A stretch of 64,000 nucleotides of DNA from an uncultured Planctomycetota bacterium. Its GTDB lineage: Bacteria > Planctomycetota > PLA2 > JAEUHO01. The notes beneath the pieces were generated by a model. It saw only the letters and a list, made by a program, of their open reading frames with translations, had not been told where the DNA came from and searched no databases. This document shows positions 1 to 64,000 of the stretch, in pieces. Numbering within the stretch: the stretch's first letter is position 1; each line of letters opens with the position of its first letter. Location: positions 224,001 to 288,000 of the forward strand of contig CAVVXN010000002.1 of assembly GCA_963752285.1 (NCBI GenBank), in the 5' to 3' direction. A program made the position numbers and the translations under genes.

Positions 1-1416
1 GGACCGCTTCGTGTCGCCGGAGGCCGGCGCGGCCTCGGCGGGCCTCGTCTTCCGTCGCTTTCCCTTCCGGGCGGGTCTCGCCTCCTTCCCCAGCGGGGGC
101 GCGACGGCGTCGGGCGCCACCGGGACCGAGGCCGCCGGCTCGTCGAAGAAGCCGGAGCCTTCGAGCTTCTGGCGGTAGAGCGCCATCGACTCCTCGTCCG
201 AGATCGCGGCGGTCTCGAACGGCGCGGTCTCCTCGAGGAGCGCGAGCGCTTCGGCGTCGGCCTCGGCGAGCGCGCGCGCCTCGTCGTCCTCCTCGGGCTC
301 CGCGTCGGCGGGGAGCGCGTCGGCGAGCGCCACGAGCGCGGCCTCGGGGTCCACGGGGTCCCCGGGGGGCGCCGGACCCTTAGGCGCGGACGGGGCCTCG
401 GAAGGCGCGGGCCCGGGCGGCCCGGGCTCCGTGGCGGTCGCTCGGGCGTCCTCCTCCGGGTCCTCGATCGCGTCCTCGTCGCGATAGCGAACGCCTGCGG
501 GAAGCGGCATCTCCGGGCGGCCGCGCGACGCCGGTTCGTCCGATTCGGCCTCGGCGGGGGGCGGCGGCTCGTCCGCGTACCGCACGCCCGGGCGAAGACG
601 TTGCGGGCGCGCAGGCGCCGCGGGCGACGGCTCGGCCGGCGGCCCGTCCTCGGCCGGGGGCTCCTCGCCCTCCTCCGGCTCGGCGAATCGGACCCCGGGA
701 TGGAGCTCGCTCGCCGGGGGGACCGGGGTGGGCTCGGGCGGCGGCGGCTCCGCGACGCCGACGGGCGCGTCGCTCTCGCGATACCGGATCGGACCGACGT
801 CGCGCCCCTCGATCTCCATCGGGAGCTCGTTCCCGGCCTCGTCGTAGCGGCGGACGGGGTAGAGCGGCTTCGGACCGCGGGAGCGCGTGCCGTCGAAGAG
901 TCCCGGCGGGGGCTCGAGGCGCAGGACCGACCCGGACTCGGTGGGCGGCCGCGCGGCGGGGATCCGGGAGAAGAACGGCGCGATCGCGAGCATGCCGGCC
1001 GCCGCTGCCATGGCGAGGAGCAGCAGCGCGGCGAGCACGCTCCCGAGCGTCTGGAGGAGCTCGGCGAGACGCGCGCCCCAGAGTCCGCCCACCGTGGCCC
1101 CGCCGACCAGGGCGAGGAGACCCGCCGTCGCGACGCCGAGCACGACGCAGAAGACGAGGCGGACGCCGATCCCCCCGGGTCCCGAGAGCCCGAACGGGTC
1201 ACGCCCCCAGTACCCGAGGAGCAGCCAGCCGAAGAGCACGAGGAGCACGAGCACCCCGCCCCAGCCGAGCAGGGTGCCCGGCGCCTCGAGGAGGCCGAGC
1301 GTCCCGAGGTGCGGGCGGTCGAACCCCCGGATCCCGAGCGCGATCTGCAGGCCGAGGAGGACCACCAGCAACGCGGGGACCAGGAGCGCGGTCCAGCGGC
1401 GCGGGGTCAGGGACAT
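1..1416 (-). CDS. Partial (runs off left edge) membrane protein: several N-terminal TM helices followed by a long acidic Pro/Glu/Ala-rich region
   Basis: Not in the ORF track because no stop falls inside the window. The ATG at 1416 gives MSLTPRRWTALLVPALLVVLLGLQIALG...; the segments translated by hand stay in frame down to position 1 (...KRRKTRPAEAAPASGDTKRS). TAGGAT lies 8 nt upstream of the ATG. Confidence 0.75.
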   Translation of the reverse strand, partial: MSLTPRRWTALLVPALLVVLLGLQIALGIRGFDRPHLGTLGLLEAPGTLLGWGGVLVLLVLFGWLLLGYWGRDPFGLSGPGGIGVRLVFCVVLGVATAGLLALVGGATVGGLWGARLAELLQTLGSVLAALLLLAMAAAAGMLAIAPFFSRIPAARPPTESGSVLRLEPPPGLFDGTRSRGPKPLYPVRRYDEAGNELPMEIEGRDVGPIRYRESDAPVGVAEPPPPEPTPVPPASELHPGVRFAEPEEGEEPPAEDGPPAEPSPAAPARPQRLRPGVRYADEPPPPAEAESDEPASRGRPEMPLPAGVRYRDEDAIEDPEEDARATATEPGPPGPAPSEAPSAPKGPAPPGDPVDPEAALVALADALPADAEPEEDDEARALAEADAEALALLEETAPFETAAISDEESMALYRQKLEGSGFFDEPAASVPVAPDAVAPPLGKEARPARKGKRRKTRPAEAAPASGDTKRS

Positions 1417-1575
1417 CGGCGGGGATCCTACAACGAGCGTCCCAGGTTCGGGCGGAGCGGTGTCCACGACGTCACCTCCCGGCGCGCGGCCCGCGCGCGG
1501 TCCCCCGGGGCGCCGAGGGGGCCGTTTTGGGCTCGGGGCGACGAGGTCCGCGGCCGCGAAGCGCCCGGCGCGGCC

Positions 1576-3909
1576 TCACTCCCACGACTCGTCCACCACC
1601 TCGACGTCCTCGCCCTCGCCGAACGTGTGCGAGGGGCGCGGCCCCTCGCCGCGCTCGGCGGCGCGCTGTGCCTCCCAGGCGTCGAGCTCGACGAGCACCT
1701 CGCGCGCCTTGCTGCCCACGTGCGGGCCCACCACGCCGCGGTCGCACATCATGTCGATCAGGCGGGACGCGCGCGTGTAGCCGATGCCCATGCGCCGCTG
1801 GAGCATGCTCGCGCTGCCGAGCCGCGTGGACAGGACCGCGCGCACGGCGTCGTCGTAGAGGTCGTCCTCCTCGAGCGGGTCGCCGAGGCCCTCGCGCTTG
1901 GCCTGGAGGAGGTCCTGGTACTCGGGCGGCGGGACGTGCTCCTTCAGCCAGTCCACGACGTGCCGGACCTCCGCGTCCGTGACGAGCGTTCCCTGGGCGC
2001 GGCGGAGGTGCAGGCTCCGCGGGTGCATGAAGAGCATGTCGCCCATGCCGAGGAGCTTGTCCGCGCCGTTCGCGTCGAGGATCACGCGGCTGTCGATCTT
2101 GCTCGAGACGCAGAACGCGATGCGCGTGGGCATGTTGGCCTTGATGAGGCCCGTGATGACGTTCGTCGAGGGGCGTTGCGTGGCGAGGATGATGTGGATC
2201 CCGACGGCGCGGCTCTTCTGCGCGAGCCGCGTGATGGCGAGCTCCACGTCCTTGCCGCTCGTCATCATCAGATCGGCGAGCTCGTCCACGACGATCACCA
2301 CCTGCGCGAGCTGTTCCGGCGCCTCCTCCTCGGACAGTCCCGCGCGTTCGCGGGCCTGCGCGATCTTCTCGGCGGGCAGGGCGTTGTAGCCGGCGATGTT
2401 GCGCACGCCGGCGGCGAGGAGCAGGCCGTAGCGCTCCTCCATGCGGTCCACCGCCCACTCGAGGATCTTCGCCGCGCGCTTCATGTCGGTCACGACGGGC
2501 GTGATGAGGTGGGGGATGCCCTCGAAGAACGAGAGCTCGACCTGCTTCGGGTCGATCAGGATCAGGCTCAGCTCGTCGGGCGTCCGCGTGTACAGGAACG
2601 AGAGCAGGATCGAGTTGATGCAGACGCTCTTGCCCGACCCGGTCGCTCCCGCGATCAGGATGTGGGGCATCGTCGAGAGGTCCTCGACCAGGGGTCGGCC
2701 CGCGGTGTCGCGACCGAGGAAGATCGGGAGCGACCGGCGCTCCGCCAGCGGGGCGGCCTCCTCGACGAGGTCGCGGAAGCACACGGTCTCGCGCGTGAGG
2801 TTCGGAACCTCCACGCCGACCGTGTTGCGGCCGGGGATCGGCGCGACGATGCGCACGCTCGGCGCCTTCAACGCGATCGCGAGGTCGTCGGCGAGCGCCG
2901 TCACGCGATTCAGGCGCACGCCCGAGCCGATCGCGAGCTCGTAGAAGGTGATCACCGGCCCGCGCTGGCTCGAGACGACGCGGGCCTCGACGCCGAACGA
3001 GGCGAGGGCCTGGCCGAGGACCTTGCCGTTGACCTCGACCTCCTCCTTCACCTGCTCCGCGTCGTGGACCTCGCCCACGTCGAGGAGGTTCGTGGGGGGG
3101 AACTCGTACTCGCCCGAGGTGCGGCGGGGCGAGGCCTTCGACCGGCGCGGCCGCGCGCGGGGCGCCGGCGCGCGCGGGACCGCGGGGCGCGCCGGGGTCG
3201 CGGCGTCGGCCGGCTCGGCCGTCGGGAGGGGGGCGACCGGCGCCGGGGCGGCCGCAGCGGGCTCGTCCTCGCCCTTTGCCTGCGCCACCTCGTCCTCCGC
3301 CTCCGCAAGCGCGGTCGCGCGCTCCTCGCGGGCCAGGGCCGCCGACTCGAGGAGCGCGCGGACCCGTCCGTACGTGCGCCCCACCGAGACGTCGGAGACG
3401 AGACGGAGCGTGCCGAGCGCGGCGACGAGCGCGACGAGACCCGCGGCGTGCCCGAGCGACCGGTAGAGGGCCGAGGCGAGGGCCACGCCGACGTAGCCCG
3501 CCGGGCCCGAGCGCGCGAGGCCGGGGAACGAGGCGTGCACCAGGAGGAGTCCGGCGGCGCCGCCGACGAGGGCCGCCAGGGGGAGGGTCAGGGCGAGGCG
3601 GAGTCCGAAGCGACGGGGCCGCCGGCCCCGGACGAGCGGCACCCCGAAGCCGAGGGCCGACAGCGGGAAGACCCACGCCCCGATCCCGACCGCGCGCGCG
3701 AGCGCGGACGCGACCCCGTGGCCGAGGGTCCCGGCCAGGTTCCCCACTCCGCCCTCGGAGGGGAGGGGACCCAGGCTCGCGAGGGCCGCGGAGAGGACCA
3801 CGCCGAGGAGCGCGAGGGCCACCCCGAGGACCTCGAGCCCGACGGGCTCGTCTGCCACGGCCTCCGCCGGGACGGTCCGGGAGCGGGAGGCAGCGGACGA
3901 GCGGCCCAT
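1576..3909 (-). CDS. ftsK: DNA translocase FtsK
   Basis: N-terminal TM region, PHILIAGATGSGKS Walker A, IVVDELADLMM Walker B, LATQRPS, C-terminal gamma domain (SASMLQRRMGIGYTRASRLID). Confidence 0.97.
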   Translation of the reverse strand: MGRSSAASRSRTVPAEAVADEPVGLEVLGVALALLGVVLSAALASLGPLPSEGGVGNLAGTLGHGVASALARAVGIGAWVFPLSALGFGVPLVRGRRPRRFGLRLALTLPLAALVGGAAGLLLVHASFPGLARSGPAGYVGVALASALYRSLGHAAGLVALVAALGTLRLVSDVSVGRTYGRVRALLESAALAREERATALAEAEDEVAQAKGEDEPAAAAPAPVAPLPTAEPADAATPARPAVPRAPAPRARPRRSKASPRRTSGEYEFPPTNLLDVGEVHDAEQVKEEVEVNGKVLGQALASFGVEARVVSSQRGPVITFYELAIGSGVRLNRVTALADDLAIALKAPSVRIVAPIPGRNTVGVEVPNLTRETVCFRDLVEEAAPLAERRSLPIFLGRDTAGRPLVEDLSTMPHILIAGATGSGKSVCINSILLSFLYTRTPDELSLILIDPKQVELSFFEGIPHLITPVVTDMKRAAKILEWAVDRMEERYGLLLAAGVRNIAGYNALPAEKIAQARERAGLSEEEAPEQLAQVVIVVDELADLMMTSGKDVELAITRLAQKSRAVGIHIILATQRPSTNVITGLIKANMPTRIAFCVSSKIDSRVILDANGADKLLGMGDMLFMHPRSLHLRRAQGTLVTDAEVRHVVDWLKEHVPPPEYQDLLQAKREGLGDPLEEDDLYDDAVRAVLSTRLGSASMLQRRMGIGYTRASRLIDMMCDRGVVGPHVGSKAREVLVELDAWEAQRAAERGEGPRPSHTFGEGEDVEVVDESWE

Positions 3910-4071
3910 GCGCCTAGTTGGATCGGGCAGAAGCGCGCCGTTCGGTAGGCGAACGAACCGCGAACCCCCCGGGGGCCCGCGCGCGCGACCCGCCGAAGAC
4001 CCGACCGCCTCTCCGGACCCGCCCCCGGCGCTGATTCGGACGAATTGCTCTGGCTCCGTATGACGAATGGG

Positions 4072-4602
4072 TCAGAGGAGGGGGTTCATCGCCTCCAGGA
4101 TCGCCCCCGGTTCGCTCATCCGGCCGGGGCCGACCTCGCCTTCGCTCAGCCACCCCGACGCGGGGCCGACGAGGTGGACCCCGTCCTCCTCCAGCACGCG
4201 GACGTTTCGTCTCGTCCGCGGGTTCTCCCACATGCGGACGTTCATCGCGGGCGCCAGGAGCACCGGGCACTTCGCCCCGAGGACCGTCGCCGTGAGCACG
4301 CTCCCGGACAGGCCGTGCGCGATGCGGGCGAGCACGTTCGCCGTGCACGGCGCGACCACGAGGAGGTCGGCGTCCTCCGTCACGCGCAGGTGGTCCTGGG
4401 GCGTGGACCCCGTGCCCCACGTCCGGTCCGTGAACACCCGCCGGTGCGTGAGCGCCGAGAACGACAGCGGGCGCACGAAGCGGAGCGCGGCCCGCGTCAT
4501 CACGACGTCCACCTCGTGCCCCGCCTGGACGCACTTCGACGCCAGGTCCACGGCCTTGTACGCGGCGATGCTGCCCGTCACGCCGAGGACGAGGTGGCTC
4601 AT
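4072..4602 (-). CDS. coaC: Stand-alone phosphopantothenoylcysteine decarboxylase (HFCD flavoprotein, CoaC domain only)
   Basis: GVTGSIAAYKA, VVAPCTANVLARIAHG and PAMNVRMW motifs; no fused CoaB domain; lies next to rpoZ and gmk. Confidence 0.85.
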   Translation of the reverse strand: MSHLVLGVTGSIAAYKAVDLASKCVQAGHEVDVVMTRAALRFVRPLSFSALTHRRVFTDRTWGTGSTPQDHLRVTEDADLLVVAPCTANVLARIAHGLSGSVLTATVLGAKCPVLLAPAMNVRMWENPRTRRNVRVLEEDGVHLVGPASGWLSEGEVGPGRMSEPGAILEAMNPLL

Positions 4603-4615
4603 GGCGAACCCGGGC

Positions 4616-4822
4616 CTACTCGGCGTCCTCGGGGACGAGCTCGATCTTGCCGGCGCGGACCTCCTCGATCGCGATGTCGATCGGGTTGTCCGAGCGGATG
4701 TCCACGAGCCGCGGCGCGCCCGCCACCAGCTCGCGGATGCGCTTCTGGAGCAGCGTGGTCAGCTGGAATCGTCCGCCGACCTTCGCCTCCAGCTCGTCGA
4801 TGATGCGGATCTTCTCCTCCAT
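4616..4822 (-). CDS. rpoZ: RNA polymerase omega subunit
   Basis: 68 aa, KVGGRFQLTTLLQKRIREL...IAIEEV; sits between gmk and coaC. Confidence 0.88.
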   Translation of the reverse strand: MEEKIRIIDELEAKVGGRFQLTTLLQKRIRELVAGAPRLVDIRSDNPIDIAIEEVRAGKIELVPEDAE

Positions 4823-4831
4823 GGCGTCGAA

Positions 4832-5434
4832 TCACTCCTCGCCGCGGCCGGGCGACCAGGCGAGGCCCGCCCCCGCGACCAACCGCCGCACGGCGGCGTC
4901 CAGGTCGTCGTTCACCACCACCAGATCGAACCAGGAGGCCGCCTCGGCCTCCCGCTCGGCCTCGGCCACCCGACGGCGGACCGCGGCCTCGTCGTCCTCG
5001 CCGCGCGCCGTGAGGCGGCGCAGCATCTCCTCGGGGTCGGGCGCCGTCACGAAGACGTACGTCGCGTCCACCCCGAGGTCCTTGAGCGTCCGGGCGCCCT
5101 GCACGTCCACCACGAGGAGGCCGTTCCTCCCGGACGCGAGGATCGGCTCCAGGTTCTGCCGCGGCGTCCCGTACCGGTGGCCGTAGACGCGCGCGTGCTC
5201 GAGGAAACGCCCCGCGCGGACGCCCGCCTCGAACTCGTCCTCCGTCAGGAAGTCGTACGCCTCCCCCGGCCTCTCGTCGCCGCGCGGGGGACGCGTCGTG
5301 GCGGTCCGTGCGCGGGCGAAGCCCGGGTCCTCGAGCAGCGCGCGGGCCACGGTCGTCTTGCCCGAGCCGCTCGGGCCCGACAGGACGACGAGGCGCCCGC
5401 GCGCCGTGCGGGGGGAGGAGGGGGCCGACGTCAC
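4832..5434 (-). CDS. gmk: Guanylate kinase
   Basis: SGPSGSGKTT, TTRPPRGDE, FLEHARVYGHRYGT, DVQGA, VVNDDL. Confidence 0.96.
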   Translation of the reverse strand: MTSAPSSPRTARGRLVVLSGPSGSGKTTVARALLEDPGFARARTATTRPPRGDERPGEAYDFLTEDEFEAGVRAGRFLEHARVYGHRYGTPRQNLEPILASGRNGLLVVDVQGARTLKDLGVDATYVFVTAPDPEEMLRRLTARGEDDEAAVRRRVAEAEREAEAASWFDLVVVNDDLDAAVRRLVAGAGLAWSPGRGEE

Positions 5435-6297
5435 TCGAGGTTCTGCACCTGCTCGCGCAGGCGCTCCACGTCGGACTTCATCTCGACCACGACGCGCGAG
5501 AGCGCGATCTCGTTCGTCTTGCTCCCGATCGTGTTCGTCTCGCGGTGGATCTCCTGGACGAGGAAGTCGAGCGTGCGCCCGACGGCGCCGCCCTTCCCTA
5601 GGACCTCGCGGGCGTGCGCGAGATGGGCCTCGAGGCGCGTGATCTCCTCGCGGACGTCCGCGCGGTCCGCGAGGATCGCCGCCTCGCGGGCCATCACGGC
5701 CTCGTCGGGAGACGCCCCCGTGCCCTGGAGGAGCTCGGCCATCCGGGCCTCGAGACGCTCCCGGGTGCGCCGCGGCGCCTCGGTCGCCTCGGCCTTCACG
5801 GACGAGAGGGCCGTCTCGACCGCGGCGAGCAGTCGCTCGATCTCCAGGCCGAGCTCTCGTCCCTCGCGCCGCCGCGCCTCCACGAGCGCGGTGAGGGCGG
5901 CGCCGGCGGCCTCGGCCGCCTCCGCCGCGTGCGTCTCGCCTCCGGCCGGGTCGGAGGCGTCGGCGAGCACCCCCGGCACGCGGAGCACGTCGCCGACGGA
6001 AGGCGGCGCGAGCCCGGTCGTCCGCGCGAGGTCCGCGAGGCGGGCCGCCGTCGCGATGAACGCGACCTCGCTCACGCTCTCGCCGGCCCCCGCGGCGACG
6101 GGGGTGAAGCGCACGAAGAGCGTCACGTGTCCGCGCGAGACGTGCCGGCGGACGGCCTCCTCGAGGGGCGCGTCGAGGCTCCCGAGCGGGCCCGCCGTGC
6201 GCAGCGAGGTCTTTAGGAAACGGTGGTTCACCGACCGTGCCTCCGCCTCGTAGCGACCGCTCGCGCGGTCGAGGACGGCGCGGCCCGATCCGGTCAT
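5431..6297 (-). CDS. yicC: YicC/YloC family endoribonuclease
   Basis: SMTGSG start, RSVNHRFL, DVREEITRLEAH, GRTLDFLVQEIHRETNTIGSK, REQVQNLE C-terminus. Start trimmed to the Met of MTG. Confidence 0.93.
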   Translation of the reverse strand: MTGSGRAVLDRASGRYEAEARSVNHRFLKTSLRTAGPLGSLDAPLEEAVRRHVSRGHVTLFVRFTPVAAGAGESVSEVAFIATAARLADLARTTGLAPPSVGDVLRVPGVLADASDPAGGETHAAEAAEAAGAALTALVEARRREGRELGLEIERLLAAVETALSSVKAEATEAPRRTRERLEARMAELLQGTGASPDEAVMAREAAILADRADVREEITRLEAHLAHAREVLGKGGAVGRTLDFLVQEIHRETNTIGSKTNEIALSRVVVEMKSDVERLREQVQNLE

Positions 6298-6322
6298 GGA
6301 CGAGAGGGGACCCACCCGGGCG

Positions 6323-6931
6323 TCAGCTCCCCCTGCCGTCTCCCGGAGCGGGCGGTACGGGTGCGGGCGCCTCGGGCGCGGGGCCGGAGGGGGGCGCGTC
6401 CCCCGCGGGCGGCGTGCCTGCACCGGGCGGCGTGGCGCCGCCGGACGGCGTGGCGCCGCCGGACGGCGTGGCTCCGCCGGACGGCTGTGCGCCCGAGGGG
6501 GGCGTCGCGCCCGGCGTCGTGGGCGTCGTTCCGCCGTCGCCCGGCGCCTCGCCGCCCGGGGGCAACGCTTCGCCGGGGTTCGGCCCGGTGCCCGGGAAGG
6601 GCGCGGACGACGGCGTCACGCCCGACGGCGTCACGTTCTCGACGGCCTTCATCGACGACGTCTCGCCCGCGGAGACGAGCCCGGCGTAGAGCAGCGCGGA
6701 GCCGAGGAATGCGCCCGCGAGGTACGCGGTGAAGCGGTTCACGGTCCCGGCCTTCACGCCGAACGTGTCCGCGCCCGCGCCGCCGAACGCGCCGCCGAGC
6801 CCGCCGCCCTTGCCCTCCTGGAGGAGGATGACGACCGTCAGCAGCACGGACGAGATGACGAAGCAGGTGAAGACGAGCGTCTGGAAGAGGCCCATGAGCG
6901 AGGCGACGATCGGGGCGGGGTCGAGATGCAC
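6323..6931 (-). CDS. secG: Preprotein translocase SecG with long Pro/Gly-rich tail
   Basis: VILLQEGKGGGLGGAFGG...TFG motif between two TM helices; downstream of tpiA. True start may be the ATG at 6895. Confidence 0.9.
   Translation of the reverse strand: MHLDPAPIVASLMGLFQTLVFTCFVISSVLLTVVILLQEGKGGGLGGAFGGAGADTFGVKAGTVNRFTAYLAGAFLGSALLYAGLVSAGETSSMKAVENVTPSGVTPSSAPFPGTGPNPGEALPPGGEAPGDGGTTPTTPGATPPSGAQPSGGATPSGGATPSGGATPPGAGTPPAGDAPPSGPAPEAPAPVPPAPGDGRGS
6429..6482. repeat. 3 x 18-bp coding tandem repeat (GGCGTGGCGCCGCCGGAC), encoding SGGATP units in the SecG tail
   Basis: Units at 6429, 6447 and 6465; the third has one mismatch. Confidence 0.9.
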
Positions 6932-6982
6932 GTCGGGTTCCTCGATCTCGGGGTGGGGGGGCCACCCGCTGGGAGCCGGAGA

Positions 6983-7753
6983 CTACGCCTCCGAGGCCGT
7001 GGCGCGGACGAGCCGCTGGAACGCGTCGGGGTCCAGGGATGCCCCTCCCACGAGGGCCCCGTCCACGTCCTCGGCGGCGAGCAAGCGGCCTATGTTGCCG
7101 GGTTTCACGCTCCCACCGTAGAGGATTCTGAGGCTTCGGGCGCGGGACGCGTCCCTCGACCGGACCTCGGCGCGGATCCAGGCGTGGACCTCCTGGGCCT
7201 CCTCGGGGCTGGCCGTGAGGCCCGTCCCGATGGCCCAGACCGGCTCGTAGGCGAGGACCAGGGGGGCGTCGGGCCCCGGGAGTGCGTCGAGTCCCGCGTC
7301 CACCTGCCGGAGGACCACCTCCCGGGCGCGGCCCGCGCGGCGCTCCGGGAGGGTCTCGCCGACGCAGAGCACGGGGACGAGCCCGGCTTCGAGCGCCTGG
7401 AGGAGACCCGCCGCCACCACCGCGTCGGTCTCGCCGAGGCCGTGGCGCCGCTCGCTGTGCCCACAGAGGACGTAGCGACAGCCGACCCCGGTCAGCATCG
7501 CCGCCGCGACCTGCCCGGTGTAGGCGCCGAACGGTTCGGGAGCGCACGCCTGACCGCCCACCGCCACCGGGCCGTCCGGTGCGCCGACCACCCGCGCGAC
7601 CTCGTCGAGCCACGGATAGGGCGGGAACAGGGCGACCTCGCTCGTCGAGGTTCGGGCCGCCTCCAGCGCGGCCTCGGCCCACCGCCGCGCGTCGGCGCGG
7701 AGGCCGTTCATCTTCCAGTTGCCGGCGATCAGGACCCCGCGGGCCTCGTCCAT
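6983..7753 (-). CDS. tpiA: Triosephosphate isomerase
   Basis: IAGNWKMN, GHSERR, AYEPVWAIGTG, LYGGSVKP, LVGGASL. Confidence 0.98.
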   Translation of the reverse strand: MDEARGVLIAGNWKMNGLRADARRWAEAALEAARTSTSEVALFPPYPWLDEVARVVGAPDGPVAVGGQACAPEPFGAYTGQVAAAMLTGVGCRYVLCGHSERRHGLGETDAVVAAGLLQALEAGLVPVLCVGETLPERRAGRAREVVLRQVDAGLDALPGPDAPLVLAYEPVWAIGTGLTASPEEAQEVHAWIRAEVRSRDASRARSLRILYGGSVKPGNIGRLLAAEDVDGALVGGASLDPDAFQRLVRATASEA

Positions 7754-7935
7754 GCGGAGAGGGTAGCGGGACGGACCCGGGTCGGCGAAGCCGGGCGCCG
7801 CGATCCGCCGCGCGGGCGCGGGCTTCGGCGGGGTCCACCGCGGCGGACCGGTACGCCGGTCGAGGCCCGTGATTTGCCGCGCACCCTGGTCCATTCCCGC
7901 CCGCCGAGGGTCGAACGGCATAGAATCCGCGCGCG

Positions 7936-8967
7936 ATGCTCGTCGTCTTCTCCCCGTCCGCCACCGACGCCGAGCGGCGTCGCCTGATCGCCACGCTCGA
8001 GGCGAACGGGTGTCGCGCGGAGGCGTCTCGCGACCACGGTTGCTGGATCCTCACCGTCCACGGCGACCTGGACCGCCTGCGCGAGGTGCCGCTCCACGTC
8101 TACCCGGGCGTGCGCCAGATCGTGCCCCTTGCGGCGCCCTACACGCTGGCCGGCCTGGAGCACCAGAGAGAGCCCACGGTCGTGACGGTGGGGGACGTCC
8201 GGATCGGGGGCGGCGGCTTCGTGGTCATCGCCGGGCCCTGCGCGGTGGAGGACCTCGAGACGTTCCGCGCGATCGCCTTCGCGGTGAAGGACGCCGGCGC
8301 GAACCTGCTCCGGGGCGGCGCCTGGAAGCCGAGGACGAGTCCCTACTCGTTCCGAGGTCTCGGGCTCGACGGCCTCAAGATCCTGCGCGAGGTGAGCCTG
8401 GAGACCGGCCTCCCGACCGTGACGGAGGTGCTCGACCCGCGGCACGTCGAGGCCGTCGTCTCGAACGCCGACATGGTCCAGATCGGCACGCGCAACATGA
8501 GCAACTTCGACCTGCTCGTCGAGGTCGGGCAGGCGGGCCACCCCGTGCTCCTCAAGCGCGGTCGCTCGGCGACCGTCTCGGACTGGCTGCTCGCGGCCGA
8601 GTACGTCCTGGCGCAGGGCAACCCGAACGTGGTCCTCTGCGAGCGCGGCGTGCGCGGATTCGACACGGCGACGCGGAACCTCCTCGACCTCGCGGCCGTC
8701 CCCGCGGTCCGGGCGCGGTCGCACCTCCCGATCGTCGTGGACCCGAGCCACGCGACGGGCAAGGCGCGGTACGTCGCCCCGATGGCGCGGGCCGCGTGCG
8801 CGGCGGGGGCGGACGGCGTGATGGTCGAGGTACACACCGAGCCCACCTGCGCGCTCTCGGACGCCGAGCAGGCGCTCCTGCCGGACGCGTTCCGCGACCT
8901 CTGCGAGGACTTGCGGCTCGTCTCGCACGTGATCCACCGCGGCGCGGCCAGCGAGACGGAGAGCTAG
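7936..8967 (+). CDS. aroF: DAHP synthase, type I-beta, with N-terminal regulatory domain
   Basis: IAGPCAVE, GGAWKPRTSPYSFRGLG, LCERG, VDPSHATG, EVH...ALSD. Confidence 0.93.
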   Translation: MLVVFSPSATDAERRRLIATLEANGCRAEASRDHGCWILTVHGDLDRLREVPLHVYPGVRQIVPLAAPYTLAGLEHQREPTVVTVGDVRIGGGGFVVIAGPCAVEDLETFRAIAFAVKDAGANLLRGGAWKPRTSPYSFRGLGLDGLKILREVSLETGLPTVTEVLDPRHVEAVVSNADMVQIGTRNMSNFDLLVEVGQAGHPVLLKRGRSATVSDWLLAAEYVLAQGNPNVVLCERGVRGFDTATRNLLDLAAVPAVRARSHLPIVVDPSHATGKARYVAPMARAACAAGADGVMVEVHTEPTCALSDAEQALLPDAFRDLCEDLRLVSHVIHRGAASETES

Positions 8968-8990
8968 GAGGCCTCGCCCCGCGTCGCGCG

Positions 8991-9638
8991 CTACCGGGCG
9001 CCGATGCGGCGGATCGCGCCCTCGATCGTCCGGCGGTCGGCACCGTCCACGGCCTCGGCGGCGGCCCGGAGCGCCTCGAGCGCGGGCTTCGAGGCCCCGC
9101 CGACGTTCGCGAGGGCCATCGCCGCCCAGACCTTCGTCTCGCGGTCGTCGCTTTCGAGCAGCGCCGTCAGGCCGGGCACCGCGTCCGCCGCCTCCGGCGG
9201 GAGGCCGGTGGACCACACCCGGACGAGCCGTTTCCGCGTCGCGGCGTCGCCCCGCCGGAAAGCGTCGAGCATCGCGGGCACGTCGTCCGGCTCGAGCGCC
9301 CGGAGCGCGTTCGCGGCGGCGCGCTCGACCTCGGGCACGGCGAGGAGTCCGACGAGGCGCGGGACGGCGGGGCCGGCGTCCGCGTGGAGCAGCTCGACGA
9401 GGGTCACGGCGTTTCGGACGACGCGCGGGTCGTCGTCCTGGAGCAGGGTCTCGACCTCGGCGAGAGCGTCCTGGCCGCGTTCGCGGAGCCGCTCGAGCGT
9501 CGGGACGTCGCCCTCCGCGACGCGCTCGCGAAGCGGTCTCGGTTCCCCGCGCCCGCAGCCGGCGAGCGCGAGGGCCACGAGCGTGACGACGAGCCGTCCG
9601 CATCGCCCGGCGGACGAGGGGCGCGCGTCCGGCGTCAG
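8991..9638 (-). CDS. HEAT-repeat lipoprotein (paralog of the upstream gene); start uncertain
   Basis: Lipobox LALAGC, HEAT-like repeats (AVPGLTALLESDDRETKVWAAMALANVG), collinear with 9635..10315. The only in-frame start preserving the full signal peptide is a CTG at 9638. Confidence 0.7.
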   Translation of the reverse strand: MTPDARPSSAGRCGRLVVTLVALALAGCGRGEPRPLRERVAEGDVPTLERLRERGQDALAEVETLLQDDDPRVVRNAVTLVELLHADAGPAVPRLVGLLAVPEVERAAANALRALEPDDVPAMLDAFRRGDAATRKRLVRVWSTGLPPEAADAVPGLTALLESDDRETKVWAAMALANVGGASKPALEALRAAAEAVDGADRRTIEGAIRRIGAR

Positions 9639-10315
9639 CGGTGCTCGCTGTACATGCCCGGCTTGTCGGAGTCCTCGATCCGCTTGATCACGCCCGCGAA
9701 CATGCGCTTGTCCTTCTCGGGCGCCGCCTCGGCCGCGGCGTGGAGGGCGGGCAGCGCGGACTTCGCGGCGCTCCCGATGTTGGCCAGGGCCATGGCGGCC
9801 CACACGCGCGCGTCGCTGTCGCTCGTAGACAGGTACTTCGTCAGCCCCGGCACGGCGTCCTTCGCCTCGCCGCCGACGCCGTGGGACCAGGACTCGACGA
9901 TCAGCTTCTTCAAGGCGTCGTCGCCGGAGTCGAAGGCGGTGACCATGTCGGGCGTCGCCACGCGTCGAAGCGAGGCCAGCGCATCCATCGCCCGTCCCTT
10001 GACGCCGGGGACCTTCATGGCCTGGATCAGCGTCGGGACGGCGGGCTTCCCCGCGTCCCCGAGCATGCCGACGAGCATCACGGCGTTGACGACGACGTCG
10101 GGATTGGGGTCCTTCATCAGCTCGATCAGCTGCGGGATCGCCGCGGCGCCCTTCGCCCGGAGCGCCCCCAGCGCGGAAGAGTCGCCCTCGGCGATGCGTT
10201 GACTCAGCGACTTGTTGCTGGCGCTGCCCGACTTCGAGCAGGCCGAGAGCGGCAGCAGGACGGCGAGCCCGACGAGGATCGCCAGCGAGGCCAGGCGGGG
10301 CAGCGGGTTGCGCAT
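9635..10315 (-). CDS. HEAT-repeat lipoprotein
   Basis: AGGAGGT RBS, MRNPLPRLASLAILVGLAVLLPLSAC lipobox, HEAT repeats (AVPGLTKYLSTSDSDARVWAAMALANIG). Confidence 0.85.
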   Translation of the reverse strand: MRNPLPRLASLAILVGLAVLLPLSACSKSGSASNKSLSQRIAEGDSSALGALRAKGAAAIPQLIELMKDPNPDVVVNAVMLVGMLGDAGKPAVPTLIQAMKVPGVKGRAMDALASLRRVATPDMVTAFDSGDDALKKLIVESWSHGVGGEAKDAVPGLTKYLSTSDSDARVWAAMALANIGSAAKSALPALHAAAEAAPEKDKRMFAGVIKRIEDSDKPGMYSEHR

Positions 10316-10488
10316 CGGACACGACCTCCTTCTTCCCGGTGGGGGCCCGCGTCTCGGGTGCGGCCGGGCCGCCACCACGGCGATTCTGCGTCCGTCGCCG
10401 ATCGAGGGCAACCCGCGCCCCGGCGCGGTCGGTCCGGCGCGGGTACGCTGGCGCCCGACGGGCTGCGGACGGGCCCGGGGAGGGCACG

Positions 10489-11586
10489 GTGCGCGCGGAC
10501 CTCGCCACGGACGCGCCGCGCGGCGGGCCCGCGCCGCCCGACCCCGAGGTCCGGCGGGTCGCGGCGGCGCCCGCGCGGCTCGTCGTCCGGCTCCCGACGT
10601 GGCTCGGCGACGTCGTGATGGCGGCGCCCGCGCTCGAGGCGCTGTCGCGCGCGCTCCCCGAGACGACGCTCGTCGCCGCGGCGCGACCCGGCCAGGCCGG
10701 GCTCGCCGCGATGCTCCCGAGCGTCGCCGCCGTGCTCGAGATCGGCGACGAGCGTGGGCCGGGCGGCGTCCGGGCCGCTGCCCGCCGCTACCGCGAGGAC
10801 GGCGCGGACGCCGTGCTCGCGCTCCCGCGCGGCGCCCGGGCGCTCCTCGCGCCCTACCTCGCGCGCGTCCCCGTCCGCGTGGGGTTCGGCGCGCCCCTCC
10901 AGCGGTGGCTGCTGACCCACCCCGTCGAGGGCTGGCGCGCCTGGCGCGGCGCCCACCGGAGCGCGTGGCTCGGGCTCCCGGGCCGCGCGTTCGGCGCGGG
11001 GCCCCTCGGCGCCCCCGTCCTCTGCCCCCCGACGGTCGCGCGCGAGCGGGCGCGCCAGCTGCTCGGGGCCCTCGGCCACCGGCCGGGGCGCCCGCTCGTG
11101 CTGCTCGAGCCCGGCGCGGCGTACGGCCCCGCCAAGTGCTGGCCCGCCGACCGCTTCGGGCGGCTCGCGCGTCTCCTCCTCGACGACGGCGCCGACGTGG
11201 CGACGATCGGGCACCGGCGCGCGTCCGCGGAGGACGAGATCGTGCGTCTCGCGCCGGGGGTGCTTCGCGCCGCCGGCCGGACGCCGGAGCTCCCCGTGCT
11301 GGCGGCGCTCCTCGAGGCCGCCTCGCTCGTCGTGACGAACGACACCGGGCCCATGCACCTCGCGGCCGCCGTGGGCGCTCCCGTCCTCGCCCTCTTCGGC
11401 GCGACCGACCCCGTGGTGAGCGGGCCGGCGGGGGCCGCGCCCCGCCGGATCCTCGTCTCGCCGACGCCCTGCAGCCCCTGCTTCCTCCGACGCTGCGCGG
11501 TCCCCGGGCATCCCTGTCTCGCGTCGATCGGCGTGGGGCGCGTCCACCGGGAGGCCCGGGAGATGCTCTGTCGCGTCCGGATCTGA
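10489..11586 (+). CDS. waaF: LPS heptosyltransferase II (GT9)
   Basis: RLPTWLGDVVMA, PGAAYGPAKCWP, VTNDTGPMHLAAAVGAPVLALFGATDP. Start uncertain. Confidence 0.88.
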   Translation: MRADLATDAPRGGPAPPDPEVRRVAAAPARLVVRLPTWLGDVVMAAPALEALSRALPETTLVAAARPGQAGLAAMLPSVAAVLEIGDERGPGGVRAAARRYREDGADAVLALPRGARALLAPYLARVPVRVGFGAPLQRWLLTHPVEGWRAWRGAHRSAWLGLPGRAFGAGPLGAPVLCPPTVARERARQLLGALGHRPGRPLVLLEPGAAYGPAKCWPADRFGRLARLLLDDGADVATIGHRRASAEDEIVRLAPGVLRAAGRTPELPVLAALLEAASLVVTNDTGPMHLAAAVGAPVLALFGATDPVVSGPAGAAPRRILVSPTPCSPCFLRRCAVPGHPCLASIGVGRVHREAREMLCRVRI

Positions 11587-11681
11587 GCGCCGGTCCGGGG
11601 CGCCTCGCGCCCGGGGTCCGTGCCCTGTACATTCGGCGCGGCGCCTCGAGGGAAGGCCGGACGGCGCCGGTGGGAGCCGGG

Positions 11682-12743
11682 ATGGCGCGACGATTCACGC
11701 TGGCCGAGCTCGCGGACATCGCGGGCGTCCCCGAGGACACGGTCTCGACCTGGGAGCGCCGGGGCTACCTCGGCGAGATCACCAAGGACGAGAAGGGCGA
11801 CGCCCGGTACGGCTTCACCGACGCCGAGCGCTGCGTGGAGCTCGGCGGTCGGGCGATCCCCCGGCGCATCTCGGTCGTCAACCAGAAGGGCGGCGTCGGC
11901 AAGACGACCACGGTCTTCACGCTGGCCGCGGCGCTCTCGGACCTCGGGCGGCGGGTGCTCGCGATCGACCTCGACGCGCAGGCCAACCTGACCTCCTCCT
12001 TCGGTTTCGACCCCGACACCCTCGACCTGACGAGCGCCGACCTCCTGCTCCGCGAGGAGGTGGAAGCGGCCGACGTGATCGTCGAGACGGGCCTCGAAGG
12101 CGTCCACGCGATCCCCGCCGACATCAAGCTGTGCAACGTGGAGACGCGCATCCACGAGATGATGATGCGCGAGTACATCCTGCACACGAAGCTCGAGGGG
12201 CTCTTCGACCGCTACCACGTGATCCTGTTCGACTGCCCGCCGAACCTGAGCCGGATCACCGTCAACGCGCTCGTGGCGAGCCAGGAGGTCGTGGTCCCGA
12301 TCGAGACGCAGTCCTACTCGATCAAGGCGATCAGCGACCTCACGAACACGTTCACCGTGCTCCGGGAGAAGATGCAGCACGAGCTCAAGGTCTGGCTCCT
12401 GCCGACCAAGGTGGACCGCCGCATGCGACTCGCCGGCGAGATCCTGGACGCGCTCGAGGACGCGTTCCGCGGTCGCATCCTCGATCCGATCCAGGTGGAC
12501 TCGAACCTGGTCCGCGCGCCCCTGCTCTGCGAGCCCGTGACGCGCGCGTTCCCCACTTCGCGTTCCGCGGTCGAGTACCGGCGACTCGCACGGTTCCTGA
12601 CGCTGCCCGACGCCGAGCGCGAGCGGTGGATGCGACTCACGCTGAGGGAGCGCAGCGCCCTCTTCGACGAGGGCGCGACGACGCCGGGGCTCGACCTCGA
12701 CGAGGCGGCCCCGAACGTCGAGGACCTCGGCGCGACCGCGTGA
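11682..12743 (+). CDS. ParA/Soj-family ATPase with N-terminal MerR-like HTH
   Basis: FTLAELADIAGVPEDTVSTWERRGYL HTH, then NQKGGVGKTTT, IDLDAQANLT, FDCPPNL. Confidence 0.9.
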   Translation: MARRFTLAELADIAGVPEDTVSTWERRGYLGEITKDEKGDARYGFTDAERCVELGGRAIPRRISVVNQKGGVGKTTTVFTLAAALSDLGRRVLAIDLDAQANLTSSFGFDPDTLDLTSADLLLREEVEAADVIVETGLEGVHAIPADIKLCNVETRIHEMMMREYILHTKLEGLFDRYHVILFDCPPNLSRITVNALVASQEVVVPIETQSYSIKAISDLTNTFTVLREKMQHELKVWLLPTKVDRRMRLAGEILDALEDAFRGRILDPIQVDSNLVRAPLLCEPVTRAFPTSRSAVEYRRLARFLTLPDAERERWMRLTLRERSALFDEGATTPGLDLDEAAPNVEDLGATA

Positions 12744-12829
12744 GACGAGGCCGCGTCCGGCGGACGTGCCGCGAGCGCCGGGTGTCCCGTCGTTCACCGT
12801 AAGATGGTCCCTTCCCCCGAGACTTCCCC

Positions 12830-14767
<1,938 letters not shown>

Positions 14768-14945
14768 CGCGTCGCGCCGATCACCGCTCGGAGGAGGGCC
14801 GCAGGGTCTCGGTGCGGCCGCTCTCGCGGTGGACGACCACGCCGGGCGCGCCCACGTCGAGGACGTACGAGACGCTGTCCGGGGGCGCGCCCCCGGGCAC
14901 ACGCTGCGCCCCGCCGCCGCCCCCGAGCGTACGGCCGCCGGCGGC

Positions 14946-15551
14946 TCAGGCGGGCGGCGTGCCGTCCACGACGAAGCGCGCGCGTGCGCCCGGCGCCCCG
15001 TCGAGCTCGAGGTCGAGCACGTCGCCGGGCCGGATCGGGCCGACGCCCTCCGGCGTGCCCGTGAAGACGAGATCGCCGGGCCGGAGCCCGAACCAGCGGT
15101 CGATGGCCGCGAGCAGGGCGGGGACGGGGTGGAGGAGGAGCGAGGTGTCGCCGCGCTGGCGGACCTCGCCGTTCACCCGGAGCGTGAAGCGGAGGCGGTC
15201 GAGCGCGACGGGCGCCGCGACGAACGGACCGAGCGGCGCCGAGCCCCGGAACCCCTTCGCGGCCGCCCACGGCTCGCCCCGCGCCTTCGCCGCCGCCTGA
15301 CGCGTGCGATCGGTCAGGTCGAGGCCCAGCGCGACCGCGCTCGCGCCGCCGTCCTCGCCGACGCGCACGACGAGCTCCGCCTCGTGGTGGACCTCGCCCG
15401 CGCCGGGGGGGAGCCGCACGGGACCGGGCGGGAGGACGATCGCGCCCTCGGGCTTCAGGAACACCACCGGCTCCGCGTCCGCGGCGGGCGCCGCGCCCAT
15501 CTCCTTGGCGTGCGCCGCGTAGTTCCGGCCGATGCAGAAGATCGTCGGCAT
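14946..15551 (-). CDS. Fumarylacetoacetate hydrolase family protein
   Basis: IFCIGRNYAAHAKEM, VFLKP, HHEAEL, LDLTDR, GDLVFTGTPEGVG. Confidence 0.93.
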   Translation of the reverse strand: MPTIFCIGRNYAAHAKEMGAAPAADAEPVVFLKPEGAIVLPPGPVRLPPGAGEVHHEAELVVRVGEDGGASAVALGLDLTDRTRQAAAKARGEPWAAAKGFRGSAPLGPFVAAPVALDRLRFTLRVNGEVRQRGDTSLLLHPVPALLAAIDRWFGLRPGDLVFTGTPEGVGPIRPGDVLDLELDGAPGARARFVVDGTPPA

Positions 15552-15642
15552 CCGGTGCTCCTCGCGCCGTGGGCCCGGCCGACGATACGCCGGTTTGCCG
15601 AGGGGAGGGTCGGTCGGTACAAGAGGCCGAGGAGCCCGCCGC

Positions 15643-17439
15643 ATGAACGTCGGCCTCGTGATGGTCGTGATGGTCGCGTGCCTGGCGCTCGGGTACCGCC
15701 TCTACGGACGATTCGTGGCCCGGCAGGTGGGGGTGGACCCCGACCGGCCCACGCCGGCGGTGACCCACGAAGACGGCGTGGACTACGTCCCCACGCGGGG
15801 CCCCGTCCTCTTCGGGCAGCACTACGCCTCGATCGCCGCGGCGGGTCCGATCGTCGGACCCACCCTCGCGCTGATGTGGGGGTACATGCCCGCGTGGCTG
15901 TGGATCGTCCTCGGCGTGATCTTCGTGGGCGCGGTCCACGACTTCACGGCGCTCTTCGTGACGATGCGGGAGGGCGGCCGCTCGGTGGCCGAGGTCGCGC
16001 GCAAGACGCTCGGCACGACCGGATTCGTGCTCTTCGTGGGCTTCTCGCTCTTCCTCTGCGTGCTCGTCTCGGCCGCGTTCCTCGACCTGACGGCGGTCGC
16101 GCTCACCTCGACCTGGTCCCTCGCCGACCTGGGCCTCCCGGCGGGACAGACGCTCGTCCGCGTCATCGGCACGGGAGACACGCTGCCGAACGGAGCCGTC
16201 GCCGCCGCGCCGCAGGCGGTCATCGGCGGGATCGCGTCCACGTCCGTGATCGCGCTCACGCTCCTCGCGCCGCTCGTCGGCTGGCTGATCGTGAGGCGCC
16301 GGGTCCCGATCAAGTGGATGAGCCCCGCGGCGCTCGCGATCTGCCTCGCCACGGTCTGGGTCGGCTTCCACGCGCCGCTCACGGTCGTCCCCAGCACGTG
16401 GATCCTGATCGTCGCGGGCTACACGCTCGTCGCGGGGTTCGTTCCGGTCTGGGTGCTGCTCCAGCCCCGCGACTTCGTGAACGTGCACCTCCTCTACCTG
16501 GGCCTCCTCGCGATGGTCGTGGGCGTCGTGGCCTGCGGCCTCGCCGGCGTCACGGTGTCGGGGCCCGCGTTCGCCGCGTCGGGCACGGTCGGGAACATCG
16601 GGCTCCTCTGGCCGTTCCTCTTCGTCACGATCGCGTGCGGCGCGGTGTCGGGCGCGCACGCGCTGATCGCGGGAGGGACGACCTGCAAGATGATCGCGTC
16701 GGAACGGCACTGCCCCCCGATCGGGTACGGCTGCATGCTCCTCGAGGGCCTGCTCGCGATCTGCGTCACGCTCGTGCTGCTGGGCGGCCTCGGCTACGAC
16801 AAGTACGCGTCGATCGTCTGGCCGCGCGGACCGGGAGGCGAGTTCTTGAAGGGCAACGCGCCCCTCGCGTTCGCCGCCGGCGTGGGCGGGACCCTCCAGA
16901 AGGGACTCGGTCTCCCCATGATCTACGGGACGCTCTTCGGGATCCTGCTCCTCGAGGGCTTCCTCGTCACCACGGTGGACACGATCGTGCGTCTCTCGCG
17001 CTATCTGGTCGAGGAGATCTGGAGCGTGGCGTGGCCCTCGCGCCCGGCGTTCTTCCGGAACCGCGCGGTGAACACGCTGGTGCCCCTCGTCCCGATCGTG
17101 GCCCTCGCGCTCGCGAAGGGATACAAGCGCATCTGGCCCATCTTCGGCTCGGCGAATCAGCTCCTGGCCGCGCTCACGCTGATCGCGGGCGCGCTCTGGC
17201 TCCACCAGAAGGCGAAGAAGACGTGGTTCGCCGCGATCCCCGCCGTCTTCATGGTGGTGACCACGATGACCTCGATCGGGTGGCTCGTGACACGCGACGC
17301 GGGGCGCGGCGACGTCGTCCTCCTGGTCGTGGACCTCGCGCTCCTCGCCATGGCGCTCGGGGTCGTGGCCATCACGCTCGGCCGGATCGCGAGGTTCCGC
17401 GCCGCGCGGTCCGTGGACGTGGCGGCCGTCCGGGAGTGA
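15643..17439 (+). CDS. cstA: Carbon starvation protein A family transporter
   Basis: DGVDYVPT, LFGQHYASIAAAGPIVGP, GAVHDF, LFVTIACGAVSGAHAL, IWPIFGSANQLLAAL. Confidence 0.95.
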   Translation: MNVGLVMVVMVACLALGYRLYGRFVARQVGVDPDRPTPAVTHEDGVDYVPTRGPVLFGQHYASIAAAGPIVGPTLALMWGYMPAWLWIVLGVIFVGAVHDFTALFVTMREGGRSVAEVARKTLGTTGFVLFVGFSLFLCVLVSAAFLDLTAVALTSTWSLADLGLPAGQTLVRVIGTGDTLPNGAVAAAPQAVIGGIASTSVIALTLLAPLVGWLIVRRRVPIKWMSPAALAICLATVWVGFHAPLTVVPSTWILIVAGYTLVAGFVPVWVLLQPRDFVNVHLLYLGLLAMVVGVVACGLAGVTVSGPAFAASGTVGNIGLLWPFLFVTIACGAVSGAHALIAGGTTCKMIASERHCPPIGYGCMLLEGLLAICVTLVLLGGLGYDKYASIVWPRGPGGEFLKGNAPLAFAAGVGGTLQKGLGLPMIYGTLFGILLLEGFLVTTVDTIVRLSRYLVEEIWSVAWPSRPAFFRNRAVNTLVPLVPIVALALAKGYKRIWPIFGSANQLLAALTLIAGALWLHQKAKKTWFAAIPAVFMVVTTMTSIGWLVTRDAGRGDVVLLVVDLALLAMALGVVAITLGRIARFRAARSVDVAAVRE

Positions 17440-17494
17440 TCCGGACGGGCCCCCGCCGGGGCCCGGGTCCGCCCCCGGCGGCTATACTCCCGGC

Positions 17495-19105
17495 GTGAAC
17501 GCCCCCCGCCTTCCGCCCCCCCCGCGGCGGGGCCACGTCGCGGGGTCCCCGACGCTCTCGTCGTGCCTTCGTGGGCTCCACCTCGGCGGCCTCGTCCTCC
17601 CGGGCCTGCTCGGGCTCCTCGGCGTCGTCGTCGTCCCGGCTCCAGCCCGGGCGCACGAGGTCGAGACGAAGGACGGCACCGTCTACGAGGGGAAGATCAT
17701 CGTGGACGACGACGAGCACGTGGTCGTGCTGACCACGTTCGACGGGCGGAAGTCGGTGCCCCGCGCGGACGTCGTCCGCGAGGACAAGTTCGTCCCGCCC
17801 CTCCGGGACCAGCTCGCGTACCGCGCGGACCTCGCGAAGGACTCGGTCCCCGACCTCTTCGCTCTCTACAAGTGGGCGAAGGAGAAGGGCTTCGAGCCCG
17901 AGCTCGTCCAGATCCTGGAGCGCATCGTAGAGATCGATCCGAAGAGCGCGCGCGCCCACAAGCTCCTCGGCCACGTGAAGGTGAAGGACGCCTGGATGAC
18001 CCCGGACGAGAAGGCCGCCCAGGACGCGGCCGCGCACGACGCGGAGATGCGCGCGAAGGGGCTCGTCCCGTACCAGGGCCGCTGGGTGACGCCCGAGGAG
18101 AAGGACGCCCTCGAGAAGGGCCTCGTGAAGGACGGCGACCAGTGGGTCACCGAGGAAGAGCTCCACCGGCGTCGCGGCGAGAAGAAGGTGGACGGGAAGT
18201 GGGTCCGGGTCGGCGAGGCCGAGGGCAAGGCCTGGCTCGAGGAGCTCCGCCAGGGCCACGTCGCGGTGTCGTACCGCTGGAGCCCGCACGTGGACCTCTA
18301 CGGCGACACCGACGAGGAGACCACCAAGACGGTCCTCGACGGCGCGGAGGCCGCGTGGCGCGCGCTCTACCAGGTCCTCGCCCCGGGACCCGACGAGATG
18401 CCGGAGGGGGTGGACGGGCGGATCCGCATCCACGTCTTCACGAAGCAGCCCGGCTACGCGCGGTTCGTCCAGGTGTTCGACGGCAAGGCGAAGTGTTCCG
18501 AGGTGTCGCCGGGCTGGATGCGGTCGGCCCAGCGCCAGCACGCTTTCTGGTGGGTCCAGCCGATCGGCGTCGTCGGCGCGTACAAGTTCCCGAACACGAC
18601 GCGGACGCTACGGAGCAACGCCGTCCACAACATGGGCTTCCTGCTCCTGACCCAGTACCACTTCGACTACCGGTTCCCCCCGGCCTGGCTCGAGGAGGGC
18701 TTCGCGTACCTGCTCGAGATGGAGGCGTACGGCTCGTCGGACACCTTCAACCTGCACCAGCAGGGCACGGCCGCCGCGTCGGGCGCGGGCCAGACGCCGT
18801 GGGCCGACACCGAGCAGTGGCGCGGGCTCTTGAAGGACCTCGTCTCGCAGGGGCAGGACGTGTCGGCCAAGCGACTCTCCGTCATGCCGGCCGACCAGCT
18901 CGGCTACCCGGAGCTCGCGAAGTCCTGGAGCCTGCTCGAGCTCCTCTACCGGACGGATGCCAAGAAGCTCCGGGCGTTCCTCGCCGCCACGAAGGACCGC
19001 TCGAAGTCGGTCGAGGACGCGCTGAAGGAGGCGTACGGCTGGACCTGGCACGACCTCGACGAGAAGTGGCACGCCTACGTCGCGGCCGACTTCCGCGTGA
19101 CGTGA
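17495..19105 (+). CDS. Exported protein with tandem G-x-V...WVT repeats and a degenerate gluzincin-like C-terminal domain
   Basis: Signal peptide ending APARA; four repeats; VHNMGF...PPAWLEEGFAYLLE. Confidence 0.75.
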   Translation: MNAPRLPPPPRRGHVAGSPTLSSCLRGLHLGGLVLPGLLGLLGVVVVPAPARAHEVETKDGTVYEGKIIVDDDEHVVVLTTFDGRKSVPRADVVREDKFVPPLRDQLAYRADLAKDSVPDLFALYKWAKEKGFEPELVQILERIVEIDPKSARAHKLLGHVKVKDAWMTPDEKAAQDAAAHDAEMRAKGLVPYQGRWVTPEEKDALEKGLVKDGDQWVTEEELHRRRGEKKVDGKWVRVGEAEGKAWLEELRQGHVAVSYRWSPHVDLYGDTDEETTKTVLDGAEAAWRALYQVLAPGPDEMPEGVDGRIRIHVFTKQPGYARFVQVFDGKAKCSEVSPGWMRSAQRQHAFWWVQPIGVVGAYKFPNTTRTLRSNAVHNMGFLLLTQYHFDYRFPPAWLEEGFAYLLEMEAYGSSDTFNLHQQGTAAASGAGQTPWADTEQWRGLLKDLVSQGQDVSAKRLSVMPADQLGYPELAKSWSLLELLYRTDAKKLRAFLAATKDRSKSVEDALKEAYGWTWHDLDEKWHAYVAADFRVT

Positions 19106-19124
19106 GGAGCGCGAGAGCGACCTG

Positions 19125-20930
19125 ATGCGATCTGGCCGAGGTGTCCTCGCCCGCACCCTCCGATCCTCCCCGTCCGAACGGAGCCGGTTCCGGGCGGGCG
19201 TCGCCCGGTGCGCGCTCCTCGCGCTCTTCGCGGCCACGCTCGGACCCGGGCTCCCCTCGGCCCGCGCGGACGAGCGCGACCGCGAGCCCGCGCCGCCCGC
19301 GGTCTTCTTCCCCGACCCCGACCCGGTCACCGCGAAGGAGATCGAGGAGCTCGAGGAGAACTCCTACGAGGACCTCAACAAGGCGCCCGTCGCACGCGAC
19401 CTCCAGGTGCGTCGCTACGGGGTGTGGAGCGTCTCGAAGCTCGCCTTCGACCTCCGCCAGCAGTCGGTCGAGGCGCGTACCTGGAACGCGGCGCTGACGG
19501 CGTTCGCCCTCCGCGACCGTCTCGGGGACGCGCCGGAGCTGTGGCCGCTCCTCGAGCCCCTGGTGCGGATCGTGGAGGTCAGCCCGGAGCCGTACCGCCC
19601 GGCGTTCTCGATGCTCGCCCTCGGCGCCTTCCGCGGTCCCGAGCACCTGCCGCCCGACCCGCCTCACCCCGACCCCCTGGTCCTGCGCGCCCCGGAGCAC
19701 GCGGCGAAGAGCGCGATCGAGGCCGGCCTCGACGCGATCACGCACCGGCTCGACGACGGGCACCCGAGCGTGGAGGTCGCGGCGGCGCTCGCGCTGGGCA
19801 AGTCCGGGGCCTCGAGCGCGCGCGAGCGGCTCCAGGCGGAGGTCCGCCTGGCCGACCAGGCGAAGGTCGAGCCCCGCATGGCCGTCCTCGTGAGCGTCGG
19901 CCTCCTGCCGCGTCCGGGCGACGACGCGATCCTGATCCGCGCGCTCTCCGACCCCGAACGACGGATCCGGCGCGCCGCGGCGCTCGCGGTGACGCTCCAG
20001 GCCCTCCACGAGCCCCGTCCCGCGTGGGTGGCGGCGCCGGCGCGCGTCCTGCACGCCCTCACGGCCGACGAGATCGCCCCCCAGCTCGAGGACGGCTGGG
20101 AGGCGGTGTTCGCCCGCGGCGTTCTCGCGTCCCTCTCGGGCGACCGGCCGGAGTGGCAGACGCTCTTCGAGCTCGCCACGACGCCGTCGGCGAAGGAGGG
20201 CGCGCAGCGCGCGGCGGCCCAGGCGCTGGTCTTCTGCGAGGAGCCGTGGTTCGACCAGGAGTCCGCGGAGCGCATCGTCCGGGGCGCCGCGCTCGAGCCC
20301 GTCGTCATCGCGGCGTTCCTCCTCCACCTCGGCACGCTCGCCTCCGAGGAGGCGATCAACGCGTGCGAGCAGCTGCTGAAGAGCGCGGCCCGTCGGCCGG
20401 TCGGCAAGCCCGAGTGGGACGTGCGCTACTACGCGGTCCTCGGCCTGGTCCAGGCGCTCGTGGACGGGCGCGTGACGGACGCCGCCCGCCGGCAGCGCGT
20501 CGTCGAGGTCCTCGAGACCGGCGTCGCGCGGGGCCTGCAGAAGGGACCGTTCCGCGACGCGCTGGCACGCGTGCTCGAGTACGAGAAGAAGCCGGTCCTC
20601 CAGTCCGAGACGTACACCGTGCCCGAGCGACGCGTGCTCGAGCTCGAGCGGACCTTCGACGACGCGCCGGGGCTCCTCGCGCACGACCTGAAGGACCTGG
20701 CGGTGCGCCGGCTGAACGACATCGTCCCCGAGGTCTTCAACGTCAACAGCATGCGCCCGGGGACGCCCGGCAACCGGGACAAGTCCGAGATGCCCCGCCG
20801 GTTCCTGAAGGGCCTGATCGACCACTACCCGTACTTCTCCCGTCTGGACCTCCTCGCCGACCGCGGCTACCGCCCGCGCCCCGCCATGCCCCACGGCGAC
20901 GACCCCCGTCTCGAGGTGGACCGCCGATGA
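19125..20930 (+). CDS. Exported HEAT-repeat protein
   Basis: Signal peptide ending SARA; LDDGHPSVEVAAALALGK, ALSDPERRIRRAAALA; ATGA overlap with the kinase gene. Confidence 0.8.
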   Translation: MRSGRGVLARTLRSSPSERSRFRAGVARCALLALFAATLGPGLPSARADERDREPAPPAVFFPDPDPVTAKEIEELEENSYEDLNKAPVARDLQVRRYGVWSVSKLAFDLRQQSVEARTWNAALTAFALRDRLGDAPELWPLLEPLVRIVEVSPEPYRPAFSMLALGAFRGPEHLPPDPPHPDPLVLRAPEHAAKSAIEAGLDAITHRLDDGHPSVEVAAALALGKSGASSARERLQAEVRLADQAKVEPRMAVLVSVGLLPRPGDDAILIRALSDPERRIRRAAALAVTLQALHEPRPAWVAAPARVLHALTADEIAPQLEDGWEAVFARGVLASLSGDRPEWQTLFELATTPSAKEGAQRAAAQALVFCEEPWFDQESAERIVRGAALEPVVIAAFLLHLGTLASEEAINACEQLLKSAARRPVGKPEWDVRYYAVLGLVQALVDGRVTDAARRQRVVEVLETGVARGLQKGPFRDALARVLEYEKKPVLQSETYTVPERRVLELERTFDDAPGLLAHDLKDLAVRRLNDIVPEVFNVNSMRPGTPGNRDKSEMPRRFLKGLIDHYPYFSRLDLLADRGYRPRPAMPHGDDPRLEVDRR

Positions 20931-23900
20931 GCCCCCGCAACGAGGACTTCCTCTTCGCGCAGGAGGCCCAGCGCCAGGGCTACGTCAGCGAGGCCCAGGT
21001 CGAGGAGGGCTTCCAGCTCCAGCGGCGCATGGTGGACGAGCTCGAGCTGGACGAGCGGCTGTCGGTGATCCTCGTGAAGCGAGGCTGGCTCGCCGACCCG
21101 CAGGCGCGGCGCGTGTACGCGCAGATCGACCCCAAGGGACGCCCCGACGAGATCTCGGGCTACGAGATCGTGGAGAAGATCGGACGCGGCGCGATGGGGA
21201 CCGTCTACAAGGCGATCCACACGAGCCTGCAGCGCCCCGTCGCCATCAAGATCCTCCGGAGCGACCTGGCCCGCGAGACGATCCACGTCGCGCGCCTGAA
21301 GGAGGAGGCGAAGCTCCTCGCGAGCCTCGACCACCCGAACATCGTCCGCGCCCTCGACGCGGGCGAGGCGGCCGGCTTCCCCTTCGTCGTGATGGAGTAC
21401 GTCGAGGGCGACTCGCTGAAGGACCGGATCGCGCGCCGCGGCCCCCTGAAGGAGGTGGACGCGCTCAAGATCGTCCAGCAGATGGCGGACGCCCTCGAAC
21501 GCGCCCGGCGCATGGGCGTCGTGCACCGGGACGTGAAGCCCGGGAACATCATCCTCTCGCGCTCGGGCGCGCCGAAGCTGATGGACCTCGGCCTCGCGAA
21601 GGGCCCCGTGGACGTGGGCCTGACCCAGCACGGCGCGACGGTCGGCACCCCGCAGTACATCTCGCCGGAGCAGGCCCAGGACGCCCGGCGCGCGGACACG
21701 CGGAGCGACATCTACAGCCTGGGCGCGACCCTCTACGCGATGCTCACGGGCCGGCCGCCGTTCACCGGGACGAGCCTCGCCGAAGTCCTGTCGAAGGTCC
21801 TCTACGAGTCGCCGACGCCGGTGCGCGTCCTGAACCGCGCGGTGAGCCCCGACGCCGCGTACCTCGTCGAGCGCATGATGCTGAAGGACCCGAGCCTCCG
21901 GCACCGCACGCCCGCCGAGGTCGCCGAGGACGCCGCCGCGATCCTCGCGGGGCGTTCGATCATCCCCGCCGGGTTCCGCGGCAACTGGGAGGCCTACCTC
22001 CTCCGGCGGCGGATCCGGCGGTGGACGCGGTGGGGGGCGGCGGCCGTCCTCGCGACTGCGCTCCTCGGGGGGGGCACCCTCCTGGTGGTGAGCCACCAGC
22101 GGTCGCTCCGGACCGCCGCGGAGGCCCGCACCGCGGTACGGGAGGTGCTCGGCTCCACCGAGATCGGGCCCTCGGACTCCACGGGCGAGATCCAGCAGAA
22201 GCTGATGGCCGCGCGCCACGCCCTCGAGCTGTACCGCGGTCTCGACGGCGTGGACACGAAGCCCCTCCAGCAGCAGATCGAGGTGCTCGCGGGAGAGGCG
22301 GCGGGCCTCGCCCACGTGGAGAAGGACCTCGCGCCCCAGGTGGAGAAGCTGCTCGGGGAGCACGCCTTCGCCGCCGCGCTCGACAAGGTCCGGGAGGGCC
22401 AGGAGGCGATCTCGGGCGACGGGCCCGCCCGGCAGGCCGCGGACGCGCTCCAGCAGCGGATCCGCGTGGCCTCCCACGAGGCGTTCTACCGTCTCGCCGC
22501 GGACGCGTCCGTGACCGTCTTCCAGGATCTCGACGACGCCCGCCGACGTTGGGAGCGCCGGCGGAGCGTGCTCGCGACGCCGTTCGTCGCCGACGCCGAG
22601 GTCGTCCGCGCGCGGGAGCTGGCGGACCACGGCGCCGACGCGCTCGGGAAGGTCGCCGGGCGCGTTCGCGACGTCGAGGAGCGGTTCTCGGCGACCTCCC
22701 TCGCACCCCGGCTCGCGTCGTTCGACATCGCCGCGGTGCAGACCGACCTCTTCGCGAGGCGCAAGGAGGCCGTCGCCTTCGCGGAGAACGAGTGGGGTCC
22801 CCTCGAGGACGCCGGGCTCGGTCGCGCGCGCGACGTGCGGCGGATGGTCGAGGCGCGCCTCGCGCGGCTCGACCCGGTCGTGGACGAGGCCGTGGAGGCG
22901 CTCGTCCGCGAGGTGGACGAGAAGGTCCGCCAGAGCGCGGAGGCGGGGAAGGTGGACGACGCGCTCGCGCTCCTCGACCGACTGGAGTCCGCGCTGCGTG
23001 CCGGGGGCTACCCCCTCCTCGCGGAGAAGACGGCGGAGGAGCGCCGGGCCCTGGCCGAGAGACAGCGCCTGGAGCTCGAGCGCGCGCGGGAGGACCTCTC
23101 GTCGATCCTGAAGGACGTCCGCGAGCGCGCGCGCGCCGGCAAGGCCGACGCCATCCGGGCCCTCGTTGCGGAGACCCTCCAGACGAAGGAGACCTCCTGG
23201 CCGTTTCGCGAGGCGGTCGAGGGTCTCGGACGCGTGGCCGACGCGCTCGACGAGGTCGTGGGCGCCGCGCTCTCGGGACTCGAGCGGCGCGGTCGCGTGG
23301 AGGACGTGCGGCTCCGGAACGGGAAGACCGAGAAACGGTGGGTCGTGGAGTCGGTGGACCCCCCGACGCGGACCGTCTCGATCGCCACGTCGAAGGGCGC
23401 GGTCGAGAAGCGGTCCCTCCTCGACGTGGACCCCGCCCTGCTCCTGGCGTGGGCCGCGCCGGCCGACGGCGACCCGCCCCCGCGGTTCGAGGTCGTGACA
23501 CGGCTCATGGCGCTGGGCGAGGAGGAGCCGAGGGACCTGAGGCCGCACCGCGACGCGCTCGATGCGCTCGCCGCGGCATTCGACCGTGCGGGCTGGGAGG
23601 GGCCCCTCCACGACTGGGCCAAGGCGGAGAGCGACCGCTCGAACACGCAGCAGAACGCGCGCGAGCGCGACGCCGTGGAGCAGATCTCGACCGTCGACTT
23701 CTACATGATCCGGCGCGAGCCCGAGTACGCGCGCCCCGCGCTCCTTCGGCTGCTCCTGCCGGACGACCCGCTGCGGTACACCGACGTGTTCGACCAGCAG
23801 CGCGAGCGTCTCGAACGCGACCTGGAGACCGTGAACGCGCAGCTGGCGAACCTGAAGCTCGCGGACCACGTCCCGGGTGCGCGGATCCAGGACGCGGGCG

Positions 23901-24694
23901 GCGGCCGGACCTCGGTCCGCTTCCGCTTCGAGTCGGGCGAGGAGCTCGAGTCGTTCCGCCGGGACCCCGGACGGGGCGTCGGCGCGATCGAGCGGTACAC
24001 GACCGAGCGTTCGGTCACGCCGGGGACGACGACGCAACGCCTGCACCTCCTCCGGGGGGAGGAGGGGATCGACCGTCACGCGCCGCTCGTCTTCCCCTCC
24101 CTCTTCGACCCCGCCGCGCCGATCGACGTCCAGTTCACGCTCTTCACGCTGAAGAGCCCGTTCTTCCTCGCCGTGGACGTGGACGGCCTGCAGGTGGCCA
24201 TCCTCTCCGCCGATCCCACGTCCACCGCGTGGAACGCGCGCTGGCGGTTCCCGGACGACGTTCCGAAGCTCCCCGACGAACGCCGGACGCCGAACGTCGC
24301 GTGGTACGGCCGCGGTCGTGGCGTCGCGTTCCACGCCGGTCGGGGCTTCGGCGAGCCGACCGACAAGAAGACGTGGGACTGGCCCGACGCGTCGGGCGCC
24401 CGGAACCGGGAAGAGTGGCCGCACAGCAAGGATCTCGGCGGCCGCCTCTTCGCGTTCGGCGCCGACGAGGTGCACCGCGTGAAGGTCTCTCGAGAGCGCG
24501 GTCGCCTCTCGCTCTTCGTGGACGACCACCTCGTGGCGCGTGAGGAGAAGGAGCCGTGGGCCCGGATCGGCAAGCAGAGCGACAAGGACCACCGCGTACG
24601 CGGCGGCACCGGCCTGATCCAGATCTGGACCTGGACCCCCCAGGCGATCGACGACCTCGAGATCACCGGCGCCGTTCGGGACGAGTACCGGTGA
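20927..24694 (+). CDS. Hanks-type Ser/Thr protein kinase with TM helix and large C-terminal region
   Basis: IGRGAMGTVYKA, VAIKIL, HRDVKPGNI, MDLGLAK, GTPQYISPEQ, DIYSLGATLY; TM segment WGAAAVLATALLGGGTLLVV. Confidence 0.93.
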   Translation: MSPRNEDFLFAQEAQRQGYVSEAQVEEGFQLQRRMVDELELDERLSVILVKRGWLADPQARRVYAQIDPKGRPDEISGYEIVEKIGRGAMGTVYKAIHTSLQRPVAIKILRSDLARETIHVARLKEEAKLLASLDHPNIVRALDAGEAAGFPFVVMEYVEGDSLKDRIARRGPLKEVDALKIVQQMADALERARRMGVVHRDVKPGNIILSRSGAPKLMDLGLAKGPVDVGLTQHGATVGTPQYISPEQAQDARRADTRSDIYSLGATLYAMLTGRPPFTGTSLAEVLSKVLYESPTPVRVLNRAVSPDAAYLVERMMLKDPSLRHRTPAEVAEDAAAILAGRSIIPAGFRGNWEAYLLRRRIRRWTRWGAAAVLATALLGGGTLLVVSHQRSLRTAAEARTAVREVLGSTEIGPSDSTGEIQQKLMAARHALELYRGLDGVDTKPLQQQIEVLAGEAAGLAHVEKDLAPQVEKLLGEHAFAAALDKVREGQEAISGDGPARQAADALQQRIRVASHEAFYRLAADASVTVFQDLDDARRRWERRRSVLATPFVADAEVVRARELADHGADALGKVAGRVRDVEERFSATSLAPRLASFDIAAVQTDLFARRKEAVAFAENEWGPLEDAGLGRARDVRRMVEARLARLDPVVDEAVEALVREVDEKVRQSAEAGKVDDALALLDRLESALRAGGYPLLAEKTAEERRALAERQRLELERAREDLSSILKDVRERARAGKADAIRALVAETLQTKETSWPFREAVEGLGRVADALDEVVGAALSGLERRGRVEDVRLRNGKTEKRWVVESVDPPTRTVSIATSKGAVEKRSLLDVDPALLLAWAAPADGDPPPRFEVVTRLMALGEEEPRDLRPHRDALDALAAAFDRAGWEGPLHDWAKAESDRSNTQQNARERDAVEQISTVDFYMIRREPEYARPALLRLLLPDDPLRYTDVFDQQRERLERDLETVNAQLANLKLADHVPGARIQDAGGGRTSVRFRFESGEELESFRRDPGRGVGAIERYTTERSVTPGTTTQRLHLLRGEEGIDRHAPLVFPSLFDPAAPIDVQFTLFTLKSPFFLAVDVDGLQVAILSADPTSTAWNARWRFPDDVPKLPDERRTPNVAWYGRGRGVAFHAGRGFGEPTDKKTWDWPDASGARNREEWPHSKDLGGRLFAFGADEVHRVKVSRERGRLSLFVDDHLVAREEKEPWARIGKQSDKDHRVRGGTGLIQIWTWTPQAIDDLEITGAVRDEYR

Positions 24695-24719
24695 GACGGT
24701 CCTACGTTCCTCGCGCGCC

Positions 24720-24748
24720 GGAATCCCCGGGGACGGGCCCGCGTCGAA
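24720..24748 (+). promoter_or_regulatory. Possible ECF-sigma promoter (GGAAT-N17-CGTCGAA) for the FHA gene
   Basis: Motif geometry typical of ECF -35/-10 elements in the intergenic region; pattern only. Confidence 0.35.
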
Positions 24749-24827
24749 GTGGGGGCTCGGTTCAGGCGGGGGACCCCCGTGGCCGAGAGGGTCCGCGGTT
24801 TGCTCGGTTCACCCGGCGGAGAGTCCC

Positions 24828-25271
24828 ATGAGTCCGTCCCCCGCCAGTCCGAAGCCGGCGTCCACCGGGACGCGGCCCCTGCTCGCGCTCCGCGGGACCG
24901 GCGAGGTCGCCGAGGGCGAGAACCTCGAGATCGCGCTCGGCGACGCCGTGGTGCTCGGGCGGAGCCGGCACTGCGACTGGTCCCTCAAGCGCACGCCGAC
25001 CTGGCTCAAGAGCCAGGACGCCGAGCGTCAGAGGCTCCGCGCCACCCTCTCGTGGCGCTCGACCAGCCGTCGCCACTGCCGTCTGACGTACCTGGCCCCG
25101 GACCTGCTCGACGTGGAGAACCTCTCGCAGAACGGGACGTTCGTGGACGGGAGCCCGGTGGCCCGCGTCCTCCTCAGCGACTGCCGGACGACCGCGCACC
25201 GCATCCAGCTCGGGCCGCACGGCGTCGTGCTCGAGGTCCGGCCCTCGCACCCGGCCGACGGCGACCGCTGA
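24828..25271 (+). CDS. Stand-alone FHA domain protein
   Basis: LGRSRHCD...STSRRHC...NLSQNGTFVDG, retaining the FHA pThr-binding GR, SxxH and NGT residues. Confidence 0.88.
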   Translation: MSPSPASPKPASTGTRPLLALRGTGEVAEGENLEIALGDAVVLGRSRHCDWSLKRTPTWLKSQDAERQRLRATLSWRSTSRRHCRLTYLAPDLLDVENLSQNGTFVDGSPVARVLLSDCRTTAHRIQLGPHGVVLEVRPSHPADGDR

Positions 25272-25290
25272 GCCCCCCGGCGCCGCGCGG

Positions 25291-26448
25291 TCAGACGGGC
25301 GCGAGGAGCGACCGGGCCACGGCCGCCACCGCCGCGGGCTCGAGGCCCGTCATGCAGACCGGTGCGGCGCACGCGCGGAGCCGGCAGGGGCGACAGGCGA
25401 CGTCGCTCCGCGACAGGGTCTCGAGCACGCCCGCCGTGCCGTCGGCGCGTCGCCCGTACGGCGCGTAGACGGCGGCGTCCTTGGGGCCGAAGAGCGCGAG
25501 CGTCGGGACCCCGGCGAGCGCGGCGAGGTGGAGCGGCCCCGTGTCCGCGCCCACGACGAGCGCCCCCCGCCGGAGGAGCTCGCCGAGCGTCGCGAGGTCG
25601 GGCGCCGGGAGGACCGGGACGGCGCCCTCGGCGCCGCGGGCGACGTGACGGGCGAGGGGGCCCTCGCCGGGCGGGGCGAGGACGCCGACCGCACGGCCGC
25701 CCGCGACGAGCCGCCGCGCGAGGTCCGAGAAACGATCCGGCGGCCAGCGCTTGAAGCGGCCGAACGCGCTCGTGCCCGGGAGGAGGAGCACGACCCGCTT
25801 CCCGGCGAGCCCGGCCGCGGCGAACGCGGCCTCGGCGCGGCGCGCCGCGCCGGGACGCACGGGGAGCCCGGGGTCCGCCCACGGGAGCGGTCGGTCGAGG
25901 GCGGCGGCGACGAGGCCGAGGGCCCGCTCGACCCGGTGGGGCGCCCCTGCGGGCGGGTCGAAGCGTTCGTCCGTGAGGAGGGCGTTCCCCTCCCGCGCGG
26001 TCGGCCGCGTGAAGCCGACCCGCCGCCGGGCCCGGGCCGCCCGGACGACGACCCCGCTCTTCAGGTTCCCCTGGAGGTCGATCGCCACGTCGTACGTCCG
26101 CTCCCGGAGGCGGGCGAGGAACGCACGGAGGAGGGCGAGGCGGGCGCCCGGGTGGCCCCGGGCGCGCGAGAGCGCACGCCGCGGGAGCACCACCGCGCGG
26201 TCCACCTCGGCGCGAGGGGCCACCAGGTCCCGAAACCGGTCCTCCACCGCCCAGTCGATCCGGGCGTGGGGCTCGGCCCGCCGGAGCGCCACCAGCGCCG
26301 GGAGCGCGTGCACCACGTCCCCGAGCGCGGAGAGCCGCACCAGGAGGAAACGTGGTTGCCACCCGGCGGGCGGGGCGCGGTCGCCGGCGGGCTCTCGTCG
26401 CATGGACGGCGTCTCCGGGCGGGAGGAGCGCAACCAGGGGCCGCCCAC
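25291..26448 (-). CDS. LPS heptosyltransferase (GT9, WaaC-like)
   Basis: LLVRLSALGDVVHALP, DLQGNLKS, KRWP, VGADTGPLHLAA, LFGPKD. Start is 26448 or 26403. Confidence 0.88.
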   Translation of the reverse strand: MGGPWLRSSRPETPSMRREPAGDRAPPAGWQPRFLLVRLSALGDVVHALPALVALRRAEPHARIDWAVEDRFRDLVAPRAEVDRAVVLPRRALSRARGHPGARLALLRAFLARLRERTYDVAIDLQGNLKSGVVVRAARARRRVGFTRPTAREGNALLTDERFDPPAGAPHRVERALGLVAAALDRPLPWADPGLPVRPGAARRAEAAFAAAGLAGKRVVLLLPGTSAFGRFKRWPPDRFSDLARRLVAGGRAVGVLAPPGEGPLARHVARGAEGAVPVLPAPDLATLGELLRRGALVVGADTGPLHLAALAGVPTLALFGPKDAAVYAPYGRRADGTAGVLETLSRSDVACRPCRLRACAAPVCMTGLEPAAVAAVARSLLAPV

Positions 26449-26546
26449 GCGGGTGTAGGTTACGAAGGCGTATCATGCCCCGAGCGGTGGCGCGGGGCCG
26501 GCGGCGGCCCTGCGGCGAGGTGGTGTTCGTGGGCGAGGCGGAGATC

Positions 26547-27683
26547 GTGCGGCGTACCCTCGGTCCGTTCCTGGGGATCCTCCTCCTCTCGCTCCCCGCG
26601 AGCCCGTCCCGCGCCGGGGACGAGCCGGGGCGCGCGCTCGACACGTTCTTCAAGGGCCGGATCACCCGGTTCGACGCGAAGACCCTGACGCTCCACTACG
26701 ACTTCTCGAAGAAGGAGCAGATGGAGGACTGGCCGGCGGGCATCCCGTTCCCGATCGAGAAGCTGCCCGACCAGGACGTCCGGTGGTTCGACGAGCGCCT
26801 CGAGGTCCGTGGCAACACCGGCGCGGGTCACCTCGCCGTGTGGCGCGGCGACATCGAGGTCCGGTGCCACATCACACCCGATGCCGAGAAAGACCTCGGC
26901 GGCTACCTCGTGCCGAGTCCCGAGAGCGACGACCTCGCGACGTTCACGCTCGCGGAGACGTACTTCCACGGGTGGGACAAGCACAGCGGCGGCCAGCTCA
27001 GCATCCTCAAGTTCGGGAAGCAGTGGCGCGAGCGCGGGAGCAGTGCGGATTTCATCGGGTTCCGCTACGTCGCCGACCGTCCCCTCGACCCGCCCATGCA
27101 GGTGGGGCACGCGGTGGACATGATGTACGGCATCAAGGGCGGGAAGCTCGTGCTCCAGGTCGGCGACGTGGACCTCGCGGGGCGCGACATCGGCACGAAG
27201 TTCAAGAACGAGCGGCCGGGCTTCTACACCGTGAAGGGCCGGATGCTCGTGGACGACGTGGACATCACCGGCCGCCTCGATCCCGCGTGGATGAAGGCGC
27301 ACGACCTCGCGTGGCGGCTGGAGACGCCGCTCACCGCCGTCGCGGCCGACCCGGAGGCGGAGAAGGCGATCGAGGCGTACGGCAAGGGCCAGGCGGCCGC
27401 CGCCGACATCGTGAAGATCGTCGGCGACCTCAGCCGGCCGGAGCCGGTGCGACAGGCCGCCGCGGAGGCGCTCGGGAAGGGCCCGAAGAAGGCGGTCCCC
27501 GCGACGCTCGACCTGCTCTACCACGCCGACCCCGACGTCCGCTCGCTCGGCATCGGGATCGTGAAGGCCCTGCTCGGCAAGGACTACGGCTACAAGGCGA
27601 CGGGCTCGGAGAGCTCGAGGAGCGTCGCGATCCGTCGGCTGAACGAGGACTTGAAGGACCACCCGGAGCTTCTCTCGGACTGA
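26547..27683 (+). CDS. Exported hypothetical protein (beta-rich domain plus C-terminal HEAT-like repeats)
   Basis: GTG with GGAG RBS, signal peptide RRTLGPFLGILLLSLPASPSRA, coding-like composition. Confidence 0.75.
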   Translation: MRRTLGPFLGILLLSLPASPSRAGDEPGRALDTFFKGRITRFDAKTLTLHYDFSKKEQMEDWPAGIPFPIEKLPDQDVRWFDERLEVRGNTGAGHLAVWRGDIEVRCHITPDAEKDLGGYLVPSPESDDLATFTLAETYFHGWDKHSGGQLSILKFGKQWRERGSSADFIGFRYVADRPLDPPMQVGHAVDMMYGIKGGKLVLQVGDVDLAGRDIGTKFKNERPGFYTVKGRMLVDDVDITGRLDPAWMKAHDLAWRLETPLTAVAADPEAEKAIEAYGKGQAAAADIVKIVGDLSRPEPVRQAAAEALGKGPKKAVPATLDLLYHADPDVRSLGIGIVKALLGKDYGYKATGSESSRSVAIRRLNEDLKDHPELLSD

Positions 27684-27731
27684 CGCCGGGACCCCGGCGA
27701 GGCCGGGTCGCGAGCGGGGAAGGAGGTCGCG

Positions 27732-28094
27732 ATGCGGCGCGTACGTTGGCTGGTGGTGGTGGTCACCGCTCTGGCGGTGGTTGGCTTCTTCGCCTTCGAC
27801 GCCGCCGCGCGCGGCGGTCGGGGCGGCGGCGGTGGACGTGGCGGCGGCCGCGGCGGGTTCGGCGGCGGCGGTCGGGGCCCGAGCGTCGGCGGCGGCACCG
27901 GCGGCGGTCGCGCGGGCCGAGGCGGCAAGGGTGCCAACTCGACGTCCGCCAAGGACTACGAGGTCCTCCAGAAGCAGGAGGACCGGCGCAAGCGCATCGA
28001 GGAGCGCCGGCACCAGCTGATGGAGTCCGCGCGGCAGGAACAGCAGGAGGCGCGCGAGGCCGCGCTCCGGCTCCAGGCCGCGGAGGGGCTCTGA
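27732..28094 (+). CDS. Small exported Gly/Arg-rich protein with C-terminal coiled coil
   Basis: AAGGAGGT RBS, signal peptide, RGG-rich tract, charged helix; TGATG overlap with the next gene. Confidence 0.75.
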   Translation: MRRVRWLVVVVTALAVVGFFAFDAAARGGRGGGGGRGGGRGGFGGGGRGPSVGGGTGGGRAGRGGKGANSTSAKDYEVLQKQEDRRKRIEERRHQLMESARQEQQEAREAALRLQAAEGL

Positions 28095-29797
28095 TGCCCG
28101 GTCGGGCCGCGAGAGCGCCCGCCCTTGGCGTCCTCCTCGGGCTCTGGGTCGCCCTCCTCCTCTTCGGTGGGCCCCGGGCGCACGCGGCGGACGAGCCCGA
28201 CCCGAGGGCCTCCGCGCTGCACGTCGCCGACGGCGACTCGGCGTACGAAGCGGGCCGGTGGAAGGAGGCCGCCGACTGCTACTGGAAGGCGATCGAGATG
28301 GATCGCACGAACTACGACGCGCACGTGAAGTACCAGCGCGCGAGCCTGCGGCAGGGTGTGGCCGTCGCGGACCTGAGCGCGGACTACGACTCGTTCGTCC
28401 GCGACTTCCCGGCCGATCCGGCGTTCAAGCTGCACCGCGCGCGCCTCGACCCGCCCGACGCGCGCCTGAAGGAGATCGACGCCCTCGGCGGCAAGGCGAC
28501 GCCGGCCGACCTCGCGTACGAGACCGCGCTGGCGCTCCTCGAGCAGGACGACACGACGAAGGCGCTGAAGGAGCTCGAGAGCGCGGTCAAGAAGGGCGCG
28601 ACGCCCCGCGTCGAGGTCCTGCTCGTCCGGACGCTGGCGCGCGCGGGACAGTCCTCGGAGGCCGAGAAGCGCCTGAAGGACCGGCTCGACGACCCGGTCT
28701 TCGCGCTGGAGGGCGCGCGTCTGTCCCTGGCGACCGGCGCGTACGACGAGGCGGTGAAGCGGGCGGACGTGGTCCTCGCCGTCCGGCCGGCGAGCGCGGC
28801 CGCGCTCCTCGTCCGGGCCGAGGCCCGGCTGCGCACCGGGCACGAGCCGGAGGCGATCGAGATCCTGACCGGCGCCCGGCGCGCGACCCAGGATGCGACG
28901 CCCGTGCTCCTCGCCCTCGCGGGCCTCCTCGGGCACGGCCCGGACCCGGACAAGGCCCTGCCCGCCGCCGCCGAGCTCTACGACACGGTGCTGAAGCGCG
29001 ATGCGAAGGACACCCGCGCGATCTACGGCATGGCCTGGGTCCTCGAACGGCAGCTCAAGTACAAGGAGGCGGAGGATCTGTACCGGAAGGCGGCGAGCCT
29101 CCTGCCCACGGACGCGTCGTGCGTGGAGTCGATCGGCTTCGTCCTCTTCCGGCAGGGCCGCGTCTCCGACGCCGCGGTCCAGTTCAAGAAGGCGATCGAC
29201 CTGGACCCGGACTACGCGAGCGCCTACGCGAACCTCGGGGCGATGCACGACGAGAAGGCGGAGTACAACGAGGCGATCGACTGGTACGAGAAGCTCCTGA
29301 AGCTCCGGGGGCAGAAGGACAACATCCGGGCGCTCGTGAACTGCGCGTTCGACCACGAGCAGCTCGGGAACTTCTCGAAGGCGGAGAGCTACCTGCGCCA
29401 CGCCGTCGCCATCCGTCCGAAGGACGCCGACCTGGTGACCTGGCTCGCCGACAACCTCTACTTCCAGGAGAAGTGGCGGGACGCGACGAAGCTCTACCTG
29501 CAGGCCACCGACCTCGACCCGAAGGCGTTCTACGCCTGGCGCGGTCTCGGGCTGGCGTTCGGCCAGCAGAACAAGTGGTCGGACGCGGCGGACGCCCTCG
29601 AGAAGGCCAAGCAGCTGAAGCCGAAGGACCTCGACCTCCTGCTCCGGCTCGGCGGGCTCTACCTTCAGGAGCTCGAGAACCTGGACAAGGCGCTCGAGAA
29701 CTTCCAGGCGTACGAGGACAACGGCGGAGACGACCCCGCCGTGCCCGACACGATCGCCGAGATCCAGAAGCAGATCGGCGACAAGAAGAAGCACTGA
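28094..29797 (+). CDS. Exported TPR-repeat protein
   Basis: Signal peptide ending RAHA; many TPR motifs (FKKAIDLDPDYASAYANLG). Confidence 0.9.
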   Translation: MPGRAARAPALGVLLGLWVALLLFGGPRAHAADEPDPRASALHVADGDSAYEAGRWKEAADCYWKAIEMDRTNYDAHVKYQRASLRQGVAVADLSADYDSFVRDFPADPAFKLHRARLDPPDARLKEIDALGGKATPADLAYETALALLEQDDTTKALKELESAVKKGATPRVEVLLVRTLARAGQSSEAEKRLKDRLDDPVFALEGARLSLATGAYDEAVKRADVVLAVRPASAAALLVRAEARLRTGHEPEAIEILTGARRATQDATPVLLALAGLLGHGPDPDKALPAAAELYDTVLKRDAKDTRAIYGMAWVLERQLKYKEAEDLYRKAASLLPTDASCVESIGFVLFRQGRVSDAAVQFKKAIDLDPDYASAYANLGAMHDEKAEYNEAIDWYEKLLKLRGQKDNIRALVNCAFDHEQLGNFSKAESYLRHAVAIRPKDADLVTWLADNLYFQEKWRDATKLYLQATDLDPKAFYAWRGLGLAFGQQNKWSDAADALEKAKQLKPKDLDLLLRLGGLYLQELENLDKALENFQAYEDNGGDDPAVPDTIAEIQKQIGDKKKH

Positions 29798-29844
29798 GCG
29801 CGGCGACGGGCCCGGCCCCGCCCGCCCGCAGGGGCGTGGTGTGG

Positions 29845-32157
29845 TCAGACGCCGACGCCGATCCTCGGCGCGTCGAGGTGCGCGTCCTCGGGAGCCGGGC
29901 GGTCCGCTCTCGGTGCGCTCTCGAACGACCATCCGGTCTTGAGCCCGAGCACGAACCACACGAAGCCCGCGACCCCGGCGAGGAACGTGGTGTCGCCGAT
30001 CATGCGGAGCCAGCGCAGGCTCACGATCAGCGGCTGCTGGAGGAAGTCGGCGGACCGCGCGTACCAGAGGCCCGTTTCGATGCTCGCGTGCGCCTGGAGG
30101 ATCCCGATCGGCAGGAGCGAGAGCCCGATCATCAGCGCGAGGCCGACGTTCAGGGCCCAGAACGAGAAGCGGAGCGCGCCCGTGCGCCACGTCCCCTCCG
30201 GCCGGAGCCGGCGCAGCACGATCAGGGTCAACCCGAGCGCGAGGAGCCCGTACACGCCGAAGAGCGCCGCGTGGCCGTGGACCGGGGTCGTGTTGAGGCC
30301 CTGCATGTAGTAGAGGGCGATCGGCGGGTTGATGAGGAACCCGAAGAGACCGGCGCCCACGAGGTTCCAGAACGCGACCGCGACGAAGCAGCGTAGCGGC
30401 CAGCGGTAGCGCTGCATCCAGGGGGCCTGACGCCCCCGCCGGATCGTCTCCCACGCCTCGCGGCCGATCAGCACCAGGGGCACCACCTCCAGCGCGCTGA
30501 ACGTGGCGCCGATGGCCATCACGCCGACCGGGGTGCCGGCGAAGTAGAGGTGATGGAAGGTCCCGGGAATGCCGCCGAGGAGGAAGATCGCGGTCGAGTA
30601 CAGGACGCCGCGCGTCGCGGTCGAGGCGCGGATCAGGCCGAAGCGCTGGAAGAGGAACGCGATGGCGGCCGTGGCGAAGACCTCCATGAAGCCCTCGACC
30701 CACAGGTGCACGACCCACCAGCGCCAGTACTCCATCACCGTCAGGTGCGTGCGCGCGCCGTAGAGGAGGCCCGCGCCGTAGAAGAGGCCGATGGCGCCGG
30801 CGGACCCGGCGAACAGCAGGACGAGAGGACGCCGGCTCGAGCGCTCGCGGAGCGCGGGCCACAGCCCACGGAGGGTGAGGACGAGCCAGAGGAGGAGCCC
30901 GACGTAGAGCAGCACCTGCCAGAAGCGGCCGAGATCCACGTACTCGTAGCCCTGGTGCCCGAACCAGAACGTGGCGCCCGTGCCCAGCTTCTGCTGCACC
31001 GCGAACCACTCGCCCGCGAGCGAGCCGCCGACGACCAGGAGGAGCGCGCCGAAGAGGACGTTCACGCCGAGGCGCTGGAACCGCGGCTCTCGGCCGCCCA
31101 CCGCGGGCGCGAGGAAGAGACCCACTGCGAGGAACGCGGTCGCGATCCAGAACACGCCCGTCTGGATGTGCCACGTGCGCGTGACCGCGTACGGGAGGAT
31201 CTTGAAGAGGGGGAGGCCGAAGAAGCCGTCTCCCTCGACCGTGTAGTGCGCGGTGAGCGCGCCGAGCATCACCTGCACCACGAAGAGACCGACCACGGCG
31301 ACGCAGAACTTCCCGACGGCCCGCATCGAGGGGGTCAGGCGGATCTGGTCGAGCGGGTCCTTGGGCGCGGGAAGCGGGTCGTTCTCGGCCTTCCGGCGTC
31401 CCGCCTCGTACCAGACGAGCGTGCCGACGCCGCCGAGGAGCACGACGATGCTGACGATCGACCACAGCACGTTGGCCCCGCTCGGCTGGTTTTCGACGAG
31501 GGGCTCGTGCGGCCAGTTGTTGGTGTACGTGACCGCGCTGTCCGGACGCGCGGTGGTGCAGGCCCACGCGGTCCAGAAGAAGAACCGCGTCATGGCCTCG
31601 CGCCGCGGCAGGTCGGGGATCGCGTCCGTCTGGAGCGCGTACGCGCTCCGCAGGGAGGCGAGGGACGGGTCGTCGCCGAAGAGCGCGAGGTAGTGCGCGC
31701 CGACCTGCTCGACGGCGGCGGCGCGGTCCTTCGAGATCACGAGATCGCCCGTCTTCGGGTCGTACCGGTTGGTCCGCATCTCCCGGACGAGGCGCGCGCG
31801 AAGCGCGGCCTGCGTCTCGGCGTCGAGCGCGTCGTACGAGACGCCGTGCTCCCGCCGGCTCCAGAGGTCGAGGAGCGCGACGGACTCGCGATGCAGCCAG
31901 TCTGCGGACCAGTCCGGCGCCTGGTAGGCGCCGTGCCCCCAGATCGAGCCGACCTGCTGGCCGCCCATGCTCTGCCAGGCCTGCTGGCCGTCGAGGATCA
32001 CGCTCCTCGTCGCGAGCGGGGTCTCGCTGCCCTCCACGAGGACGCGCGCGGGGATCGGGGGCGCCTGGCGGTAGACCTCGTGTCCGAAGAACCCGAGGAT
32101 CCCGAAGCTGACGAGGAGGACGAGGGCGAGTACGAGCCAGAGCCTCCGGTGGGACAC
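29845..32157 (-). CDS. norB: Quinol-dependent nitric oxide reductase (qNOR)
   Basis: GSIWGHGAYQAPDWSADWLHRE, TNNWPHEP, RTWHIQ, WWVVHLWVEGFMEVF, GTFHHLY, SALEVVP, HGHAALFGVYG; AAAGGAGGT RBS before the GTG. Confidence 0.96.
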   Translation of the reverse strand: MSHRRLWLVLALVLLVSFGILGFFGHEVYRQAPPIPARVLVEGSETPLATRSVILDGQQAWQSMGGQQVGSIWGHGAYQAPDWSADWLHRESVALLDLWSRREHGVSYDALDAETQAALRARLVREMRTNRYDPKTGDLVISKDRAAAVEQVGAHYLALFGDDPSLASLRSAYALQTDAIPDLPRREAMTRFFFWTAWACTTARPDSAVTYTNNWPHEPLVENQPSGANVLWSIVSIVVLLGGVGTLVWYEAGRRKAENDPLPAPKDPLDQIRLTPSMRAVGKFCVAVVGLFVVQVMLGALTAHYTVEGDGFFGLPLFKILPYAVTRTWHIQTGVFWIATAFLAVGLFLAPAVGGREPRFQRLGVNVLFGALLLVVGGSLAGEWFAVQQKLGTGATFWFGHQGYEYVDLGRFWQVLLYVGLLLWLVLTLRGLWPALRERSSRRPLVLLFAGSAGAIGLFYGAGLLYGARTHLTVMEYWRWWVVHLWVEGFMEVFATAAIAFLFQRFGLIRASTATRGVLYSTAIFLLGGIPGTFHHLYFAGTPVGVMAIGATFSALEVVPLVLIGREAWETIRRGRQAPWMQRYRWPLRCFVAVAFWNLVGAGLFGFLINPPIALYYMQGLNTTPVHGHAALFGVYGLLALGLTLIVLRRLRPEGTWRTGALRFSFWALNVGLALMIGLSLLPIGILQAHASIETGLWYARSADFLQQPLIVSLRWLRMIGDTTFLAGVAGFVWFVLGLKTGWSFESAPRADRPAPEDAHLDAPRIGVGV

Positions 32158-32186
32158 GAGAGACCTCCTTTCGCGGGGGGACCGGC

Positions 32187-32846
32187 TCAGGCGCCGAGCG
32201 CGCGGGGGAAGAGGACGTTGTTCTCGATCCCGGCGTGCTCGAGGAGCTCGCGCTCCACGCGCTCGAGGTCGAAGTAGAGCGCGCGCCAGCTCGTGCACGC
32301 GTCGTCCGGAGCCGCGAGGCCGCCGGTGAGCTCGCGGGTGGCGGCGAGGTCCGCCGCCATCTCCTCGTGCTCGAGCTCCATCACCTGGATGGGCCCGGGG
32401 AGCATGGCGGTCCGCTCCGACCGGATCAGCGGGAAGAGGATCTGCTCCTCCTTCAGCATGTGCATCTGGAGGAGCTCCCACATGCGGGTCAGGTGCGCCG
32501 CGAGGCCCGTCGGGCAGCCCGGCTTGCCGGCGTGCCGCGACTCGACCTTCTCGGCGAGCCGGATGAGCTCGGGGAAGTCGCGCCGGTGCGCCACGTGGTA
32601 GCGCTCGTAGATCTCGTCCAGCACGAGCGGCAGCGCCAGGTCGTTCCACGGGACGACGGCGTCGGCGGTGCGGCTCGACTCGATCTCGCAGAGGACCGCC
32701 GCCGGGTCGAGGCCGCGCTCCTTCGAGGCCGCGGCGAGCGTCCGTCTCCCGCCGCAGCAGAAGTCGAGGCCGTGGCGCTGGAGGACGCGCGCGGCGCCGG
32801 GGATCTCGGTGGCGAGCTGGTGGAGCGGGGTGTCGATCTGGGCCAT
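32187..32846 (-). CDS. ytfE: Di-iron hemerythrin-like RIC/YtfE (NorA) protein
   Basis: LDFCCGG, RYHVAHR, HMLKEEQILFP, MELEHE, ACTSWRALY, HAGIENNVLFP. Confidence 0.95.
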   Translation of the reverse strand: MAQIDTPLHQLATEIPGAARVLQRHGLDFCCGGRRTLAAASKERGLDPAAVLCEIESSRTADAVVPWNDLALPLVLDEIYERYHVAHRRDFPELIRLAEKVESRHAGKPGCPTGLAAHLTRMWELLQMHMLKEEQILFPLIRSERTAMLPGPIQVMELEHEEMAADLAATRELTGGLAAPDDACTSWRALYFDLERVERELLEHAGIENNVLFPRALGA

Positions 32847-32877
32847 GGGAGCCTCCTCGAGAGATGAGGAGCCCAGA

Positions 32878-32892
32878 GCACGGCGCGATCCA
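32878..32892 (-). promoter_or_regulatory. Sigma54 -24/-12 promoter for ytfE-norB
   Basis: Minus strand TGGATCGCGCCGTGC = GG-N10-GC, about 30 nt upstream of ytfE and divergent from norR. Confidence 0.7.
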
Positions 32893-32932
32893 ACGACGTA
32901 AGTCGTTTCTACAAAACGAATTGCGACACGGA

Positions 32933-32991
32933 GTAGATGAATATACAACGAGTGTCGCGTTGTTAGAATCACACGTCGATATGAAAACGAC
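32933..32991. promoter_or_regulatory. Three NorR-type binding sites
   Basis: GTAGA-TGAATAT-ACAAC (32933), GTTGT-TAGAATC-ACACG (32959), GTCGA-TATGAAA-ACGAC (32975); G(T/A)-N7-AC cores in an AT-rich spacer. Confidence 0.65.
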
Positions 32992-34573
32992 AACCCCTGA
33001 CGCCCTCGACCGGCTCCTCGAGATCGCGGTGGACCTGAACCTCTCCATCGCGGCCCGGGACCGCTACCGGCGCCTCGTGGACGCGGTCCGACGGGTCATC
33101 CCCTGCGACGCCGCGGTGCTCTTCCGCCGCGAGGGCGGCGTCCTCGTGCCGCTGGCCGCGCACGGCGTGCGGGCCGAGACCCTGGGGCTCCGCTTCCGGC
33201 GCTCGGAACACCCGCGGCTCGAGATCATCTGCCAGGGCGACGGCCCGACCCGCTTCCCTCCCGACTCGCCGCTCCCCGACCCCTTCGACGGCCTCCTGGA
33301 GAGCGACGCGCACGGGCTCGACCGGATCCACGCCTGCCTGGGCTGCCCGCTCCGGGTGGAGGGCGAGCTCGTGGGCGCGCTCACCGTGGACGCGCTCTCG
33401 CCTACGGCGTTCGACGGCGTCGACGACCGTGTCCTCTCGCTCCTCGCCGCCCTCGCGGGCGCCGCCATGCGCACCGCGAGACTGATCGAGGCCCTCGAGC
33501 ACGAAGCCACGCGGCAGGAGCGCGTGCTCCAGGACCTGAAGCGCGACGTCGAGCAGAGCCGCGGCGGAGAGCTCGTCGGCGAGAGCGAGGTCCTTCGTCG
33601 TCTCCGCGACGAGATCCGGCTCGTCGGGCGCTCCGACCTCACGGTGCTCGTGACGGGCGAGACCGGCGTCGGCAAGGAGCTCGTGGCCCGCGGCCTCCAC
33701 ACGGCGTCGTCCCGCGCGGAGCGGCCGCTGCTCTACCTCAACTGCGCCGCGCTCCCCGCCGCGGTCGCGGAGAGCGAGCTCTTCGGGCACGTGCGCGGGG
33801 CCTTCACCGGGGCCGAGCGCGACCGGCCCGGCAAGTTCGAGGTCGCGGACGGCGGTACGCTCTTCCTCGACGAGGTCGGCGAGCTGCCTCTCGAGCTCCA
33901 GCCGAAGCTCTTGCGCGTGCTCCAGCACGGCGAGATCCAGCGCGTCGGCGCCGACCGCGTCCTCCACGTGGACGTGCGCGTCGTCGCCGCCACGAATCGC
34001 GACCTCGAGGCCGAGGTCCGCGCGGGGCGGTTCCGTTCCGACCTCTTCCATCGTCTCGACGGGTACCGCATCCGCGTGCCCGCGCTCCGCGAACACGCCG
34101 AGGACGTGCCGGTGCTCTCCGGGTTCTTCGGGGACCGCGCGCGGCGGCGTCTGGGACTCGGCCCCGTGCTGACCTCGCCCGACGTCCGCTTCGCGCTCGC
34201 GTCGTACCCCTGGCCGGGCAACGTCCGCGAGCTCGAGAACGTGATCTCGCGCGCGATCCTCCGGGCCTCCGCACGTGTACCGCGCGGCGGGGCGATCCGG
34301 ATCGAGCGAGGGGACCTCGGACGCGACTTCGCGACGGACGCGGCCGGGGCGCCCCCGCCGGCCCCCGCGGCGAGCGGCCCACGACAGCCGGCCGGCCGGA
34401 CCCTGCGCCAGGCCGTCGAGGACCTGCAGCGGGACCTCGTGCTCGCCGCGGTCCGTGAGCACGACGGGAGCTGGGCCGCCGCGGCCCGCGCGCTCGGGAT
34501 GCACCGGAGCAACCTCCACCACCTCGCCACGCGCCTGGGCCTCAGGGCCTCGCGCCGCCGCGCCACCTCGTAG
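32981..34573 (+). CDS. norR: NO-responsive sigma54 activator NorR
   Basis: GAF with [20 protein letters not shown] and LTVD iron-ligand motifs; [17 protein letters not shown]; divergent from ytfE-norB. Confidence 0.95.
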
Positions 34574-34628
34574 GGAGCGCGCGGCCCCGGTCCTTGGAGC
34601 GGCGTTGGCGCTCGGGCACCATGGCGCG

Positions 34629-35510
34629 GTGAGCTCCACCACGTCGAAGGACCTTCGTCGGGACTACGAGGTGCCGACCGCCATCGGCCTCTGCGCGGAC
34701 GCGCGCGAGGTCCTCGCGTTCCTTCCCGGCTACGAGGTGGCCGTGCGCGAGGTCGCGGCGCATCCCGGCGCCCTCCCGAAGAGCGAGCTCGGGGGGCGTC
34801 GCCGCCTCGCCCGGCTCGAGATGCCCGGGGGAAGCCTCCTCGTTCGCGAGTACGGGAAGGGGGGGCTGCTTCGTCGCGTGCGAGGGCCGGCGATGCACGG
34901 CCGGCTTCGACCCCTCGACGAGCTGGTGCTGCACCGCCGGCTCGCGGCGCTGGGGGTGGCCGTCGCCGACGCCGTGGCCTCCGTCGTCCTTCGCGGCGCG
35001 TTCGGATGGCGCGGCTACCTCCTCCTCGAGGAGGTGCAGGGCGCGTCGGACCTCGAGGCGTGGCTCTACGGCGCCTCGGCGCCGGCGCGCCTCCCGCGGA
35101 CCCAGGTCCTCCTGACCGCCGGGCAGAGCGTGCGCCGTCTCCACGACGCGGGCGTCGCGCACCCCGACCTCCATCCAAAGAACCTGCTCCTCACGCCGGC
35201 CGGCGAGGTCCTCGTGCTCGACCTCGACAAGGCGAGACCCGCGGCGGGCCGTCTCTCCGACGCGGCGCGACTGCAAAACCTCGTCCGCCTCGGTCGGGCG
35301 ATCGAGAAGCACCGCCTGAAGGGCCTGCGCGCCTCCCCGCGCGACGCGCTCCGCTTCCTCGAGGGCTACGCCGGCAGCCGGGCGGCCGCGCGGGCCTGGT
35401 ACACGGGCATCCGGTCGCGACTGCGGCGCGGTCTGAGGCTGCGGGTGCTCTGGTGGCGGCTCCTCGGCGAGGCGCGCCCGTGGCAGGGCGCCGCCGCGGG
35501 GTCGGCGTGA
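34629..35510 (+). CDS. Kdo/WaaP-family LPS sugar kinase (KdkA-like)
   Basis: [44 protein letters not shown]. Confidence 0.82.
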
Positions 35511-36283
35511 AGCTCACGGCGGCGATCATCGCGAAGGACGAGGCGGACCGGATCGGCCCGTGTCTCGAGAGCCTCGCGTTCGCCGACGAGATCGTCGTCC
35601 TCGACTCGGGGAGCGCGGACGACACCGTGGCGGTGTGCCGCGCCCACGGCGCGCGCGTGATCGAGACCGACTGGCCGGGCTGGGTGAAGCAGAAGCGCCG
35701 CGCGGTCGAGGCGGCGTCGAACGACTGGGTCCTGTCCCTCGACGCGGACGAGCGCGTGGACGACGAGCTCTGCGCCGTGATCCTCGACCTCGCGCGCGCC
35801 CGTCCGGGCGAGGCGGCGGACGGCCCCGCGGCCTACGAGATGACGCGTCAGACGCGCTACCTGGGCCGGTGGATCCGACACGGCGGGTGGTTTCCCGAGT
35901 GGCGCGTGCGGCTGTTCGACCGCCGTCGCGCCCGGTGGGGCGGCGTAGACCCCCACGACCGCGTGGAGGTCAGCGGTCCCGTCGAGCGGATCCGGCACGG
36001 GAAGATCCTGCACCACTCGTTTCGCTCGCTCGCCGACCACGTTCGCCAGGTGAACCGCTTCACGAGCGTCTCCGCCGACGAGATGCTCGCGCGCGGGCGG
36101 CGGCCCGGCGTGCTCTCGATGCTCGTGCGCCCGCCGTACCACGCGTTCCGGATGTACGTGTTGCGCCTCGGCTTCCTCGACGGTTGGCCCGGGTTCGTCG
36201 CCGCAGGCATGAACGGGTGGTACGTCTTCCTCAAGTACGCGAAGGCGTGGGAGCGCGGACGAGCGGGAGCGCGGGCCTCGTGA
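35507..36283 (+). CDS. GT2 glycosyltransferase (WaaE/KdtX-like, LPS core)
   Basis: IIAKDEADRI, LDSGSADDT, WVLSLDADE, IRHGGWFP, LGFLDG. Confidence 0.9.
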   Translation: MKLTAAIIAKDEADRIGPCLESLAFADEIVVLDSGSADDTVAVCRAHGARVIETDWPGWVKQKRRAVEAASNDWVLSLDADERVDDELCAVILDLARARPGEAADGPAAYEMTRQTRYLGRWIRHGGWFPEWRVRLFDRRRARWGGVDPHDRVEVSGPVERIRHGKILHHSFRSLADHVRQVNRFTSVSADEMLARGRRPGVLSMLVRPPYHAFRMYVLRLGFLDGWPGFVAAGMNGWYVFLKYAKAWERGRAGARAS

Positions 36284-37863
36284 GCGAGACCTCGGCTCCG
36301 CAGCCCTTCGCCGTCGGCCCGTGGCGGGGGCTCGCCGTCCCCGAGGTCGAGTCCGTCGTCCGGGACCTCGTGGCGCGGGGGCCCGAGGCGGTCGCGCGCG
36401 CGGGCACGGTCCTGCGCGAGAGCCGCTACCGCGTCACCGCGCGCGTCGAGACGGCCGTCGGCCCGTTGCTCCTGAAGGCCCACCGCGTCCGCCGCCGCGG
36501 CGAGTCGTGGGGAAGCCTCGTCCGCCGGTCGCGGGCGCGCGCGGAGTGGGACGCCGCGTGGACGCTCGCCGCCCGCGGCGTTCGCGCGCCGGCCGCGCTC
36601 GCGTTCGGGGAGCGCCGGCGCGGGGGACGGCTCCGGGAGGCGTTCCTCCTCACGTCGTATCTCGCCGAGCACGCGCCGTTCCGGCGCGCGTTCGCCGAGG
36701 CGCGGATCGCGCGCCGCGGCGACCTGGCGCGCGCCGTCGGGCGGTTCGTCCGCCGGATGCACGACGCGGGCTTCGACCACCGGGACCTCCACGCGGAGAA
36801 CCTGCTCGTCGGACCGTTCGGCGCGGGCGACCTGGTCGTCGTGGACCTGCACCGCCACCGCGTCGGCGGGCCGGTCCCGCCGCGGGCGCGCGTCCGCGCC
36901 TTGGGCCGCCTCCTCCACGACCTCGGGCCGCTGCTCGGGCCCGGCGGGCGCTTCCGCATGCTGGTCTCGTACGCGGGCGCGGACGGCCGCGCCGCCGCGC
37001 GCCGCCTCGCGCGGGGCGCCGCGCGCGAGGGGGCGCGGATCGAGCGGGTCCGCGTGAAGAGCCGCGCGAAACGGTGCTTCCTCGAGAGCACCGTGTACAC
37101 GCGGGACGTCGGACGTCGTACGGGCGCGCGGCGACGCGACCTCCCCCTCGACCGCCTCGAACGGGCGCTGCGGGAGCACGAGGAGGCGATCGCGCGCCGG
37201 GACGACCGCGTGGTGAAGGTCGGACGCAAGTCGCGCCTCACGCGGCACGGCGACGTCGTCGTGAAGGAGACGTTCCCCGCCGGGCTCGTCGGGCGCGCGA
37301 AGGACCTCCTCGCGCCGCGGCGCCGCCGAGCCGGCTACCAAAACGCCCATCTCCTCACGGTTCTCGGCGTGGACACCGCGCGGCCGCTCGCGTGGGTCCA
37401 CGAACGAGGCCGCGACTACGTGCTCTACGACGACCTCACCTCGCGTCCCCGCCTCGACGTCCTCGCGCGCGAGCGCTACCTCGGCCGCGACCGCGCGGTC
37501 CAGGTCCGACTCCGCGACGCCTCGGCCGCGTGGATCGCGTCCCTCCACGCGCGCGGCGTGTACCACGGCGACCTGAAGGGCGTGAACGTGCGCGTCGCTG
37601 AGGACGGCGCGTCTCTCCGCTTCTTCCTGGTGGACACCGACCGCGTGCGCCGCTTCGCGCATCCCGTGGACCGCCGCCGCCGCGTGAAGAACCTCGCGCA
37701 GCTCGCGGCGTCGATCGCCGTGGTTGTGACCCGCACGGAGCGACTGCGCTGGTATCGCCGCTACGCCGCGCGCGTGCCTCCGGCGGAAGAGCGCGAGACG
37801 GCCCGCGAGGTCGCCCGCGCGCTCGCGCCGAAGATCCTGGTCGTAGACGAGCCCCTGGAGTGA
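36280..37863 (+). CDS. LPS kinase with two tandem Kdo/WaaP-family domains
   Basis: HDAGFDHRDLHAENLL...VDLH and HARGVYHGDLKGVNV...VDTD, KNLAQL. Confidence 0.8.
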   Translation: MSETSAPQPFAVGPWRGLAVPEVESVVRDLVARGPEAVARAGTVLRESRYRVTARVETAVGPLLLKAHRVRRRGESWGSLVRRSRARAEWDAAWTLAARGVRAPAALAFGERRRGGRLREAFLLTSYLAEHAPFRRAFAEARIARRGDLARAVGRFVRRMHDAGFDHRDLHAENLLVGPFGAGDLVVVDLHRHRVGGPVPPRARVRALGRLLHDLGPLLGPGGRFRMLVSYAGADGRAAARRLARGAAREGARIERVRVKSRAKRCFLESTVYTRDVGRRTGARRRDLPLDRLERALREHEEAIARRDDRVVKVGRKSRLTRHGDVVVKETFPAGLVGRAKDLLAPRRRRAGYQNAHLLTVLGVDTARPLAWVHERGRDYVLYDDLTSRPRLDVLARERYLGRDRAVQVRLRDASAAWIASLHARGVYHGDLKGVNVRVAEDGASLRFFLVDTDRVRRFAHPVDRRRRVKNLAQLAASIAVVVTRTERLRWYRRYAARVPPAEERETAREVARALAPKILVVDEPLE

Positions 37864-37866
37864 CGC

Positions 37867-39030
37867 GTGCGCTTCCTGTGGACGATCAGCAACTGGAAGC
37901 ACACGGGGCCCGTCGAGCCGAGCCTGGACCTCGCTCGGGCGGTGGCCGACGCCGGGAACGACGTCCGCGTCGAGGTGGGACGCCCGCCGTCGTGGGAGGG
38001 CCCCGAGGCGGGTGTGCTCCGCGACGCGCGATCGCTCCCGGCGGCCGGGGTGGGCGCGCGCCTGGCCAAGCACGCGTTCTTCTGGCGGGACCGACCCGAC
38101 CGGCGGCGGCTCGCGCGGTGGCTGCGGGCGTTTTCCCCGGACCATCTCGTCGCGACGCTCGCGAACGACCATCGCCTCCTCCTCGCCGCGCGCCGCGGCG
38201 CGGGCCGCGCCCCGGTGACGCGGCTCTGGTTCGCGGACGGCGAGTCCGACCCTCCGCCGCGCGAGCGCGTGTCCCTCCTCGCGTCGGAGCGCGTCGTCGT
38301 GTTCGGGGACGCGCCGGCGGCGCGCCTGCGGATGCTGGGGGTGGACGCCGCGCGGGTCGTCCGCCTCGACCCGCCGCTCGACGTGGACCGGGTCCGCGCG
38401 CGGGTCGCCGACGTCCCGGCGGCGCGGCGCGCGCTCGGCGTGCCCGACGACGCGTTCCTCGTCGGGATCGTCGCGCGGATCCAGCCCCACCGCCGCTGGG
38501 AGGTGCTCTGGGCGGCGGTGTCGGCGCTCGACCGCGAGGGCCTGCCCTTCGTGGTCGTCGTGCTCGGCCGCGGCACGCGCGCGGAAGAGGTCGGGCGCGC
38601 GCCCGTGCGCGAGGCGGGCCTCGACCATCGCGTCCGATTCGCCGGGTACCTGCAGGGCGAAGCGTACGCGTCGGCCCTCGCCGCGTTCGACGCGCAGGTC
38701 CTGCTCGTGCCGGGGAGCGATCCCACCTGCCGCGCCCTCCGCGAGGGGATGGCGCTGGGCGTGCCGTCGATCGCGACGCGCCGCGGCCTCCTGCCGTCGA
38801 TCGTGGAGCACGAGACGACCGGGCTCCTCGTACAGGACGCGCCCGCGGACCTCGCGCAGGCGATCCGACGCCTCGCGGGCGATCGCGACCTCGCCCGTCG
38901 CCTCGGCGAGAGCGCGCACGCCTCCGCGAAGGAACGCTTCGACGCCCGCCGCGTCGCCGCCCGTCTCCTCGCCGCCCTGCCGCCCCCCGTCGGGCCGCGT
39001 CCGCTCGGGCCGCTGCCGGGAGACCGGTGA
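37867..39030 (+). CDS. GT4 glycosyltransferase
   Basis: VGIVARIQPHRR, VRFAGY, CRALREGMALGVPSIAT, IVEHETTGLLV. Confidence 0.85.
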   Translation: MRFLWTISNWKHTGPVEPSLDLARAVADAGNDVRVEVGRPPSWEGPEAGVLRDARSLPAAGVGARLAKHAFFWRDRPDRRRLARWLRAFSPDHLVATLANDHRLLLAARRGAGRAPVTRLWFADGESDPPPRERVSLLASERVVVFGDAPAARLRMLGVDAARVVRLDPPLDVDRVRARVADVPAARRALGVPDDAFLVGIVARIQPHRRWEVLWAAVSALDREGLPFVVVVLGRGTRAEEVGRAPVREAGLDHRVRFAGYLQGEAYASALAAFDAQVLLVPGSDPTCRALREGMALGVPSIATRRGLLPSIVEHETTGLLVQDAPADLAQAIRRLAGDRDLARRLGESAHASAKERFDARRVAARLLAALPPPVGPRPLGPLPGDR

Positions 39031-39101
39031 CCCCCCGGTCCGCGTGCTCGGCACGATTCTCGGGATCGAACCGACCGGCCGCACGGACCCCGTGTGGCGG
39101 C

Positions 39102-40406
39102 TCAGGGTGCGGTCCCGTCGCGGAGGACGGTGGCGGCGTCGAGGCCCTTCGCCACCGCGGGCAGGATCCCCTGTTCGACGTAGATCGGGCGGACGATCCG
39201 CTGCAGTCGGGGGAGGTAGCGCGAGAACACGAACGCGCCCGCCAGCGTGATGCAGCCGCCGGCGAGGACGGTGGTCGGAGCGCCGATCCACGACGCGACC
39301 GCGCCGGCCAGGAGGCTCCCGAAGGGGAGCATGCCCATGATCGACATGGCGTAGAACGCCATCACGCGGCCGCGCATGTCCTCGCGGACGAGCGTCTGGA
39401 GGATCGTGTTGCTGGCGGCCAGGTGCAGGAGGAATCCGAAGCCGATCGCGACCATCACGACGACCGAGAGCGCGAGCGATCGCGACAGGCCCAGCGCCAC
39501 GAGCCCGAGGCCGAACGTCGCCGCGGCGCGCGGTACCCACCGGCCCAGTCCCACGACCGTCGTGCGCGAGGCGAGGAGGATCGCGCCCGAGAGCGCGCCG
39601 ACGCCCGTCGCGCCCATGAGGAACCCGAGCGTGTGCGCGTCGCCGCCGAGCGTCTTCGCCGCGAGGACGGGGAGGAGCGCGGTGTAGGGCATCCCGGTGA
39701 GGCTCGTGACCGCGAGGAGGATGAGCACGGCCCGGATGGGGGGGAAGCCGAACGCGTAGTGAAAACCGTCGAAGAGGTCGCGGAGCACCTTCTGCTTCGT
39801 CGCGGGGCGCGGTCGGTGCGCGACGCGCATCGCGAGGAGCGAGCCCACGATCGCGAAGTAGGTCGCGCCGTCGAGGAGGAAGCACCACCCCTCACCGACC
39901 CACGCGATCAGGACGCCGGCGATGGACGGACCTACGAGCCGGGCGGCGTTGACCATCGTCGAGTTGAGGGCGATGGCGTTCGAGAGGTCCGCGCGGTCCT
40001 CGATCATCTCCACGAGGAAGGACTGGCGCGCCGGGATGTCGAACGCGTTGATCGCCCCCTGGAGCAGCTGGAGCGCCACGATGTGCCACACCTGGATCCA
40101 GCCGGGGATGGCGAGCGCCGCCAGCGCGAACGACTGCACGCAGGCCAGGACCTGCGTGACCAGGAGGACGCGGTAGCGGTCGAGCCGGTCCACCCAGACG
40201 CCCGCGAACGAGCCGAGCAGGAACGTGCCGATCTGGCCGGAGAACGCGACGAGGCCCAGCAGGGCCGGCGAACGCGTGAGGCGCCACGTGAGCCAGCCGA
40301 CGGCCACGCGCGTGATCCACGTCCCCACGAGCGAGAGGCTCTGACCGCCGAAATAGAGGCGGTAGTTGCGGTGGCCGAGCGCGCGGAGGACCTGGAGGCG
40401 CTTCAC
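39102..40406 (-). CDS. MFS transporter (Transmembrane secretion effector/MFS_3-like)
   Basis: RNYRLYFGGQSLSLVGTW, GVWVDRLDRYR, FDIPARQSF, MRGRVMAFY; about 12 TM helices. Confidence 0.92.
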   Translation of the reverse strand: MKRLQVLRALGHRNYRLYFGGQSLSLVGTWITRVAVGWLTWRLTRSPALLGLVAFSGQIGTFLLGSFAGVWVDRLDRYRVLLVTQVLACVQSFALAALAIPGWIQVWHIVALQLLQGAINAFDIPARQSFLVEMIEDRADLSNAIALNSTMVNAARLVGPSIAGVLIAWVGEGWCFLLDGATYFAIVGSLLAMRVAHRPRPATKQKVLRDLFDGFHYAFGFPPIRAVLILLAVTSLTGMPYTALLPVLAAKTLGGDAHTLGFLMGATGVGALSGAILLASRTTVVGLGRWVPRAAATFGLGLVALGLSRSLALSVVVMVAIGFGFLLHLAASNTILQTLVREDMRGRVMAFYAMSIMGMLPFGSLLAGAVASWIGAPTTVLAGGCITLAGAFVFSRYLPRLQRIVRPIYVEQGILPAVAKGLDAATVLRDGTAP

Positions 40407-40434
40407 GTCGGGGATTCTCGCGCCGCCGGGCTCG

Positions 40435-41994
40435 TCACGACCCGGCGAGGCGCAGGCCTTTCGGCACGAGCAGCCTCCGCAGGCCGCGGAAGGCGAGGTG
40501 GGCGAGGAAGGCCATGGCCATTCCGGGGAGGACGCCCTCCCAGATCCGCGCCATGTCGTAGCGCCGCATCCCCGCCAGGATCGGCTGACCGTAGCCGCCG
40601 GCGCCGATGAACGCGCCGAGCATCGCGAACCCGACGCAGAGGACGGTGGCGGTCTGGATCCCCGCGAGGATCGAGGGCGACGCGAGCGGCAGGTCCACGC
40701 GAAGGAGCCGGGTTCGGGCCGAGAGGCCGAGGGCCTCCGCCGACTCGCGGAGCGGCCCCGGGATGGCGGCCAGGCCCGCGTGCGTGCTCACCACGATCGG
40801 CAGGAGGGAGTAGAGGAAGAGCGCCGCGACCGCGGCCCCGTTCCCGAGGCCGAGCAGGGGGAGGACGAGGAACAGGAGCGCCAGCGCCGGGATCACCTGG
40901 ATCACGCCGACCCCGCCCAGGATCGCGTGGCCCGCACGGGGCCGGGCGGCCGCGAGGACGCCGAGCGGGACCCCGACGACGACGGCCGCGAGCACGGAGA
41001 TCAGCACGAGGAAGAGGTGCTCCCGCGTGCGGAGCCACACCCTCGTCGCGAGGCCCGATCGCGCCGAACCGGTGTCCACCCCGAGCTCGCGCGCGAGGAA
41101 GCCGGACGCCACCTCGGACTCGTCGGCGCCGCTTCGCCCCTCGCCGGGCTTCGCCTCGACGTTCATGCCGATCATCGTCGCGGCGTCGATGCGGCCGGCC
41201 AGGCTCTCGATCGCGCGGACGAGCGCGGGGGCGCGCCGCGGCAGGTCCGCGCGGTACAGGAACACCGCCTCGTAGCGCGGGAACACGCCGAGGTCGTCCT
41301 CCAGCACGACGAGGTCGTGCCACCGGATCTCGGCGTCCGTGGCGTAGAGGTCCGTCGCGTCGATCGTGCCGGCGTCGAGCGCACGGTACGCGAGCGCGTG
41401 CTCGAAGCCCGTGGCCGACGTCGGGAGCCCGTACCGCGCGCGGAGCGCGGGCCAGCCGTCGTTCCGGTCGAGGAACTCGTTCGAGAACCCGAGCCGGAGA
41501 TCGGGGTGGCCGCGAAGGTCGGAGATCCGCGTGGCGTGGAGCGCCTCGGCGCGGGCGCGCTTCATCCCGATCGCGTAGCCGTCCTCGAAGCCGAGGGGCG
41601 CGGACATTCGGAGGCCGCGGCGCGCGAGCGCGGCGCGAAGGGCGGGCCGCCCGTCCAGGTGCTCGGCCGCCAGGAGCTCGCCGGTGAGCGTGCCCGTGTA
41701 CTCGGGATACGCGTCGATGGCTCCCGTCTCGAGCGCCCGGAAGCAGAGCGCGCTCCCCCCGAGGCCTTCCCGGTGCTCTACCCGCGCGCCGTCGGACCGC
41801 GCGAGCTGGGCGGCGATCTCGCCGAGGATCACCGACTCGGTGAAGGCCTTCGACCCCACGACCGCGTCGGACGCGCGACCCGCGCAGGCGGGAACGAGGA
41901 GCAGCGACCCCGCGAGCAGCATCCCCGCGAGCCGCGGGTTCGAGCGCGGTGCGAACCCGAGCCCCGCCGCGAGCGCGCGCGCGGCGCGCCTCAC
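40435..41994 (-). CDS. Osmoprotectant (glycine betaine-type) ABC transporter, fused substrate-binding and permease protein
   Basis: VGSKAFTESVILGE, IDAYPEYTGT, FPRYEAV, then the permease with ESAEALGL and GAGGYGQPI. Confidence 0.9.
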   Translation of the reverse strand: MRRAARALAAGLGFAPRSNPRLAGMLLAGSLLLVPACAGRASDAVVGSKAFTESVILGEIAAQLARSDGARVEHREGLGGSALCFRALETGAIDAYPEYTGTLTGELLAAEHLDGRPALRAALARRGLRMSAPLGFEDGYAIGMKRARAEALHATRISDLRGHPDLRLGFSNEFLDRNDGWPALRARYGLPTSATGFEHALAYRALDAGTIDATDLYATDAEIRWHDLVVLEDDLGVFPRYEAVFLYRADLPRRAPALVRAIESLAGRIDAATMIGMNVEAKPGEGRSGADESEVASGFLARELGVDTGSARSGLATRVWLRTREHLFLVLISVLAAVVVGVPLGVLAAARPRAGHAILGGVGVIQVIPALALLFLVLPLLGLGNGAAVAALFLYSLLPIVVSTHAGLAAIPGPLRESAEALGLSARTRLLRVDLPLASPSILAGIQTATVLCVGFAMLGAFIGAGGYGQPILAGMRRYDMARIWEGVLPGMAMAFLAHLAFRGLRRLLVPKGLRLAGS

Positions 41995-42734
41995 GGGACC
42001 CGCCCTGCGACGGGCCCGTGCTGCGCGTTCACGAAGTCCGTGACGAACGGCTCGGCCGGCCGGTGCAACAGGTCGTCCAACGGGCCCCGCTGCACGACGC
42101 GGCCGTCGCGCATCAGGACGATCTCGTCGGCCAGGAGGCCCGCCTCCGCGAGGTCGTGGGTCACGAGGACCACCGTCTTCCCGAGCCGGCGGAACAGCGC
42201 TTGGAGCTCCGACTGGAGCTCGGCGCGGATCATCACGTCGAGCGCGCCGAGCGGCTCGTCGAGGAGGAGGACGTCCGGGTCGAGCACGAGCGCGCGCATG
42301 AGGCTCACGCGCTGGCGCTCGCCGCCCGACAGCTGGTCCGGGTACCGCGCGAGACGGTCGGCGGGGAGGCGCGCCGTCTCGGCGAGCGCCGCCACGCGCG
42401 CCGCGATCTCGTGCTCGCCGAGGCCCGCCTCGCGCGCGCCGAGGGACACGTTGCCGCGGGCGGTCAGGTGGGGGAACAGCCCGCCCGACTGGATCACGTA
42501 GCCGGTCCGACGCCGGACCGCGCGAACGTCGAGCGTAGAGAGCGGCGCCCCGCCGAACCGGACGGTGCCCTCGTCCGGCGCCGTGAGCCCGAGGAACAGG
42601 CGGAGCGTCGTGGACTTGCCGCAACCGCTCGGCCCGAGGAGCACGGTCACGCGGCCGGCGGCGGCCAGGAGGCTCGCGTCCGCGAGGGCCGTTCGATCGC
42701 CGAAGCGCTTCGTCACGTGGTCGAGGGCGAGCAT
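41991..42734 (-). CDS. Osmoprotectant ABC transporter ATP-binding protein
   Basis: GPSGCGKST, YVIQSGGLFPHLT, LSGGERQR, LLLDEPLGALD, VTHD. Confidence 0.93.
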   Translation of the reverse strand: MLALDHVTKRFGDRTALADASLLAAAGRVTVLLGPSGCGKSTTLRLFLGLTAPDEGTVRFGGAPLSTLDVRAVRRRTGYVIQSGGLFPHLTARGNVSLGAREAGLGEHEIAARVAALAETARLPADRLARYPDQLSGGERQRVSLMRALVLDPDVLLLDEPLGALDVMIRAELQSELQALFRRLGKTVVLVTHDLAEAGLLADEIVLMRDGRVVQRGPLDDLLHRPAEPFVTDFVNAQHGPVAGRVP

Positions 42735-42740
42735 CGCTCC

Positions 42741-43526
42741 TCAGCGTGCGAGGTGCGTGGAGAGGAACGTCGTCACCGCCGCCACGGCCTGCTCGAGGTG
42801 CGGCGTGGGGCCCTCGAACGGGTGGACCGCGCCGAACGTGTGGCCCGCGCCCTCGACGCGGAGGGTGGTCGCGTGCGAGGCCCAGGAGGCGAGTCTCTCC
42901 TGGTGCGAGATCGGGACGCTCCCGTCCGCCGTGCCGTGCACGAGGAGGAGCGGACGGTCCACCGACCGCGCGGCGGCCTCGATCGAGTAGCGCCGCGCGT
43001 CGTCGAACGCGCTCCGGGCGATCGGCATCGTCTGGCCCGTACGTGCGTTCTTCACCGGGTACACGCCCTCGCGGCGGAGCACGGCCTCGAGATCGACCGG
43101 CTCGAGGTCCGTCGTGGACGCGACCGACGCGAGCGTCGCGACGCATCGTACGCGCGGGGTCCGCGCGGCCAGGAGGAGCGCGTCTCCGCCGCCCCGGCTG
43201 TGGCCCACCAGGCCGATCGGGCCGTCGAGTCGGGAGAGGACGGCGTCGAGGTCGTCCTGGTGGCGCGTCCAGGTGTCGAGGCAGAAGAGGTCGAGCCGGT
43301 CGAACCCTCCGCGCGCGCCGCCCGCCTCGCCGACCCCGTTGTGGGAGAAGTCGAGTCGAACGGCCCGCAGTCCCGAGGCGGCGATGCGCTCCGAGATCCA
43401 CGGGAACATGCCCCAGTCCCGGAAGCCCTTGAACCCGTGCAGGACGAGCACGGCGGGCGCGTGCGCGGGGCCCACGACGTCCGCGCGCACCGGGCTTCCG
43501 TCGGAGCCGGGAACCTCTAACCGCAT
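42741..43526 (-). CDS. Alpha/beta hydrolase
   Basis: [16 protein letters not shown] nucleophile elbow, [14 protein letters not shown]. Confidence 0.92.
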
Positions 43527-43606
43527 CGGAGGAGCATACGATAGATTGTCCGACCCCGGGACGCCGGAAGGCTGGCGGCGGGGAGTCACGGGAGGAGACG
43601 AGTCCC

Positions 43607-44656
<1,050 letters not shown>

Positions 44657-44667
44657 AGGGAGCCGGC

Positions 44668-45489
44668 TTGCGGCTCGGTCTCGCCTGGACGTTCGCCCTC
44701 GCCGCGGCGCTCGGGTTGCTCGGCGCGAATCTGGCCGCGGCGCTCCACGCGGCGGTCGCCGTGCCGGGCGGCCTTCGGCCGGCCGCGCGCGCGGCCCGCT
44801 CCGACGACACGGCCCGCGCGGCGCTCGCCCGTGAGCTCGCGTTACGGCTGCTCGGCGGGGAGGCCGGGGCGGACGACGCACCGGGGCCGGAAGTGGCCGC
44901 AGAGCTCACCGTCCTCCTCTCGACGCCGCCCTTCCAGGACTTCCTCGACGCCGCCGCGGAGACCGCGCGGCGGGACCTCGCGGGCTCCCGGCCCGAGGCG
45001 GTCCGGATCGACGCGACGGCGGCCCGGGACGCGCTCCTCGCCGGGGCCCGCGCGGCCGGGCGGGACGCGATCGCGTCGCGGCTCGCCGCGACGCCCACGC
45101 CGGTGACGGTCGTCCTGGCGCACGCGGGGCAGGTACCGGTGCTCGGCTCGTGGACGGGCGCGCTGGGCCTCCTCGCGGCGTTCGGGCTGGGCGCGGGCGT
45201 GCTCCTGGCCCTCGCGGGCGTTCGCCTGGCGCCGGGGGGCGCGGTCCGGCTCGCGCTCGCAGTCGGGGCGCTCGGCCTCCTCCTCGGCGTGGCGCTCGTG
45301 GCGCTCCCGCGCGGGCGGCTCTCGCTCGGCACCGTGCCGGTCGAGGTCACCGACGTCGCGCTCCGCGCGCTCGCGCGACCCGTGGCGGTCCGCAGCGCGG
45401 CCATCGGGGCGGCGGCGCTCCTGCTCCTCCTCTTCCGGCGTCGCGTGGTGACGAAGGAGACGGCCGCTCCGCGGCCGGGTACGACCTGA
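44668..45489 (+). CDS. Hypothetical membrane protein
   Basis: TTG start after GGGAG; one N-terminal and three C-terminal hydrophobic helices; fills the gap between fbaB and the GT2 gene. Confidence 0.6.
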
Positions 45490-45491
45490 GC

Positions 45492-46346
45492 ATGCCCCAC
45501 GCCCGCGTGCACGTCGCGACGTACGAGCAGCTCCCGCACCTGAGGCGGGCGCTCCGTGGATTCCTCCGCCAGACGACCAACGACTTCACGCTGGTGTGCG
45601 CCGACGACGGGTCGGGCGAGGAGACCCGTCGGTTCCTCGATGCGTTCGCAGAGCAAGCGCGCGCGCGGGGCGTCGCCTTCGAGCACTGCTGGCACGAGGA
45701 CCGGGGCTTCCGCCGCGCAGGGATCCTGAACGCGGCCGTACGGGGCGCGACGGACGAGACGCTCTACCTCTTCAGCGACGGGGACTGCATCCCTCCGGCC
45801 ACCTTCGTCGAGCGGCACATCGAGGCGCACGCGCCGCTCTCCTTCCACGTGGGCGGCGCGATCCGCCTGTCGGAGGAGGTCACGGCCGCGCTCACCGTGG
45901 CGGACGTGGACTCGGGACGCTACGAGGCGCTGGCGACGCCGGCCGACCGGAAGGACCTCGCGCGCCGCGCTCGGAAGAGCCGTTGGGGGACGTGGCTCCG
46001 GCGCCGGCACCGGCCGAAGGTCCTCGGCCTGAACGTCGGGTTAGACCGCGCGCTCTTCGAGGACCTGAACGGGTTCGACGAGCGCTTCGAGGGCTACGGC
46101 TACGAGGACTCCGACCTGAGGGACCGCGCGATGCGCCACCGGCCGCGGCCGGTGGTTCGCGTCCTGTACGGGCGAAACGACGTGGTGCACCTGTGGCATC
46201 CGCGCGCGCCCGGAGGCCGGGCGCCGAACCGCGCGCTCTACGACTCGGATCGTCCCGTGCGGTGCGTGCGCGGGCTCGTCCAGGACGTCGCCCCGGACGC
46301 GACCGCGCCCCGGGTCAGCGATCCTCGTCCGCCGCGACCGGCATGA
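45492..46346 (+). CDS. GT2/GT7C glycosyltransferase
   Basis: ADDGS, WHEDRGFRRAGILN, FSDGDCIP, NGFDERFEGYGYEDSDL, HLWH. Confidence 0.9.
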   Translation: MPHARVHVATYEQLPHLRRALRGFLRQTTNDFTLVCADDGSGEETRRFLDAFAEQARARGVAFEHCWHEDRGFRRAGILNAAVRGATDETLYLFSDGDCIPPATFVERHIEAHAPLSFHVGGAIRLSEEVTAALTVADVDSGRYEALATPADRKDLARRARKSRWGTWLRRRHRPKVLGLNVGLDRALFEDLNGFDERFEGYGYEDSDLRDRAMRHRPRPVVRVLYGRNDVVHLWHPRAPGGRAPNRALYDSDRPVRCVRGLVQDVAPDATAPRVSDPRPPRPA

Positions 46347-48342
46347 CCCCGAGGTCCTGCATGCGCACGAGGTCGGCGTACGTGCCGCCCCGCGCGATCA
46401 GCTCCTCGTGCGTGCCGTGCTCGACGATGCGCCCGAGGTCGATCACCACGATCCGGTCGGCGTGTCGGATCGTCGAGAGCCGGTGGGCGACGACGAGCGT
46501 CGTCCGCCCCGCCTGCAGCCGTTCGAGCGCCTCCTGCACGAGCTTCTCGCTCGACGTGTCGAGGTTCGACGTCGCTTCGTCGAGCACCAGGATGTCGGGG
46601 TTCCGCACGAGCGCGCGCGCGATCGTGATCCGCTGCCGCTGACCGCCCGAGAGGCGTACGCCCGACTCGCCGACCTCCTCTTCGTAGCCGGCCGGCAGCG
46701 CCGAGATGAACTCGTGGATCTGCGCCGCGCGGGCCGCGTCGGCCATCTCCTCGGCGGTCGCGTCCGGCTTGCCCTGGCGGAGGTTCTCGCGGATGGTCGT
46801 GTGGAAGAGGAAGGGTGTCTGCGTCACGACCGCCGTCCGGGCGAGGAGCGACTGGCGCTTGAACTCCCGGGCGTCGTGGCCGTCGATCGTGATGCGTCCC
46901 TGGTCGGGGTCGTAGAAGCGGAGGAGGAGGTCGCAGAGCGTGGACTTCCCGCCGCCGGAGGGGCCGACCAGGGCGACGGTCGAGCCCTTCTCGATCTCGA
47001 ACGACACGTCGCGGATCACCGGCTGCCCCGGCACGTACGAGAACGAGACGTTCTCGAAGCGGATCGTCCCCGTGAGCCCGGGGAACGCGATCGCGCCGGG
47101 CCGGTCCGGGCTGCCCGGTGGGAGTGCCAGGTACTCCGTCGTGCGCTCGACGCTCGCCATGCGGTCCTGCAGGCTCGTGAACTGCTTCACGACCCGCTTC
47201 AACGGCTGGTAGAGGTTCCCGACGAGCACGAGGAAGATCATCAGCTCGCCGCGACCCACGGGGAGGAGTCCGCTCAGGAGCAGGAAACCGCCTCCCACCG
47301 CGAGGACCATCGCGAGGAAGTTGTTGATGAAGGCCGTCAGCGCGTCGGCAGCCGAGCGCGAGCGCTGGACCTTCAGCGCGCGGCGGGTCACCTCCTCGTC
47401 CGCCGCGCGGAACTCGCGGACGCGCCGGCCCTCGGTGCCGAATGCCTTGACCGTGCGGATGCCCGAGAAGATCTGCAGCAGCACCTCGACGCGCCGCGCG
47501 CTCTCCTGCTGGCGCCGGTGCGCCCGCTTGAGCGTCCGCCGCATCAGACGAAACATCGGGAGGAAGAACGGGAGGCCGAGGAGACACCCCAGCGTGAGCT
47601 GCCAAGAGAGCATGAAGAGGAACATCAGCGTCGCCGCGACGTTCAGCACGCCCTGGATCACGCCGTCGAGAAGGAGGTTCAACGCGGTGGCGTAGCCCTC
47701 GACGTCGCCGAGAACGCGCTGGACCAGCTCGCCCCGTCGTTGGCTGTCGTAGAATCCCACGGGTTGGTCGAGGAGCTTCGCGCAGAGCGCCTCGCGCACG
47801 TCCATCAGGATGTGCAGGCGCACCTTCTCCGCGACGTAGCTCTCGCCGTAGGAGGCGGCGCACATCACCACGATGAAGAACACGAAGAGGAGGAGGACGG
47901 TCAGGAGCGTCGCGTACTGGTCGAGTCGCTGCGCCCGGATCACCCGCGCCTCCTCCGCGGTCGCGCTCTTCGGGACGGACGCCTCCAACCACGCGGCCGG
48001 GATCAGCGCGCCCGTGAGGGAGTTCGCGAAGTCGGTGAACCGCTCGAGGCCGCCGGCCAGCGAGCCCGCGCGTCGCCGGAACTCGTTGACGTACCGCCCG
48101 GCCTCGTCCGTCCCGCCCGGGGCGGGGGGCTCCTCGGCCGGGGCGGTGGGCTCTTCGGGCGCCCCGACGGAGCCCGGGAGGAACACCCGGGTGACGATCG
48201 GGTAGAGGAGAAGGAAGCGGCCCGTGTTCGCGCCGGCCTGGAACGCCATGAGGGCGACGGAGAGGGCGATGCCGGTCCAGTGGGGGCGCGCGAAGGCGAG
48301 GGCCGGGAGGAGGCCCTTCACGGTCCTCACCCCCGGCGCCAT
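46315..48342 (-). CDS. MsbA-like ABC exporter (TMD+NBD)
   Basis: TM domain with a periplasmic insertion; GPSGGGKST, RFYDP, LSGGQRQR, LDEATSNLD, VAHRLSTI. Confidence 0.92.
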   Translation of the reverse strand: MAPGVRTVKGLLPALAFARPHWTGIALSVALMAFQAGANTGRFLLLYPIVTRVFLPGSVGAPEEPTAPAEEPPAPGGTDEAGRYVNEFRRRAGSLAGGLERFTDFANSLTGALIPAAWLEASVPKSATAEEARVIRAQRLDQYATLLTVLLLFVFFIVVMCAASYGESYVAEKVRLHILMDVREALCAKLLDQPVGFYDSQRRGELVQRVLGDVEGYATALNLLLDGVIQGVLNVAATLMFLFMLSWQLTLGCLLGLPFFLPMFRLMRRTLKRAHRRQQESARRVEVLLQIFSGIRTVKAFGTEGRRVREFRAADEEVTRRALKVQRSRSAADALTAFINNFLAMVLAVGGGFLLLSGLLPVGRGELMIFLVLVGNLYQPLKRVVKQFTSLQDRMASVERTTEYLALPPGSPDRPGAIAFPGLTGTIRFENVSFSYVPGQPVIRDVSFEIEKGSTVALVGPSGGGKSTLCDLLLRFYDPDQGRITIDGHDAREFKRQSLLARTAVVTQTPFLFHTTIRENLRQGKPDATAEEMADAARAAQIHEFISALPAGYEEEVGESGVRLSGGQRQRITIARALVRNPDILVLDEATSNLDTSSEKLVQEALERLQAGRTTLVVAHRLSTIRHADRIVVIDLGRIVEHGTHEELIARGGTYADLVRMQDLGVMPVAADEDR

Positions 48343-48523
48343 CTTGCCTTCCCGAGGGTCTCTGCCTCCCACGAAGCCTCCGTCCGGCCCGGGCCTGCCC
48401 GCCGGCGCATGAGTGTAGGCAAGACGCCCGGGATCCCCCCCTTTGGACCCTCGCGTCGAGTTGATTCCGGGCCGATTCGGGGGTATCCCTCGGCCTCTTT
48501 GCCCCCCGCATGCGGAGGAGTCC

Positions 48524-50554
48524 ATGTCGCATCGTTCCGAGGATGTTCGCACCGCCGCGTTCGTCGGCGCGGGGGGCTCCGGGAAGACGACTCTGGTCGA
48601 GGCGCTGCTCTCCGAGACGAACGCGACGAGCCGACGCGGCACGATCGCCGAGCGGAACACGGTCTCCGACTGGGACGAGGACGAGAAGGAGCGCCAGCAG
48701 AGCATCCTCGCGTCCGCCGTGCACCTCGCCTGGGAGGGGAAGCGGATCCACCTGATCGACACGCCGGGGGCCCTGGACTTCGTGGGCGAGCCCGTCACGG
48801 CGCTGGCCGCGGTCGAGACCGCGATCTTCTGCGTGCACGCGCACGACGGGGTCGGCGTGACGACCCGCCGCATCTACAAGACCGCCCGGCGCGCCGGCAT
48901 CCCCTGCTGTGTCCTCGTGACCCGGATCGAGTCCGAGAACGTGGACGGGGCCGCGATCCTCGACGAGATCCAGGCGGCCTTCGGGGAGGCGGCCGTGCCG
49001 CTGAACCTGCCCGACACGTTCGGCAGCGACGTCTCGCAGGTCGTGGACGTCTTCTCGCCGGACGTGCCGGCGCACCTCGAGGCGACGGCCGCTCGGTACC
49101 GCCAGCAGGCGACCGACCGGGTCGTCGAGGTCGACGAGGCGCTGCTCGAGAAGTACCTGGAGGAGGGGCGGATCGAGCCCGCGGAGCTCGAGGCGGCGTT
49201 CCCGCGCGCGCTCCGGGCGGGCAACATCGTGCCGGTGCTCCACGTCTCCGCCGAGAAGGGCGTGGGCATGCGCAAGCTCTTGACCTTCCTCGTCCACGAC
49301 GCGCCGCGGCCCGTGCCCACCGTGCTCAGGCCCGCGAAGAACGCAGAGGGCGAGCCGGTCGCTCTCGACGCCGCCGGTCCGTTCTCGGCGCAGGTGTGGA
49401 AGATCCAGGTGGACCCGCACGTCGGCAAGGTCGCCTTTCTTCGCGTCTGGACCGGCTCCGTCGCGAGCAAGACGGGGTTCACGGTCGCGCGGACGGGTCG
49501 TCACGAGCGCATCGGCGACCTCCTCGAGATCCAGGGGAAGGAGATGAAGCCCGTCGCGGAGGCCGTGGCCGGCGACCTCGTGGCCGTCGCGAAGATCGAC
49601 GACATCCGCATCGGCGACACGGTGCGCGACGAGGCGGCCGACTGGACGTTCGACCCGATCGCCACCCCGTACCCGAAGGTCACGGTGGCCGTCGAACCGA
49701 AGAACCGCGCCGACGAGGCGAAGGTGGGGCCCGAGCTCCACAAGCTCGCCGACGCGGACCCCACGTTCGTCTTCGAGCGCGAGGAGGGCACGGGCGAGCT
49801 CGTGGTTCGCGGGATGAGCAGCCTTCACGTGGACGTGGTCCTGCGTCGCCTCGCCCGCCGCAAGGTCGAGGTGACGACGCACGCCCCGCGCGTCCCGTAC
49901 CGCGAGACCATCGGGTCGCGCGGCGAGGCGCAGTACCGCCACAAGAAGCAGACCGGCGGTCGCGGACAGTTCGCCGAGGTCCACCTCCGCGTCGCCCCCC
50001 TGCCGCGCGGTGGCGACTTCGAGTTCGTGGACGAGGTCGTCGGCGGATCGATCCCGCGGCAGTACATCCCGGCCGTCGAGAAGGGTGTGCGCGAGACCCT
50101 TCCGCGGGGCGTGGTCGCGGGCTACCCGTTCACCGACGTGCAGGTAACCGTCTTCTTCGGCAAGGCGCACGACGTGGACAGCGACGAGTTCTCGTTCAAG
50201 CTCGCCGCGAGCCAGGCGTTCAAGCAGGCGGTCCTGGACGCGAACCCCGTCCTCCTCGAGCCGATCCTCGACGTGGAGATCGAGGTGCCCTCGCGGTTCA
50301 TGGGTGACATCTCGGGCGACCTGAACAGCCGGCGCGGACGCATCCTGGGGATGAACCAGGAGGGGGACATGGCCATCATCCACGCGCACGTCCCCCTGGC
50401 GGAGATGCTCCAGTACAGCACCGAGCTCCGGAGCATCACCGCCGGCGAGGGCGACTACACGTTCCACTTCGCGGACTACGAGCAGGTGCCGCCGCACATC
50501 GCCGAGCAGGTGGTGCAGCGCTCGAAGCGCGAGCTCGCCGAGGAGCGCGCTTGA
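48524..50554 (+). CDS. fusA: Elongation factor G paralog (EF-G2 type)
   Basis: GAGGSGKTT, DTPGALDF, PRVPYRETI, HKKQTGGRGQF, VVGGSIPRQYIPAVEKG, GDLNSRRG; divergent G motifs. Confidence 0.92.
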   Translation: MSHRSEDVRTAAFVGAGGSGKTTLVEALLSETNATSRRGTIAERNTVSDWDEDEKERQQSILASAVHLAWEGKRIHLIDTPGALDFVGEPVTALAAVETAIFCVHAHDGVGVTTRRIYKTARRAGIPCCVLVTRIESENVDGAAILDEIQAAFGEAAVPLNLPDTFGSDVSQVVDVFSPDVPAHLEATAARYRQQATDRVVEVDEALLEKYLEEGRIEPAELEAAFPRALRAGNIVPVLHVSAEKGVGMRKLLTFLVHDAPRPVPTVLRPAKNAEGEPVALDAAGPFSAQVWKIQVDPHVGKVAFLRVWTGSVASKTGFTVARTGRHERIGDLLEIQGKEMKPVAEAVAGDLVAVAKIDDIRIGDTVRDEAADWTFDPIATPYPKVTVAVEPKNRADEAKVGPELHKLADADPTFVFEREEGTGELVVRGMSSLHVDVVLRRLARRKVEVTTHAPRVPYRETIGSRGEAQYRHKKQTGGRGQFAEVHLRVAPLPRGGDFEFVDEVVGGSIPRQYIPAVEKGVRETLPRGVVAGYPFTDVQVTVFFGKAHDVDSDEFSFKLAASQAFKQAVLDANPVLLEPILDVEIEVPSRFMGDISGDLNSRRGRILGMNQEGDMAIIHAHVPLAEMLQYSTELRSITAGEGDYTFHFADYEQVPPHIAEQVVQRSKRELAEERA

Positions 50555-51891
50555 CGGACGAGATCTCCGCCGGCCGCGCCGCGCGCGCCGGCAGGGCTCT
50601 CGTCCTCGCGATCGGCCTGGTGGCGCTCCTCGCCGCGCGCTCCGGCGCGGGCGACGACGCGTCCGCGGACGTGCCGGGCGACGCGGCGCTCCGCGCGCGC
50701 GTCGTTCAGTGGCTCGACGACCTGCGGTCCGCGTCGTTCGAGACGAGGGAGACGGCGCGCGCGGGGCTCGAGCGGTACGCCCAGGCGGCCCCGGACCTCC
50801 TGGAGGCGCGGAAGGACGACCCCGACGCGGAGGTCCGCCGGACCGTTCGGACGATCCTGGAGCGGCTGCACGGCGCGGCGCCTCCCCCGCCGGCTCCGCA
50901 AGACGGCGACGTCGAGGGCGTAGGGCGCGTGACCATCTCGGCGAACGGTCCCCTCTCCGCCGTCCTCGAGCGCCTCGGCGCGCCGTACGGAGCGCGCGCG
51001 GTGGTGCCGGGCGACGCGGGCGGAACCGTCGTGGCCCTCGACCTCCACGACGTCCCCTTCTTCGAGGCGCTCGCGCAGGTCGCCGCCGTCGCGGACCTGG
51101 TCGCGCCGGGGCCCTTCGAGCCGGACGGGACGATCGCGCTCCGCGGGGCGGACGCGACACCCGCGGTCCCGAGCGCGGCGTCGGGGCCGCTCCGCGTCCG
51201 CGTCGAGGAGGTCACCTCGACGCGGACCCTCACGCGACCCGGCCGCCGGCACCACCTGGTCCTCGACCTCGACTGGATGCCCGCGGTCTCGGTGAGCGTC
51301 TGGCGCACGCCGACCGACCTCCAGGCCGTGGACCCCGACGGACGCCCCGTCCCGCCGGGCGCGGCGATGCGGAGCCGGACGTCCTGGGGCGCCGGCGTCG
51401 GGGCGACGTCGGGACGGTTCGCGATCGACCTCGACCCCGCCGCGGACGACCGGGTGGAGCGCCTCGCGCGCCTGGAGTTCGCCCTGCCCGTCCGTCTCGC
51501 CGTCGGGCGCCACGACGTCCACTTCGACCGGCCGACCGACGACCTGCCCCGCACGCTCCCCCCGGGATCGGGCCCGGACACGGAGGGCGCCGTCACCCTG
51601 CGTTCGCTCGCGCGGGCCCCCGGGAACGGGCCCTGGGTGGCGGAGGTGGGCATCCGCCTCGCCGGCGAGACCGCGGAGCGCACGCTCTCGCTCTGGCTCG
51701 ACCGGGACGACGGCACCTCCGTGCCGCTCACCGCCGGCACCCGGTTCCCCTCGGCGGACGGCTGGCTCTCGATCGTGGCCCGCGCATGGGGCCGATCGGA
51801 GGCCCTGCCGGTCCGACTGCGCGCGACCTGGCTCACGAGCGAGGTCGAGGGGAACGCCCGGTTCCGGCTGGAGGACGTGCCGCTGCGGTGA
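50551..51891 (+). CDS. Exported hypothetical protein (N-terminal HEAT-like helices, STN-like segment, beta-rich C-terminus)
   Basis: TTGA overlap with the EF-G stop; signal peptide; DDLRSASFETRETA...DDPDAEVRR. Confidence 0.7.
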   Translation: MTDEISAGRAARAGRALVLAIGLVALLAARSGAGDDASADVPGDAALRARVVQWLDDLRSASFETRETARAGLERYAQAAPDLLEARKDDPDAEVRRTVRTILERLHGAAPPPPAPQDGDVEGVGRVTISANGPLSAVLERLGAPYGARAVVPGDAGGTVVALDLHDVPFFEALAQVAAVADLVAPGPFEPDGTIALRGADATPAVPSAASGPLRVRVEEVTSTRTLTRPGRRHHLVLDLDWMPAVSVSVWRTPTDLQAVDPDGRPVPPGAAMRSRTSWGAGVGATSGRFAIDLDPAADDRVERLARLEFALPVRLAVGRHDVHFDRPTDDLPRTLPPGSGPDTEGAVTLRSLARAPGNGPWVAEVGIRLAGETAERTLSLWLDRDDGTSVPLTAGTRFPSADGWLSIVARAWGRSEALPVRLRATWLTSEVEGNARFRLEDVPLR

Positions 51892-51950
51892 CGGCCGCGC
51901 CCGCGGCCCTCCGAGCCGGCACAGGCCCTTCCCTCCTCCGGCCCGCGACG

Positions 51951-51956
51951 TATCCT
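51951..51956 (+). promoter_or_regulatory. -10 element (TATCCT) 6 nt before GTG; probable leaderless promoter of the stator-MCE operon
   Basis: Same TANNNT-N6-start geometry as several other genes in this window. Confidence 0.55.
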
Positions 51957-51962
51957 CCCCGC

Positions 51963-52331
51963 GTGGAACGTCCCGCGCCGCCCTCTCTCGCGCCCGGACG
52001 CTCGGCGCTCCCGCGGTTCCTGCTGGTGGAGCGTCGCCTGGACGAGGAAGTCCGGGCGGCCGAGGAGGCCGCGGCCCGCGCGATCGAGGCCGCCGAGGTC
52101 GAGGCGAGGCGCGTCCGAAGCGAGGGCGAGGCGCGCCTCAAGGCCGTCGTGCTCGACGCGGAGACCCAGGCGCGGCGCGAGGTCGAGGCCCGTGCGCGCG
52201 ACCGCGTCAGCGACGCGCGCGTCCGCGTCGGCCGCTGGGTCGAGTCCGCCGAGGCGGCGAGCGCGGACGCCGTGGAGCGGGCGCTCGAGCTCCTCACCTC
52301 GGACCCGATCGAGGAGGGGGGCGGGGGGTGA
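51963..52331 (+). CDS. V/A-type ATPase subunit G/H-like helical protein
   Basis: 122 aa, Ala/Glu/Arg coiled coil (EEVRAAEEAAARAIEAAEVEARR...AVERALELL); sits directly before a subunit I-like gene. Confidence 0.6.
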   Translation: MERPAPPSLAPGRSALPRFLLVERRLDEEVRAAEEAAARAIEAAEVEARRVRSEGEARLKAVVLDAETQARREVEARARDRVSDARVRVGRWVESAEAASADAVERALELLTSDPIEEGGGG

Positions 52332-54208
52332 TGCGCCCGGCCTTCCTCCAGGTCGAGATCCTGGGGCCGCGCGCGACCCTCGACCGGTGGCTCGAGGGCG
52401 TCCAGGAGCACGGGCGCTGCCACGTGGTGGACGCCCTGCTCGGTCTGGAGGGCGAGCCGGGGATCAGCCGCCCCACGCCGACGCGCGACGAGAACGACGC
52501 CGCGACGATGCGGAGCGAGGCGCTCCGTCGGCTCCGTGCCGTGGAGCGCGTCCTCCCTCGCACCGCGCCGGACGGGAACGGGTCGGCGCCGCGCCCCTCG
52601 TTCTCGGTCGGCGCCTCGGGCCAGGGCCTCGCCGACGTCGAGCGCGACGCGGCCGCGGCGGGGTCCGTGGGCGGGAAGATCCTCGCCGCGCTCGAGGCCG
52701 GCCGCGACGCGGACCGCAGCGTGGAAGCGGCGGAGGCGCGCCAGCTGCTCCTGTCAGCGCTCCCGCCGGCGCGGTCCGATCCGCTCGGCGTCGCGTATGC
52801 ATTTTCCGCGGAGCGTCCCGTGCCGCGCCGCCGGCTCGAGCGGTTCACGCGCGACGGCGCCTCGGTGTGGCGCGCGGTCGGTGAGCGGCAGGCGGTCGTC
52901 GTGCTCGACGTGCCGTCCGGCCAGGAGGACCGCTTCGGACAGGAGCTCGCGCGCCTCGGAGGCCGGAAGGTCGAGTGGGAGCCGGACCTGCTCCAGGGCG
53001 GTCGGGCCGCCGCGCTCGCGCGCGCGACCGAGGCGCTCGCGCACGCGAAGGCGCGCGACCGCGAGGCGCTCGGCGCGCTCCGCCGCGTCGTGGACGCCGA
53101 GGGCCCTCGCGCGCGCCGGTTCCTCGACGCGCTCGAGGACGCCGAGGCACGCGCGCGCCTCCGCGACCGCCTCGCGACGACGGAGCAGGTGACGGCGCTC
53201 CGCGCGTGGGTCCCGTCCGAGGACGTGGACGCGCTCGAGACGCGGCTCCGGGTACGGGTCGGCCCGGAGGTGGTCGTGCGCGCGCTCGGCGACGGTACGG
53301 ACGCGCCTGCGGCGCCGCGGCGCGTGGCGCCGGTCCCCCTGGCCGCACTCCAGGGGGTCGGAGCGCGGCGCTTCGGCGAGGTCACGGCGCCCGCGCTGCT
53401 GGCGCTCGCCGTGCCCATCGCCTTCGGGCTCGCCTGGGCCGACCTCGCGGGCGGGCTGCTCCTCCTCCTCGGTGGCGCGTTCCTCCAGATCGGCGCGGTG
53501 CCCGGCTCGCCGCGGCGCGACACGTCGCTCCTGGCGGAGGTCGCGGGTCTCGGCGCGCTCCTCGGGGGCCTGCTCGCGGGGCACGGCTTCGGCGCCCTCG
53601 GCGCGTCGTGGTTCGGGGTCGGCTGGGGCTTCCTCCCCGGGGAGGGCGGCTGGGCGGAGTGGCCCTCGGCCCTCCGGTTCACGTGGATCGTCGGCGCGGC
53701 GGCGGCCGCGGGCGCGGCGTGGGGGCTCGGCGTCGCGAGCGGTCGGGCGCGGGGCGGCGGACCCGCCGGCGCGCGCGCGGGTCTCGGCGTCGCGCTGCCG
53801 CTGGTCGTGGTCGCCGGCGCGGCCGCGGCGACGCTCCCCGCCGGGACGGTCCTGCACGCGCTGTGGTGGACCGCGCCGGTCGCGGCGATCGCGCTGCTCG
53901 TCGTGGCGGGGCTCCGCGAGGGCGGAGGTCGGCTGGTCCTCGACCTGGCCGCCACGGTCCGTCTCGTCGCGGTCCCGCTCTTCGCGCTCGAGGTCGCGTC
54001 CCGGGTCTTCGCGCGCCTCGCGGCCGACCCGTCGGCGGCGGGCTGGATCGTCGGCGTGCCTCTCCTCGCCGTCGCGACGCTGGCCGCGGTCGTGGACCCG
54101 GCGCACGTGGCGATGGGCGTGCCCTACGATCTCTCCCTCGGAGGTCGTGCGCTCGCCGAGCCGTACGCGCCGTTCGCGAGGCGTGGCCGGGACGGAGGTG
54201 AGCGATGA
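52328..54208 (+). CDS. Divergent V/A-type ATPase subunit I (a)-like protein
   Basis: N-terminal VEILGP...VQEHGRCHV, LRAWVPSED (cf. GWVP), FGEVTAP...PIAFGLAWADLAGG (cf. YxEIDP...FFGxMFGDxGYG), ATVRLVAV (cf. SYxRLxA), terminal YAPF. Confidence 0.78.
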   Translation: MMRPAFLQVEILGPRATLDRWLEGVQEHGRCHVVDALLGLEGEPGISRPTPTRDENDAATMRSEALRRLRAVERVLPRTAPDGNGSAPRPSFSVGASGQGLADVERDAAAAGSVGGKILAALEAGRDADRSVEAAEARQLLLSALPPARSDPLGVAYAFSAERPVPRRRLERFTRDGASVWRAVGERQAVVVLDVPSGQEDRFGQELARLGGRKVEWEPDLLQGGRAAALARATEALAHAKARDREALGALRRVVDAEGPRARRFLDALEDAEARARLRDRLATTEQVTALRAWVPSEDVDALETRLRVRVGPEVVVRALGDGTDAPAAPRRVAPVPLAALQGVGARRFGEVTAPALLALAVPIAFGLAWADLAGGLLLLLGGAFLQIGAVPGSPRRDTSLLAEVAGLGALLGGLLAGHGFGALGASWFGVGWGFLPGEGGWAEWPSALRFTWIVGAAAAAGAAWGLGVASGRARGGGPAGARAGLGVALPLVVVAGAAAATLPAGTVLHALWWTAPVAAIALLVVAGLREGGGRLVLDLAATVRLVAVPLFALEVASRVFARLAADPSAAGWIVGVPLLAVATLAAVVDPAHVAMGVPYDLSLGGRALAEPYAPFARRGRDGGER

Positions 54209-54858
54209 GCACCGCTCCCGACCTCCAACCGCTCCTCGACGCGGTGATCGAGCACGCGCACGCACGATGCCGCCATGCCGAGGACCGCGCCGCGGCGAGG
54301 CGGCGCGAGCTCCTCCTCGCCGCGGAGGACCACGTGCATGCGCTCGAGGAGGCGGCGCGCGAGATCGGCCGTACGCGCGGCGCGTCCGCGGACCTCGCCG
54401 CCTCGCGCGAGGCGCGGGCCGAGGTCGAGAAGGTCGCGAGCGAGGCCTTCGACCGTCTTCTCGAACGCTTCGAGCGTCGCGTGAAGCTGGCCCTCGAGGC
54501 CCTGCCTTCGAGCCCGAGGTACGGCGACGCGATCGGGGGGTGGGCGCGCGCGGCTGCCAGGCAGATCGATGGGCCCGTGGAGGTGCACACGGCGCCGCGT
54601 GACCGCGAGGCGGTGTACGAGGCGCTGCTCCAGGCCGGCGTGGAGGACTTCCGCGTGCGCGCCGAGCGGCGGATCGGGTGCGGGTTCGTCGTCCGCGACA
54701 TGGACGGGCGCACGGTCGCCGACCTGCGGCCCGAGGCCCTGGTCGCGTCCCGGAGGCCGGACCTCCGCCGCCTTCTCGAGGCCGTCGTGCCCCGCCCGAC
54801 AGGACTGGTCCCCGTCGATCCCGAGCCCGCCACGCCGGCCTCCGGCGGTCGCGCGTGA
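54205..54858 (+). CDS. V/A-type ATPase subunit E-like protein
   Basis: N-terminal long helix (LQPLLDAVIEHAHA...), EVHTAPRD, C-terminal IGCGFVVRDMDGRTVADLRPEAL. Confidence 0.75.
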   Translation: MSTAPDLQPLLDAVIEHAHARCRHAEDRAAARRRELLLAAEDHVHALEEAAREIGRTRGASADLAASREARAEVEKVASEAFDRLLERFERRVKLALEALPSSPRYGDAIGGWARAAARQIDGPVEVHTAPRDREAVYEALLQAGVEDFRVRAERRIGCGFVVRDMDGRTVADLRPEALVASRRPDLRRLLEAVVPRPTGLVPVDPEPATPASGGRA

Positions 54859-55892
54859 CGGCGGGACGCGTCCGCCGTCTCCGCCGCCTCCTCGGCGCCG
54901 GCCTCCTCGGGGCGCTCCTCCTGGGGCTCGTCCTCCTGCTCGCCCGACCCGGCGTCCACGGGCCCCTCGCGCGGGCGTTCCAGACGATCGCCCGGGACGC
55001 CTTCGGCGACGACGCAGGCGACCTGGGGCTTTTGCTCGACGACACCTCGGGACTCGGGCTCGGCGACCCCGTCTTCCGCGCAGACCGGCCCTCCGGGCTC
55101 GAGCCGGCGGGCTGGGTGGCCTCCATCGGGGCGGGGCGGGTCACGATCCGGCTCGCGCCGGGGGAGCGCCTCGACGGGGCGTGGCGGCTCGTCCGCCTCG
55201 GCGCGCCGCGCGGCCTCGCGGACGCCTGGCGCCTCGCGGTCCCGCCGGAGGCGGGCCGCGCGCTCGCCGCGCGGGCGAAGGAGGAGCTTTCGGGACTGCT
55301 CCAGGAGAGCGTCCTCCCCGAGCTCCGCCGGCGACTGCCCGAGTTCCTCTCGCGGGTGGACCCTCGCCACGATCCGCGCGCCCGCGCGGTGCTCGACGGG
55401 GTCGGCGCCGCGGTGGCGGAGCGCCTTCGGCCTCTGGCCGACGAGCTCGTGCGCTACGTGGGACGCGACCTCGAGAAGCGGTTCGGGTTCCTCGACCGCG
55501 TCTCGCTCCTCTTGAAGTACCTCCGCGGCGACACCGACGCACTCCGAGGCGAGCTGGTCCCGGCGGCGACCGAGAGCGCAACGCGGTGGTGGGCGGCGCG
55601 CCGGGACGCGGTCCTGACGGCCGTAGGCGAGGCGCTGCTCGCCGAGGCGAAGCCCGTGGGGACGTGGCTCGTGGAGGCGGTGCTGCCCGCCGCGCGGGAC
55701 ACCCTCCTCCGGCCCGTCCTCGACGCCCAGGCGCCGGCCATCGAGCGTTCGGCCCAGCGGGTGCTCGACGACGCCACGCGGCTCGTGGTGGAGGCGCCGG
55801 AGGGCGGTTTCCGCGTCCGCTTCGCGGCGGCGGTCCGAAGCCGGCTCCTCGAGAAGCGAGGTCCGCTGCTCCTCCTGGAGCGCGCGCCGTGA
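54855..55892 (+). CDS. MCE/MlaD-like membrane-anchored protein with long helical C-terminus
   Basis: N-terminal TM, LDDTSGLGLGDPVF...AGWVASI (MCE-like pattern); upstream of mlaF-mlaE. Confidence 0.6.
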   Translation: MTAGRVRRLRRLLGAGLLGALLLGLVLLLARPGVHGPLARAFQTIARDAFGDDAGDLGLLLDDTSGLGLGDPVFRADRPSGLEPAGWVASIGAGRVTIRLAPGERLDGAWRLVRLGAPRGLADAWRLAVPPEAGRALAARAKEELSGLLQESVLPELRRRLPEFLSRVDPRHDPRARAVLDGVGAAVAERLRPLADELVRYVGRDLEKRFGFLDRVSLLLKYLRGDTDALRGELVPAATESATRWWAARRDAVLTAVGEALLAEAKPVGTWLVEAVLPAARDTLLRPVLDAQAPAIERSAQRVLDDATRLVVEAPEGGFRVRFAAAVRSRLLEKRGPLLLLERAP

Positions 55893-57433
55893 GCGGAGCG
55901 CCGCAGCCGCTCCTCGAGGTCGAAGGGCTCGACGTCGTGGAGCGCGGCCGCCGGCTCGTCCTGCGGTCCTCGTTCGTCGTTCGCGAGGGCCAACGCGCGC
56001 TGCTGGTGGGACCGTCCGGCGCGGGCAAGTCGCTCTTCGTGGACCTTCTCCTCGGCTTCGCGGGACCCGAGACGCCGGAGCTCGTCGTGTCCGGGTCGAT
56101 CCGCCTCGACGGACACGAACGGCTCGGCGCGCCCCCCGACCCGTCGCTCGGCGCCGTGTTCCAGATCCACCGTCCGGGGCTCTTCGACGACCTGAGCGTC
56201 ACGCAGAACCTCGCGTTCGGCGCGTCGGACGCCGAGCGGCAGCGGGAGGCGGCGGCGGCGTTCCATCTCGGCGCGCTCGAACGACCCGTCGCGACGCTCT
56301 CCGGCGGCGAGCAGGTCCGGACCTCCCTGGTCCGGACGTTGCTCCACGGCGCCGAGATCCTCGTCCTCGACGAGCCCACGACCGGGCTCGACGAGAGCGC
56401 GAGGCGCCAGGTGGTGGACGCGATCGCGAAGGCCCACCGCCGCTTGACGCTCGTGGTCACGCACGACCTCGACGCGTTCGAGGGCTTCGCCGACGTCGTG
56501 CTCCTCCTCGACGCGGAGAGCCGGACGATCCGTCCCCTCGACCGCGGCGGGGAGGGCTGGGCCGCGGTCCGAGCCGCGCTCTCCCGTCGGGCGCCGCCTC
56601 CCCCGGCCGCACCCGACGGGACGCCGCGCCGGGCCACGCGCCTCCTCCGCGCCGGCGCGCGGGTCGCCGAGGGCGCGACCGAAGTCGCCGCCGACGCGCT
56701 CGTGGCGCTCCTCGCGCCGTTCGCGTGGCTGGCCGCGTTCCACCCGCTCCACGGGCCGCGCGTGCGCGGCGCGCTCCGCCGGGATCTCGCCCCGGGCGTC
56801 GCCGTCTTCGTCGGGCTGGCCTCCATCCTGATCGGCGTCACCGCGACCCACTTCCTCTTCGAACGGCTCCCGCAGCGCCCGTACGCGGAGGCGCTCTTCC
56901 TCGACGACCTCCTCGCCGGGCTCGGCGTGGTGCAGGTCCGGGTCGTGGTGCCCCTGCTCGTGTCGATCCTCCTCGCCGCGAAGCTCGGCGCCTCGACCGC
57001 CGCGTGGCTCGGTCACATGAGCCGGACGCGACAGATCGACGCCCTGCGCCTGCTCCACGTCCCGGTCCGCCGTCACCTGCTGCTGCCCGCCGCGGGGGGG
57101 CAACTCGCCGCGTCCCTCGTCCACACCACGATCGCCCTCGCGGGCGTGTTCCTGACCTCGCTCGTCGTGTTCCTGTGGGACCACCCCGGCTGGTCCGCCC
57201 GGTACGCGTGGCGCGCGTGGTTCGAGGAGGTGCACGGCCTGGACCTCGCGTGGGTGGCCGCGAAGGTCGGGCTCTCCGCCGTCGCCGTGGCCGCGATCGC
57301 CTTCCGGGCGGGCGTCACGCCGAAGCGGCGCCCGGAGGAGATCGTGTCCGCGATCCACGCCACCCTCTTGGGCGCGTTGCTCGCGGTTCTCGCGGTGCAC
57401 GCGGCGTTCGCGTTCCTGGAGTTCGCACGCTGA
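55889..57433 (+). CDS. Fused ABC ATPase (MlaF-like) and MlaE-family permease
   Basis: GPSGAGKS, VFQ, LSGGE, LVLDEPTTGLD, VTHD; then PLLVSILLAAKLGASTAAWLGHMSRTRQIDALRLL, an MlaE signature. Confidence 0.85.
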   Translation: MSGAPQPLLEVEGLDVVERGRRLVLRSSFVVREGQRALLVGPSGAGKSLFVDLLLGFAGPETPELVVSGSIRLDGHERLGAPPDPSLGAVFQIHRPGLFDDLSVTQNLAFGASDAERQREAAAAFHLGALERPVATLSGGEQVRTSLVRTLLHGAEILVLDEPTTGLDESARRQVVDAIAKAHRRLTLVVTHDLDAFEGFADVVLLLDAESRTIRPLDRGGEGWAAVRAALSRRAPPPPAAPDGTPRRATRLLRAGARVAEGATEVAADALVALLAPFAWLAAFHPLHGPRVRGALRRDLAPGVAVFVGLASILIGVTATHFLFERLPQRPYAEALFLDDLLAGLGVVQVRVVVPLLVSILLAAKLGASTAAWLGHMSRTRQIDALRLLHVPVRRHLLLPAAGGQLAASLVHTTIALAGVFLTSLVVFLWDHPGWSARYAWRAWFEEVHGLDLAWVAAKVGLSAVAVAAIAFRAGVTPKRRPEEIVSAIHATLLGALLAVLAVHAAFAFLEFAR

Positions 57434-57469
57434 GGAGGCGCGTCCTGGGGGCGGGAGCGCGCCGGCGGG

Positions 57470-58348
57470 TCAGCGTTCGTCGTCCTGATCGATGAAGAGG
57501 ACCTTCAGGTCGTGCTTGTGGTCTCGGACCATCAGGTTCCAGTCGTCCCACCGGGTCAGGTGCTGGCCCGTCAGCTCGTTCAAGGCGGTGGGGATGACGC
57601 CCGAGAGCTGCCCCCAGCGGTCGGTCCCCGAGCTCCCGCTCGCCGGCGGGATGTACTGGCCCGTGTTCGGGTCGTCCTTGCCGGGGCGCGCCCGACCGGG
57701 CTTGTCCTTCACGAGCGTGCCCACGAGGTCCTCGACGATCTTCTTGCGCAGACGCCACGACGCGTGGCGAAACTTCCCGAGCGCCTGCGCGGCGAGCGCG
57801 GCGATCCGGAAGTTCTCCGAGTCCTCGACGACCTTGAGGAGAGGCAGCACGAGCGAGTCGTCGCCGATCGCCCCCGCGGCGTCGATCGCGGTCGAGAGCC
57901 ACGGATCGACCTCGTCGTCTTGCTTCTTCACCGGCTCGATGAACGACTTCACGTACCGCGCCCCGTCGGGATGACCCATGTCGCCGAGGGCCTTGAGACC
58001 CGCCTTCCTCACGTCCGCGTCGCGCTCGCGCTTCAGAAGCAGGCCGACGGCCTTCACGAGGTGCTCGCGGGCCGCCTTCACGTCGGGGTGGCCCGCTGCC
58101 TCCTTGTAGAGCGCGACGGCGAGTTCCATGTCCTTCTGGAGCGCGGGCACCTGGTCGGCCTTCGCGTGGTCGTCGATCTGGTCCTCGTGCGCGGAGACCT
58201 TCTCCATGATGGGGGGCGATGCGGCGGGCGGATCGTCCTTCGCGATCGACGCCCGGGCCGCGATCGTGAAGATGAACAGCACGACGATCGACGCTGCGAT
58301 CCGCGCACGAACGCGGACGGGCACGACACGAGCCGTCGATGAACGCAT
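57470..58348 (-). CDS. Exported HEAT-repeat protein
   Basis: AAAGGGGAG RBS, signal peptide, ADVRKAGLKALGDMG, IAALAAQALGK, ALNELTGQ...WDDW. Confidence 0.8.
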   Translation of the reverse strand: MRSSTARVVPVRVRARIAASIVVLFIFTIAARASIAKDDPPAASPPIMEKVSAHEDQIDDHAKADQVPALQKDMELAVALYKEAAGHPDVKAAREHLVKAVGLLLKRERDADVRKAGLKALGDMGHPDGARYVKSFIEPVKKQDDEVDPWLSTAIDAAGAIGDDSLVLPLLKVVEDSENFRIAALAAQALGKFRHASWRLRKKIVEDLVGTLVKDKPGRARPGKDDPNTGQYIPPASGSSGTDRWGQLSGVIPTALNELTGQHLTRWDDWNLMVRDHKHDLKVLFIDQDDER

Positions 58349-58505
58349 CGGACTCCCCTTTCGACGAGACGAACCACCACGGGGAGGACGCCGTCACGTA
58401 CGCGCGTTCCCCGCGCGGCGCGGCTCGTGCCCCCGTCCCCGGCCCTCGGGCGCCCTTCGGCCCGCGGTCCCCGGGGCGGCATCCTCCGCCTGGCTCGAGC
58501 ACCTA

Positions 58506-58536
58506 TTCAGACGTCATCGGCCGGCGGATGGTTTGC
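58506..58536 (-). promoter_or_regulatory. Possible ECF-sigma promoter (GCAAAC-N17-CGTCTGAA) for the HEAT gene
   Basis: AAC-N17-CGT geometry on the minus strand; pattern only. Confidence 0.4.
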
Positions 58537-58562
58537 CACGTTCTCGAAAGGGGACGTAAGGA

Positions 58563-58608
58563 CCACGGGACGAGACTTTAGACTAGAGCCTAAAGTCTCG
58601 GCCCGTGG
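58563..58608. repeat. Long inverted repeat (terminator, operator or RNA stem)
   Basis: CCACGGG-A-CGAGACTTTAG-ACTAGAGC-CTAAAGTCTCG-G-CCCGTGG: 18 paired positions, one mismatch, about 45 nt downstream of the vWA gene stop. Confidence 0.8.
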
Positions 58609-58651
58609 GCGCGTCGTCGCCACGCGGGGGCGCCGTCGGGCGCCGGCCGGG

Positions 58652-60781
58652 TCAGGGAACCGTGGGGTACGGGAGGTCCGTCGCGTCGAGCGGACCGGCC
58701 ATCGTGCTGAGGAGGACGCCGGTTGGGAGCTGGCGCGTCACGTCGCGGAAGAACGCCTCGCGGCCCGCGCCGAGCCCGGTGAGGGACGCGCGCGGCACGG
58801 GCACGTTCGGCAGCACGACCTCGGGGAAGTGCGCCGTGATCTGGCCCGTCGTGTCCGGGACCACCGTGCCCGTCACCGTGAAGTCGGAGTCCGGGTTCCG
58901 CCCGGGCCACGTTCCCGGCGGGAACATCGTCGAGTCGGTCGCGAGGGTCGCGGCGACCGTGAACGGCATCACCGACAAGAGCTCGGCGGTGGAGGTGGCC
59001 ACGCGACGTCGCGTCGCGAACTGCCACGCGACGCGGATCGGAGCCGGCGCCGTATCGCCCTCGAAGTAGGCGGGCACGCGCACGATCTGGGTGCCGGGGA
59101 TCGCCTGCCCCGTCCCGTCCCGCGCGGTGCCGAGATACGTCGCGTTCGTGCCGCCCTCCGGGATCAACGCGGAGCCCGGGTCGGGGCTCAGGACCACGTC
59201 CGGGTTGCCGTTCGCGAGGTCGAACGTGACCAGGTAGTACACGCCGCCCGGGTCGCCGCTCGACGAGCCGGAGCTGCGGTAGGGCAGCCAGGCACCGATG
59301 CGGCCCGCGAGATCGTGGACGAGGTCGTCCGTCACGGGCGCGGACGGCGGGTCCACCGTCGTCAGGTTGTAGACGAGCGGAAGTCCCGGGACCCAGCGCG
59401 TGTCCGGGTCGGAGGTCGCCGTGTCGATCGCGCCCGTCAGCAGCGCGACGCCGCTCATCCACGTGAAGGGCGCCTTGTTGAGCGGGGGCTCGGAGGGCGC
59501 GGGCACGGCCGGCTCCTCGCCGGGAAGCGTCGGCGGCGGGACGTTCGGCTTGTTCGGACCGCTGCCGACCGCCTCGCGGTGCCCGATCGCCAGCACCTCG
59601 ATGTCCATCGAGTTGAGCGCCTCGATGGTCGCCTGGAGCGTCGCGGCGCCCGTCGGCGCGACGGGGATCGCGCCGGTCTCGTCGCCGAAGCGGGCGTAGG
59701 CCTGCTGACTCGTCGCGTCGCTCGCGAAGCCGGGGGGGAAGCCGCCCGGAGCCACCGGGGAGGCGGCCGCGAAGGCCTGCACGCTGGTGATCGTCTCGCT
59801 CGGGCGCGGTCCCGTGCCGGGCGCGCTCGGCGTGTTGGAGACGGACGCGTCGAGCGCGGTCCCCTCGACGAGCGGCGTGATCGTCGCGATGTCGCTGTAC
59901 ACCACGATGAACCGGATGGAGTTCGGGCGCCAGCCGGCCCCGCCGAGGCTGCCGCTCGAGCGCGTGTCGCCCACGATCCACTCGGGCTCGCCGTCGTCGT
60001 CCGTGCCCTGACTCCCGAGTGCGAAGGGCGGGACGTCGCCCGAGCTGCCCGGGGCGAGCTGCGTCGTCTCGAGGCCCACGCTTCCGCTGTCGAGGTTCGA
60101 GCTGTTGCCGTCGCCGTCGAAGCCGGTTCCCGTCGCGAGCTGGTAGAGCGCCTCGAGCGCGGATTGCGCGTCCACGGGGTCGCGGCCGCCGTCACCCGGG
60201 GTGGTGCGCGAGAGCGCGAGCGAGAAGAGCGAGGCGAAGAGCTGGTTGCCCTGCCGCAGGATGGGCTGGTTCAGGATGAACGGACGCGCGAGCCCGTCGA
60301 TCGGCAGCGCGACCTGCGTGGGGTCGCCGGCCTGGGGGCCCGACCGCACGAAGTTGGCGTAGTCCTCGAAGCGCGAGACGCCGAAGGCCAGGTCGAAGTC
60401 GGAGGTCTGGCCGAGCCCCTCCGAGACGAGCTGGTTCAGCAGACGGTCCTTCGCGTCGCGAAAGACCTCCTGGGCGACGACGGACTTGATGCGGCCGTCG
60501 CCCGGCGTCTGGATCTCGCCGAGGACGATGTCCGAGTTCGGCTCGGGCGTGTCCTTCGTGTTGAAGAACGAGTCGTCGAGCAGGAACATCACGTCCACCT
60601 TGAGCGGCCCGTTCTGAGGCCGCACCGCGACGGGGGGCAGCTCGATGCCGACCTGCCCAACCGAGGTGGTCTGCGCCTGGAGCTGCAGGGTCCCGGAGTC
60701 CTCGGCGCAGCAGCCTGCGACGAAGCCCAGGAGACTGGCGATCGAGAGGATCCTCACCGCCTTGATCGTGGGTCGCGTCAT
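58652..60781 (-). CDS. vWA-domain lipoprotein (putative surface/adhesion protein)
   Basis: Lipobox FVAGC; VDVMFLLDDS, FGVSRFEDY, SALEALYQLATG, GGAGWRPNSIRFIVVYSD. Confidence 0.72.
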   Translation of the reverse strand: MTRPTIKAVRILSIASLLGFVAGCCAEDSGTLQLQAQTTSVGQVGIELPPVAVRPQNGPLKVDVMFLLDDSFFNTKDTPEPNSDIVLGEIQTPGDGRIKSVVAQEVFRDAKDRLLNQLVSEGLGQTSDFDLAFGVSRFEDYANFVRSGPQAGDPTQVALPIDGLARPFILNQPILRQGNQLFASLFSLALSRTTPGDGGRDPVDAQSALEALYQLATGTGFDGDGNSSNLDSGSVGLETTQLAPGSSGDVPPFALGSQGTDDDGEPEWIVGDTRSSGSLGGAGWRPNSIRFIVVYSDIATITPLVEGTALDASVSNTPSAPGTGPRPSETITSVQAFAAASPVAPGGFPPGFASDATSQQAYARFGDETGAIPVAPTGAATLQATIEALNSMDIEVLAIGHREAVGSGPNKPNVPPPTLPGEEPAVPAPSEPPLNKAPFTWMSGVALLTGAIDTATSDPDTRWVPGLPLVYNLTTVDPPSAPVTDDLVHDLAGRIGAWLPYRSSGSSSGDPGGVYYLVTFDLANGNPDVVLSPDPGSALIPEGGTNATYLGTARDGTGQAIPGTQIVRVPAYFEGDTAPAPIRVAWQFATRRRVATSTAELLSVMPFTVAATLATDSTMFPPGTWPGRNPDSDFTVTGTVVPDTTGQITAHFPEVVLPNVPVPRASLTGLGAGREAFFRDVTRQLPTGVLLSTMAGPLDATDLPYPTVP

Positions 60782-61037
60782 GATCGTCAGCCCTCCCGCC
60801 CGGCCGCTGGCCACCGGTTCTTCACCGGGCGACGCCAGCACGCGGGCACATCCCGGGCCCGCCCGGAGCGAGCCCCGCGGACCGGCGCCCGGCCGGCCCT
60901 CCTAAGTCCCTGTCCCGAAACGGGTTGCAGACCCTCGCGAGGTCCGCCCGCACGCCCCGGACGCCCCCCGCCCGTCGACTCCGGACATCGGACGTCGAAA
61001 CCCGAGGACATTCCTCCTCCGCGTCCGCCCATCCGGA

Positions 61038-61952
61038 CTAGAAGTCCACCTCGACTCCCAGGTTCGGCGCGAACGTGAAGATCCAGCGCTTCTGGCCGTC
61101 GTTCGCGGGATCGAACCGCGTGACGTCGGTGTGGTCCGCGTGGACGTCGAGGCCCAACGTGAGCCGGACGTTCTGGGTGACCAGGTATCCGAAGCCGATC
61201 TCCCCGTACGCGCCGAGCCCGCTGTCCTTCGTGAGGTAGTCGCCGGTCCAGAAGTACTCCGGCCCGACACCGAGCCAGTAGTAGAAGCGGCTGTTGTTGT
61301 GGAAGCTCCGCTGCCACGTGAACTTCGCGCCCACGTGGTAGAAGTAGCCGCCGTCCTCCCGCAAGCCGAACAGGGGATCCTGGCGGTCGAACCGGCCGCT
61401 GTTCATGCGGAAGAAGCCGTCGAGGCCCCAGCAGCCGCAGAACGTGCGGCCGAGGTCCACGCCCCAGTATCCGCAGTGGCTCGGCGCATCGGTGCCCGAG
61501 TACAGGGCGTAGCCGAACACGGCCCGCGCGTGCCACATGGAGATGCCGTCCTCGCACGGCAGGCGGCAGCCGGACCAGCAGCGCGCGGCGAGCGGCACGG
61601 CGGGCGCGACCGCGCACGGCGCGGCGTACGAGGGCGGGGTCGTCATGGGGGCGGACATCGCCGGGACCGGCGCGGCGGTGGACCACGCGGGCGCGGCGGT
61701 GTTGGGCGCGGACGGAGGCGGAGGGGGCGGCGGCGCGTCGCCCGCGGTCCGGACGAACCTCGTGGCGCCCTCGTTCGGCAGGGTGGCCTTCTCGACGGCG
61801 GCGGCCGGCGGCAAAGCCGAGGGGCCGCGAACGCGCTTCACGATCGGCGGGGGCAGCGAGCCCTCCGCACCGCCCGCCCGGGCCGGCGAGGCGACGGCGC
61901 CGGCGACGAGCCAGGTGGCGAGCATCGCCCCCGCGAGGCGGATCGGTCGCAT
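61038..61952 (-). CDS. Outer-membrane beta-barrel protein with Pro-rich linker and several Cys
   Basis: Signal peptide ending PARA, alternating aromatic beta-strands, C-terminal beta-signal NLGVEVDF. Confidence 0.75.
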   Translation of the reverse strand: MRPIRLAGAMLATWLVAGAVASPARAGGAEGSLPPPIVKRVRGPSALPPAAAVEKATLPNEGATRFVRTAGDAPPPPPPPSAPNTAAPAWSTAAPVPAMSAPMTTPPSYAAPCAVAPAVPLAARCWSGCRLPCEDGISMWHARAVFGYALYSGTDAPSHCGYWGVDLGRTFCGCWGLDGFFRMNSGRFDRQDPLFGLREDGGYFYHVGAKFTWQRSFHNNSRFYYWLGVGPEYFWTGDYLTKDSGLGAYGEIGFGYLVTQNVRLTLGLDVHADHTDVTRFDPANDGQKRWIFTFAPNLGVEVDF

Positions 61953-62103
61953 GTTGGTCCTCCCTCGACGCGGACCACTCCGCGTGAATCAGACCGGCAG
62001 GGTCCCAGAACCACCTGCATTCGGCAACGGTTCGCTCGCGTCGGCGTCACCGTCCTCGCCGTGTTCTCCTACGATCCTGCGAACAACGAGCGGCTCGCGT
62101 GTC

Positions 62104-62799
62104 ATGGGGCATTCACGGTCCGAATCGAGTCCGGCGTACGAGTCCGGCGGCGACGCGTCCGCGCCCTCGTCGCCGTTCTCGGGTCCGTGGCCCGAGGCGG
62201 CGGACGTCGTGGCGGTCGGCGGGTCGCTGGAACCCGATCTCGTGCTCGACGCGTACGTGCACGGGGTGTTCCCCTTCTACGGCGCGGACCAACCGACGCT
62301 CTGGTGGTGTCCGGACCCGAGGACGGTGATCCCCCTCGGCGCGTTCCACGTCCCGAGACGCCTGGCGCGAACGATCGGGACGCGCGACTACGAGGTGCGC
62401 GTGGACACGTCGTTCGAGGCGGTCGTACGCGCGTGTGACGAGGGCCGGCCCGACGGGTCGTGGATCCACGAGGACATGGTCCGCTGCTACGTGGAGCTCC
62501 ACCGTCGCGGGCACGCGCACGCGCTGGAGGTATGGCGCGGTCCTCGCCTCGTCGGCGGACTCTACGGCGTCACGGTGGGCGGCTGCTTCGCGGCCGAGTC
62601 GATGTTCCACCGCGAGCGCGACATGTCGAAGGTGGCCCTCGCGCACCTCGTCGGGCGACTTCGCGTGCGGGGATTCACGCTGCTCGACGTGCAGTTCCTG
62701 ACGCCGCACCTCGCGCGCTTCGGCGCGGTCGAGATCCCGCGGACGCGCTACCTGGGACGCCTCGCGGCCGTACGCGCCGACCCCGTGACCTTCGCGTGA
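62104..62799 (+). CDS. aat: Leucyl/phenylalanyl-tRNA-protein transferase
   Basis: AYVHGVFP, WWCPDPR, GHAHALEVW, LVGGLYGV, ESMFH, DVQFLTPHLARFGA. Confidence 0.95.
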   Translation: MGHSRSESSPAYESGGDASAPSSPFSGPWPEAADVVAVGGSLEPDLVLDAYVHGVFPFYGADQPTLWWCPDPRTVIPLGAFHVPRRLARTIGTRDYEVRVDTSFEAVVRACDEGRPDGSWIHEDMVRCYVELHRRGHAHALEVWRGPRLVGGLYGVTVGGCFAAESMFHRERDMSKVALAHLVGRLRVRGFTLLDVQFLTPHLARFGAVEIPRTRYLGRLAAVRADPVTFA

Positions 62800-62805
62800 G
62801 CCGGC

Positions 62806-63243
62806 TCAGCGCTCGTTCGCGATGCGAATCCGGGCGCGGGCGCTCGCGAGGGCGCGGTCGCGCGCCTCGAAGGCCTCCGGCGTCGTCGGCACGCGCGCGA
62901 GCGCCGCGGCGAGGTCTTGCTGCGCCACCGCGGCGTCCACGCGCGCCGCCGGCTGGGCCCGCTCCGCGAGGACCGTCACGGTGCCGTCGAACGTCTGCAC
63001 GACGCCGCCCTCGAGGAACCAGCGCTGCCACGCGGGCCCGTCGGGCCGGATCCGGAGCTCGCCCGCGCCCAGGCGGGCCACGAAGGGGGCGTGGCCCGGC
63101 AGGAACTCCACCTGCCCGTCGTGCGCGGGCACGATGACCGCCTCGGCGAGCCCGTCGTAGACCGGTCCTTCGGGGGTGAACACGCCGACGAGAAGGTGCC
63201 CGGGCGGCGCGCTGACGGGGGGGGGAGAGGCCGGGGGCTCCAC
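62806..63243 (-). CDS. atpC: F-type ATP synthase epsilon subunit
   Basis: VFTPEG, FLPGHAPFVARLGAG, FLEGG, VTVLAE, C-terminal helical hairpin; directly downstream of atpD. Confidence 0.92.
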   Translation of the reverse strand: MEPPASPPPVSAPPGHLLVGVFTPEGPVYDGLAEAVIVPAHDGQVEFLPGHAPFVARLGAGELRIRPDGPAWQRWFLEGGVVQTFDGTVTVLAERAQPAARVDAAVAQQDLAAALARVPTTPEAFEARDRALASARARIRIANER

Positions 63244-63245
63244 GG

Positions 63246-64000
<755 letters not shown>

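Follow-up and report, generated by a model that had tools for sequence, protein, structure and literature searches.

The V/A-type ATPase is known in structure from Thermus thermophilus, and its canonical operon, in the order G-I-K-E-C-F-A-B-D, can be read in a Planctomycetota locus (L080). A stator-related protein can also work away from a rotary ATPase: FliH/SctL of the flagellar and type III secretion systems is a stalk protein of this kind that anchors an ATPase on a membrane apparatus other than a rotary ATPase. The enzyme tethered by FliH is FliI, a hexameric ATPase of the rotary type. Among MCE/Mla-type transporters, the MlaFEDB system of Escherichia coli and other proteobacteria is built on an MlaE-family permease and an ABC ATPase, and mycobacterial Mce1 and E. 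coli LetAB/PqiABC have further membrane partners (YrbE, LetA/PqiA and LucB) that are unrelated to V-ATPase subunits. A literature search found no description of an operon that combines V-ATPase stator genes with MCE/Mla genes.

Such an operon is present in a Planctomycetota MAG (89% complete, 5 contigs), within a 64-kb stretch referred to as the window. Its gene contents, conservation and genomic setting suggest that orphan stator parts now serve a lipid transporter.

Organization of the operon

The five genes occupy positions 51963-57433 of the window on the plus strand and are joined by four 4-nt start/stop overlaps (GTGA at 52328, ATGA at 54205, GTGA at 54855 and GTGA at 55889), all found in the sequence exactly where the first-pass annotation had placed them. 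The last gene stops at TGA 57431-57433 and is followed by a convergent gene on the minus strand (57470-58348). In genes 2-5, the GC content is 0.90-0.95 at codon position 3 versus 0.50-0.58 at position 2, and a coding pattern is also visible in the frame of gene 1 in a sliding frame plot. Gene 1 starts at GTG 51963 rather than at 51951, the latter being the first base of a TATCCT hexamer; this GTG is the earliest start codon past the upstream stop at 51891, and the equivalent residue opens the orthologous proteins.

The TATCCT box with its 6-nt spacer (51951-51962, plus strand) is a putative -10 element that would give rise to a leaderless transcript. The hexamer occurs only here on both strands of the window, a frequency that is not above chance because 2.25 occurrences are expected, and a consensus promoter scan returned 0 sites. 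The better evidence is comparative: a similar box (TATCCT in five loci, otherwise TATGCT, TATTCT or TACGCT) is found 6-8 nt ahead of the first gene's start codon in 9/9 further loci, within intergenic DNA that is otherwise unconserved. This retention speaks for a conserved -10 element and for a transcript without a leader. The TATCCT-N6-GTG arrangement noted on first reading is present as described. The best explanation of the five genes is a single leaderless, translationally coupled operon.

Genes for an F-type ATP synthase lie downstream. The F-type alpha/beta match closest to the operon starts at 63615, about 6.2 kb past gene 5 and so somewhat farther away than the 5 kb first estimated.

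The stator-like proteins

Gene 2 (52328-54208) encodes a protein of 626 residues with the architecture of subunit I/a, namely a cytoplasmic N-terminal domain and a C-terminal multi-helix membrane domain. An ATG at 52331 is an alternative start. The protein matches the NCBIfam model of V-type subunit I (E 6.7e-16) and the PDB profile of T. thermophilus subunit I (E 7.8e-6), and many of its second-tier profile matches run nearly end to end, from about position 4 to 590 of 627. All 12 second-tier matches tested carry the Pfam domain PF01496; the protein itself has no Pfam family at E<=1, and PF01496 is matched nowhere in the genome at that threshold, nor in any of 10 close relatives of the protein. 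V-ATPase a/I chains fill the top 39 rows of a Foldseek search (best E 1.4e-8), with TM-scores of only 0.15-0.32 for a model of mediocre quality (pLDDT 64). Taken together, the profile and fold searches confirm a full-length homologue of V/A-ATPase subunit I.

Alignment with canonical I proteins is collinear over nearly the whole length and reveals both retained and altered residues. The GD..G motif of TM1 is kept, and R545 aligns with the essential, c-ring-facing TM7 arginine that is invariant in 13 canonical I proteins and is retained in 12/13 family members. In TM8, the arginine of the canonical RLHYVEF motif is glycine in 13/13 and the glutamate is L, V, I or A in 13/13, with an aspartate in the adjacent column in 11/13. 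A new acidic residue appears six positions upstream of the TM7 arginine, and the family has invariants of its own (RR396-397 and D/E539, each 13/13). The retained TM7 arginine, the acidic residue gained and the loss of the TM8 arginine and glutamate argue that the proton path has been remodelled.

Gene 3 (54205-54858, 217 aa) encodes a protein with a long N-terminal helix followed by a globular C-terminal head. It has no Pfam match, the score for PF01991 not being reached, and its top four matches in a PDB profile search are weak ones to T. thermophilus subunit E (E 0.54-2.3). An hhalign comparison of 10 of these proteins with 8 bona fide Planctomycetota E subunits gives a probability of 96.7% (E 3.8e-10) over 180 columns that take in the head motif, confirming the protein as a subunit E homologue.

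The product of gene 1 (51963-52331, 122 aa) has a conserved N-terminal P-rich/GRSALPxF motif and then a single long helix rich in A, E and R. Its size and its place before the I gene agree with canonical G. It matches Pfam V-ATPase_G_2 (PF16999) at E 9e-4 and 20.3 bits, under the cut-off of 28; the bona fide G of locus L080, at 25.8 bits, likewise falls under the cut-off. The best match in a PDB profile search is a V-type subunit G (E 0.068), and G subunits make up 8/17 of the matches listed. The hhalign probability is 2.9% against three bona fide G proteins and 18.9% (E 0.0012) against the N-terminal helix of E, the better of the two. The assignment to G is thus a tentative one based on coiled-coil similarity that is weak and non-specific.

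The transporter proteins

Gene 5 (55889-57433, 514 aa) encodes an MlaF-MlaE fusion, here called FE, in which an N-terminal ABC ATPase domain is followed by a linker of about 70 residues and a C-terminal MlaE permease domain. Pfam confirms both halves (ABC_tran, E 2.9e-20, 73.7 bits; MlaE, PF02405, E 8.9e-18, 65.1 bits against a cut-off of 22.5), and the motifs GPSGxGKS, SGGE, DEPTxGLD and HD are invariant across nine orthologues. No STAS (MlaB-type) domain was matched in any of the five operon proteins. The genome also contains a canonical MlaE on contig 5, which is adjoined by a STAS gene.

The protein encoded by gene 4 (54855-55892, 345 aa), called X, consists of an N-terminal membrane anchor and a small MCE-like beta domain (about residues 57-115 plus a last strand at 338-343). 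In the AF2 model (pLDDT 81), a helical insertion of about 210 residues, predicted to consist of amphipathic helices punctuated by prolines, precedes the last MCE strand. The best Foldseek matches are to MlaD (E 0.2, probability 0.82-0.85). VIA-align pairs the model with LetB (Z 7.7), Mce1 (7.7) and LetAB (7.4), and with the MlaD core at Z 7.1 (rmsd 2.7 A, 74 residues, 22% identity), all of these Z values lying within the 'common' range of the tool. MCE proteins recur among the top structural matches, with five different entries represented. Pfam MlaD (PF02470) is not matched by X, and residues of about 150-270 match an apolipoprotein A-IV profile (E 4e-4). The fold of the model supports X as a probable membrane-anchored MCE-like protein.

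As for the gene contents proposed in the first-pass annotation, then, profile searches verified the I, E and MlaF-MlaE assignments, the MCE-like assignment is a probable one supported by the modelled fold, and the G-like label is the weak member of the set.

Absence of a V-type rotor and head

The G-I-E order corresponds to the start of the canonical operon minus K. Profile searches of the rest of the genome yielded neither V-type A/B or D genes nor a second c subunit. The four matches to PF00006 are two F-type proteins (alpha/beta) and two Rho paralogues, and the only c subunit adjoins a, b and delta of a complete F-type ATP synthase. Across 29 genomes of the same Planctomycetota family, 11 of them at least 90% complete, neither the V-type A-specific domain (PF16886) nor subunit D (PF01813, above cut-off) was found in any (0/29 for each); both profiles matched in known V-type genomes used as controls. 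Gene order and profile searches therefore agree with the initial view that K is missing and C/F/A/B/D replaced, and a complementary V-type locus, which that view had left as a possible counter-finding, did not turn up in the genome or, for A and D, in the family. A split V-ATPase with K-C-F-A-B-D elsewhere is accordingly close to refuted: the genome is 89% complete and in 5 contigs, but its searches gave neither V-type A/B nor a second c subunit nor a PF01496 match, and the 29-genome result includes the 11 genomes of at least 90% completeness.

Co-inheritance and selection

The I-like and E-like genes occur in the same 17/29 family genomes, spanning 11/16 genera. X occurs in those 17 and in one more (G249), in which 538 nt separate it from the start of a contig. 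The presence or absence of I, E and X thus agrees in 28/29 genomes, the odd one out being this copy at a contig edge. I-like and E-like genes are both absent from eleven family genomes, ten of which also have no X. Because the flanking gene up446 is present in 28/29 genomes, the co-occurrence of I, E and X argues that the block comes and goes as a unit. In a genome that lacks it, the ABC exporter, EF-G, up446 and thioredoxin-like genes still stand in order.

The order G-I-E-X-FE is complete in 8/10 related loci, and the remaining two are cut by contig ends with the order otherwise kept. In two of the eight, foreign genes have entered precisely at the E/X junction (3.2 kb in G167, 1.9 kb in G401). 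Junctions range from -11 to +86 nt, most loci showing overlaps or gaps of a few nt; this range omits a 3242-nt insertion (L036) and a 1217-nt gap between genes 2 and 3 (L035), the latter an artefact of gene 2 being cut at an in-frame TGA.

In most of the 17 genomes, the G-like, I-like and E-like genes are undamaged and of full length. Erosion confined to single lineages is seen in I-like, with one gene interrupted by an in-frame TGA (G201) and one protein shortened to 444 residues that lacks about residues 127-241 and 495-536 (G391). In G401, FE lies in two frames. A sequencing error is possible in each of these cases. Crude dN/dS values for G, I, E, X and FE are 0.18-0.35 in the closest pairs, and are rough because dS is near saturation at 90%+ GC3; EF-G gives 0.27-0.45 by the same measure, in more distant pairs. 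The link of the stator-like genes to mce/mla genes thus recurs in ten related loci with matching phyletic patterns, and the low dN/dS, intact reading frames and invariant motifs indicate selection and not neutral evolution, the two points on which the first-pass annotation had asked for comparison with relatives.

A model for the operon and its alternatives

The operon most likely (probability roughly 0.55) encodes one inner-membrane assembly of two modules, a transporter and a stator-derived accessory. The first module would be an Mla/MCE-type ABC lipid transporter in which FE is presumably a homodimer and X is the anchored periplasmic MCE-like subunit, its amphipathic helical insertion serving to bind or channel lipid. 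The accessory module would descend from the stator of a G-I-K-E-C-F-A-B-D-type operon from which K, C, F, A, B and D were lost. The I-like membrane domain would sit beside the transmembrane helices of MlaE and X, and its cytoplasmic N-domain would hold one or more E-G coiled-coil stalks reaching a cytoplasmic partner. The candidate partner is the MlaF ATPase domain, and since the operon encodes no other cytoplasmic domain, the module would brace, position or regulate the transporter and rotate nothing. The remodelled proton path of the I-like protein may be a relic with a salt bridge, or it may serve in proton sensing or gating. One feature fits this model less easily: an ABC ATPase domain lies far closer to the membrane than a full-length E/G stalk would reach, and the E-like protein is full length (180 columns aligned to canonical E), so the geometry of a contact between stalk and nucleotide-binding domain is not obvious. 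For the original idea of a scaffold or energiser for the transporter, the support comes from co-inheritance and operon structure; contact between the modules, their stoichiometry, an energetic coupling, the lipid substrate and any role of protons are inferred.

A possible though rather unlikely alternative is that two functionally independent units are merely co-transcribed and co-inherited, X-FE being a self-sufficient transporter and I/E/G having an unrelated role such as proton leak, sensor or membrane tether for a partner encoded elsewhere. More distant MlaF-MlaE fusions, from Azospirillum, Magnetococcales and other Planctomycetota, show no match to the I, E, G or X profiles within 9 kb on either side, arguing that the transporter core can work without a stator module. 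Upstream of these fusions is an unannotated gene whose product, of 368-473 aa, is partly similar to X (hhalign probability 72%, E 3.3e-5, 64 columns), so that X-FE looks like an older two-gene unit, and the insertions at E/X in two lineages show that this junction can be broken. However, independence would not account for the agreement of I, E and X in 28/29 genomes or for junctions that overlap or span a few nt in most loci, and the operon encodes no other cytoplasmic partner.

The assembly of two modules must also be weighed against an improbable hybrid ATP synthase, in which I/E/G would be an alternative stator on the F-type rotor and head, with the TM7 arginine acting on the F-type c-ring. 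That arginine is indeed kept in 12/13 family members, and the genome's sole c subunit and alpha/beta head, about 6-11 kb downstream, are F-type. Against the idea, a, b and delta genes are already present in the F-type operon, other residues stand in place of the TM8 arginine and glutamate of the canonical proton path in 13/13, and eleven family genomes do without I-like and E-like genes. Such a synthase would also leave the strict co-inheritance with X unexplained.

Very improbable, though conceivable in single lineages, is a decaying V/A-ATPase remnant that lies next to a transporter by chance. The loss of K, C, F, A, B and D, the in-frame TGA and shortened I-like protein mentioned above, and the long stem branch of the I-like family in a tree would all be expected of decay. 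Decay does not predict, however, that three genes remain intact in most of 17 genomes and in 11/16 genera, that RR396-397 and D/E539 are invariant and dN/dS is below 1, or that the promoter-like box is conserved and the block is lost whole with no piecemeal erosion.

Comparison with known systems

Like the V/A-ATPase operon, this one has a G-sized helical protein directly before an I homologue of about 630 residues and an E homologue after it. Unlike that operon, it has no c-ring gene between I and E, the C/d, F, A, B and D genes are absent from the 29 family genomes as judged by the PF16886 and PF01813 searches, and none of the G-like, I-like and E-like proteins reaches a Pfam gathering score.

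The likeness to MlaFEDB lies in the MlaE-family permease with its ABC ATPase and in the adjoining gene for an anchored protein with a predicted MCE-like beta domain. The differences are that MlaF and MlaE form one chain, that the operon has no STAS/MlaB gene, that the MCE-like domain of X is interrupted by its helical insertion of about 210 residues and has no Pfam MlaD match, and that three V-type stator genes are attached. Mce1 and LetAB/PqiABC also combine an MCE domain with a long helical region and extra integral-membrane partners, but there the helical regions follow the MCE domain, whereas in X the region is inserted within it.

The FliH system is a precedent for a stator-related stalk in other service, and the bona fide E of locus L080 has a weak match to the FliH Pfam family (E 6.8e-4). 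In contrast to that system, the sole ATPase of the present operon is an ABC domain, and the operon includes a homologue of subunit I/a.

Operon layout

The source genome comprises 4.64 Mb in 5 contigs and is 89% complete; the window (G000:C2:224001-288000) has a GC content of 70-79%, and the named records among its relatives come from Planctomycetota MAGs. Five plus-strand ORFs spanning 51963-57433 encode, in order, G-like, I-like and E-like proteins, an MCE-like protein (X) and an MlaF-MlaE fusion (FE). Genes 2-5 have a third-position GC of 0.90-0.95, and the frame of gene 1 is coding by a sliding frame plot. The four start/stop junctions by which the first-pass annotation joined these genes were all found: GTGA at 52328, ATGA at 54205, and GTGA at 54855 and 55889.

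The same annotation placed the genes behind their own -10 box. A TATCCT is indeed present six bases before the start codon of gene 1 (GTG, 51963), but it is the sole TATCCT in the window and by itself is within chance. In 9/9 further loci, TATCCT (5 loci), TATGCT, TATTCT or TACGCT lies 6-8 nt 5' of the orthologous start. Because such a box is kept while the surrounding DNA is unconserved, we infer a putative conserved -10 element and a leaderless transcript. A scan of 50300-58600 for consensus promoters and terminators, uninformative at 75% GC, gave 0 promoter-like and 0 terminator-like sites. A HEAT-repeat protein gene (57470-58348, minus strand) converges on the operon end, and the consensus scan found no terminator-like hairpin between the two.

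The V-ATPase-like proteins

Subunits I/a, E and G are known parts of rotary ATPases. Gene 2 (626 aa) encodes a homologue of V/A-ATPase subunit I/a: the NCBIfam subunit I model matches it at E 6.7e-16, a 6-sequence profile picks out the PDB entry of Thermus thermophilus subunit I (E 7.8e-6), and all of the best 39 Foldseek rows, obtained with a mediocre AF2 model (pLDDT 64), belong to V-ATPase a/I chains. When the gene 2 profile was run against 1.84 billion representatives, 426 proteins matched at E<=0.001. A steep fall in score (to ~90 bits and below) separates a close tier of these from a second one, in which many alignments run nearly end to end; PF01496 is present in 12/12 second-tier proteins tested and in 0/10 of the close tier. 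The I-like family is monophyletic with a long stem in a FastTree phylogeny of subunit I, which carries long-branch warnings and does not settle the sister group.

The TM7 arginine is retained in 12/13 I-like family members; six residues N-terminal to it, all 13 have Asp or Glu in place of the canonical Asn. The TM8 Arg has become Gly (13/13) and the TM8 Glu a hydrophobic residue, with an adjacent Asp in 11/13; an RR pair following TM1 is specific to the family. A same-genus relative (G391; L037:9301-10632, plus strand) has an intact 444-aa I-like ORF that keeps the TM7-TM8 region and lacks approximately residues 127-241, presumably the distal lobe of the cytoplasmic domain, and 495-536. Separately, in the 1347-aa protein P0116, from the search of the 1.84 billion representatives, an N-terminal region resembling subunit I is accompanied by thrombospondin type 3 and pentapeptide repeats; the I-like profile aligns to its positions 5-578, and its PF01496 score of 26.7 bits is under the cut-off. 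P0116 may be a further homologue of subunit I that is not part of a rotary ATPase.

Gene 3 (217 aa) has no Pfam match. Its 10-sequence profile aligns with that of 8 bona fide Planctomycetota E subunits over 180 columns, with a probability of 96.7% and E 3.8e-10. Gene 1 (122 aa) can be called G-like only weakly from its sequence. The Pfam G_2 match (E 9e-4) is under the cut-off, and since bona fide G likewise misses it, this test has little power; the best PDB match is a G subunit at E 0.068. In hhalign, gene 1 matches three bona fide G proteins with a probability of 2.9%, and an E helix scores better.

The transporter proteins

The model of X (gene 4, 345 aa; pLDDT 81) has a membrane anchor and a small beta domain that the final strand closes off, with a helical insertion of ~210 aa. 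Its best structural matches repeatedly include MCE proteins, with scores in a range that the tool rates as common: for the MlaD core, Z is 7.1 and the rmsd 2.7 A (74 residues); LetB, Mce1 and LetAB are also among the best. The X helices match apolipoprotein A-IV (E 4e-4), and in the ESM Atlas the best score, 0.79, is to Planctomycetota clusters, which added no useful information. Gene 5 is an ABC_tran-MlaE fusion with intact ATPase motifs.

The genome also has a canonical Mla-like locus (L051; G000:C5:1411000-1419000, minus strand), with genes for a STAS protein, an MlaE (238 bits), a 501-aa protein and a PLD-type (cardiolipin synthase-like) enzyme. The 501-aa protein, which adjoins MlaE, has no MCE Pfam match and no significant BLASTP similarity to X, and PF02470 is absent across the genome at E<=0.01.

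More distantly related MlaF-MlaE fusions are found elsewhere in the Planctomycetota and also in Azospirillum and Magnetococcales. The I, E, G and X profiles match nothing within 9 kb of them, and the unannotated gene upstream is partly similar to X (probability 72%, E 3.3e-5). Because these fusions lack I, E and G and have a partly X-similar neighbor, the stator trio looks like a later addition to an older two-gene transporter.

Conservation and linkage

The five genes would, in our preferred reading, specify a single assembly, an MCE/ABC lipid transporter with an accessory module derived from a V-type stator (probability about 0.55). For such an assembly, the physical contact, the stoichiometry and the substrate, as well as any part played by protons, are inferred. 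The I-like gene is present in 17/29 genomes of the GTDB family, the E-like gene in the same 17, and X in these plus one genome at a contig edge. Strong I-like matches in the sample of the phylum come from this family alone (10/16 other family genomes versus 0/6 sister-family genomes). The gene order is complete in 8/10 loci, the remaining two being cut by contig ends, and the flanking order is kept in a genome without the block.

Ranking second is the rather improbable reading that stator and transporter are independent units, merely co-transcribed. This shared inheritance counts against it; in its favor are the foreign genes inserted exactly between E-like and X in two lineages. The G167 insertion (L036:5130-8269, minus strand) encodes two secreted proteins (509 and 537 aa), by eye similar to trypsin/HtrA-type proteases; that of G401 (L054:8611-10056, plus strand) encodes a 481-aa protein with an SGGLDS motif. 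A complex prediction for the E-like and G-like proteins with FE residues 1-300 as partner gave no verdict, with a score of 0.00 and a mark of 0.32 and no controls.

Decay of a former ATPase operon is unlikely. Two relatives do carry interrupted genes: in G201 (L035:151-2055), codon 228 of the I-like gene is an in-frame TGA, past which the alignment runs on to the end, and in G401 (L054:11082-12625) the FE gene is split over two frames. In either case the cause may be a sequencing error or the onset of pseudogene formation. Crude dN/dS for the closest pairs is 0.18-0.35, with dS near saturation.

Upstream lie an EF-G paralogue that has the full set of five EF-G domains (48443-50554, plus strand), flanked by a divergent ABC exporter (46315-48873, minus strand), and up446 (50551-51891, plus strand), encoding a 446-aa secreted protein with a HEAT-like N-terminus and ending ...VPLR. 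The EF-G-up446 pair was found again in 7/9 loci of one set and 2/3 of another, and the adjoining exporter was seen in the window, L052 and L054. As a part of the system up446 is ruled out: it occurs in 28/29 family genomes, including those without the block, and in several loci 1-3 kb of other genes separate it from G.

In several related genomes this gap holds one or two secreted thioredoxin-like genes (L029:11393-12364, minus strand; L033:5161-6081, plus strand; similar split ORF pairs at L029:12337-13269 and L032:11305-12288), which rules out the c-subunit-like gene considered there. In each of them, a beta-strand is followed by a conserved in-frame TGA whose context is U-G-x-C (...HKDF-U-GRC..., ...HKDK-U-GGC...), and they are probable UxxC selenoproteins. 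The window has no such gene between up446 and the G-like gene.

Absence of a rotary partner

A hybrid in which the stator proteins serve the F-type rotor is unlikely. The genome has a single c subunit, adjoining F-type a, b and delta, and the presence of all three rules out a chimeric F/V synthase without them. PF00006 matches only F-type alpha/beta and two Rho proteins; the Rho paralogues (C5:176821-178134 and C5:1853605-1855245) each have Rho_RNA_bind and ATP-synt_ab domains. A split operon, its other half elsewhere, is likewise unlikely: the V-type A-specific domain and subunit D (above cut-off) were each found in 0/29 GTDB-family genomes, and positive controls match.

Significance and comparison with known systems

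More tentatively, and on balance doubtfully, a V-ATPase stator may have been exapted into a different machine. The I homologue, with its kept TM7 arginine and newly acquired neighboring acidic residue, would act next to the MlaFE/MCE transporter as a proton conductor or sensor, and E-G stalks would couple it mechanically to the ABC ATPase domains. Parts derived from a rotary ATPase, with no rotor, would thereby let proton-motive force brace, gate or co-energize a lipid transporter.

A conserved, selected stator-only set in a genome without rotor or catalytic head would be a clear case of stator reuse elsewhere, here with operon structure and shared inheritance as its ties to an MCE/Mla-type ABC transporter. 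It bears on the modular evolution of rotary ATPases, on the roles open to subunit a/I when no c-ring is present, and on the anchoring or regulation of diderm MCE transporters, in this case in Planctomycetota with their unusual envelopes. For co-purification and cryo-EM, the five proteins make a well-defined target of modest size. Among titles and abstract openings in the full-text literature, subscription journals excluded, no description was found of V-type subunits I, E and G tied to Mla/MCE. The canonical Planctomycetota V/A-ATPase operon (L080) reads G-I-K-E-C-F-A-B-D; in the G-I-E of the window, K has been removed and everything after E replaced.
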